Below, piece by piece: positions 1 to 57,479 of a stretch of 57,479 nucleotides of DNA. Origin of the DNA: Trichoplax sp. H2 (taxonomy: Eukaryota); the NCBI GenBank assembly GCA_003344405.1, contig NOWV01000117.1, forward strand, positions 186,001 through 243,479, in the 5' to 3' direction. Within the stretch, counting starts at the first letter, position 1; every line of letters starts with the position of its first letter. The notes below the pieces were generated by a model, which had not been told where the DNA came from, did not search any database, and was given only the letters and a program-made list of their open reading frames with translations. A program made the translations under genes and the position numbers.

Positions 1-859
1 TAAGCACTTTTCTTCAATGGAATTTATTTTTCATCCGTTTTCCTATGTTCTATACAATACCTTTATGATAGAAAGGAGGCAATTGTTGGGTTAGTTCCTA
101 AATCCTGTTCCTTGTAAGTATCATTATCAAGAATACTATTTACTAGCATATGCCAGCTTCTGCTATATCAAGGATAAGGATATGAGGAGACAAGTTGCGT
201 GTTTGTAAGCTTTAGAGCCTTGAGAATGAAAAGTCTAAATTGAGCAAGTGCTTAAATAATTTTCTGCCTCTGCTTGGCATTAAATGAATACCAGATGCGG
301 ATTTACAACCATTTCAATGCATTAAGATAGAAATGAACTACTGTTAGAAATAGATTATTGAAGGAAGGAAAGAAGTCAAATCTTTTTTTCCTTTCTTGCT
401 ATCTAGTTAAAGCGGAACGAGATTTAGATAAACTAATATTTCTTGAGATGGAAAATATTAATGGTAACAAATCATCGGCTCAATTAATTATAAAAGAGAT
501 GATTAAACCGACGAAAAAAGAAGCCATAAAATCACCCTTTCTAGTTATTAAATGAATAGAGCACGGAACTGAGGATATTACCATAGAAAGTAGTTTATTG
601 ACGATATACGAGTTACCACATAAATACAAGATAGGCCCTTGGAATTAGGAGGAAGAAAGAAGTAATCGAAAAATTTCACCATTTAGTTCTTGCTTTCGAA
701 ATCGATTACAGTCTGAAATGAAGTTTTTTAATTGAATTAAATCCTACGAGAAATAGAAAGTTTAAAAGTAACGGAAAAGAAATGCTATTCTCATTGTACC
801 ATCCAAGTTAAGCTGTTTCAAGACACTCATTACATATATCTTATTCAATCTAAACCTAG

Positions 860-3800
860 ATCGAAAATTTTCCTTAGGAAATGTCGGCAAAGAATTTCAC
901 ATTGGATTTCCAAGGGCAATAAATATCAAAAAGATATGTCCACCAACTATTACTATTACCAGTGGACTAGAGCCTGCAACTGTTAATGTTACTAATAACG
1001 CCAAAATAAGAAGTTCTACGCGTTACTACAAGGTCCCGCCTAACCAATCTCTCTCCATTGAATTGGATATCGAATTAGCAAAGCCTGATGTTGGCATCAC
1101 CAACCGAACAGTTTTTATCCAGTCTGATCGAGATATTTCTGTTTCTGTCTATCAATGCCAGCTGAGCTATCTTGCCTTGCCTAAAGCTTGTAATAGTAAC
1201 GAATATCTTGTTTTAACTTTACCAATCGATTTACTTAACCCAGAAAGATCGAATTTGATGATTATTGCAAGCCACGGAGCGACAAAAATTCAAATCAACT
1301 TTACAAAAGCCATTTCTTATCATAGTCCATCTTACTTTGATCATCCTCGATTGAATATTGATTTGCAACCTTTGCAGGCTTTTTATGTTGAATCTTTCGA
1401 CGATTTAACCGGTACGACTATTCTATCCCAATCACCTGTAACTGTTTTTGCAAGCAACTATTTTACAGGTCACAAGAAGCAATCAAAAAAGAATTCTTAC
1501 AATATTGCTATGCAATTACCTGGAGTTCAGTACTGGGGTCGAAATTATATCTTACCTGCAGTGGAAGCAAATCAAGGCCTTGATCGATATAGAATTATGG
1601 CTGCTCATGAACAAACTACAATCTTTAAACAATTTAATTCTCATGCTTGGACTTTATCCAAAGGTGCAGTACTGGATTTAGTTAAAGAGATTAGTATAGC
1701 TACCCTTGTTTTATGCGATAAACCATGTCTGGTAGTCTATACTGGCCGATTTGCTATACAAGACAAGGCTATGATCGATCCAATGATGGTTATTATGCCT
1801 TCTTTTCGTCAGTTTTTGCCACACTATTCCTTTTCAACGGGAGAATTCAATCCCTCTTATACTTATTTTGTTCATGTTGTTTTACGTCAACGATATCAAG
1901 GAGAGTTAATCATGGATGGAAAGATAATCAAAGATCAAACTAAATCTAATTTTACTCTTGCTCCATATAAAATCATTTCCATCAAGGTTGATTCTGGCTT
2001 CCATCATATACAAACTTCCGTGTCTGATGAAGTTTTTGGATTGACTCTATTTCGCGTTAATGGTGATTCTATGCAAGGGTGTCTTGGAGGAATTGATTTT
2101 TCTTCAAAATCCAATCAAGCCTATGATCGTAAGTTTTAAGCGATCTCGTATTACTTATAGGCATCCGCTTGTTAGAAAGGATATAAGGGATGATATCAAA
2201 ACTAATTATAAAAATTTGTTAACATTAAAATTACCTTACTGCAAAGAATCACTGTTTTCTTCTAACAAGTTTAAATACAGTATTCTAACTTCCTCGAATG
2301 GAAATACAAAATTTGATCGTGCTTAGTAGACTAAAATGTTTGAAGTTGAATCAATATTGAGAAGAATGTAGAAAATTGCCTTATACTAGTAAAAATAAGT
2401 TATTGCAACATTTCAGCGTATTTATTCGTTACTCTTGCTATAGTGTTACGCTAAAACATCAATCGTTTCGTTTTGCTCTTGATGAAAGAAGTAAGTATAG
2501 ATAGCTCCTAACTTTGGTATCTAGGCGAATAGCGTCTGCTAACAATTTCCATCACTGATTTCATCAATTCTCGAATCGATATCTGCTCTCTATTTATCTT
2601 AAACATTTTCATGGATTTTCGTTAGTTTATAGTATTTTATAAAAGTAGCCTCGAAGTGTTCTGTCGCAACTTTAATCAATTAGCGGATTAAAATCTGTTC
2701 CCTACCTCAAACATTTCCACGAGCTATCGTTAATTTCTAAAATTTTTATTAAAGTACTGTATGCACTAAACTATTGACAGATCTTAGGGTTATAGGCAAT
2801 AAAATTGTTATCTATAATAACTCTAATATTACTCACATCTTTAAGGAAGATTATTTTTCGTTGAATAGTTTTAACAGGACACTTTTGCCCGCCTAAAGAG
2901 GGTTCTTTCCAGCCTAATGAAAGCAAAGTAACCATACGCTCCAGTAGTAATACTTCTACCAATTGCCTATCCGTGACATTTAACGCTTTCTCAATTATTG
3001 TAATGCCTTAGTATAGCTTTAAAATTTTAAAAGATGAACTGAATTAGGTGTCGCTAATGATAAGGTAATATTTTGTATAATTAGGGCAATTTTCTTAATT
3101 TACTCAATGATTGTAGAGTCAGGAACTAGAATTATCCTCCTTAAAAGTCCGAAAGAGTGTTATAAACTGGTTGTTTAATATAGTTGAAGAAAATAGTGAA
3201 TCTCTCTTTGCTGGAGATCTCGCTATTTCAGCAAAGCTACTCTCTCGAATCAATTGTGAATCGGATGTAATATCTCTTCCTCTCATAACCGTTAGTAACT
3301 TTATCATTCATAAATTTAGTCCATCATGGCATTTCAGTCTAGGTCATTTTATAAGATTGCTTTACAATTCATATTTACGTTACAGAAACTAATTGATATA
3401 GGAAGTCGCCTTTTGCATTTACAATATACCAAAGATTGGCATAAGATTCAGCAGGTAATTAGTTTATTACTGACTATGCAAGTGCTAATTTATCCAAAAA
3501 ATATTTAGATTATGATGAGCTACACTGTGTCTAAGGGCGAATGACTCTCTTTTTTTGGCTAGCCTACACTATCTTGTGGAAATGAATATGATAGCGTAGC
3601 GGTCATGACAAGCTTGAAAAGATTAGCTGCTAAGTTGAATAATGATTTAAATCAAACTGGTCCTCAACTAATCGATGTTACTTCACAAAATATAGGTAGG
3701 ATTAAAAATAAAACTGATTTACAATAATTAAGTATGGTACGATCCCAATTATTCAAGATATTTCCCGTTACTGCCACAATTCCAAGAACTGCAAATCCAG

Positions 3801-6800
3801 ACCATCAGGTATAAGGATATAGAAGAAGACTCTGATCAAGATGAAGATGAACACGATGATAAAAAATCTAATATATTAGAAATATCTACTCGTCAAGCTC
3901 ATGATATAGCTCACATATGGCAACATAATCATGTACAAATAATATTAAATACAGAAGCTTTACGAGAAAATCATGGTAAGCAAAGCCTGTTGACATCAAT
4001 CTTTGCTGAATTTAATCTAATAATTTGATCGTGCGATCTACTTTCTATTTGCTATCATTTTTTCAATATGTTGCGTTATACTCCAATTGATATCCTGGAT
4101 TTATGAATAAAATCAACACGTTTGGATATTTACGCATCCTAAATTTGTGATATGGATCACTATCCATAGCCACAAGAATAGTCACGATTTATTTTAATAC
4201 ATTAGATGCAATCATGCCCTTACAATTAATAAATCCGAGGTAAGTTTAGGACTAGATCTCAGATCATTTATGCCAAATAACTGATTTATGGCTAATTTAA
4301 CTATATAAGAAATCTATAAAACAAACGGATTAGCATTAAGGTTAATTTAATAAAAATCTTAAAAGTTCCATTTGATATTTGATCGTTCTAAGAAATTTCT
4401 CTCAAGCAAGCCCCGTTTTAAATTCTGAAGTAATCGCAGCTTTCTTTTCTACATCATTGCAAAGTTACGACGATTTTTCACTGCAATTAATTTTTAAGAA
4501 TAAATTTGTAAGTAACATTACTGCTGGATACTTACTATTATAGTAATTGTAAAAGACCACTACTAGGTCATTACAGATATATAATTTGTTGCTGATTGCG
4601 CACGATATTTTATAAATACATCAGTGTAAGAGCTATTTACATCATCATTCAGGTTTTGTTGATAGATAAAAATGGAATTAAACATAGTTCTAACTTAAAG
4701 TTGATTTGTCATGCCGGTATTTTAGCCAAATTTAACCTTAAATAACTCGAAAATCAGTAATCGATGGTGTGGAACGTGGTTAGCTAATTCTGTTAATGGG
4801 TAAGATGTTAGATGAAGCAGCCGATGGTAAATGACAAGTAATTTTTCACTTTTAATTTAATTATCATTTGAATTGAAGGATGAACAATAATTTAGATAGA
4901 AGCAATTTAAATTATATTTTACACATATACACAGTATAATTCTGAATACTTAGTCAAAAACGCAACCGATACAATACGTTAAGCTTAATTTCTTTTTATT
5001 GACTGCAGTAGTTACTCTTAAAAGTAGAAATCCTTGCTACTTTGTTTTATATGTGTCTATCCGTTACAAAATTTATAGCTGAAGAATAAGTTTACTTAAA
5101 TTGAATGTCTTATTCTTGGTACAGAATTACAATTCGTGTTGCTTGTACTTTAATATAAGCAATCATAGTTATATTCTAATATTTAATTTCTGCTTAAACA
5201 TCAGAATCTTCAAGTTCTTTTATGCTAAGCATTGGCTATGTTAATTTTATATATGCATAAGTAGATGTGGTTTTAGAAACATAAATATCCTATAAGCTAA
5301 GGGTTTACTTCGATGACATATATACTAGTACAGCATATAAAATGGTGTTGGACTTGCTGCGCGACATATAACATTATTTTTAGACCTAATTTTAGTAGCA
5401 GTGTTGTATCCAGTGATAAATAATGGAATATCTAAGACAATAAGTTGTAATTTGCGACATTTGATTCGTACGCATTGTGGATTCAGAACTGCTCTTTATA
5501 TCTAACAGGCTATTTCAGGAGTATACGTATTATTTGCATTTTATACGAGTATGTTCGATAATTTAATAATACATTAAATTAGATAATAGCAGCTCATGGA
5601 TAGCACAGAATGGGAGATCTGTGGATATTTTATGATATAATGAATTTTTCCACTGTATAAACAGTATCAAATTTTAAAATAGCAATATGCTGTACTATAA
5701 CTTCAAAATTTAGAAATTATACTGATCCTTGTTGATAATAAATGTTTTTATTTTACCTTGCAGTACCTGCGGCTGGTCTGATTCAAATTGCAGTATAGGA
5801 AGTCAGTCTAACTCTACCCATACCGTCTGCTTTTGTAAATTTATCAAGGCAGCATCATTTGCTGCTTTTTATCAAGAGAGTAATATGAGCCAGGCAAGTC
5901 AGGTAAAAATTTTAATATTTCCTCAAAGTTTGAATAAAAGAAACTAATAATGATACTGCTTATAGGTCCTAGTTGCCTTCTGGACGGCAATATTTTCTTA
6001 CTTAAGACAGTATTCTTATTTATTACTTTTGCTGCTAGCTGATAATACTAATCCAGCCAATCACGTTAGCAACCTATTTTGGATACAGCTTGTCCATTTC
6101 AGGACTCGTTATTACGGCAGGGATCTTTCTTTTCTCCCCAAGGTAAGTTTGTTAGAGTAATTGCTTTCGGTCTTCTTATGGATAACAAAATATCTTATAA
6201 TTTCGATTGATATTGCAGAATTTCTGTAGAGCTTCTAGTTTTACTTATCAAGAAGTTTTGACTTTTGCAGTTAGATCAGTATTATTCGGAAAATACGATA
6301 TAGTTTCATGATAAATACGTGTGAATTTGAGCTACTGTATGACTTGATTACATGAATAGAAAAGGTCTTAAATTAAAAGTGATATTGTAAGTCTATTATT
6401 GATTAAAAGAATTAAATGATCATGAAGATAATAAATAAAAGTACACCTGTTATTTGAAGATTAATGCGTTAGTTTGTTATAAGAGTATTAGAAAAATAAG
6501 GTTAAGTAGATGCTATCTAGAGAAGGATGTTACCTTACTCAGTAAGTAAGGTGCTGATTAGATTAACATTACGAGCCTAATATATTGAAAGTATGCTCAG
6601 GCTAATTATCAAACCCAATCTAAATATCAACAATTTTTCTCTTTATCTGCAATGGTTGTAGAATTAGTTTTAGGAAAGTAGAAGTAATAATATACCTGTC
6701 ATTATATTCGTTAGACGATGATAACATGTTTATCTAGTAAATTCGATACTAATGAGATCAACATTAGAGATCTTATTCGATATTAATTAGATATATATTC

Positions 6801-9099
6801 TATTGAATGGGGATGAGATGATGACTATTAATTGGTTAAATGAACACTAGGAGACCAAAATTAACCAAGAAAAGTTGCATAATTAAGTTAAATGTAATTT
6901 TTGGCACTTTGGTTGTCAACGTATTAGCAATTATGCACCCTTTTGCAAATGAGAACAAAGTAAGTAGGTAATCATAAATTGCTGATCGTGACAAAATCTA
7001 TAAATTTAAATAGAGGAAACAAGTGCTATATAATGATTAATTATTCTCACTGACTGATCTTTGACTTTAGACAATGTGCATCCTTATGGCAGTAGGATTA
7101 CACTATAGCCTGATAATGCTGTTTATTTGGATTTTCCACGATAGCCTGGATTTATTTCTAAAATTATTTAAAGATTTGGAATCGATAATCCAATGCAGTT
7201 GGTATTTTATTTCAGCTTATAGTAAGTTACCTTTAATTAATGTTAAAATATTTAACCCATACGCCCCGAAAACTTCCTGACAAGTTTCCTAGTCTAACGT
7301 AAAGCACTAACTTCGAGTTGCTTCTACAGATTACTATCCTAATCTATCGAAAGATCTAGTAATAATATAGTACTGCTACTATAAGGCCTAGGAACTACTC
7401 TTCTAAAAGGCTCAAAATTAGAATTACACGCTGTATTATAATCTATAAAACATATAAAATTAAACACTGTAAGTAACAATACTTTCTTAAACTCTATAAT
7501 TTAGGCAACATAGTGCTGTAACACCTTAATATAATTCATGATGATTGCATACTGTAATACAATATACAGTAGAATCACTAAACATGAAATATTAGCGGGT
7601 TTATTAGCGGGTTTATTAGCCGCCTTATTGATTTTCGAGCTTCTATTATCCAAATTTAACAATATCTCATGTATTTCATAAATTTGGGATTGATTTGAAA
7701 TATATGAAGCTGCTACAAGTTGTTCTTCCTTGTCAATGCTTTTAGTGTTTCCACTATTTATCGTGGGATTTACGTTTAGCATCACGAGCGCGATATTCGG
7801 TGTGGATAATTATGTCAATTTTCAATTGTAAGTTTATTTCATAATAAAAATAATCGTTCCAGTAGAGCATAGACTAAAATATGATGAGAGCGATAGTGAA
7901 GGTGTATAAATTGACTAAGAATATTGAATAAATAGTTACTAACTGACCTTTAACATTAATGATTTGCCAAGGTGTTGGCTAACTACAGATCCTCCTATGT
8001 ATTTAGCTTTTATCGTTCCGATATCATTCCTGATATTGGTAAAACTAGTTTAATTTTTCATATCAGATAATTATAATGAAGGCTTATTTATATCTGTAAA
8101 ATATTCAGTCAAGTCAAATTTATATTTCTGAATTTCATAATTATCATTTCATCATTTCTGATTGCCGTCTAGGTTAAATTGATCCTGTGCACCTTAACAT
8201 TGCGAATTAAACCAAGCATTAAGGATGGAGAATCAAGTTTTAATGATATCCATATCCATTTGGAATCAATGTTAGTAATTAACACTTTAATGTCAGCATA
8301 AATGTAACTTTGTAGTAGGCATTTACATCAAGTAATCTACAAGACTATGAGTGACGTTGAATCTACAGTATAACAAAATAGCTTGAAAGCAAATTTTTTA
8401 CTAGAATAAGACATGAAAAATGAGGATATTATCATACGGTAACAATATGATTTTAGACGAGACCAGTTAAAAAGGTCTACTTACTTATTTCACTTCATAA
8501 TCTCAGAAAGAGATCGGCTCGAATGTCTGTAATTTTTTTAGCGGTGGCAACTATGTGCTGGATTTCTTTTACGATTGGAATATGGACCAATTCTATGATA
8601 TTCCGCAGTAGCTTTGCTATATTAAATGGAGTACAGGTAAGAAAAATTATAAAATAAGTATAACTTACTGGGATAGAAACAACAGTACTTATATTAAACT
8701 AATCTTCGTAGCATTCTACAGATAAGTAATTGCAATTTCTTATCATAAATGGGATATCTAGTTTAGTTATGATTGCATATATTTAGCAATTATAATCGTC
8801 ATTGAAATCATAGTAAAATTCGGTTCGTGTTTTAGGGAATTTGTTTGCTTTATATCTACTGTTTTCAGCTTGATCACGTAAGTACATTATTGGATTACTC
8901 AAAGTGCTGCAAACTTCAATTCTTAGGACTTGCCGTACCTTACAGTCAATAGAATACTATCAGAGAAATATTTTCCATAGTAGTAAAAAAATTTTGTAAT
9001 TTATACATTTTTTTGTTCCAGAAATGTCGATGGATTCGAGATAGAAGTACTGATACCTCATGTGAAGAATATGGACATACTCTCGAATTGACTCGGTAA
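860..9099 (+). CDS. Adhesion GPCR: IgGFc-binding N-terminal domain + GAIN/GPS + 7tm_2 (multi-exon, 5' end not resolved)
   Basis: Phase-compatible GT-AG exons: 860-2128 (GNVGKEFHIGFPRA...QLPGVQYWGRNY...IDPMMVIMPSFRQF, IgGFc_binding-like), 2878-2999, 3117-3290, 3386-3454, 3563-3695 (IDVTSQNI), 3787-3975, 4170-4239, 4393-4507 (VLNSEVIAA), 5487-5548 (uncertain), 5764-5902 (WSDSNC...TVCFC, GPS), 6057-6142 (TM1), 6851-6959 (TM2), 7071-7221 (CILMAVGLHYSL, TM3), 7746-7827, 7972-8038 (CWL...AFIVP), 8173-8270, 8507-8636 (FAILNGVQ), 8836-8877 (GICLLYIYC), 9022-9099 (TAA). A possible further exon lies at 407-463. Confidence 0.85.
7252..7533 (+). mobile_element. Dispersed repeat copy A (intronic); putative non-autonomous DNA transposon fragment starting TTAA|CC
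   Basis: Collinear similarity with 37421-37674 (TTCCTGACAAG...AGTCTAACGTAAAGCACT...GAGTTGCTTCTACAGATTACTA...CTCTATAAT). Both copies have TTAACC exactly 22 nt before TTCCTGAC. Confidence 0.7.
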
Positions 9100-9180
9100 T
9101 ATTATAAATTAATTAAAAAATGGTAGAGCAATTCAGGTGTATATATAATAGGCAATATACAAAAATAAGATTCTTTGGCG

Positions 9181-9247
9181 ATTAATGATGCTACAGTACT
9201 AGTTTAATATGGTGCTAAGATTAAACTAGTACTGCAACATGATTAAT
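9181..9247. repeat. 28-bp inverted repeat (3 mismatches, 11-nt loop) just 3' of the GPCR stop codon
   Basis: ATTAATGATGCTACAGTACTAGTTTAAT (9181-9208) pairs with ATTAAACTAGTACTGCAACATGATTAAT (9220-9247). The inner 15 bp are perfect. Confidence 0.85.
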
Positions 9248-10987
9248 TACAATTTGACTTGTCATTAAAACATGCATAGGTACAACCAGCGACTATATGA
9301 GATCTTTATCGAACTGTAACAAGCAAATCTAGCTCTATGTTCTCCGCTCTGTAAAACTAGTTATAAAATTTTCTTCCTTAGACAATGCTTCCTGTAAAAA
9401 TATTCAGTTATAATTGAATGTTTGATAATGCTAGATCATCTGAATAATTTACATCGTCTAAGTAAAAAACTTTTTAGTTTTTGACGCCAGCTATTTCTAA
9501 TTTATGTGTGATATAATTTACGAATACGTGCTATAAAGTTATAAAAACAGCTAGACTGTAGACTACTATACATTGCATCGTTGATTTCAAATAGCAAAAG
9601 CGTAATTAAAATTTAAAACTGACTTGTTATAACCTATTGGACAACTATTATAGTTCTAAACTTTTACCTCTTTCCTTTTCTTACGAATAGTCGATCTGTT
9701 ATCAATGTGGCACCTTACTTTGATGAATCAACCTGAAATGGCAATAAAACAAAAGGAATTTTGGGAATCGTATAGCAAACGAATCTTCAAAATATTGTCA
9801 ATCTCACTTACAAGTATTATATAATTAGATTTAGATCATCTTATGCTAATATTTTAAATTTATTGAAAAGTTGCCTCTTTCATCTTTATTGACACTAATA
9901 TTTACAAATTTGAGCTATTGCCTCTCAAAATGGATCATTAAGCCTATCTAATAGTTACATTATTAATAGTATTCGTGTTGATATGTTCGATAGCACGACT
10001 TGGATCTTAATAAGGTAGATGATGAGCTTATACTGTAGCTTGCGTTAATACGCAATAGTACGGTTATGATTTGTACCTTGATTTATACGATAGTTTCACG
10101 AGTCTACAATACTGTTGCATGTCAGTAATATATGTAGACGGTACATTGTACAGCTACAAAAAGTTAACAACAGCTGTAATAACACTTAACCCATTTTATT
10201 GCCAGATTAGTAACAAAGTCATTCATGAATTGTACGCGTATACTATAATTTCATTCTATCGTAAAAATAATAACAAAACCAGCTAATAAAATCCAAGAGC
10301 GGACCAGTAATACATAATGTGACCTAGATATTCAGTTATTCAATCACTGCAAAAGTTACATGTTATTGGTTAATTTCGTATTGAACAATTCTCATGCGGT
10401 TAAAGCTATAGTAAATAGCAAAGGTAATACACTATCGTAAATAGCTTGGATAAATCTTCTGAAACCAACCGAGTAAATTGACAAATATTCGTAGAAAAGT
10501 TGCTAAAAATCATGATGGAAGTCACGCACAACATTCTATCATAGCTTATATATGATTAAAGCTAGACTAATCAAATAAAGCAACGTTGGCGCTATTTGCT
10601 TTACGCGAAAGTATCTAAATCTATTTACCAAAAACCAATCAGCACAAGCGTAGAAGTACAATATATATAATTCATTATATTTTTTTCAACATTTAGTAAC
10701 AGTAACACCACTAGAAACGTTATAATATGAAAGCATGGGATAAGTAATTATTATGATTATCGGTTACGATATAAGGAGTGGCATAGTATAAGTTATTAAA
10801 CCTCCAATTTTAAATCTTAAAACGCAAAGTTTTGTATAAACTTGTACACTCATACGTGTCATTTATCTGTATGCTAACAAAAAATTTAACAAATGCACAG
10901 AACTCGTTCGACTAAATCAGAAAAAATGCGAGTTACGGCATAAGCAAACACCCCTACATGTACTAGCTACGATTACATTATTTCATT

Positions 10988-13900
10988 TTAAGCATTGGAA
11001 TTATTTCTAACAAGTTTATCGTCTTCAAGTGCTTGCTTGGCTAAATATTCTTCACGCTTAATAGTTAATCGTAACGACTTTGGTATATCCGGAATAGCGT
11101 AGCCAATGGCGAATTTGATAAAGAAAATCAAATGCTGTAATTTAAATAATTTAAAACGATTAATTAACGTTCACGATATATGAATTAAAATTTTCACGAT
11201 TTCATAATGATATATTGATTTCAAGATCTCTACCATTGGCCATTTTTAAGGCCATATTAATAAGGACGTAAGGTATATATCCACATTGTCAATAGCGACA
11301 GCCATATGTAACATAGTCATAAATATTTGTTTATTCATAATAGGTGCTTACCTCGAACACGACAACAAATGCAAGTCTTGCTGTCATAATGCGCCAATAG
11401 TTCAGATTAAAACTATATGGATATTCAGTCTGTCGATATCCAGAATACCTTTATTAATTAAAATAATATAATAATAATGTTAGAATCGCAATTTTTCCTA
11501 TTTTGATTTCGTGGAGTTGAAATTATGTTCGATGGTGTACAAACGAATTTTTTAACTAACCTACAAAACGTTGAGGTGTAGTTTAGCTGCCCAGACAAAT
11601 TTGCTTTCGGAATCTCGTTGCTAGGGAAATCAGTGACGTTGAAGTAAGATAGTGAAAAGTTTACATAACCATCCAGAGTTCCAGACTGACTGATACCATA
11701 TTCGTAAACCATTCTTGGGATAAAGTCAGAAGTGACTGCAATAACAAAGGCCTAAAAGGACGCAAAGTTGATTCTTGATTAACAGCACCAATCAAGTCTA
11801 GTCAACTTAGATTTATTTCTATAAATTAAATTGAAATACACTAATATGGTGTTATATACTATTTAAAAGAATGCATACATTTGTTATAACGGCCATTTTG
11901 CTAACAGAGTCCAATATACCATACCAAGCACCTACAATGAAAATATATTAGATTTTTTACTATAACATTGAATATTAATTATGGAAGAGCTACAAATACC
12001 AATATTGGGAGCTTGAGCTGCAAGGGGTCGCTGCAACTGAGTTATAAATTTATAGGCATCCAAACGGATCTCAATAATATTATTTAATAAGGCGAAGAAA
12101 GGTGCCAAAGGAAACGCAGCCACGAATAATGTTATAAAACCAAACTGGATAACTAATTTAAATAAATGACAGAATCTAGGTTAACCTATTACCGAATCGA
12201 TGACGTTATTAACCATAATTTATACTTGTCTACTTACCCATTTCAAGATATTCAAAGAATAGTCCCTGTTGGCCTAATTCCTGTAGGTCCTCGTCTTCCT
12301 CCATCAATGGAATATCTTTTTCACTACCATCATCTTCTTTGTCAATGTTGCGGCGTGCAATCCAATTTTTTATTTTACTTTTATACCCATCGAAATTTAG
12401 AGAAATTAAACGCATATTACTCATAGCTTGTAAAAGAATAAAGCAATGCCCTAAATAGATACATACGGTAAAATAAATTCCAAAATGTTATTCCAAGCTT
12501 GCTTGCCAACCATGATAATCGCGAGTTGAATACATAATTCAACCAAGCATCCGCCGCTAGAGCACTAAACATGTAAACATGTAGCATGCAAAAGTGATTA
12601 TACTATATATTTTATCGTCTCGTACAGTATAGTATATTATTTCTTATTGAAATAAAGCTCAAAAACATAGATTTGCTTACTTGTTGTTGGCGTAAACCTA
12701 AAAGACTTCTATTATAATTATTCGGACTACCAGAAAATCTAGTGTTATAAAAAAATTATTAATTGATGATATGTAGCTCTCTAAATCTTCTAAACACTTT
12801 AAAAGGAATATAAAAATATCGTACTTACGTGCCCTTAAAGAAAGCGATATAGAAAAGCGATGAATAGTAGTTGACAAATTGGAATAAAAACATCTTAACG
12901 GTAAAGGCTCGATCATATTCTGATTGTGTTCTGTACCTTTCTATAGTACGATATAAAAATATTTAATAATACTCATATGACAACATAAAGACAACATGAT
13001 AAGCTGGACTACTCACCCCAATCCGTTAACTTGTAGGCTAAAATTTTATATACCTAACATATAGAAAAAAGGTCATGAGAAAACTAAAACGAGCTAGTTA
13101 TAAAATATGTTTGCACATGCACTTGACATTTAAAACAATGAAGTATCAGATAAATTCAATCCAATTGGCACTTACAACTCCCAGTAACATGATCACAACA
13201 AGATTAATAGCAGCAGCTGTGATAGATGTAAAGATGGAAGCTGCTTGGCTAATCAGGGCAATATTTGTTCGTAAAAGCAAGTACGTAATACCCAATCGGT
13301 AGATGATAACAGCAAAAACGGCAGCAATTACTAAGCAAATCTAATTGAAATCAAAGTTCTTGTTACTAGGCCATAACATCAACGGTACGAACGGAATTAG
13401 TTATGATCTATTAATTATTCTAATTTCGTATGAATTATAACGAATGTAAAGAATGAATCGAAAAATATCAGTTGTATATAAAGTGCTTACCATAAAGACA
13501 ATAGAAATATCGCCAACGAAATATCGAGGAAGTCTCTTAGTTGGAGTAAAGTATGGCTCTTCGTGCTATTACAAAAGAATAGAGTAACCAAGATATGCTA
13601 TTATATACCGTCTTAATATTTCTTCTAAGCTAAGACTATAGTAGTTGTATCAAAAGCTTACTCCAGTAACCGGATTAACACGATATGAGCCTTCTTCGGC
13701 GCATTTTGCTTCATATTGAGCTCGTAATGGTTCCTGATAACACAAAGTAAAATGAACTAGTTACCCTTGCTAGCTCTTATTCTGAACACATAATACAACG
13801 AAAAAACGTACTTCTTCGGCTTCATAGTCGAGAAGATCCCATTCAAAGGCAATTCTGGCTTGCCTTCTTTTCCAAAATTCCAAAAATAGTGTAGCTATAA

Positions 13901-16900
13901 AAAAATAACGTATAGCAATTTCAGTATCAACTATCCAGTAATCAATCTCGGCAAATAACGAAATAAAAGTAACTGCTGTATAGTCGCGATTAACTCATTT
14001 GTCCTAATTGGTAATTGTTGTTAACCAGTAAATTTCAGTACTAAGTACTTTTGAATCTTACATACCCCATAAAGACATGAATACGGCAAAGAAAACCGTG
14101 AAACCATTATCGAATAAGTGTTGGGCCTATATTCAATATATTCAACATACTTTACATAGGTAAAAGGGCATACAACGTAATATTTAATCTAAGTGCGTTT
14201 CTTTACGTAGTTCGCTGTCGTAGAAAGAAACAATTTTGTTATATTAAATTACATGCCTTAGCATAATTGCAAGTTGTTCTCAATTCCCAGTAAGGACATA
14301 GTTCATCACATAGTGGACACATGTAAAACTGCTTGCGAAGGTTATAACTGCAAATCTCGGAGCTGTTTAGTATACATATAGTTTTAATTTGAGGGTCAAC
14401 ATTACCTGATTTACATTTTGTGGTTAATCTATTTATTCTCATATGAGTTTGAAACTTACGAGACTTTGTTACTTCCCATAGTAAATAAACCATAAAGGAA
14501 ACATAAAACTCCAAGGATTGAGGCAGGTATAAGCATTCCGGTGTAGAATCCTGATGAAGGAGATATATTATCGCTTAATATCATTTATAATTTTCAAAAT
14601 TTACTCGCATCTAACCTAGCCATGCGAAATAAATTCCAATCTTTTCACCAAAGTATTTTCTGTTGTAACATTAGGAAGGCATTAACATGTTGAGTATTGA
14701 TGTAAAAGATTAGTATCCGCATATGTTAACTTACATAAAGATCAAATAATCCTAATATGGAATACCCTTTTATCGTTCACCTGACTAAATCGAGAGGTTG
14801 AAATTTATACCATCTTCCCGGTCGTGCCCATTCTTGTCGAAGAAGTTGTCGATCGTTTTCTGGTGCATGAGTGAGGAGAGATTCGCCAAATTCCGAAGGC
14901 CCCTATTATAAATAAAGTTAAACTTTCGGATTAAAATCTTTGATAGTTTCTAGGGGATAAAGATCGAGAGGTAGAAAAAAGCTTAAATTGTAGTGTAAAA
15001 ATTTTTTACATCATGAAGAGGAAATGATTTCTCAAAAGCACCCTTGGATATCAAACGATAAGCTCCTATTGTAATAATTATAATTATGAAGGTATAAAAA
15101 ACTTCAAAGAAGGTACTACGCATATCAGTGATATTGAACTAATTGATTATAAATACTTAAAGAACGCTAGGCAAAGTCATCAATGCTTTAAAAATTATTT
15201 GCTCACCAAATTTTGTCCTGTCATTTTCTTTATAATCAACGCGTTTGAGGATATAGTCAACCTGTCAGATTCAGTAAAATTGCTCCATTACAATTATAAC
15301 AATAAAGTGTAGGCGTTATAATATAGTCTAGCCATAACTTTTGGTTATAGCTTAAACATAGCAGGTAAAGACTAACCACAGCGCTTCTCTGAGCTGAGGT
15401 GAAAAAGGTATCGCGATCTTCGATGAGAAACCTAACGCATTGTTACATAGTCATACGTTCTAGGAAGGTTACATAACTCATCTACCTATGTGATTTTTCT
15501 ACCATTATTACTGACTTACTTGTTGATTGCAGAATTTTTAAACGCACAGGTATAGTGAGGATTATAGTCCTTTTCAAGGTAAGGACTATCCAATTCAAAT
15601 GGACTAGGGCACGTTTGGCAAGTTGGTTCAGGCTCGATGAATTCATGGTCATTATTTAATGCACTCTGTTAATAGCATAGAATAGATAACTTTTCTAAAA
15701 CAGATCAAAGGCTGTTAATGTAGATGATTGTTGAATTGAGACACACTATCTGTTGTATTCTTTACCCAGGAAAATCTGACACTTAGTTGTACAGTATATT
15801 ATTATTACAAAATATGGCAAAAATGAAACTGCAAATACCCCTTAATAGAGTTTGGTATTCGAGTAGAAAAATGAGCAACTTGATTGACTAAAGATTAAAA
15901 GTTGTTACAATTTACGCTAAGTTAAGGAGATGTAACCTCTTTGATAGGCATATTAAATCTCATGATTTCAGCGTACTCCAAGAGGGTTGTCCAAGGTGCA
16001 TGAATTTTGATATAGTTCGTGACTTTATCAACTGAAGCCTGCCATTAGTAAAGATTTAAAAATACCTTATTACTCAATCGATTTCATTGAGCCCTTTTAC
16101 ATGATTTTCCAAAACATTTCTTTTGGTATAAATCATATTTGCAACATACTATCTAAAAACGAATATCTGTATTTATGACAATCATATGCTTACCTCAGAA
16201 GATTGTTCTTCTAACTGCACTTTAGCAAGATCGCGCAACGAGTCCAAAAATGCTTTGCGTCTCTCTAAGTTTTTATGCTCCTTTTCTGCATCGCTTGAGA
16301 TTTTGTACGTTAAAACCCAATCTGTTGAAATACGGGATATTCAATTATAGTGCATTGTACTCAATAACATGAAGCTATATTATGATCGTTCTAGAAATCT
16401 TTTTCGATTTATCCAATTTTAATAGCGTGTTCTATCAAAACCTAATATAGCGATTTAATATGGCTAAAATTACAGTCATACGCAAACGAATTATTCTGGA
16501 TGGTATGACAAATATTGTCACTTCAGATCTGCATCATAACGATAAGGAAGACTTTACCCACAATAACATTATGCGATAAGGCTTATACAATCTACAACTA
16601 TCTGGGTATGTACTGTACTACTTCAATCGACGAAGCAGAACCTAATGCAAGCGTTCAATTCTAAATAAACTGGTGTACAATTAGCATTTTTTTAGACCAG
16701 TTCTATCAGCAATACTGTGTAGATAGTGGATTTATTTAGTACTATTTCGTATTCTATGAAATTGTTAATTTCTAATAGCCATTTAATGGATGGATCATTT
16801 ACTAACCTATTCTTCTTTCGCCGTCGTTAAAATAGACAGAATTGCTTTTCTTTTCCTATGCAATTCAAGAATGAGCATTAAAAGAAAGAAGAAGAATGAA

Positions 16901-19138
16901 TAATCATGCGGTTGTGATGATTTTGTGGTGTATTTATTATACTATACTCGTACTTTATTATTGTTTGAACCGAATAAGTGCAGATGTGTTGTTTAGGAAT
17001 GATAAACTGAAATGTGCTATTTACTGATTACGAATAAATGTTGTCCTAACTTTGATCAATTTACAAGTTCTACAGTCGATGTAAAGGAAATAACAACATG
17101 TTATCCAAATAATGCCAATAGTAAGGCAAATAATACAAAGCATTATTATTCGGTAATTATATGCGCGTATGACTGGTATGGAGCCATACTGAATGATAAT
17201 TAATTATCATGATAGTAGAAAAGATTCTATGTAAATTACAGTCCAACAGACACTGGCTAGGGCTTCATACCAGGATTAAAAAGCTGTTAAGGATTAGCAG
17301 GAAAACGTTAAATTAAAACATAACAGTCTCGTCTAGTCGTTTCATCCATTTCTACCGTATTTTAACCTGTACTAAGGTTGTTTCTCACAGGAGAGAAATC
17401 GATACAACTATCCTATGTTGAATGATAACGAGAAAAGAAAAACCATAACTGGTGACGTTACAGTGGAAACCCTCGAGAGTCTCTCGAAGGTCTGTAGTGT
17501 GTTGTACCCTACTGTCAATAAATTTTGCATTTGCCGTTCGAATTTTCTAGTTATCGCTTCGTCGTAAGTGCAATTTCCACAGAATTACTGAGCCTTCAAC
17601 GAATCGTTTTCCTTTTATTTCATTGAACATCACTAAAAAAAGTTCTCAAACATACGTACGACTAGTCACTAAGATATCAAAAGTATAGTAGCTGCCATCG
17701 ACTACTTCAATCGCTTGTTGTCAACGGTATCCACCTGCACATTATCTAGTCTACGGGTATTCGAGATACAATATTTAGACTGGTACCAACAAGCCAGATA
17801 ACATTGGTATCTAAGCGTTCGATGGCGATAAGCCAATCCATTCTACTGTACAGTACAGAATTTTTTCATTAGGGCGTCAAAAATCTTCCAATTCATTACT
17901 TGGAAATACAATATTTCCTGATTTATAGGACCTTTAAGTATTGGTTTTACTTTTCTATTTTTTTCCTTGGTTAGCCAATGTTGTATAACATGGGCTTCAA
18001 TTCACTACAACATGACAGGAAAAAGATGACATGCTCTACTCAACAGTGACACCAGAAACGTTTGTAGAGAGATCGTTTATGCATTGAACTGAATGTCAAA
18101 CGATTTGACTTAATAATAATAAATATTATAATAATTATTATTATAATGAAGTCGTTGTTCAATAGTCGGGCGTGCCCGAATCACGATCACCACTGTCGAT
18201 GACCGCGAGTAGCGTTGGTTCGCCTATACTGAAGTCTTTGCGGCCAAAGTCAATTTGTTACTCTGGTCTTTCCGTGTAACGGCTACTGGGAGTGGTTAGT
18301 CCGTGCGTCAATAATTTATTGATCAGTCTAACCTTGGTGTGTCACTTTAACGCCATTTTAACTTGGAAAAGAAATGGTAGATATAATAATTATTAATGCC
18401 TACTACGTCAATTTTAATAAGGAAAAGTTGCCATTACTGTAACGCTCTTCATGTTTATAATCTTTCTTCACGGGTAGGCATTAGATCGAGCTAGGAGAGT
18501 TACTTATTAGTTCAAAGATGAGCGTAAAGCAGTAACATTGTTTATGACAATATTCGCCTTCATCGCAACCGTTTCAAGAGCTGTGCAAAGTACAGTAGAT
18601 GCTGTATGTAGGGCGTTTTACCGTCATCACTGTCGATACCATCTTATCAAGTTATCGATTCTAAGTGTGCAATAGTAATTTTTCGCTACACCGACCAAAA
18701 GTATTCAAATTGTACGATACTGTAGTGTATAATGTCGTAGAAGCAAACTGGATTACCTATACAGTATATATAAATTACATAGCATACTTGTCGATAGCAT
18801 ATCGATGCGACATGGGTGTTCGTCAATGACCAAGCGCAATTTTTAGAAAACAAATAAAAGAATCATTTTGTTTTTACCTTTGTATGAACTCCACTTGCAC
18901 TAGCAATATCTCGATCCCTTCGCTTTCCTTCACCACCAGGACTTTGAGATCTTCCCGATTCTTTATGAAGTGATTCCATGCTAACTGCTTCTACAGGCCT
19001 TGGATGCTCGCTCGATTTGAATCCAATCGGCGGATTCTTATCAGCAGAATGTGGTGATCCAACATCACTAAATCCCAAGGGACGAGAACTTCCAGAGTTT
19101 TTAAAGCCGATTTGGGGTGGCTCTTGTTGGTAGGACAT
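10988..19138 (-). CDS. ANO: Anoctamin/TMEM16 Ca2+-activated channel or scramblase (ANO1-7-like), about 27 exons
   Basis: ATG at 19138 (MSYQQEPPQ), first exon to 18878. Family motifs lie in successive exons: [129 protein letters not shown]...KREEYL. Last exon is 11134-10988 (TAA). The acidic/Asn Ca2+-site residues (NNxxE, EYLE, EIRLD) are intact. Paralogue not assigned. Confidence 0.96.
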
Positions 19139-19456
19139 CTTTGATAGCAAAGGCTGTCTGATCGTCTATTATGCGCGATACGATTGTAGAAAGAGATTCA
19201 CTGTTCACAGTTTTCAAAGTTATAGCTAATAGCCTTCTGTTCGTTGACAGTTAATACAGGTTAGATGAGAAACAAGTATAAGTGACAACTGTAGCGCAGT
19301 TGCCTGGAGAGGGTACTGTAAGTAGGTACAGATGTGACTCGATGTGACTGACAACTGGGTTTACAGAGCCTATACTGCTGACTAGAGAATAATGCTCTAC
19401 AGTACTACAGCGCTAGTTAGGTAACAAGTAAAGACTGGAAGTACCGTAGTTACACA

Positions 19457-20742
19457 TACTGTACACTGTACAGTACAGTACACTGTACAGTAAGCATGCA
19501 CAAATAAAGCGAGTGACTTATTGTATCAGCGACTAATTGCCCATGCGCATTTAAACGCAACTTGTGGAAGATCCACAGTATGGCAGGCATCGTACAGTAC
19601 AGTACTTACGGTAGATTACAGTAAAATGACAGATTCGTGTCAATGAACTCGTCTAGTACTATCGTTTGATATGCAATTTGTTCAAGTTCTGTACATTTTT
19701 TTTATTTTGTTGTAGTTCAAATCAGGAAAGATTTTCTCGGACACTTTGTAGAATGACTGGATAAATAGTCAGTTTCATCATTCTTGTACTGAACCTTGAA
19801 CTACTACTCTACTAGAAGAAGACCTGGACTGATCGCTCCCTCGAACAAATCAGGCTGTAAATGTTCCAAAATGACTACTTATTATGGATCTTCCCTGTTA
19901 GCTTTCTAAATTACCGGTACTAATTGAAATGATATCTATGATCTTATATAACTGTTTTCAAGCAGAACTTTGTAACAAATAAAAAGATCAAAAGATTCAA
20001 AGCAATATTACTTCTTTGAGAAAATATCCGCTCAATTCAAAATCGACCGACTTGTTACTAAAGTAGTGCAAAAACAAAGTGTTTGCCACACTACTTTGAC
20101 GTGATGAGTCCGAAAATGTCTGTCCGTCCAAGTGTGATAGTAGTCCATGACTGAACCAGGAACTACGCTACTTTAGTCGCTCAGTACTACAGTACTGTAC
20201 ACTAGGCCCAGCCATAATAACCCCGATTACTCAGATACTCAGCGTAAATAGCTTAAACGATGATACATTACTGTACACTGTACTGTACAGTATTGGATAC
20301 TAAAAGGAAAGAAAGAGGGACGTACAGTACAGTACAGTACAGTAAAGCGGCCCTCAGTGCAAAATAACGTGGAGGCCTATCATTTTCCGGTCATTCTACT
20401 GTACTGTACAGTACTGTACTACAGCATACGGTACCTATGAAACCGTATATCATACTGTACACTGAGTGTATAGGATGTCCAGTACTGTACAGTAGTAAGT
20501 AGTCTTAGAAGTAGCCGTACTGTACAGTACAGTACAGTACAGTACGTACAGTACAGTGTACCAGAGAACGGTACCGTCTGTACTGTACATTGTACTACTG
20601 CTAGATCAGAAGCATGTAGATCACATGACATATGCGCATGGATCACATGACATATGCGCATTTTTCTTGGTGCTACAGTATTGTACTGTACAGTACTGTA
20701 CAAAAAAACAACCTACCGTACAGTACTGTACAGTACAGTACT
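19457..20742. repeat. Clusters of (TACAG)n/(CTGTA)n pentamer microsatellite forming TACTGTACAGTA palindromes
   Basis: Runs at about 19457-19492, 19592-19604, 20183-20200, 20269-20292, 20322-20344, 20397-20420, 20452-20492, 20517-20600 and 20674-20742, in both orientations. Confidence 0.9.
20619..20661. repeat. Short tandem duplication (GATCACATGACATATGCGCAT)x2
   Basis: Exact 21-nt unit at 20619 and 20641 (period 22), embedded between pentamer arrays. Confidence 0.85.
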
Positions 20743-20872
20743 TTGCAATATTAACCAACAAGTGACAGGTACCAAGTTAATAAGCCTGTGCAAGTTTCTT
20801 TGCGGATGCCTTCAAGGTAAGCTAAAATGTTGCTACTGTCTCCAATTTTCATGCATACTTTCAGTCAATTTC

Positions 20873-21004
20873 TAGTTCTCTTCGTTCATTACAAGCAACG
20901 TTGCCAAATCCCATTCATTTTTATACAATCTGTTTCATTAGTTCTCTTCGTTCATTACAAGCAACGTTGCCAAATCCCATTCATTTTTATACAATCTGTT
21001 TCAT
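20873..21004. repeat. Perfect 66-bp tandem duplication
   Basis: TAGTTCTCTTCGTTCATTACAAGCAACG...CAATCTGTTTCAT at 20873-20938 and 20939-21004. Confidence 0.95.
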
Positions 21005-21120
21005 AAGACAAAAATATCTTACTTGTATAGCGTCGATAGATTTTAATGAACTCACTAGCTCGATATAAACTTCGCCGCTATCTGCTGGATATTGACTATT
21101 GTTGAGCACTGAATTCCATC

Positions 21121-21141
21121 ATGACGTAATTTAGCCAATCA
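21121..21141 (+). promoter_or_regulatory. Candidate bZIP (CRE/PAR-like ATGACGTAAT) site next to a CCAAT box, upstream of the amino-acid transporter
   Basis: ATGACGTAATTTAGCCAATCA about 570 nt upstream of ATG 21695. Motif match only. Confidence 0.35.
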
Positions 21142-21694
21142 AGAGAATGATTTAATTTTATTCACTCTATTTTGCATGCTTAGGATTCGTTAATTTAACC
21201 CTAGTAGTTTGTATATACTGTTAATTATAGAATATTGATCCTTTCTATTTGATAGACAGGAGTTTATGAAGAATTGATTTTTGGTGTTATTTTTTGTATA
21301 TACAGTACATTCAACACATACTCTACCACTACAGCATACTGTACAGTCGAGTACATGCTCCAATTGCTTTATCCTACTACATTGCTGGTTGAAAAGCCAG
21401 CCTAAAAATAAAATTATATTATACTAAGATAGATATTGACAGTAAAAAGATTAGCATAGGTGTACAGTATTACAATCTGTCAATTCGTAATCTCCTAATT
21501 GAATGGTGATACCGTTAAGGTGTTATTAATTAGCTACGCATGCAGATATTTTACAATTAATTATCCTTGCATTGTATTACAATATATATATAATTAATTT
21601 GAAACATACTGTATATCTGTTGATAATTAATTACTGCAGTGCTATCATTTTGTTTGTTACTTAGCTAGTGACTTGAATATCGTTAGTGATCTAA

Positions 21695-23854
21695 ATGACC
21701 GATTCGTCACCACATTCAAAGTTGGATTCACCAGAAGTATCTGCAATAGAAGAAATGTCTCAAGAAATGAACGTCATAGTACCGCCTACTGAAATAGCTA
21801 AAGGAATCGGTGTCGCCACAACCGCATTTTTTATTGTAGCAGAAATGGCTGGAAGTGGTGTGCTAGCTTTACCCAAGGCTGTTGTGGAAAGTGGCTATAC
21901 TGGTATCGGATTAATTGTTGTAGCTTCTATCATGTCTGCTTACACCGGCAAGATTTTAGGTAAATGACATAATAATATTTTAGGTTAAAATCAACCACAA
22001 ACTTCGCTAATTCAATGGTAGAGAAATATACGCGTACAATGGCTAGAATGTAGCAGAAGCACCACAGTGATAGTAGCACTATTAACATCATCCATTTCCT
22101 GCATTAGCAGCAAATTTTCATCAGTTGCTGGTGTTATGTATTTTGTGATAGACACACACTGTGAGTAAAAAATTGGATGTTTATAGTTTTCAGTACACGT
22201 ACAGTATGCACTTAGTATGCAGAACTTTATTTTACGCTATCGTATATACGCATACTTCATAATTGCTAACTATCTATTGTAACCTGGTTTGCTCCTACGG
22301 AGTGTGACTAGTTACAGCACTGTAAGTTGGAAAGTCTGCCGTTCGTTAAAATATTAAGCTACTGTATCACTAGTGCTACCGTTGCAAAATAAATGTCGCT
22401 ATATTTAACAGCATACTTGACGATGTTAGAGTATGCAATATAATCATTTATTGTCATTGATGTTTGTATGTTATTTGGTAGGTGATTGCTGGAATATTTT
22501 ATTAGATAAACTACCTCAATATCGAGAACATAATCGTTATCCTTATCCGTCGATTGGATACGAAGCAATTGGACCTGCTGGCAGATATCTAGTATCAATA
22601 TGTGTTAATTTAACACTTTTTGGAGTTGGTGTTGTTTTCTTAATCTTAGCGTCAAATAATCTGATATCTCTAATTGATACGCACAATATCAGTTACGCTG
22701 GCTGGCTAGCTATTTGCGCAGCATTTGTGACACCTTTAATGTGGTTTGGAACCCCAAAAGATTTTTGGTTTATTGGAATATTATCCGCAGCATGTACTAT
22801 CACTGCTGTTATTCTTATCTTTATCAATTTAATGCTAATCGCACCTGCACCACAAGACTTGGCTAGTGTCCCTCAAGCGCCAGTTACGTTTACATCCTTT
22901 TTCTTCGCCTTTGGTGCTATTTTATTCGCCTACGGAGGTCATGCGGCTTTTCCAACTGTTCAACATGACATGAGAGAACCATCTAAATTTAAACAATCAA
23001 TTCTCATTTCCTATACCACGGTCAATTGTCTATACCTCCCTATTGCTATAGCTGGATTTTTAATTTTTGGGAGAAATGCTGAAACTGCCGATATCTTGCT
23101 AACATTGAAGAAATCTGGTCGGGGAGGTGCTATACTTGCTATCGCTGAGGTTTTAATTACTTTACACGCTCTTTTTGGCTTTATTATTGTCCAAAATCCA
23201 TTAGCTCAAGAAATCGAAAATATTTTTAAAGTACCCAATAGTAAGTATAATTGAATGTGAATTATTTATGCTTAATTACTATATCAATCTTTTTTGGTTT
23301 AAGCGTTATTGTTCACTTTAGTAGCTATTAAAAAAAATGTTATCGTGATTGATTTTGACGTACTCGATTAGATACTGTAACCCTAAATCTTATAAGCCAT
23401 GTGCTTTTTTTTATGTACCGTATATGTAGTAAACCCGCAATTGTATTCTATGAAATGAAATGGCATTAGCTATCAGATGTGTTGCATGCAATTGCAGAAC
23501 AATTAATCATTCATTCAACATAAACTTTATCGCGTATAAATTTTATTCATAGAATTTTGCTGGCAGCGTGTTGTACTTCGTACTATTCAAGTTGGTGCTG
23601 TGCTTGGTCTAGCTGAAGCTGTGCCTAAATTTGGAGCAGTACTATCATTAATTGGTGGCTCAACTGTTACCGCTTTAACCTTCATCTTTCCATCTTTGTT
23701 TTACCTTATCTTAAAGAAAAAATTAGCTCGTAAGCCGATTTCCTTAGTTGAATATACCATCAATATAGAATTGATTGCAATAGGATTTTTGGGGGGTATT
23801 GCATCGACCTATTCCGCCATTGTTGGAATTGGAAAAGCTTTTGCACCAAAATAG
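21695..23854 (+). CDS. Amino-acid transporter, Aa_trans/AAAP superfamily, 3 exons, 441 aa
   Basis: Exons 21695-21959, 22482-23240 and 23553-23854 (phases 1 and 1, total 1326 nt). Motifs AGSGVLALPKA, YPYPSIGYEAIG, FAYGGHAAFPTVQHDMREPSKF and LSLIGGSTVTALTFIFP, with multiple TM helices. Confidence 0.95.
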
Positions 23855-26800
23855 ATTATAATTTAATATTTTTCCTTTAACAATTTTTACTGAATTGTGG
23901 TCTTGAGATGTCAAAAAATTCGCTCACACTCAATTTATACAGCTCTGTTAAAATTATCTCTTATCTACTTAGCTTGATAGCATGGAACAATCAAGCTTCG
24001 ACGTTTCTTCTTAGTAAAACTTACATGAATGCGTGATTTTTTATCGTATTTATGATTTCAGTCAACTATTGTGATATACAATTGTACATGTAGATTATTG
24101 GTACGAATTGATAGGTTATATTCATTTATTATAATAGCTTCACAAAGACAGTAATGGATGCTAATTGACACATTTTTAAGTATCGAAAGGACTTCGTCGC
24201 TCGTCAGCACCTTATTATTTACGCTGTTGATTTCTTATTGCTTTTATAAGTATTTTTTAATCATGGCTGCTAATGAAACGATGTAGTGAACTTTGCGTGA
24301 ACGTAGGATATCTTGAAAAGATAATTAATTTTTATAAAAAGTCATTTAATTAGATAATAATACAGTATTATTTCGAGTATAAAATTTAACCAGATTTTTA
24401 TCGAATCCTTTGATCACTATAGGATAAACGAGAGTCGAAGCTTGATATTTCTAGAATGTACCTTGATTAGCTTATTAGATCCCCATAATGTCAGATAGAC
24501 ATATTCGTGTCCTTTTTCTGCTAGAGTTCTCTTATACTGCACTTCATTTGCACTTTATCAAAATTTGAACTGGCGAATGAGTATATATTTTTTTATCTTG
24601 ATTTTAAGAAGTTCATTTGCTGATAGGGCATATTATTCATTTTAAATGTTATAGTAAGACGATATTTTTCTTCAACGACTATTTCAGCTGAATAACTATG
24701 CTAAAGTTGGTAAGAAGTAAATAGCTACTTCATAGACCAATTTATTATTGCTAAATAAGATTAAAAGATATTTAAACTATCGATTTATTGATATATATAT
24801 ATTAGTCTTTGGTCTTAGTAGTACTTCGACGATATGACCCTGCTGTATTGTTCATTTATGGAGTGAATTTTTTTATATTAAATTTAATACCATTTACGAA
24901 ACTGGTACAGTCCAATCGTGGTGCATATCTTAGCGAAGCCGTCATCATTTCTATCATTACACCAAGGACGTGATAATTGATGAACGAATGAAAATATGCA
25001 TGACCTGTTGTTACCAGACTGTTGTTAATCAATTATATCTATTTATTATCAATTGAAAGGTCACTTGAATTTAGAAGGGAGTAAACAAATGATAAAATGC
25101 AAGATATTAGCATTATGTAATTCTTTCTATAAGATTGGATTATATAAGCTAGAGAAGTATCAAGGATTAATTTAGAAAGCTTTTACCAACTGTAATGGCA
25201 TTATTGTAATTATTAGAAGCGTAACCTTGAACTATCAGACCACAAGTGATGATGTCATTTTATTGAATCTTATCGCATTATAAATCCGAAGTAAAAACCT
25301 CTATAGATGACATTAATGTTTATTCGGATAGCGAGAAGGTTGCTGACAAATTAGGTTCTATTAATATCGCGTAAGGTCGTAATCGGATATAAAGCATCTG
25401 TTGCTATATTGAGAGAATCCTTTATTGAAATATTTTCTAAACCAAAAGTTAATCAGACTCATTAATAATTTGTGATGTTACCATGTTACCAATTTTAAAT
25501 TGAAGTAGTAAGTGGGGTGATCTGTCTATAAAATTAATTGGAACTAACTATTACTCTTCTTGGATGCTTATTAGTGGATTTAAATCTTTCGACTTCTTGT
25601 GAATTAAGAATGTAATAAAGTAAAACATCTATAAGGTATAGAATGAATTTAAAAAATCGTGATAAAATTCAATTCTGAAAGCAAGATAGCTAGCAAATGC
25701 AATAAACAACTATCGTAAAATAAGATCCTTCAAATTTTAAATTCTAAACAGAAAGTGAATGAACTGATTTCTCATTCAAGGGTCTACTAATATAACGCAA
25801 TTGCTGTCGCCTTAGTTAAATTGAAATCATGGTTTCATTTCTTACCAGTTACATATTCCTTAGTAATATCGATCTTTGTTGTCAATTATTTTATCCATGT
25901 TACTAGTGAGTTGCTCAAATAGAAATATCAGTTGAGACTGCTAAAAATATAACACGTATCATTTAATTAAATGCCCATTTTATGTTTAACATTCAACCCA
26001 TACTTAAAATTTTTCGTTCTGATCAATACACAAATGACTTCATTAGTATAACGGTGATTGATCTCTCTCGTATTTAAGTCTCATTAAATATCGATGGTTT
26101 AGCTACAAGCAGTAATCCCATCTCAGGGTTACATTTGGTAAATTGTGCTTGAAAGGATTATGTTCTTAATTTTATGATCATTAGTTTATTACCGATTTTA
26201 TGCGTATAACTGCAACAGCTTCTTTAGAAAATTAATAAATTACATCTATAATGGATTAAGTTCTCTCTATGTCTGGTTTTTGCACTAATTTAGACTGTAT
26301 AGTAATAGAAAATCTCATACGGCAGTACAACAGTGGAAGTATTGAGAATAGGTCAATGTAGAATCTTTTTAATTACTAGTATGGTTATTTCACTGTCTAG
26401 TCTAGAAGAATATTTTTAAAATGTCAATGCGCGTTTTTTTCATCCATCAACTCACAATTATCCTAAACATTTTTATTAAATGCCGATTTGTATTGGCGAC
26501 AACATAATGTCTGTTCTGCATAGACGAAATGGATAATAGCTAACCATTGGATATTTATCGTAATAACATGTGATCAACTCAGTAAGGGGTAATTATAATA
26601 GCAGTTGCTTTAATTACATAAAATTGTTTCTATAGTATTACTATAATTTCTTTAAATTAATTCTAATTATCTCTACATAGCTATATGAAATATCTGAATC
26701 AGTATATAGTAATTTTTGTTCCTGTCAGGAATAAAATGATTATTATTAATAATTCTTCCTTCATATTCATCGTGTCATAAATATTCGAGAAATGATTCTT

Positions 26801-28506
26801 GTGGATCTTTCATGATCCTATGTTGATATTTATTAAATAAATTGGTAAAATTGAAAGTAAGCAATCGTTTACAAGTTTCATTTTAGGCATAGGATAATGA
26901 TACTAATAGAAGAATACACAATGAATCAATAAAACTCTTGTTCTACTGTGCGATTACTTTGGTACTAGATATCAAGCTGTTTTCCCCATTGATGATTGTA
27001 GTGCTACATTAGCAGAATAAATTTCGAATGTACGTTTGCATGCTAATAAATTAATTAAGATTTCCCTTGTTTGTAAACATACTTCTATTTTCATACTCAT
27101 TAAGGTGTAATGAATCCATCAAATAAAGAATTATGGAATAGTTACCCCAACCTCTTACTTTGTTTGTAAATTTCAAATAGTCATAATCCCCTCTGATGTA
27201 GGTGTGTAACTATTTAAGTTCTTAAAGTAATAGGTAATGATGTTTAAACGTTGTGATTAGTTGGGTTATCTATTACTATATGTATGAAAGTATGTTTTTA
27301 GTTTTAGATATCTCCTTTGACGGTAGTCTATTTATTTAATTAATATAGTAAAACATTTGCTTCAGAATCTTTATTTTCTCTGATACACTCAAATATTATG
27401 CCATACCTTAATTTCAAACTCAATGCTACAAATCATCATTCGTGGATTGATCCAATAAAATTCGATAGTATTTTATCCTTGTAGCTATAAGCGTAGATCA
27501 TCGTTACTCATGAATATCGTTATATTTAACTTTTGAGTAAAAAGATCCTTATTTAATACGCATTCGATGCTATTGACTCATCCTTCCATGATACTATTAT
27601 CCAAAGATAGAGTTGAAAAGTAAAGTTGCATATCGGTTCGATGATGCTTTTTATTTGCGTAGGGTTATGTAAATCCTCTTCATTGTGTATGATAATGGCA
27701 TCTTCTATATGACATATATAAATAGACGTATAATGGTAAAATAGGCAAATCTACTGCAATATAATTATAGATGAACCATGCAACATGCAGTATACTACAT
27801 ACGAAAACTTGGAAATCCATTTTAATCATATCAACACACCATGGTTTGTTTATTTGAGAATATATACAGAAAAACGATAAAACTCTGGTTTAAACTATCC
27901 TTGAATGCGCTTACTATAAAAATAATATAAAAATTAATTGCAATTAAATAACATTTAAATTTTGATACGAATAATAATTAGATAGTAAAAGGTGAGGATG
28001 GAAAAATTAGTAAATGATCGCTTTGTAGATTATTTTAGTTACACATTAAATCTAATTACATAGCCCTGCTACAAGAAGAGAAAAGCCGTCATTCAAAATT
28101 TTGAAATCATATAATATCATTTATGTATCCAGAGAAAACGATATTAAATACCACTAATATCAGTTTATTAATTACTGACAGTAATGCTGATACCTTACTA
28201 AAAAAATGTTGATTTTCATGGCTTTGCTTCAAACAAAAAAAACCGATATGCATGTAAGAGGCGTGGCATCACATCTAACTCAGAATACGCTGTCTTTCTA
28301 AGACTAGAATTGAATTTTGTACGTATGTATGTGTAGACTAGACGATATTACGTTGTAATAGATGTTATGCTACTACATTGCACACATATATAACACCATA
28401 TTTAAAATGAAATAGCACAATCATACGATCTACTTGGATGTAATATATTTACTAATACAAGAATAATTTTAAGAAATACTTCACATTCTTAAGAGTATAC
28501 CAACAT

Positions 28507-31122
28507 TCAGCTTTTGCAGTCTAAGTATTGGTGAGTTTGTGGATACCAGTTCTCAGCTCCACATCTAATGGCTTGATCCATGTTAGATAACCTGATAAAT
28601 GACATAGCATTATAATTATAATTATTGATGTCAGTTTCTCCAGGTACTGAAGAGTAAGTAGTATCTGGATTATTGGGCAAGAAAGACTCGTCGCTTCCAA
28701 AGTTGGGCAGCAAACTGAGGTTACCCTAGAATGATGGAAAATAATCAATACCATAAGTAATTTATTTACAATAGGTTCAGATAGCTATATCCTATCAATT
28801 ACATCACGGCATAAAATTTAATTATCTTTACACTGCAGTTACCTCGTGGTGGTTGACTTTTAAGAAATTTTCACTTGAGCCTGTATCATCTTGTAAGTTA
28901 TCAATGGATGTTTTAAATGACTCGTGGCATTGATACAAAATCATATCATCAAAGACTGCACTGCTGTTAGGAATTTCCTGTAATGGCTGTTGCCCTAGAT
29001 TGATGCTGTCATATGGTCGATGTACTGGCCATTGTACGTGATTAAGAGTGTTGTCTAAGTCATTAGAAATGACAGCTCCATCAACCACCAGTTGCTGTCT
29101 TTCCAAGCTGATATTATGGCTATCGTATGATTCTGGTATGATCATCCTTCGATCGAGAGGATGACTATCCGCAACATAAGAGGCGACATGGACCTTATTT
29201 GCATTATAAGTAGTTTCTTGAAACTGTTGTTGATTATCAATCCGATTTACGTAATTTTCACTAACATGCTGAGATTGCTGCTTTGTTGAGTTGATACTGT
29301 TCCATTTCCGTTTAACTTTGCTATTTCCTTGACTAAGAGCAGCATTATCTTGATTAGGAGAATGATGTGGCGCGCCAAAATGGGAATCCTCAACGTCACC
29401 AGTATTTTTTGGATGATTTTTGTGCGCACCAGGTAAAGGTAGCTGGACATAGTATCTGTAAATATTATTGTATAAGGTTAGAAGACACAAAACAAAACAA
29501 TAGTTATATTAAATCAGCAATATCTACTTCAGAGATTTCTATAAGGGTTATAAAATTTCGTAAAGCTACCGAAAAGTAACAGAGATAGTAATATTGTCTT
29601 TGGATGCTATACAACCTTGTATCGACAGCAATTTCATCACGATTAGCTTTTCTTAGTCTAGATAAAGCGTTTTTTCTTGCTCGGCGAAGATTTTTCCCCT
29701 GCTGCTTCAAATCGACTCTAAACCCAGGAAATCGTTTCACGTTCTTGACTATAACTGTAGCTGGACAATAATCCAGTTCATCTTGAGATGATCTGTCGTC
29801 ATCGGAACTGCATTTTCTTGATCTTAAATGATAAATAGAATATAATTGAAATAAATGTAAAGAATATAGACTATCGAAAATGCAAACATTTCCTTTAGGG
29901 TAGTGTGTTGCCTTACTTTTTCGAACAAACTGTGCTTTGCCTTTGAGTAGATGACCGACGTTGACCATACTGGCATTCCCTGACAGTAGCTCTGTTATCG
30001 ATGTTGATAAAGGGTACTCCATCATCTGGTACATACGAAGATTTCCACATTAACCTACGAAATGATAGATTTATTAGTAAGGTACCTTCTAAGAGCAACC
30101 TTGGATACTTAAAATTTGTTACTGTAATAAAAAGGTTGTTAGTAATTGAATCTAAAAGAAATTTTACGTTGATGTCTTATTTAAATGTAAACAAAGGGAC
30201 ATAATTTCATTAAATAACTTGATAAACAGCTAATATCTGAGAAAATAACTGTTATTACAATATAGTAAACTTTGTTATACCTTGTGGAGCTCTTAGGATG
30301 TGAAGATGACTGCCTTGTTCCCCATGAAAGTTTGGTTGATTCCTCAAATCGAGCCAGAACAAATTTTAGTTCCTCGATTGTTTTGACGTAACCTCGGCAA
30401 TAGCTGCTTTTAAACTCTGTTTCATGCAGATAGTAGGCCCATGATACATCATCTAAGTTGGTACTTTGCGGGATACAAAATGTAGGATTTAATTCGACCT
30501 TTACATCCAAAACGTCACTACATCCACTAGATTCGTTTGACAATAATGTAGGGCTGTCGTAATCAGATGAGTTGCCTTGATTATTTAAAGAGCAAGACGC
30601 ACTCTCTTGCAGATTACTCAATGGAGGTAAATGTTGCGACATACTTAAGTTAGTGCTATTATTGACGTTTTCTGATTTAGATTCGAATACGTTTACACTC
30701 CAAGATAAGTTACAACCCGATGGATAGGAATTAGCTAGGGATGTGGATTTCATAAATTCAGCTGATGAACTACAGTCCAATTTACACCATTCATCATTTG
30801 CAGCACTATTTGTGATCTCAATTGTGTTTTTTACTTGCCGGTTGATTTCTTTACTATTTGCATCGCAGTAAGCGGGAGTACTTATACCTTGGCATGCACG
30901 TCGGCTGCCTACATTACGATTTTCGTCATAATTTCGGTATACGGCGTCGTTTCGATTCACTGAAGGATTTAAGTGATTCTTTGAATATGGGCGTAGTGCA
31001 AAATTTGGAAATTTAGGTACAATTTTAAGCGAATTGACTTCATAACGCTGTTCGAGTGCCATATATACTGGGCTTTTTGAGGAATCCATCAACCCAATAT
31101 TATAATTGTTCGAGCTAGACAT
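28507..31122 (-). CDS. CARF: Calcium-responsive transcription factor (CaRF/ALS2CR8 domain), 5 coding exons, 672 aa
   Basis: Exons 31122-30281, 30054-29917, 29822-29616, 29455-28843 and 28725-28507 (total 2019 nt, in frame). The spliced core [31 protein letters not shown]...[18 protein letters not shown]...[15 protein letters not shown] matches the CaRF DNA-binding region as I recall it (DGIPF...ECQYG...CPA...FP...YVQLP...AH..H). In-frame stops lie just upstream of ATG 31122, and an acceptor at 31224-31223 suggests a 5'UTR intron. Confidence 0.9.
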
Positions 31123-34100
31123 TATATTACAGATGGAAGCCAATTATTATTGTCAGCTGATAAAAATTCGTGTTCGGACTTGCCAAAAGGAGCAATTACG
31201 TGGGTAGACCTCTTAGTTAAAGCTATTAAAAATATACAAAATTATGGGAGTTATGATTACGAATGTAACATTTAGATGTAGTTATATTCAACAAAATAAT
31301 ATGTATGCGAGTTTGCTTATTAATGAAACAGTGTGGATAATCGGGAATGTCAAATGTTTGATTAGTATAAACTGCGAAGAATGAGAAAGAAAAAGTCCAC
31401 CAATATGCAGGGCTGAAAATTAATTCGTTGATAAATAAGCCTTTAACTGTTAATCTTATTCTTTTATCGCAGCAGGTACATTCACAGTATGATACAAAAC
31501 AGTAATGAAATGATAATTACCAAATATAAGGTAGTATAAAGATCGCTTGATGTTGCATTTTTAAAATCTAGGTTAGTATATTTTATTCAGTTAAAAGACA
31601 CATTCTTGTAGTATACCGACCAAGTTTCGTTTGATCAGCAGCTCCATGGTGCATTACATTGACGAAAAAAAGTTACGTGACTGAAAAATTCTAAGGCTTA
31701 CAAGCATAAAGTTTTATAGCAACTCAAACGCGACTTGCAAGAATTACTTCCGCGGCTAGTCCACAAATTTATGATTATAATCTATTATCATATCATATGC
31801 CTGAACGATATTTAAATGCGTAGGAATTATTCATAAGAGGTTTCGAAATTGCCTCGAATATTAATTATTATTTTGAAGGATAACGGCTTTAAAAACTAGA
31901 AAGTAGTACAAGATGATGTTATGCAGTAGAAGATCTTAGATAATTTAGCTACGACGCAGATGGAAAAATAGTTAGATGTTTCATATAACAGCTCAAAATA
32001 TATAGCTTCGTAACCCTACTCATATCGTCTAAAATAGCGTATTGTCGAGTAAATCTAGTGTTAAATACTTCTAAAGAAAATTTTCAAGAACATCCATTTA
32101 CCTAGAAGTTTATAACAACCAACTAATAGAGTTCAGTAAATAAAGCCGAGAGTACTAATAAGTAAATTCAAAAAATTGAATTAAACTGGGTATCAACACA
32201 ATCAAGAAGAACGAAATAACTTTTTAAATGTACTTTATATATATTAAATTATTAACTTGTATGAACAGTTACCAGTTTTGCAACTGCGAATTTTATCAAT
32301 AATTTTGGTGAAAGAATTAGTATATACTCATAAAGCTACCCTTTTTATGAATTACTTGCGTCTAAACTTAGTAAACACAGCTAAGATGAGCTTGTAGTTC
32401 ATGCCGTACTATAACGTAAGAATCTAATCAACTTCATGGACAAGGACTATACGTGTATGATAGATTATTTTTAAAATTTTTATTCTTAAAAAAAAAAATA
32501 CTATAAAGTGTACATTTTAACGAGTATTATATTTTGAATACTAATTTCATAATAGCGAGGTATTGCAGTTCCATTAATTACTTATTTTAACAGCAAAATA
32601 TATTTCAAGAAGTTATACTTACCACAGAAAGTGAAAAAGCGAATAGCAAGATATTACTTAATGAACAAATGCAGCATGTAATGCCAAGAAACCTCAATTT
32701 GAGGCTTTTTCGGCTTACCTTTATATTCGTTAAAGGTGCGCAGCTACGATAAGATCCACTAACAATTTTCAGAGTTAAAGACCACTTTCTAAATATTATC
32801 ATAAGAATATCCTACGCCCTGGGGGTAAATTGTTATGCAACTAAATCAATCAAACAATAATGCTCGAAGAATAGTAGACATAGATTAGTGATATAATTTG
32901 TTATGGCATGATTTGGAATGAAATTATCCAAGACAAAGCAAGGATTTTGAATGTCTAAAGTACTCATAGTTGTAATAGAGTTAAGGAATTCAACAATATA
33001 ATAAATAGCATTAGGTCATTTACTGCGATTGTATTTGCGAAGGCTAATGAAACTAAACTTTAAACAATTATTTAACAGAATCATCATCAATAGAACAGAT
33101 TTTAGGGTTCAAATTAGCTTATTTATATATGTTGTATAGATCAATGATGTAGAACATAGCAAAATAGAATTTTTCTTTGATTGTTTCACGTAATTATGGT
33201 ACTATCAATTCGGAGTCAACCTCTCACTTGCCAAATCGTTAAGGTGTTACAAAGGTGATATAATTTACTTATCTAGCATTATATTGTGAATGTTTTAATT
33301 TGCATTAGGTCCTTCATTGGCTTCCAATAGTTACTACTTCCCCTTTACCCCTAATAGAGCAATTGTTTAAATTATTACTTTCAGTAATTCAATCTAGCTT
33401 TTTATTACGTTAAAGGTAGCTATAACATCGCAAATCAGGTAAGCCATGAATCACTAAAAGAAGTAGGCAAGGCAACGATGTCTTAATTCAGACTACGAAA
33501 ATAGCCAAAGTAAAAACCGGATCAAAAGTTGACATTCCTAGGAGGTCAAATATTATCGGGAGAACAAAATTATACCGTAATTTCACATTTAATTTTGCAT
33601 CATCATTTCAATATCAAAATGAACACGTAAGTAAATACATAGCAGGCAAAACCCGGAAATGTAATTATCATTTTACAATTAGGAAGAGAGCATTAATTAA
33701 TCAAACCTCAACTTCAAACCTGCTTTGTTATAAAATTGAAGATATCATAGTTAATAATGACACTTGATTAAATATATTAAGCTATTGTTTCTTTTTTTAA
33801 ATTGTAACCAGAGTTCAATGTCGTCTATACTCTGTTCAAGTTGAGTCGATAGTTAGCTAATTACTTGTGTACGTGAGCAGATGAACTTCAATTTGTTGAG
33901 CGTATATCTATATCAAAATATTGTCGCTAATTCTTTTTTTCTTACTACTTTCATGATCCTGTAGAAGCCGAATAGATAGTCTAGTCCGTAAACTACACGT
34001 TCACCATGTATTATAATTCAATAGATCAGTAAACGAGTTCAGTTTTGGGATGTTCCATGCAGTACCTATTCAAGCGGCGTTTTTCCATTAGCACATGCAA

Positions 34101-37100
34101 CAAAAATCTTGCGGTCACTATTATGCACAATACAAGGAATAGGTAGTCCTAATCATATAGTTCGAGGCCGTACATTCAACAGATGTCATCAATGTGCGTA
34201 ATAATATTGAATAGAAATAGGCTGCACTGTATGATACTTCTATTTGCTGGATTATTTCCAAGGCAGATGACATTGTGTTGCGTTTACAGCAATTGTGTCT
34301 TTGCATTATTTAATTATTAAATCATACTGTCATACGACCTTCGCAAAGATACAAAAGCGTTCACAGCATATTACCGGAAGGAAATTGTTTGATTGATGAT
34401 AGATACAGTCTTACATATTGAAGTTGAGACACAATATATATTTCAGATATTGACAGTGCTTTATGATTATGATTTGCATACGCTGTCATAAATACTTATG
34501 ATGCGACTTCGTCAGGATAGAAAAGTGCCAAAAGCAAATTTCTAGAAGCTGTAGCACAGTTCGAAATCAGCTACGATTAAAATAATAAGATTGAGGTTGA
34601 ACGTTTGATTACATAATATTTACAGCATGCACTGTGATATATGTGTGCCTTTTCACGGCTATGATATATTAGGATTTGTCGACATTATAGATTACGCTAA
34701 GTACAGTAGATTAGCATTCATCGTGACCCTTTAATTAATTAGAAGCGATTGTCAATTATACAGTGGATCATACATTATTATATTGAACTTGATTTGGTGA
34801 TTTAATTGGCAAAATGTAAATATGTTGCTAAAAATAATATTAGCATCATCTGATACATAGAAATTGTGGATTCTGTTATGTTAAGTTTGACAGTTGTAGA
34901 CTGACGGTGGATAGTCTTTGGTATTGCTAGACGAACCAAGTTTATGCATTAAAGTGAAATATTACCGGAAATACTAGTTCTTGTTTTGATATTTGAAAAC
35001 TTTTTACCATGGAGGAAATTGTTTACTTGGTTATTATCATAATAGATATCGTTCTGCACTTTTAAATGGGGTTCACATACCTTAGATAACAGTACGCAAC
35101 AGCTGTTAGCTTGGATAAGCGATCCATGACATAATAAATTTTATTAGCACATCAACTAGAGCCAGCTGATTTACATAATGTTTGTATTCGTCTGGTCATC
35201 ATATCAATTGATTCTCTTCCACCATATTTAATTGATAACATAAAATACGATTTATGCATAGGATGAATACGGAGGCGTAGAGTATTTGTCGCAGGTAGTG
35301 TTCTAAATTTATCGTGATTAACTGAGAATTTACGAATAAGATTGACTGAGTACCGTATTAAAATAAAGCAAGTTTCGGCGCTGGTGAAGTACTTCAACAA
35401 CGTCTCAAGGTTGCTCGTGTATTCCTACAGTAATTGTCAAACATACAACTGATTACTACATAGATTATAAGCTATTATATAAATTATAGCATGCATACAT
35501 AGATTTCTAATTCTCTGTTGTAAATCAGTAATCACTTGCAATTTAAAGCTGTTATTGACGATGATATACTCCTTTCTAGTGCTACTCTTAATTCGAGGTA
35601 GCGTCTACTTTGTACCTTGCTACTTATTTGACTGATGATGGGCTGATAGATATTATAATCAATTAGCACAATTTAAAGTGGGCGTATAGCGTGAATTTGT
35701 AATTTTTTTCTTGCAGCATAACAAAACTATCCGCTTTTAATATCGTTTCTACCACTACAAATCTGTAACTGGTCAATTCTGATGAAGTTCCTATAGACCA
35801 AGGAAATTATACGACTCTAACGAGTAAAAGATTCACTACTAATAAAATTCGCTGATCGACGGATTGCTATTGCTACTTTAAGAAACGACCATGCATAAGA
35901 AAATGATAAAAAAATTCCACGTAATTCACAAGCTTTAAAACAGTGAAACTCTCAAAAGCCGTTGCACTACTCATTTCATGCTATATCATTATGGGATCCT
36001 GAGCAATTTCATAATTTTTTATTGCAAAAATTATTATGCAGCTTACATAGCACTGGGTAAAAATATTTTTATTTTTCATAACTGGTAGGAGGAGTTCCTC
36101 CAAACTGGGCAATAATGTAGAGTAGTGACGTACTGTACACTCTTCTAATTTTTCACACCGTTTACTATCAATGAAGAATGGCCAACAGTACTATAATTTA
36201 CCAGCTGCATCCAATCAGATCATTAAACAAGGACTGTATTAGTATACTGTTTAAAGTATGAACGATCAAGGTTGATGATACCGAGATCGTAAATTGTTGC
36301 ATTAGTAAAATAAATTTTATAACAATTACGATTTAGCTAGAGTTGGAAGTAATGCAGTTTCGCTAGGAAGGCCTTGACAGCTCACTAGCTTACTAATCCC
36401 TCATTATTATTTGGTAACACCCTATTCATGACGAGCCGCTGGTTTAGCCTCATTGTTAACCTATGTGTACATTAGCTGATGAGGTCAGTAAAATAATTTG
36501 ATTGTTTACTTTTGTCCTCTTCAAAGCAAATTTTCCTCTTTAACTTCGCGTCAAGTTATTGTTTGCGCGTACGATGTAGAGATAAAAGACAAGTAGAGTT
36601 TTAGCTCTATTTCATGTTCAAAGAAAATTAAGTAAAGATTACCGCATCAATAATTAAAATTAATTAATCCATACCCCAAAGGTAAATCTTGGGCGTGGAA
36701 TTTGCACACAAAATTTTCTTTTATCTCTTATGTGAATATAGCAGAGATTGATTTTATACCATTGATGCTGATGTATTCCATATAGTTGTTATAATAGTAT
36801 GGCTACGTTAATAATAAGTTATAGCATAGGCTTTCCTGTATTCAATGCTTATTGCAAGTACGTGTATATGCAGTACAACTGAGCAACAAGGTAGTTACGT
36901 TTACTTATATAAATTTACTAGTAAACCCTATCTTATCGGAACGACTCAGTATGATTTTATTTATACGCTATCTACATTCCACTGCTAATTATTCCTGAGT
37001 CTGAGAAATTGCAAATATGTGAATAATTGTATCGAAGGGTGATACAGTCATAATACTTTGTATAACAGTTGTAAAAGACTTGATAAAACTTTATTAAAAG

Positions 37101-37245
37101 CTACTTAGGTACTGCTGTGCTGGGCGTGGCATAGCAACTGAAGTATTCTTTTTTATTTGTCGGAAATGGTCACAATATAATTAGCAATTTAGCCGGGACT
37201 TTTGTAGTCTCTATTAATAGAAAATGACTAGTGGCATGTGCACTA

Positions 37246-37283
37246 GAGACCCTAAAAGGATTCAAGAATACTTTTAGGGTCTC
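37246..37283. repeat. Hairpin with 13-bp perfect stem
   Basis: GAGACCCTAAAAG (37246-37258) and CTTTTAGGGTCTC (37271-37283), plus inner ATTC/GAAT pairing. Confidence 0.85.
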
Positions 37284-37420
37284 CTGTACGCTGTACAAGC
37301 AGCACAACCGGTGTCTGAGAAAAAAATAATAATAATTCACCAGAATTTACCGGGGAAAAGTTCCAAACAAAATTTCGAAGTTTTTAATTGATTTATCGAT
37401 CTAATGCTTATAATAATTAA

Positions 37421-37674
37421 TTAACCTTAAGTCACGGACTATTTCCTGACAAGCTTGCTAGTCTAACGTAAAGCACTTACCTTGAGTTGCTTCTACAGAT
37501 TACTACCCTAATCTGCCGAAAGATCTAATAAGAATATAGTAGCGCTACCATAACGCCTAAGAACTATCCTTCTAAAAGTCTCACAACTATACTATAACAC
37601 TGAAATACTGTCTGCAACAATACTTTCTTTAACTCTATAATGTAGGTAACGTAGTGCCGTAACACTTTAATATA
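37421..37674 (+). mobile_element. Dispersed repeat copy B (same family as 7252-7533)
   Basis: Collinear with copy A, roughly 80% identical by eye. It lacks an ~30-bp segment present in A. Confidence 0.7.
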
Positions 37675-38471
37675 CAACGCAATAAATTGCTAAGAGCAAC
37701 ACTTAAACCGTTGAAATTGTGGTACTGTAATGATGTACTATCAATGATTAGGATATTAGCAAACATTGCCCAATTATTTTTCGATGATATATGGGTTCAA
37801 TTATTGATGATAATCAATAAATAATTGACTTGTAAGCAATGTAAGAAACTGCCTAGAGCAAACTCCAGTCGTTCACACTTTTTATAGTATTATGATGCAC
37901 TACGTATGATCAGGATAACAACAAACAAATTTTCATTAATTTGTTTTAAATGACTACTCGTTACAATGGCGATCATACAAAACTTAAAACAACGTAGTAA
38001 ACTAGTAAGAGCAGAACGAAGTCATCAAAGCTCTATCATGTAGTAATTATGACCTGCCATAACGAGATTTTAGAGTAAAGGAATGTGATTGTATTCTTTA
38101 GCTCTGGGCACACGTTAAATGGACTTAAAATGATTGAAACTTATGTGTATAGTGTGATCACGGATATTACCAAACATAATTTTTGTTAAATGACTTATCG
38201 GTACAATCAAGATTATAACTTATGAATATAATGAGAAACTGCTAATAAAAGAATGCTTTCGATGTAGCAAATTTTTAAAAGATAAATCGCCTCTCCGATC
38301 TTAGGCCAGAGAAGGGGGCTCGTGCAAATGTCAGCAAAAACAGTATTGTAGTATTTCCACTGCAGTCTAATGATCGAGCAACTGCAACTGTACAGTATAC
38401 TGTAAACGGAGCTACTGATACAATGCAAAAGATATACTATCATAATGTAGTGAAATATTTACTTATTTTAC

Positions 38472-38763
38472 TGTCACACACCACTAGTGACAAAGTAGTC
38501 TACACACGCCAATCCTTGCGGAGAACGCCACTTACTAACTTAAAGAGGCGAGATTAGCTATATCACCAAATAATTCTGTTCCAACAACCGAATACTATGG
38601 TATAATTATAGCGTCACAGATGATGTAGACGAGATAGTCAGAGATTTACTATCATTTATTACTGAAGGAATCTTGGCACCCAAGATTATAGTCTTCACAA
38701 TTAAATATCAATTGAAAACTAGTTGACTATCTAACCGACTAACGAACTAAAAAGGAATCTTCA
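38472..38763 (+). mobile_element. LTR-like element copy 1 (292 bp, TG...CA) without matching target-site duplication
   Basis: About 14 differences from 54175-54467. Starts TGTCAC and ends CTTCA. Flanks are TTTAC and GGCAT, so there is no TSD. Confidence 0.85.
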
Positions 38764-39030
38764 GGCATCAGCCTTTTATAGTCTCGTCAGAAACTCCTGG
38801 TGCACATAATATAAAAGTATCCTTTTAAAGTTACACAAGCAATATTTAATATTACTCAATAATTAGGACGAGCTTACGCATCGTAACATTTACAATCACT
38901 AGAAGAAATCTTCAGTTGTAATTCTTCTTTCATGGCTCAAATCTTTATTGTGATTACGAACAACTGGGTTACAGTTTGTTAGCGTTGATGGATATACTTG
39001 TAGGTTCTTGATAATTTTAGCACGATATAT

Positions 39031-39171
39031 CTCACTACTGCGAGCAGCAGCATGCTGGCAGTAGTGTCTACACATCTTTAACATACTTATTAACTGCCAG
39101 CTTTAATGGCATACTTGTAGAGTCTTAATAAGTAGCACTATAGGTCTCACTACTACAAGCAACAGCATGCT
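39031..39171. repeat. 14-bp GC-rich hairpin plus a degenerate 26-bp direct repeat
   Basis: CACTACTGCGAGCA (39033-39046) pairs with TGCTGGCAGTAGTG (39053-39066). CTCACTACTGCGAGCAGCAGCATGCT recurs with 3 changes at 39146-39171. Confidence 0.75.
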
Positions 39172-39460
39172 TACTAAATTTATATTACCTAAACGTGATT
39201 CGCATTTGTAGGACAACGCCTGCATTATTCGAAGCCATTCACTTTTTAAATGATCTTCTCTATCATCTCAATATCGCATATTGATGCTGTAAACGAGGAT
39301 ATTAGCATAAGGGGTAGAGAAAAATAGAATTGATTGCCAGCTTACTCGATTGTCTTCTATAGGTTAGATAGAAACAATACAACAACTAAAATAGATTCAA
39401 CAATCTTAATCATTAATCCAGAGCAGAAATAATGACTCTCAGATTAGTCTCAGCGTACAG

Positions 39461-39603
39461 TACAGTATATATCATTTTTATGATAGTAGAATACTTCAGA
39501 TCCAGAATAAACTATCACTTTATTCTTAGCTACAGCAAATATATCATTATTATGATAGTATTTCATTCTTAGATCTAGAATATACTATCACTGCATTCTC
39601 AAT
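39461..39603. repeat. Diverged ~70-bp tandem dimer with internal inverted repeats
   Basis: Units 39461-39530 and 39531-39603. Each has TATCAT-N4-ATGATA overlapping TGATAGT...ACTATCA. Confidence 0.7.
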
Positions 39604-40475
39604 GTCTGTGAAGCGAAATTTTAGTTACATTAATTGTTGTGCCGTTTATCGGGATGGAGTATCACAGTACTGCCTGCATGCGTAGCTTATAGAGTTTATT
39701 TAGTTGGCTGTATCTGTTAGTTACTGATACCAAACTCTTGTATCTATCATACAAAGATTATCATTCTTATAAAGACTTCCAGTCTGTATCAATTTTATTT
39801 GAGATACTAATTAAATAAATGTACTACATATTCGACGGCAACTACTGCAGGACAAGCGTTGACCTGCATTTCTCTTGATTATAAAGTTGTCTATCTACAT
39901 GAATGAACTTCCTAAAGTCATGGTACTATGGTAGGGTACTCAGCAATTAGCACTTAGCCGGTAAGGTTAGGTTCAAAAGGCTATACTATTCCAGATTTTA
40001 ATCTATTTACAGTGAGATTAAGATTAATTGCAACAAATATTCATAATTGTATGTAATACAATTATACAGACAATGGTGGAATTATCTATATGTTATATTA
40101 TCAAAATACTTACCCGGCAATTTAGTAACTTAAATATCTGTATAGTTCGACACTGCCATGATACAAAACGATCCGTTTACTGTTACAATTAGAATCCTAT
40201 AAGAGGAGAGTCCAAAGACTTCTTCGGCATTGCCTTATACGATCATTCGATTACTGTGCTACACCACTGCAGTACATTGCTGTACTATACTTCTTTTGCT
40301 TCGCCAGTTCTCTTGATCTCTTCAATATTAGCCATTCTATGTCATACTGTAATGTCAGCTATGTTCCCTACAAACATTGATACAGTTTTCCTTCTTCAGT
40401 AGTCTCTAGAATATGTCTGTATATACAAACTGCATGAACTAGTAATATTATAATTAATCCCGTTCCTGCTCTACA

Positions 40476-40511
40476 AGATAGAGGTGAGCTTAGGTGAGTT
40501 CACCTCTATCT
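40476..40511. repeat. 15-bp hairpin (one G-U pair) with 6-nt loop
   Basis: AGATAGAGGTGAGCT-TAGGTG-AGTTCACCTCTATCT. Confidence 0.85.
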
Positions 40512-43500
40512 CCTACAATATACTGGCTACCATAGGCTATTGGAAGCAAGCCATTCTTCTTCACTACGCTAACTGCCATACCTACTATCTATTAAAAGCA
40601 AGTTTACAGTCTTGAAATATGGACGATAATGTAGCACCTACAGTATTCAGTGTCTCTATAGTCACAACTAGCAGATGTTGGCGAAAGCAGTTGAGCAGCA
40701 TACTAAAAGCTGCAAGGGAGCAAAAACTATATTTACAGTATTCGATGTCAATGTGTGTATAATTATATACGATATGGACCACTGACATGAATACTTACTA
40801 GAATAATACACAAGCACAAAATACTAGTAATTGCATTTTAATTGGTTTTAATTTAAAAATATTCTCCCCAGCTAAATGGCTGTATTCCGAAAGGTACAAC
40901 CGTTATGCGTATTTCAGTTATACCGTAGTGCTGTACAAAAATTCAAGAACTCCAAATCCTAGTGATGAGCTATGATTTTAGAAGGATAAATACTGAAGTT
41001 AGCAATATTAAATAGCAAACCAGAGAATTAGTATACAGTAATTATTGCACCGAAAAGACGTCCCTCCTGTGCGATAAATGAAAAGGAACTGTAATAAATC
41101 TACAATTGCGATATTAAGCACAACCGACTGTTCTATCTGATATAGTACTTTACTTCTTATTGCTATCGCGCTTTCAAAATACATAACTGCTGCAGCTAGT
41201 TACGATCACTAAAGAAATGAATCAAGCTCGCAGCCAAACCTCATTTGACTATCGGTAGTGCAGTTATCCAATTATGCGTATTTACTGATAAAGTCTCACT
41301 GTGTTCGTGATCTTTCTACTATTACAAAGTGATATCACCTGAACTTTTTCTTTTTATTGCTATCTTATTAATAAAGCTGAATGTCTGCTGGTAAAAACAG
41401 GAGGGTGGATTTTGTAGTTAGTCTATAAATTAATGATAAACACTATCATAGCTCCATTGTAATACAGTCCTCAATAAGGTCATGATGACAGATTAGATTA
41501 AATAAATGGGAGAGTATTTATATTATCTCCTCAAATTCAGATGGTCATTGATACAGAAGAAAACTGATTGAGGCAGCAAAGCCAAGTTTGATTAGAAATC
41601 AAAGCCTTATCATACTACTTTTAAGACACTTTTCAGGTCCACTTAAATCATATTTCAATATATTCTCGTATTTACAGCACACATATAAATACCGTGGAAT
41701 CAACAGGTGCATATGATCCATGTTCTAATCCGGTCATAAGTAACTTAAAAATTAGATGTTGCAGTTTTTCAACCCTGCCCTTTAAGAATTTAATATTGTC
41801 TATGCATACGTGTGATACTAATTGAAGTTATTTATGAGTTCATAAAGAGAGTCTGCAGTACAGCTCGATGCTACTGAGTATTCATGCATCGTCAGGAGGT
41901 TACTGCAATCACAACTCTCATCCAGCTTAACTGTAGCAAGTAAATATTTATTTTGATTTACACATCCATTTCAATTTTGGAACCATACAACTAATAAATA
42001 ATTAAATTAGAAATCAGATGATGTCTTCTTTTTACAAAATACCGTAATAGAATTTCTTCCGTAGGGCAACAAGCTAAATTAATAATCTTTACTATCATTT
42101 TGATACTACGATTGGAAATCTCTTTACTCTACTACTAATAGAATTTCTTTATACAGGTAATGATTACATCTACAATAATATTGACTATAAAGAAAAGTTA
42201 AAAAATCTACATTCATTGCAGGTATAATGATGTCTGATATTCCATTGAGCTATATTATATCCTATATACTTACTTAACAGGCTTACAGAACTATTTTAAT
42301 ATAGGAAGAGTGAATAAGCTAACCTACCATTACATAAAGTGGGTAAATTTCTTGAAGAATCGGATTGCTACTAGCAACAGACCAGTAGAAATCATAACAA
42401 AAGCTTAATAGCAAGGATGAATACAGAACTGAAAATATGTCATACCTATTTTAAATTAAATCACAGACTGGAAGACAACATTATTAACGAGAGCTTATAA
42501 GGATTACAGATCTATTACAAGCATATAAAAGCAATCAAATACTACGTATCCAGTCAACGCTCAAACGCATATTGGAGATAATGATACTGTTCAGAATTCA
42601 GTATCTTAAGCTAATGAATGAACTACGAGTACATTTCTTGCTAAGGAATGTTAAAACGATACTGTCAGTAGTTCGTACGAACTACCGTGAAGAAATAGCT
42701 ATCTAAATTTGGCGAATATAATATAGTGATAATATATTACAATTAGTTACTTACAATAGGAATTACTCTAATTATAAATGTGTTACAGTAAATTTAATGC
42801 TGTGTTGTAATGTGCACTGAAATGATTCTGTGAATGGACATGTTGTAGTTCGACTGTTAAAAATTAGTTAGTAGATGTTCTCACCTAAGTATTTTTATAA
42901 GATGACTCATGAATGTTAGCTGCTGTAGAAGGGTATATAAGCCGGCCAGATAGTTGAATAAAGTAGTTTTCAATTGTCTAATTGAGTTTAACGTAGAATC
43001 AAAGGCGTCTAAATTCTTGTGAGTAGGGATACTGAATCCGCAGATTTTTAAAGATTTAGAGATTTATTTTACGTTATCCTTGTCACGAAGCTGGTTTGTG
43101 ACAGATACAGAAATCGCAGCGAATGTATTCACTATAACTAAGATTAATCTAACAATACTGAAGAGACTTTTGAATGCGAAGGAGTTATTAAATATAAAAT
43201 TATCCAGTTGAGGCATCGGGTCTGTGCTTAATGCTGTCATATCAATGATTGCATCCATACAGAAAGGTAGAGATATTACGATCTGCAGTAATATCAAGCG
43301 AATAATCTCTACGATATTAATTTGATTCTCACGACTGCAAGTTAAACTTAAAAAATCTCCTTTATTTTCACCTTACCAACGAGCAACTTAATGACTTATT
43401 CAAATTTAACATAAGCCGAAATCTTCCCTTTTTCTCTATCGTATCTCCTTTTTATACCATTATAGTTAATACATCAATACTCTATAATTGTTAAGTTATT

Positions 43501-45062
43501 TTTAAGGTTAGTTAATAAAACCACGACAACACTAAATATGTTTTAACACATAATCTCACGACAGTAATTACCCCTAAAATGGTGAACATAACCAGTAATA
43601 ATTCCTAATATGGAAATCAATTGAACATAACATTGGTCATCATTCGTTTTGACGTAGAATAAACAGGAGGTTTCTAAGTAAGGAGGAAGGAGATATTCGT
43701 ATAAGTATATTAACAGTAGTTGGCAATAAAGAGAGGGCGAAGACAACTCCTGCTTCATAATAAATCACTTTGCAATTGGATGATAATTTTTCAACCTTGT
43801 CACAAGAATTTGAGAAATTTTACATTGTATTAGTAATGAGTAGTAACTCAAGATTTTAAAGTGTCCTTGGAGTAGTGGATTGCAGACATGTTTTAATATT
43901 TATTATGAAAAATAGAGGATATGTTGACGTCAGAAAGTAGGGAAAGCATCTGTTCGTGGATGCCCAATCCTGCGATTGACATCCTGCTGTTCATAACCGT
44001 GAACTACAAGTCTTTGCGATATTTATAGCATTAGATTTCTTCATTTTGAAATCATATATTTATAATCTCTTAAACATGTAGAATAAAGTTGAGGAGCTGA
44101 CGTGATCATAGCGGTAAGAGTATTAGACAAAGAAGTTTAACTTATATGTATTGTACTACTATACCCTCTAGGTAGTGTAATCTATAATAAAATCAATCTG
44201 CTGGTTCATTAATGAGTAAAATGAGATAACTAACAATAATTAATAGATTAGTGGCTAGATATGGAGACAGCGATTAAAATACGCGTATATTTACATTTAC
44301 TATCCAAGCATTTTAGATCTTCCACTTTCTTTATTAGCCATGGTATATTTCGTGGTAATAAAAGTTATATGATTCAGTACTTATGTAGGTAGTAACATAA
44401 TATCATAAAACAGATTGCTTAGGAATAGTAATACTTTGGTGACTAATTTCTCATCAAATATAAATTCAAATGTGAAATATTTCTCAGTACAGTAATCAAA
44501 TGTGATGTCAAAGTGTATAAACAAGAAATTCGTCGAATTAAGATAGCATCCTTTACCAAGTACAACGAATATTATAGCAGTCCAAACTTTAGAAAAGCAA
44601 TCTGACATCACCGTTTACGGATATGCCTCTTACTGTTCTATTAATATTTAGATTATCATCAATGGAATATTTATTACTTTAAATCCAGTAATTATTTCAC
44701 GTTATTATGTATAGAGATCCTGTATTTGATAAGTCATTAATTTCGCTTAAAGTAAATAAACTAAATTCTTTATCAAATGAATAAAATTATTCATAAATGC
44801 ATTTTTAAGTAATAACTAGCCACTACCCATGGCAATAAAAGAATTACTGTGTCTCTCTATAGTCACGAGCGTGCGATTATCATAAATCATACTGTCATAA
44901 AATAGTTCAAATACCATGGTTTGTAGTCATAATTTTGTAACGAATTGCGTATAAATATAATTGATGTACGGATTCTGGTGAAATCTTATCAATTTTGCTA
45001 TTTTTGAAATTAGCGAAAAAGCAAATTTTAATCAACTTCGATAACTAATCACACGTTCTAAA

Positions 45063-48000
45063 ATGGCTAAAATCAACTCATCTCGGAAATTTTTATTTAA
45101 TCTTACCCTAATCAATGTGAGTATTCATCTTGATAAATAGCACGGTATATAATAATAAGTTAAGAAACTATATAAAAAGTAACAATCTAAGTTCAATTAC
45201 TGTTTGTGCAATAAAGCCTTCGTTACGATTCACAGAGAATGTCGTTGATTGAATTGTTTCAAACATTCTTTCGTACCTTACTTGTAACTGTATTACTTAA
45301 TTTTGTTCTAAGTCATGCCAGGCAATACTTTATCTTATGGATTTAGTAAATGATCGTTTAGTATTTCTGTTAATTTATTAAATTTAAGACAGAGTGCCAT
45401 ACTTTTTTAAATCATAGTAACACAAATAAATTTGATTTTCCGATTCTCTCTTAGATGGTCTTAATGGCTACCAGACCGCAAGTAAATGCTACCGGTTAAG
45501 CTATAGTAATTCAAATCACTAAATTACATATTGTTACAACAATGCAGGAATTTAAGCGACTTTTCAGCTATAAACGGTTTGCTTATCAATCTAATGTTAT
45601 CAGTAAAGGACTTACAATATTTTTAATACCCCATAGATCCTTGTATAGATTATACCGTAATATCAGACAAAAGTCGATCAATATTCGAGAATTTAGGCAC
45701 TATTGGATGTGATAGGAACTTGACAAATTCTTGGTATCGATTTGATGGAGGCCAAAATAGTCAGATGATGCAAACCACTTGTATTGAACAAATCCCAAAA
45801 TGTGGAACCCTCGGCCCTGGTTGGATGATAGGCAAACATCCTACAGGTAAGTATTATCATATTTGGTAGGACTTACGTTATGTAGATTATATCTATCAGT
45901 GCCTTTTCTCTTGTAATATACTGTAGCTTCATGAAGCCATAATGATGACTGTATTGGCAATTGCTGTATAAATCTTATATTTAAATGGGTTTGAAGAAAT
46001 GAGAACATTGTAAACATTTAGTTCTTGTAGTTTTGAAAATATCGGAAGCACAACGTGTTGATAACGATTTTGAAACTTTCTTACAAAACTTATCTTCTTC
46101 TTAAAATCAATTGATTTTTAGTTGGTGATCGAGTCGTCAACAGAACAGTTTGTTTTTATAGCTATGATGATTGTTGCTTTGGAAGATTAAGTATTCAAGT
46201 TCAAAATTGTCGACAATTTTTCGTCTATCGCCTGCCCTCAACCATTAATTTGTTAGTTTGTGCTGGCTATTGCACGACTAAAAAGGGTAATTAGACAAGC
46301 TTCATGAATATGAAATATAGAATAATAACGATAGCTGAAATTCTGCTTTCAGAGACCTAAAATTCTAATTTATCATTAGTATAAGTAATAATTTAGATAT
46401 TACTTTAATATTTGATATTATCAGATCCTTGTAATCCCAATCCATGTGTAAATGACGGCGAATGTAGAAAAGCGAACGGAGCATATCAATGCAAATGCCA
46501 GCATGATTTTACAGGAAAAAATTGCGAAAATAGTTAGTATAGCAAGTTGAAACATTTCAATAGTAGTATAGTTAAAACTTAAATAATATTGCAAGTAGAT
46601 GAAAAAGAAATATATAACCTTACGATGACTAAATTTTAGATGTAAATCCATGTAAAGCTAATCCTTGCCGCTATGGTAATTGCTCAGTAGCTGGAAACGA
46701 TTACAAGTGTACATGTTTTTCTGGATATACAGGAGAAAACTGCGATCAGGGTCAGGCTCCGTTTCAATAATTCTCATGATATTGCCTCAGATGCCAGAGT
46801 ATATAATTTTAGTATGAAGACAAAAAGAGTTCTACAATCTCCATTCTTTCAGTTTACTACAAAGTTTAAAATCACGCAATATAGGATAGATTATAACTGA
46901 TATGGACCAACATTGTTTCTTTGGTAAAAAAAGATATTAATAAGGTTTACTTCTATTAGGATGTGTTTATTTCGCTTCTCAGTTTGTACTATGCACCGCC
47001 ATTATCACTTGATATATCACTAGATATAAGAACTTACAACTCTAAGTAGTAATATTCAGAATTCGATCACTGTCTTAAAGTACATTTCTCCTTTTAATGT
47101 GTATGTAACTTTGATCAGTATTATTAACTTAGTATTCTATCTTTTTGACGTCTTAGATATCGATGAGTGTACGACGAAACTTCATGACTGCCAAGAAATT
47201 TGTGGGAATACTCGTGGTAGCTATCGTTGTTCATGCCGCAGAGGAAATATTTTATTATCAGATCAGATATCTTGTTTCAGTAAGTGTATCTATTTGTATT
47301 GCTATAATAATCAAAGCGATATTAAGAAGTCAAAATCCTTTACAAAGGTTATTTGCAGATAGAATTGAAAGTCATGTAATGTAGTTTAAGACAATTATTT
47401 ACCAAAGACCATTCTGCTATGATCGCTAGATCCTTGCAGAAGTGCAATTCATCTAACAGATACTTCAAGATCAATCTATGCCTCGACTTATCGCCTTACA
47501 TGTGATCAATCTTTTCTTAATGGGTCTTGGTATCGCTTTAATGGTGGTCCAAAAAGCCAAATGATGTTGACTAGTCGAGTGAGCATGGTTAATTGCGGAA
47601 CGGTATCGCCGGGGTGGCTAGTAGATAATCATCCAACTAGTAGGTTTATATCCATTAAATGCATTGCTTGAGTTTTATTAATCATTTCAAGCTGTAACAA
47701 TATTGTTAGCGCTGCATATTAATTTTTACATTTCTTGATAATAGTGCAGGAAGGTATCATTTCAGCGCGTGTCTGCTTCATTTGGGGCATCAATACCTGC
47801 AAATGGAATCAAACTATTCATATTAGAAATTGTGGCTCTCATTTTGTTTATAAATTACCGCCACCATCGACTTGCTACTTACGTTATTGTAGTGATAAGC
47901 GCAGTAAGTGCTATATTCTTACGTTCTATATTCCCTTTTGCTGTCATGACTTTATCATCAACCTTTTAACTGAGTCTATTTTATCATAATTCATTGTAAG

Positions 48001-51000
48001 ATTAGCTATAACTGTCATTGCAGCCACGATTTCAAAAGTTATTGATTTTGTTCCGGTAGTTTCAACTTGGTTTCTGTCATTGTTTGTGATATATTGTAGC
48101 CAATATATTGGATAGTTTTAATGGCTTATTACTAAACAATAATATTTTACTGGTACGACAGTCATCCTTTAATGTGATAGAGTATTTTTATCATAAATTA
48201 TTGTTTTATTGTACGCAAACTTAAGATAGGTACGGTATTAAAAATTGTTCTTGTAATAATAGTTAAGCTATTAATGATCTTATGTTAGCTTTCTTCTCTC
48301 TTCATTCAAGCTTATTGCGATCCTGATCCTTGTGTTAATGGTACTTGCCAGACTACTGATGTTGGATTTCGCTGTCACTGTCAACAAGGATATCGAGGGA
48401 TGTTATGCCAGCATGGTAATAAGAATTTCAGTTATATTCATGAGCTGTTGTATGGTACTAGTCATAAAATCCGTCCCTCTACTGACGGTTAACGTCTGTA
48501 GAATTTAGTTTCGTAAGCTATAGAAAACGATATAACTAATGCATAGATATTTTAACCGTAACATGGAAAAAAACAGATTATAATTATAAATTCAAAGGCT
48601 TGATGGTACGATATTGCATGAGTACTTTATTCGATGTAAAATGAAGATAAACAGGTCTCATTGCTAGCGCATATAATTAAAATATACTAATCCAACTAAT
48701 AGAAATTGATGAATGTGCTTCCAACCCTTGTCAACATGGTCGTTGTATCAACACAGACGGCAGCTATCGTTGTGAGTGCCACATAGGATTTACTGGTCAA
48801 AATTGCGATACAGGTGGGATATATGTTGATCTCTTCTTTCTTAATCTAATTAATTTTTAATTCAACGCTGTAACAAAGCCGACGGTTCTTTTACGAAATT
48901 AACATCACCACTCGGATTGATTTGAAAGCTTGCGTAAAAAGAAAATAGTTGCATTTAACTGGTTAAGTATTTTATATATTCGCAGATATTAATGAATGTG
49001 ACTATGCCAATGGTAACTGCTCCCAAAATTGCATTAACTTACCAGGAAGTTATCACTGTCAGTGTCGATTAGGTTTTATACTTGAGCCAAATGGTCGAGA
49101 GTGTATAGGTAAATGGTTTCTTCTAACTGCTAAAGATACTATAAGATCGGCATATTTCGTTCATAATTTACGTTTTCATCACGGTTTTAGCCTAACACTA
49201 TTTTTCCGATTAGCACGAACGTAGTACGCTGTGCTAAAATTAAAAGTACCTAAAAGGATCGAAGAATTGGATGCTTTATATTCCATTCAAATGCTTAATT
49301 ACCTCAAAATATCATTCTGATAGTCTATCCTAATAGAATAGTAATTTCGAAGCATGCTACTCGTTTACGGCAATAAGTTACGATTTATCATACCTTAATA
49401 TTGAAGTAGTTCTGCAGCTGTGAATTATATAATTTTACCATTTAGTTTTGATGGTCTATTCCATTCTTGAGAAAAGAAAATATTCAGATTTATCGTGTAG
49501 CAAATGTTGTTGAAGGGATTTCTTATATTTTTAGTATTATAATTGTACATGCAAATGCTATAACTAAATTGTAAGAAATAGATTTCGATTGACTTACGTG
49601 GTTTCACTGTAACGGTTATTCATAATTTTACTTTTTACCCAAATCCCATTATTTTCATTTTCATTATGACATAGACCCGTGCATGAACTTCTTTTGGTTA
49701 AGAAATACTTCAAGATGGCTATCTAATCGTAATGCAGATCCACTCTATTGCGATAAACATACTTTAAAAGCAAACTGGTATCGTATTAGTAGTACTTCTA
49801 AAGATATGATGTTGCCCAATCAATGTACTCCAGTTTTGCGATGCCAAACTCTCTCTACTGGTTGGCTCAACGGCACCCATCCAAGAGGTATTGCCTTTTA
49901 TCGAGAAAGGAATAGAAATATAGCCGTATAATAATATTAAAATAGATAATCATATGTAATAGTTATTGACTAAACTATCATTTCTTTTTGAATTATTCGA
50001 TGGTTACCGATACTGAATAATTAGTTCGCGATGGTGTAGTAAATAAAACAGTTTGTTTTAATTATAATGGAAATTGTTGCTACATGTCTAATACAATTAT
50101 GGTCAAAAATTGTATTAGTTACTTTGTCTACTACCTAACGCCGACCATGACATGTAGTCCTGAAACAAGATACTGTACTACCGATTTCGGTAAGTAAATC
50201 TCTATGCTATATAGTTTCTTTAGCTACCTTCTTGCCAATTTTCTCATTTTATTTCGTTTCCGTGGTTCATATTTATGTGATCCTGACTTCATGATTATGA
50301 TTTATGTATCACTGACTATATTGGCTATAGAATTTGTTGTTTAATTCCCATCAACTGAGAAGTTTATCCTATATTAACAGACGTATGTGATCCTAATCCT
50401 TGCTTTCATGGAGACTGCGTGAATGTTCGATCAGATCAGTATAGATGTCGTTGTAAATCTGGCTTTACTGGAAAACATTGCGAAACAGGTACGGTAATCA
50501 GCAGTGAATGATAAAATTTAAATAATTAATAATATACAAGCATGATAGAGTTAAAATTAGCGAATCACTTCTTTATTTAATTACTTCATCATTTCCTACG
50601 ATGATATTCATGTATCACATTTTTTTGTGACTACTGATTCTTCGTACTATATAGGAAAAGTGCTATCCAAGCATTTTATTCCTTGAAATTTAAAATGATT
50701 TTAGATAGATTTGCAAATCTTGATATAGTGCCAATAATAAAAGAAACTAATACGAATAGCAGCGATTTGATTCCTATTAAATCAATTTTCTTCATATCTC
50801 TCCACCTGTAGCTATCAATGAATGTTCCTCTAATCCATGCGTTAGAGGTCGATGCGTAGATAGTATAGGAAAATATCGTTGTATTTGTGATACTGGAATG
50901 ACAGGAGTCCACTGTGATCAAGGTAGAGATGCAATTACTATAAAAAACTTCAATAAAATAGAAAATTAGATTTAGACATTTAGTAACACTATTAATTACG

Positions 51001-53813
51001 TTGATAAGATATGCTGATGAAGCGCTAAGGTAGCCTAATCAATGTAATCAATGCAATCAATGCAAGTAATGAAGTAAAATGTAGATGAGTAAGCAATAAT
51101 GATACTTTCTTTATGATTTTTCTAGATGTTAATGAATGCTTGTTAAGCAATGGCGGCTGCGATGGAGCTTGTCATAACCAATATGCAAGCTATTATTGCT
51201 CTTGTCCAGTGCATCAAGATTTAGATTCGGATAATCGTACTTGTATAGGTTATAATATAATCTTGAAAAATTTTAATCTAGGAATTCGAATGTATATATG
51301 CATAGATAATGTTTGCAGTAGTATCCTATTTTATCCGGATGTTAATAATCAAAATATTTATTATTATGCTAAAAGATCCCTGTAATACCCAGACTTCTTC
51401 GTTAGTGGATTCTATTAGTGAAAAAATGACGATTTTTCTGAGTTACTCCATTGTCAGCAAATGTCAAAAAGTTAGCTTACTCGCAAAATCTCCAAAGAAA
51501 TGGTATCGTGCTAGTCTAGCTTCAAATTGCTCGGCAATCGCCAGATGGACCGGCCATGATCAGGGTAATCCTAGATTAGCATCATAGAAACGTTATACGT
51601 GACGTTCCTTTATCGTAAGACATCGTAGCTTATTTATAAGTTGTTCGAGCCGTTGTTTGTATTATTCTGTATGTGATTCGAAATGCTAAACCGTGTTATA
51701 ATGGCCTAGAAACAATACTACAATTAATCAAAGGCATCTATATTTGAATCACAAAATTATATATATTCTGTCGAAAGCAATGACTGCTTTAAATGTTGTT
51801 CCGATCACCTTTACCATTTTACAATAATAATCGAAAATAATTCCAATTGTGAGACCGTATTATAAGTCAAAATCGACGGTAATGTTCATTTATAATTAAA
51901 TGCAAGTATAAACGTCTGATATTGCACTAAAATGATTGCTTCCACGTCAACTATGGTGATTTATTATTTTATTCCTACAATTCTTAAGTTAACTCTAATC
52001 ATTAAACTACGTTGTGATAGAAAAAGTTACCATTAATGGGTATACTTAATTCAAATAGGTGACGAGTACTTACAAATTGCTAAACGCAACGCCTGCTTTC
52101 ATTTTGGGTTGCAACATTGTGCTATGACACTTCCTGTACGAGTTAAACATTGCCGTGGATATTATATGTATAAGATCGATAGACTATCTGCATGCTATCT
52201 GAATTTTTGTAGCCGAATACAAGGTAAAAGAATGTCTTTCATTGAAATTATAGCAGAATCGTCATTATTGGACATTAGAAAATAAATTGCATTATACTAG
52301 ATAACTGTGATTCAAGTCCCTGTCAGAATGGTGTTTGCGTGTCAACACAAAACGGCTACGAATGTCGATGTAAACCCGGTTATCATGGAGTTCATTGTGA
52401 AGTTGGTAAGAAATTCCCATGCGAAGGATATAGCAGTCAGTACTACTTGCATTTTGTAAATCGAGTCTTTATAAGTCAAAATTATTTGTTTCACGCTTTT
52501 ACGTATATGTCTATGATATTTTACTTACAAGTTCAAATTTATAATTATAAATTTTATAACTTAACGTCCTTTAAGCATTAAGCTAGATTTTAGGCTAGCA
52601 AATTAGCCGCATTATGTATATCTGTATGACAGTATTCTTGCATATTTACGTCATTTATGTTCATCTTTATGATGTTATACTTACAAATTTGTATCTCAAG
52701 AAAGCCATAGATTGCTAATTTAAATCTTTATTAGTCATAGTGCGAGTTACATATGCGAATAAGTTTCATTTGTATATTGGTAGCACTGCATTTATGTAAT
52801 CATATTGTCATTCTCGTAGACGTTTGCAGTTTAAATCCTTGTTATAATGGCCGATGTACTGTAACGGAATCTGGGAATTACAACTGCATATGTCGCGAAG
52901 GTTATTCTGGTAAACAATGTGAAACAGGTACATCAATGGATGCAATATATGTATAAATATCTTCCCGCCGTAAACATAAATTAGATTAATTGCAAACTGC
53001 CAAGCTTCGGCTAGGCTATTTCATGTTAGTAACCAATGTAAATTTTTCCATTCTGCTGTAGCCATATGCTATACTAAACCAAGGTCGTGCCTAGATCTCA
53101 TTAAAAGGCAAAAATCGTATTTACCTAGCGGGTATTATCAAATTTACGATAAAAATGGCTGCCAACAGGGCCATATGACAGCTCAAGGATTATTAGTATA
53201 CTGTGATTTTGAATCAGAACCAGGCTATGCTTGGACATTAATAGAATCTTTCTCCCGTTTCAACGCTCAAATAAGTCAAATTAATAAAGGATTTGCGTAT
53301 AGTGACGGCTTCAACTCTGATTCACCACGTTATCGTTGGCAGGGCTACCGTATGACCTTAGATCAAATGTGGCAGTTATACCAGGTTAATAGACGATTAA
53401 CAGTAAAACCAATGTGGCGAGCAACCTGTAATTTTAATCCTAATGACGATCGGAATCATTACCCTAAAACGGATTATCTTCGTGGTTTATTTGATATCCT
53501 AAATATATTAAAATATAACAGCCTTGGCGATTGCTACTTAGTAGATTCAGTTAATATTCGTAGTTTTGGTTGTCGGCAATGTATGGTTCCATTTTGGTCT
53601 AGCAACGATGTTCACCTTCATATTGATTCATCTCGTCAGTGCTGTACTCGCCATTTCTATGATAGCGTGGAAAGTGAAGATAATTTTGGCTACTACCATC
53701 CTTATAGCACAGCATTTAGTTGTACAGCTACTTTTAACAGTACAACCAATTGGTGGATTGGTGGAAAGATACATGATAATGACGATCTGGCTAGTAGGCC
53801 AACTATTCTTTAA
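45063..53813 (+). CDS. Predicted secreted mosaic protein: signal peptide, 4 uromodulin/OIT3-type D8C domains, 11 EGF/cbEGF repeats, C-terminal fibrinogen-like domain; 22 exons, 1185 aa
   Basis: Exons 45063-45116 and 45455-45494 (signal peptide, less certain); 45637-45846 + 46122-46286 (D8C1: DPC...CD...WYRF...CGT..PGW...HP|VCF...CC...NC..FFVYRL...YC); 46425-46532, 46640-46750, 47157-47279; 47430-47639 + 47745-47903 (D8C2); 48311-48415, 48703-48813, 48986-49108; 49675-49887 + 50025-50189 (D8C3); 50381-50488, 50812-50922, 51126-51248; 51376-51564 + 52059-52223 (D8C4); 52301-52405, 52820-52927; 53062-53813 (PRSCLD...SGYYQI...VYCDF...WTLIESFS). Exons 3-21 are all phase 1-1. Total 3558 nt. Confidence 0.9.
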
Positions 53814-54174
53814 CATCATAACCTTCCACAGAACCATAAGATTCTTCATGATATTTATAAAGACTAAGAAATACATAAATTATGTAATCATCTAATAGCT
53901 ATGTAGCTCTACAATCTATAGAGTTGGTAGATCATGCTACCGCACTTAAATGAAAATTTGTTACCCCGTACTGTATCTTCAATATTATAGCAATAAATAG
54001 AACTGTGATGGATTTCACTTTAATAGATGGTATAAGACATTATCACAATGAAAGTATTTTTACAAACACTTTTGAATAAAATAGTGTGTTTGGTACAACG
54101 TTGTTACTTTGAATCTTAAATATTATAATAAACATGTCTTTGATTATGAATAAGTAATTTGACTTTACGCCTAT

Positions 54175-54467
54175 TGTCACACACCACTAGTGACACAGTA
54201 GTCTACACACGCCATTCCTTGCGGAGAACGCCACTTACTAACTTAAAGAGGCGAGATTAGCTATATCACCAAATAATTCAGTTCCAACGACCGAATACTA
54301 TGGTATAATTATAGCGTCACAGATAGTGTAGACGAGAAAGTCAGAGATTTACTATCATTTAATACTGAAGAAATCTCGGCACCCAAGATTATAGTCTTTA
54401 CAATTAAATAGCAATTGAAAAACTAGTTGACTATCTAACCGACTAACTAACTAAAAAGGAATCTTCA
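54175..54467 (+). mobile_element. Solo LTR (293 bp, TG...CA) with 5-bp target-site duplication CCTAT
   Basis: CCTAT|TGTCAC...ATCTTCA|CCTAT (54170-54174 and 54468-54472). Internal TATAATT and a downstream ATTAAA are present. About 95% identical to 38472-38763. Confidence 0.9.
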
Positions 54468-54939
54468 CCTATGTATAACCTTCAATGATTGTTCTTGCTT
54501 TCTCAAGTTATGGCACCCTGTACGAATTACGCGCAATATTTATGAAAGAGACGTGAAAAATAAAATTTCATCTACTACTTGTAGCACATGTTAATTAAGA
54601 TATTGCTATCGTACATCAATGGGAAAATAGAATGAAATAATTGAATATTTAATTAAGCCAAGAGTATCTTCTAAGGCTTTAGTTTATAAATTTTTCATAA
54701 TAATAAAGGATCATTTCAAGTGGATTAATGCAATGACAGGTAAACGAAAGATATCGCCGTGCATAATAAGCTTGCGTTTAATACATCGTCATGATTCAGT
54801 TAATTACAGTAGTAACAGGAAGTGCGGTAGCACCAGTTGCATCACTGTAGTGTATTTAGATTTCACTGCAATCTTTAACATCTCTACCATCCCTACACAT
54901 TAAAAAGGCACTATAGCCTTACATACCTATAGCTAATTT

Positions 54940-56975
54940 AGATTGCTATAACAAATTAAGAGTCTTGATTTTTGTTATTATTAGCACAGTGAGCTTTGTC
55001 TTATCGATTTATTTTGATTAATTTGTTTTAGTAAAAGGGGAAAATATAAATTATTCCCTAATAGCGTAAACAACAATCGCACAGTTTTGAATTGATATTA
55101 CTGCTGCTATTCAAGCTATTTATAAATGATTTTTTTCTTGCACAGGCATTCCGAGTAAACAAATGTAGTTTTCACAGCCAGAAACATTGATAGGCTACCG
55201 GCTTTTCTATAAGTAATTAACCTATTATTGCAATTGCTATTTATGATATATAGCTTGAATGATACAACTATGAAAGTTAACAGCAATGTTTATCCTATTC
55301 GCGCAACAGCCTATTGTCGTTTCAGTATCAGTCGCTTTAGGATTTTAGTAATTATTTTGTAGTTAAGAGTTAAGTGTGTAGCCTTTAGTACTGTAGTCAA
55401 GATTGGTGTTCAATTTAGCGGCAGGAGTAACTGCAAGTATCGCTTCTCAAAATGTTAACTATCAAATTCCAAATTCTGATGGTAAAGATAAGGATATTAA
55501 GATAAAAATTGTCCAAACAAATACTTAACCCACTAAATAAAACTCTAATTCTTATATTCTATGGCAAAGAGTATTATCTATTTCCTTAATATATTCATCC
55601 AAAAATAATATAAAATAATTAGATACGAGCTAATTTTAGTCAATTTTTTTCATACCATTTTCTGAAGAAACGTATGCATTTTTTCTCGTTGGTATATAAT
55701 TTGCCATTATACACAAGGCCAATTTGCTTAATTTAGATGCTCGACAGAAAAAATTGTAATAACTAGTCTATTATACTGCTGTAAAGTAATATTAATTAAT
55801 ATCGTAATGTGAGTTATTTATTATAAATATCCCCTTTAACAAAAAATTGTGGAATCAGTCAATGCTGTACATTAGATCCCGACAGTATTCATTCGGCATT
55901 AAATCGAGATTTATGATTAATATAAACTACATAAGCCGATCAAATATCAAAATAAACACGTTGATACAAAGTTGAAGTTGAAGTAGAACGGTAAGAATAT
56001 AATAATTCACAGTTACCTTATATATTTGCATTAGTGTTATGAATTTGAAAGGTACAGTTTTCTAGGCTTAATTATATTGTTGAATTTATTTTAAATTTGA
56101 TGCATCGGTTTCTTATTTTATACTAAATAAGTATTTGGATTTAGAATATTTCCATCCTAGGCGAAATCGTAATTTTTACTGAATAGAATATTTTATTTTT
56201 AATTGCTATACCGAATTAAGAGTCTTGATTCCTGTTATTCGTGACACAGTGAGTCTTAGCAATTTATTTAAATTAACTTTTCTAGTAAAAAAGGGAAAAA
56301 TATAAAGAGTTATTAGTAAATAACTTAAACAACAACCATATCGGGTTGAATAGATTCTTTTAAATAAATATTACTGTAGAAAGCCAAGTTATTTATGAAT
56401 GATTCTCCTCTCTTGCACGAGCATTCCTAGTAAGTGAAATTTGCTCGGTATTAATCCGATAGCAAATAAAAATAAAAAAATAGCTTGCATATCCATGACG
56501 TATAGTTTATACGAGTATAATCAGAGGCGTTGATAGACCATACTGGCCCTTTTACGAGCAATCTAATTATTATACTTACTATCTATGATGTCTTATTTAA
56601 ATAAACAATAAAATTATTCGAAAGTAAAGAACCATGTTTGTAATATTCGCGCAACGACCTTTGAGCTGCCGATTCCTTTCGTACCTATTGCTATGTTATA
56701 TATATATATGCTTTAAACTGTTCTGAACTACCGATTCTTTACGCGATCGACCGTAGATATTCTTTCATTTTGCTTTAAAAATTTTTGAATAGTTTTGTTA
56801 TCGAGAGCTCATTGTGTTAATATTAGTAAGTATTACAGCCTAATTTGGTAACAGATGTAACTGGAAATATCGCATCTCAAAATGCTGATTGTAATCAAAT
56901 TTCGATTTCTAATAGTAAGGACAAGTATAATACTAAAATTAAATATTCGCCAATAAATACTGAATGTGCTAAATA
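54940..56975 (+). pseudogene. Two diverged tandem copies (~54940-55540 and ~56200-56975) of a gene-like segment
   Basis: Shared blocks in the same order: TTGCTATA...AATTAAGAGTCTTGATT...CACA|GTGAG; TCTTGCAC..GCATTCC; TATTCGCGCAAC; GTAACTG...TATCGC.TCTCAAAATG. The last block translates in frame in both copies (VTASIASQNVNYQIPNSDGKDK vs VTGNIASQNADCNQISISNSKDK). I could not build a complete gene model. Confidence 0.4.
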
Positions 56976-57479
56976 TGATATAGAGGTTATTTTTTTCTTA
57001 TGATTTAATGTATGAAATTTGTTTGCGAATTTGATAGCATTGCAAATAATTAATATTATAGTCGATCTTATTTTATATTCACTAAACGACGTTTTCAAAT
57101 ATCAGCTTTAATTTATACAGGATTAATAAAAATTGATATATGTCATATTTTACTCTGTCATGAAGACTCTTCAATGTAGAGTTTCTATTAATCGAAGTAA
57201 TGGTTACGTGAGCAATATGACGCTTTTGATATGTTCCGCAGCTACTTTAAAACGTATTATATTTGTCTTATTCTAAAATCTCTTTTCTTTAGGTTGCATG
57301 TGTAGCTTTATTTTCTACATTATCAAAAGCATCAGGTACTTCTATATCTTTAAGCATATTTATTATTTTAGGTTCATATCCACTCATTATATGCTAACTT
57401 TATGAATTATAATGTGATATACATCAAACTCTAATAATTTTGGTTTTGTAAGTAACGCCTATAACAAAAAATATCAGTA

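What the first reader, a model, noticed from the sequence alone, without database searches (positions are those of the whole stretch)
19457..20742. ACAGT pentamer arrays arranged as palindromes in a divergent promoter region
Seen: the pentamer is concentrated between the head-to-head anoctamin and transporter genes. It repeatedly switches strand, producing TACTGTACAGTA palindromes and a perfect 23-bp inverted pair (20397-20419 and 20718-20740) that brackets a duplicated GATCACATGACATATGCGCAT motif. From memory, ACAGT is reported as an over-abundant gene-associated microsatellite in Trichoplax. Simple slippage does not explain the strand switching. Inference: a promoter or chromatin landmark, multimeric site for a dimeric DNA-binding protein, or cruciform-forming element.
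Basis: partly seen in the sequence, partly recalled or inferred. Interest (0 to 1): 0.6.

Follow-up and report, generated by a model that had tools for sequence, protein, structure and literature searches.

The report
Known Trichoplax ACAGT promoter microsatellite cluster
This is a dense cluster of the already published Trichoplax ACAGT promoter-side microsatellite between two head-to-head genes; its palindromes arise by chance because the unit and its reverse complement differ by one base.

Summary
ACAGT/ACTGT units reach about 25 per kb in 19200-21400 against 3 per kb elsewhere. TACTGTACAGTA occurs 7 times against 0 in shuffles. The 23-bp inverted pair and the 22-bp duplication are exact.

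It is not new. Wang et al. 2010 described (ACAGT)n as the dominant, gene-upstream microsatellite of Trichoplax, and two arrays of this locus are rows 1498-1499 of their table.

The palindromes are incidental. ACAGT and ACTGT differ only at the central base. When the 44 central bases were permuted, the counts of junctions and palindromes and the longest inverted pair all matched chance.

One real oddity remains. Unit orientation here is close to random, with 5 switches in 13 adjacent pairs. In 114 metagenome loci with the same array it was 53 of 1043. The conserved feature is therefore GTAC every 5 bp, not a strand-specific ACAGT.

RNA contigs and the single strong splice donor place the transporter's transcription start at or just after the last array.

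The likeliest role is a strand-symmetric promoter or chromatin element. This is unproven.

The parts
18877..19292 (-). First exon of the minus-strand TMEM16/anoctamin-type gene. The 5' limit is the end of an RNA contig, not a mapped start site.
   Evidence: tables 5 and 8. RNA contigs X19 (18877-19292) and X16 (18877-19273) are joined to 16854 across a CT..AC intron of 2022 nt. The Wang table puts the gene model's 5' end near window position 19229.
19457..19492 (.). Array cluster nearest the minus-strand gene. It is made of ACWGT units with two ACAC variants. The in-phase runs read TAA (19465-19479) and TA (19482-19491).
19543..19550 (.). ATGCGCAT palindrome. It is one of 3 in the window, and all 3 lie in this intergenic region.
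   Evidence: 3 matches against an expected 1.0; 8 of 100 shuffles reach 3.
20189..20203 (.). Short array, centre pattern AT (ACAGTACTGT).
20269..20292 (.). Mixed array; its in-phase run 20277-20291 reads TTA. It contains TACTGTACAGTA.
20322..20344 (+). Homogeneous (ACAGT)4.6 array. It corresponds to the published row scaffold_3 2520794-2520816.
   Evidence: period 5, 100% matches; row 1498, 23 bp, TMEM16 gene.
20397..20420 (.). Mixed array, centre pattern TTAT. It is the left arm of the 23-bp inverted pair.
   Evidence: (I11).
20482..20494 (.). Isolated TACTGTACAGTA palindrome.
20517..20557 (+). Longest array, centre pattern TAAAA, then a 4-nt unit, then AA. The part 20517-20545 matches the published row scaffold_3 2520988-2521016.
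   Evidence: (8.4 copies), (row 1499, 29 bp, amino acid/polyamine transporter gene).
20566..20600 (.). ACGGTACCGT (centres G and C) followed by degenerate TGTAC units.
20619..20661 (+). Perfect 22-bp tandem duplication of GATCACATGACATATGCGCATG. Each copy carries an E-box-like CACATG and an ATGCGCAT.
   Evidence: The motif names are recalled, not tested.
20671..20742 (.). Two arrays whose 25-nt arms are 96% complementary across a 16-nt A-rich spacer. This is the most stable local hairpin. The right-hand array also forms the right arm of the 23-bp pair.
   Evidence: I7 and I11.: -23.4 kcal/mol, z -7.06 against dinucleotide shuffles. P 0.042 against permutation of the centre bases, as one of 4 segments tested.
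20754..20817 (+). Inferred non-coding first exon of the amino acid transporter gene. Its start could lie further 5', inside the last array.
   Evidence: the only GT[AG]AG donor between 20700 and 21662 is at 20817|GTAAGC. RNA contig X19 carries 64 unplaced nt 5' of the acceptor at 21663. The placement of those 64 nt is inferred, not shown.
21663..21956 (+). Second exon of the transporter gene, with the ATG at 21695.
   Evidence: table 8: X19 and X16 contigs both break at 21663; an acceptor-like pyrimidine tract ending in TAG. Aa_trans hit.

Best explanation
What it is. The interval is one locus of the published Trichoplax (ACAGT)n microsatellite class. About a dozen short arrays are packed into the roughly 1.45 kb between the 5' ends of a head-to-head TMEM16/anoctamin gene and an amino acid transporter gene.

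Why it looks palindromic. The unit is quasi-palindromic: ACAGT and its reverse complement ACTGT differ only at the centre. An array is therefore better written (GTACW)n. At this locus the centre is A or T almost at random while the GTAC frame stays intact. The 12-bp palindromes, the 23-bp inverted pair and the hairpin potential follow automatically from that; they are not separately built features.

How it probably works (inferred, not shown). I read the arrays as a strand-symmetric promoter-proximal element. An undetermined factor would read the 5-bp-periodic GTAC frame, and this would mark or keep open the shared promoter region of both genes. The transporter's transcription start would lie at the edge of the last array. 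Short arrays are gained and lost in 5-bp steps by slippage. The centre toggles between A and T, either because it is unconstrained or through hairpin-templated (quasi-palindrome) replication errors.

Confidence by part. Identity as the known class: about 0.9. Palindromes incidental: about 0.8. A cis-regulatory role: about 0.45.
For: Identity.
- Wang et al. 2010 report that ACAGT makes up 78% of pentanucleotide repeats, and that 54% of arrays lie within 1 kb and 85% within 5 kb upstream of genes (passages).
- Rows 1498-1499 of their Additional file 5 list a 23-bp and a 29-bp array on scaffold_3, beside a TMEM16 gene and an amino acid/polyamine transporter gene.
- The window's arrays at 20322-20344 and 20517-20545 have the same lengths. 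The start-to-start spacing is 195 bp here against 194 bp in the table.
- The listed distances (1104 and 1156 bp) land inside the RNA-supported exons 18877-19292 and 21663-21956.
- About 3,900 DNA contigs per run lie on the arrays. Depth reaches 30,582 against about 60 elsewhere, so the arrays recur genome-wide.

Palindromes incidental (2000 permutations of the 44 ACWGT centres in 19400-20800).
- Switch junctions: 12 observed against 11.8 expected.
- TACTGTACAGTA: 6 against 4.9 (P 0.33).
- Longest perfect inverted pair: 23 against 21.3 (P 0.41).
- Best local hairpin under permutation of the centres: P 0.21.

GTAC frame fixed, centre free.
- Of 26 in-phase unit pairs, 14 differ at the centre.
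- Only 1 next-unit carries a single mismatch at position 2; 7 carry the recurrent ACAC variant.
- G or C at the centre: 7 of 62 units, against 32% expected from base composition (p 1.9e-4).

Unlike ordinary slippage arrays.
- In 114 metagenome loci found with the orientation-blind pattern ACWGT x4, 184 of 216 arrays are homogeneous.
- 53 of 1043 adjacent pairs switch there, against 5 of 13 in the window (Fisher p 3.9e-4).

Promoter position.
- RNA contigs of two runs end at 19292 and 19273 for the minus-strand gene.
- Both break at the acceptor at 21663 for the plus-strand gene. One of them carries 64 more 5' nt.
- The only GTRAG donor upstream is at 20817, 75 nt after the last array.

Turnover. 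5 of the 12 listed indels between runs are exactly 5 nt and sit at ACWGT sites (table 4; 4 more indels were not shown).

Chromatin link. A preprint reports repeating ACAGT among the motifs that change predicted Micro-C maps in Trichoplax.
Against: - No experiment or read-level data here shows protein binding, accessibility or a mapped start site. All runs were assembled contigs, which cannot show 5' ends.
- The 64 nt of the RNA contig were not placed by the tool, so exon 1 and the start site are inferred.
- The orientation statistics rest on one locus (13 to 28 unit pairs).
- When only arrays of 4-5 units are compared, the difference is weak: 1 homogeneous and 3 mixed here, against 108 and 28 there (p 0.034).
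- T-to-A junctions outnumber A-to-T by 11 to 4 in the window. A purely random-orientation reading does not predict this, although the difference is not significant.
- The network result may only reflect that the arrays sit at promoters.
- A neutral mutational origin explains the same facts without any function.
Confidence: 0.55

Rival explanations
1. Neutral by-product. The arrays have no function. Open, transcribed promoter DNA favours slippage and hairpin-templated errors. Those errors seed and extend GTACW repeats and flip their centres between A and T.
For: - 5-nt indels at ACWGT sites separate closely related runs, including sites in the transporter's introns (table 4).
- The centre changes almost only between A and T. 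Template switching on a self-paired array would do exactly this (7 of 62 centres are G or C).
- The orientation pattern is indistinguishable from random.
Against: - The GTAC frame is nearly free of substitutions while the centre is randomised. Old neutral repeats should decay at every position.
- Elsewhere such arrays stay homogeneous.
- Strong upstream enrichment is published.
- The two catalogued arrays have the same length in the 2008 assembly's table and in this window. At this low divergence that is weak evidence.
Confidence: 0.25
2. The 12-bp palindrome TACTGTACAGTA is the functional unit, a site for a dimeric DNA-binding protein, and it is present in multiple copies.
For: - 7 copies against 0 expected from composition.
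- T-to-A junctions outnumber A-to-T by 11 to 4 in the window, and all 3 two-unit palindromic (mixed-orientation) sites outside the cluster are of the T-to-A type.
- The background hexamers do not explain this: TGTACA 19 against AGTACT 26 outside the region.
Against: - Against orientation-shuffled arrays there is no excess: T-to-A 8 against 5.9 (P 0.17), and the 12-mer 6 against 4.9 (P 0.33).
- The 11:4 split is not significant by my own hand calculation (two-sided binomial p about 0.12; no tool call).
- The longest arrays are mostly one orientation (AAAA, TAAAA).
Confidence: 0.1
3. Cruciform or hairpin element. Inverted arrays extrude under the negative supercoiling that builds up behind the divergent polymerases.
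For: - 20677-20701 and 20718-20742 pair over 25 nt across a 16-nt A-rich spacer.
- Folded as a single strand this gives -23.4 kcal/mol, z -7.06.
- The pair sits directly upstream of the inferred start site.
Against: - The stability is a property of any neighbouring (GTACW)n arrays. Permuted centres still give a mean of -18.2 kcal/mol.
- This segment reaches only P 0.042 as one of four tested, and the region-wide test gives P 0.21.
- The 23-bp pair has a 298-nt spacer.
- A single-strand fold does not show extrusion from duplex DNA.
Confidence: 0.05
4. Transposon footprints. The arrays are remnants of terminal inverted repeats of promoter-targeting DNA transposons, for example the Mutator family that Kim et al. 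2025 link to placozoan promoter hubs.
For: - Kim et al. report Mutator insertions, and a motif derived from their terminal repeats, at looped promoters (passages).
- The preprint says a repeating ACGG motif belongs to that element.
- ACGGT and ACCGT units sit in frame with arrays here, at 20568 and 20715, and next to arrays at other loci glimpsed (tables 5c and 7).
- Inverted pairs are present.
Against: - I see no target-site duplication next to the 23-bp arms (read by eye).
- The sequence between arms has no second copy in the window.
- The terminal-repeat consensus is not available as text, so likeness could not be tested (2 of 6 supplementary files are pictures).
- Inverted pairs of this length are expected by chance.
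Confidence: 0.08
5. Initiator-like core promoter. Each ACAGT offers a CA(+1)GT start site on its own strand, so mixed arrays act as dispersed bidirectional start sites.
For: - The last units before the inferred plus-strand exon are ACAGT in the sense orientation (20730-20739).
- An ACTGT at 19314 (ACAGT on the minus strand) lies 22 nt beyond the end of the minus-strand RNA contig.
- The CAGT initiator core is recalled from fly and human work, not tested here.
Against: - Near the minus-strand gene most units are in the plus orientation.
- Most arrays lie hundreds of bp from either transcript end.
- Contigs cannot show 5' ends.
Confidence: 0.08

Closest known systems
Trichoplax adhaerens (ACAGT)n microsatellite class (Wang et al. 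2010, Biol Direct 5:18, PMC2871265)
   Same: - Same unit and the same short arrays of 15-29 bp.
- The same habit of several arrays clustered within about 1 kb upstream of genes (part 1 of Additional file 5).
- Two arrays of this very locus are listed there.
   Different: - The catalogue lists only 2 of the dozen or so arrays here. The mixed-orientation ones are missing.
- The passages I read do not discuss orientation or palindromes.
- The listed distances (1104 and 1156 bp) are to gene-model starts. With the 5'UTR exon inferred here, the nearest array is within about 12-75 bp of the transporter's transcript start.
Repeating ACAGT and ACGG motifs recovered from Trichoplax Micro-C by the Chimaera network (bioRxiv 10.1101/2024.11.14.623548), and the Mutator-derived promoter-hub motif of Kim et al. 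2025 (PMC12221973)
   Same: - The same pentamer is reported as affecting predicted contact maps.
- ACGGT and ACCGT units occur in the same 5-bp frame at this locus.
   Different: - I saw passages only. The motif logos are in figures that are not held.
- Whether ACAGT goes with insulation or with fountains is not in the text I read.
- No locus-level chromatin data were available.
Ordinary (ACAGT)n slippage microsatellites and satellites in other organisms (114 metagenome loci)
   Same: The same unit, tandem and in phase.
   Different: - There, 184 of 216 arrays are of one orientation and 5.1% of adjacent pairs switch.
- There, the fixed positions decay about as often as the centre.
- Here, about half of the adjacent pairs switch and the GTAC frame is intact.
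Quasi-palindrome template-switch mutagenesis (Ripley model; recalled, not looked up)
   Same: It would change only the mismatched centre of a self-paired (GTACW)n array, turning A into T or T into A. Only that position varies here.
   Different: It predicts more perfect palindromes than random, and that was not seen. It is a mutational process, not a function.

Membership tests
Trichoplax (ACAGT)n gene-upstream microsatellite (Wang et al. 2010) | Tandem ACAGT units of at least about 15 bp | tested here: met
   20322-20344 has 4.6 copies at 100% and 20517-20557 has 8.4 copies. In-phase runs are listed.
Trichoplax (ACAGT)n gene-upstream microsatellite (Wang et al. 2010) | Lies within 1-5 kb upstream of a gene's 5' end | tested here: met
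   All arrays lie between the RNA-supported exon 18877-19292 (minus strand) and exon 21663-21956 (plus strand). The table gives 1104 and 1156 bp.
Trichoplax (ACAGT)n gene-upstream microsatellite (Wang et al. 2010) | The locus is present in the published catalogue | tested here: met
   Rows 1498-1499 match the window's arrays in four respects:
- the neighbouring genes (TMEM16 and an amino acid/polyamine transporter);
- the array lengths (23 and 29 bp);
- the spacing (194 against 195 bp);
- the distances to the genes.
Palindromic binding-site array for a dimeric factor | Palindromic junctions in excess over arrays with shuffled unit orientation | tested here: not met
   12 against 11.8 junctions (P 0.54); 12-mer 6 against 4.9 (P 0.33). 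This is one locus only.
Palindromic binding-site array for a dimeric factor | A protein that binds the palindrome | not testable with these tools
   Needs a pull-down or DAP-seq.
Cruciform-forming inverted repeat | Long, near-perfect arms with a short spacer | tested here: inconclusive
   The 23-bp pair has a 298-nt spacer, so it does not qualify. The pair 20677-20701 / 20718-20742 has 25-nt arms and a 16-nt spacer, but it is no better than expected from permuted centres region-wide.
Cruciform-forming inverted repeat | Extrusion from supercoiled duplex DNA | not testable with these tools
   Only single-strand folding was possible.
MITE / Mutator-type element bounded by terminal inverted repeats | Target-site duplication flanking the inverted arms | tested here: not met
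   The flanks of 20397 and 20740, read, share no direct repeat.
MITE / Mutator-type element bounded by terminal inverted repeats | Internal sequence repeated elsewhere; arms resemble the family's consensus | tested here: inconclusive
   There is no second copy in the 57-kb window. No whole genome is held. The consensus is not available as text.
microRNA precursor hairpin | Rfam match at the gathering score | tested here: not met
   The best of 13 matches is mir-4703 at 32.2 bits against a gathering score of 88. All 13 are below threshold, and most (all but the weakest) lie on inverted arrays.

The most novel reading that the evidence does not exclude
The functional unit of the placozoan 'ACAGT microsatellite' is not ACAGT. 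It is a strand-symmetric (GTACN)n platform in which only the palindromic GTAC core at 5-bp spacing is constrained.

The same frame would also hold the ACGG-type (ACGGT/ACCGT) motif that others tie to Mutator ends and to promoter hubs. One lineage-specific architectural or promoter factor would then read both motifs. That factor would set open, insulated and often bidirectional promoters, with transcription starting at the array edge.
Probability: 0.18. Interest if true: 0.6.

Novelty: already known. Interest (0 to 1): 0.25.

Why it matters
The element class has been in print since 2010, and this locus is in that paper's table. The finding therefore adds no new kind of element.

Three modest points come out of the re-examination.

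1. The eye-catching palindromes and inverted pairs of these arrays need no special explanation.
2. At this locus the arrays behave as GTAC repeats at 5-bp spacing with a free A/T centre, unlike same-unit arrays elsewhere. Any search for the still unknown reader of these repeats should therefore use strand-symmetric probes and motif models.
3. The published array-to-gene distances are probably overestimates where a 5'UTR intron exists.

The function of the most abundant repeat in placozoan promoters remains open. It is testable with published ATAC and Micro-C data.

Tried and rejected
- Whole-genome test: no genome is held for this window. The enrichment and orientation tests could be run only on this window and on metagenome loci.
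- Earlier notes of this scan: no note on ACAGT by words or by sequence.
- Literature. Four full-text searches found only Wang 2010 and the Chimaera preprint dealing with this motif in placozoans (Trichoplax+ACAGT, placozoa+ACTGTA, placozoa+microsatellite+ACAGT, Trichoplax+ATAC-seq+promoters+motif enrichment). Searches gave nothing relevant. One search was a primer hit only.
- Kim et al. 2025 supplements: no Mutator terminal-repeat consensus as text; 2 of 6 files are pictures. The link between ACSGT units and that motif therefore stays untested.
- RNA families: only sub-threshold microRNA-like hits on the inverted arrays. No tRNA genes.
- Transposon structure: self-BLAST and a repeat search of 19600-20215 gave no convincing terminal repeats or extra copies.
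- The RNA and DNA runs were all assembled contigs.
  - No start sites, strand or expression level can be read from them.
  - DNA contigs break inside the main arrays, so array lengths could not be compared between the two organisms, except at small flanking sites.
  - The stretch 19293-20938 has no listed locus-specific RNA piece. The table is truncated, so this says nothing about silence.
- TCACATGA is not enriched: 3 matches against 2.5 expected.
- Hairpin stability against permuted centres is not significant region-wide.
Full report
OBSERVATION

- The window (57,479 bases, 32.5% G+C) holds 112 ACAGT and 110 ACTGT. Of these, 31 and 24 fall in the 2.2 kb from 19200 to 21400. That is about 25 per kb, against about 3 per kb in the rest of the window.
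- Of 17 in-phase runs of two or more ACNGT units in the window, 14 lie between 19465 and 20739.
- The 12-mer TACTGTACAGTA occurs 7 times (six at 20281-20735, one at 17844). It occurred in none of 100 dinucleotide-preserving shuffles.
- The pair 20397-20419 / 20718-20740 is 23 nt, perfectly complementary, with 298 nt between the arms (I11).
- The 22-bp unit at 20619-20661 is duplicated without a mismatch.
- The flanking genes are as stated. Minus-strand ORFs hit the Anoctamin family, and plus-strand ORFs from 21695 to 23851 hit the amino acid transporter family Aa_trans.

IT IS A KNOWN ELEMENT, AND THIS LOCUS IS CATALOGUED

Wang et al. 2010 (PMC2871265; abstract and passages read) report the following for Trichoplax adhaerens:
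- pentanucleotides are the commonest microsatellites;
- 78% of them are ACAGT;
- 54% of ACAGT arrays lie within 1 kb, and 85% within 5 kb, upstream of a gene.

The authors suggested a transcription-factor site.

Their Additional file 5 has 5,258 data rows. I read part 1 of 53 and searched the rest by term. Part 1 shows that several short arrays per promoter is the usual pattern.

Rows 1498 and 1499 list scaffold_3 2520794-2520816, 1104 bp from a TMEM16 gene, and 2520988-2521016, 1156 bp from an amino acid/polyamine transporter gene. The window's arrays at 20322-20344 and 20517-20545 have the same lengths (23 and 29 bp). Their starts are 195 bp apart, against 194 bp in the table. Converted to window coordinates, the two listed gene starts fall at about 19229 and 21686, inside the exons that RNA contigs support (see below).

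Only these 2 of the dozen or so arrays are listed. The mixed-orientation arrays are not.

Notes from earlier sessions call this genome Trichoplax, in places Trichoplax sp. H2. I did not test the species label beyond the match to the table.

THE PALINDROMES ARE INCIDENTAL

ACAGT and its reverse complement ACTGT differ only at the third base. An in-phase array of either is therefore a run of GTAC separated by one A or T. Every place where neighbouring units differ at the centre is a 10-bp palindrome, and any two arrays are near-complementary.

I permuted the 44 central bases among the ACWGT units of 19400-20800, 2000 times.

| Measure | Observed | Permuted mean | P(>=obs) |
|---|---|---|---|
| Switch junctions | 12 | 11.8 | 0.54 |
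| ACTGTACAGT | 8 | 5.9 | 0.17 |
| ACAGTACTGT | 4 | 5.95 | not in excess |
| TACTGTACAGTA | 6 | 4.9 | 0.33 |
| Longest perfect inverted pair (arms at least 20 nt apart) | 23 | 21.3 | 0.41 |

For the palindromes and the 23-bp pair, it does.

Hairpin potential behaves the same way.
- The best local hairpin is 20670-20750, with 25-nt arms and a 16-nt spacer. It folds at -23.4 kcal/mol, z -7.06 against dinucleotide shuffles.
- With permuted centres the same segment still averages -18.2 kcal/mol. The observed value has P 0.042, as one of four segments tested.
- The best hairpin anywhere in 20180-20760 has P 0.21.

WHAT IS UNUSUAL: THE CENTRE IS FREE AND THE FRAME IS NOT

A slippage-born microsatellite should be of one orientation. 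To see what such arrays look like elsewhere, I scanned public metagenome contigs with the orientation-blind pattern of four ACWGT units. This returned 114 loci.

| Comparison | Metagenome loci | This window | Test |
|---|---|---|---|
| Arrays of four or more units, homogeneous | 184 of 216 | 1 of 4 | n/a |
| Adjacent pairs that switch | 53 of 1043 (5.1%) | 5 of 13 | Fisher p 3.9e-4 |
| Arrays of 4-5 units only, homogeneous vs mixed | 108 vs 28 | 1 vs 3 | p 0.034 |

Counting two-unit runs as well, 15 of 28 A/T unit pairs switch in the window (counts).

Position by position:
- At this locus, 14 of 26 in-phase neighbour pairs differ at the centre. Only 1 next-unit has a single mismatch at a fixed position, plus 7 cases of one recurrent ACAC variant.
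- In the metagenome arrays, 615 next-units carry one mismatch at a fixed position, and 169 of 1511 pairs differ at the centre.
- The centre here is G or C in 7 of 62 units, against 32% expected from base composition (p 1.9e-4).

No inversion of DNA is needed, however. A single A/T change at the centre flips the apparent strand. The conserved feature is GTAC every 5 bp.

One loose thread remains. T-to-A junctions outnumber A-to-T by 11 to 4 in the window, and all three two-unit palindromic (mixed-orientation) sites outside the cluster are of the T-to-A type. The background hexamers do not explain this: TGTACA 19 against AGTACT 26 outside the region. The difference is not significant. By my own arithmetic the two-sided binomial p is about 0.12 (no tool call).

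POSITION RELATIVE TO TRANSCRIPTS

All available runs were assembled contigs. They can show splice joints but not start sites.

Minus-strand gene. RNA contigs of two runs cover 18877-19292 and 18877-19273, and both join to 16854 across a 2022-nt CT..AC intron. The first array (19457-19492) is therefore at least 165 bp upstream of the known transcript.

Plus-strand gene.
- Contigs of both RNA runs break at 21663, after a pyrimidine tract ending in TAG.
- They carry 64 and 21 further 5' nucleotides that the tool did not place. A non-coding first exon therefore exists.
- The only GT[AG]AG donor between 20700 and 21662 is at 20817.
- A low-depth RNA contig covers 20939-21257 plus 31 further nt, as an intron would.

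If the donor is right, exon 1 reaches back at least to 20754, which is 12 nt after the last array ends at 20742. This is an inference. If it holds, the published distance of 1156 bp overstates the array-to-start distance by more than a kilobase.

GENOME-WIDE RECURRENCE AND TURNOVER

About 3,900 DNA contigs per run lie on the arrays. Summed depth there reaches 30,582, against about 60 in the flanks.

Five of the 12 listed indels between the runs and the window are exactly 5 nt and sit at ACWGT sites: 19521, 21300, 21337, 21607 and 22199 (four more indels were not shown). Units are therefore still being gained and lost in 5-bp steps.

MECHANISM

Shown:
- a catalogued promoter-side microsatellite cluster;
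- a fixed GTAC frame with a free centre;
- incidental palindromes;
- both transcript 5' ends beside arrays.

Published:
- strong upstream enrichment;
- a preprint in which a network trained on Trichoplax Micro-C finds repeating ACAGT and ACGG motifs that change predicted contact maps. The ACGG motif is attributed there to a transposable element linked to insulation (passages only);
- Mutator-derived motifs at looped promoters (Kim et al. 2025; passages only).

Inferred: the arrays act as a strand-symmetric promoter or chromatin element that is read through the GTAC periodicity. I put this at about 0.45.

The main rival, at about 0.25, is a functionless by-product of slippage plus hairpin-templated errors in open promoter DNA. 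That rival would also explain why only the centre toggles between A and T. It does not explain why the frame stays clean.

The dimer-site, cruciform, transposon-footprint and initiator readings are each at 0.1 or below, for the reasons given under rivals.

ACGGT and ACCGT units sit in the same frame as the arrays, at 20568 and 20715. This hints that the two published motifs share one frame. I could not test it, because the Mutator consensus is held only in figures.

VERDICT

The element is already known, and its most striking features are a by-product of the unit's near-symmetry. The orientation mixing is a small, locus-level addition that deserves a genome-wide test.

Noticed in passing
window 20873-21004: A perfect 66-bp tandem duplication in the inferred first intron of the transporter gene. 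DNA contigs of both organisms (X1, X3) and an RNA contig (X16) appear to carry only one copy (table 8). It is either a polymorphism or an assembly difference.
   Followed up: partly
window 19543-19550, 20632-20639, 20654-20661: All 3 ATGCGCAT palindromes of the window lie in this intergenic region (expected 1.0; 8 of 100 shuffles reach 3). Two of them are copies from the 22-bp duplication, which also carries an E-box-like CACATG. They may be ordinary factor sites of the shared promoter. A likeness to NRF1-type sites is recalled only.
   Followed up: partly
window 21118-21150: TGACGTAA (CRE-like) and AGCCAATCA (CCAAT-box-like) lie 10 bp apart inside the inferred first intron of the transporter gene. 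They could mark an alternative promoter or an intronic enhancer. The motif names are recalled.
   Followed up: no
window 17970-18629: RNA contig X19 record 14 differs from the window at 34 letters in 660 nt. The DNA contigs of X1 and X3 are nearly identical to the window there (tables 3 and 8). It may be a divergent haplotype or a related strain in that RNA sample.
   Followed up: no
window 18877-19292: The contig for the first exon of the minus-strand gene has a much higher depth (571 in X16, 172 in X19) than neighbouring RNA contigs (about 20). Contig depths are poor measures of expression, so this is only a flag.
   Followed up: no
window 19885-20111: DNA contigs of both runs break here, and summed depth is about 6 times the flanks (349 against about 60 in X1, tables 2 and 8). 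This suggests a dispersed repeat other than the arrays. No second copy is present in the window.
   Followed up: partly
window 17844-17855, 21338-21347, 38387-38396: Isolated ACTGTACAGT palindromes outside the cluster are all of the T-to-A type. The one at 21338 is one unit shorter in run X3 (table 4).
   Followed up: partly
L004, L009, L023, L056, L061, L105 and other metagenome loci: Long homogeneous (ACAGT)n arrays of up to 19 units, and dense multi-array satellites, exist in public metagenome contigs from unknown organisms. The unit itself is therefore not peculiar to placozoans.
   Followed up: partly
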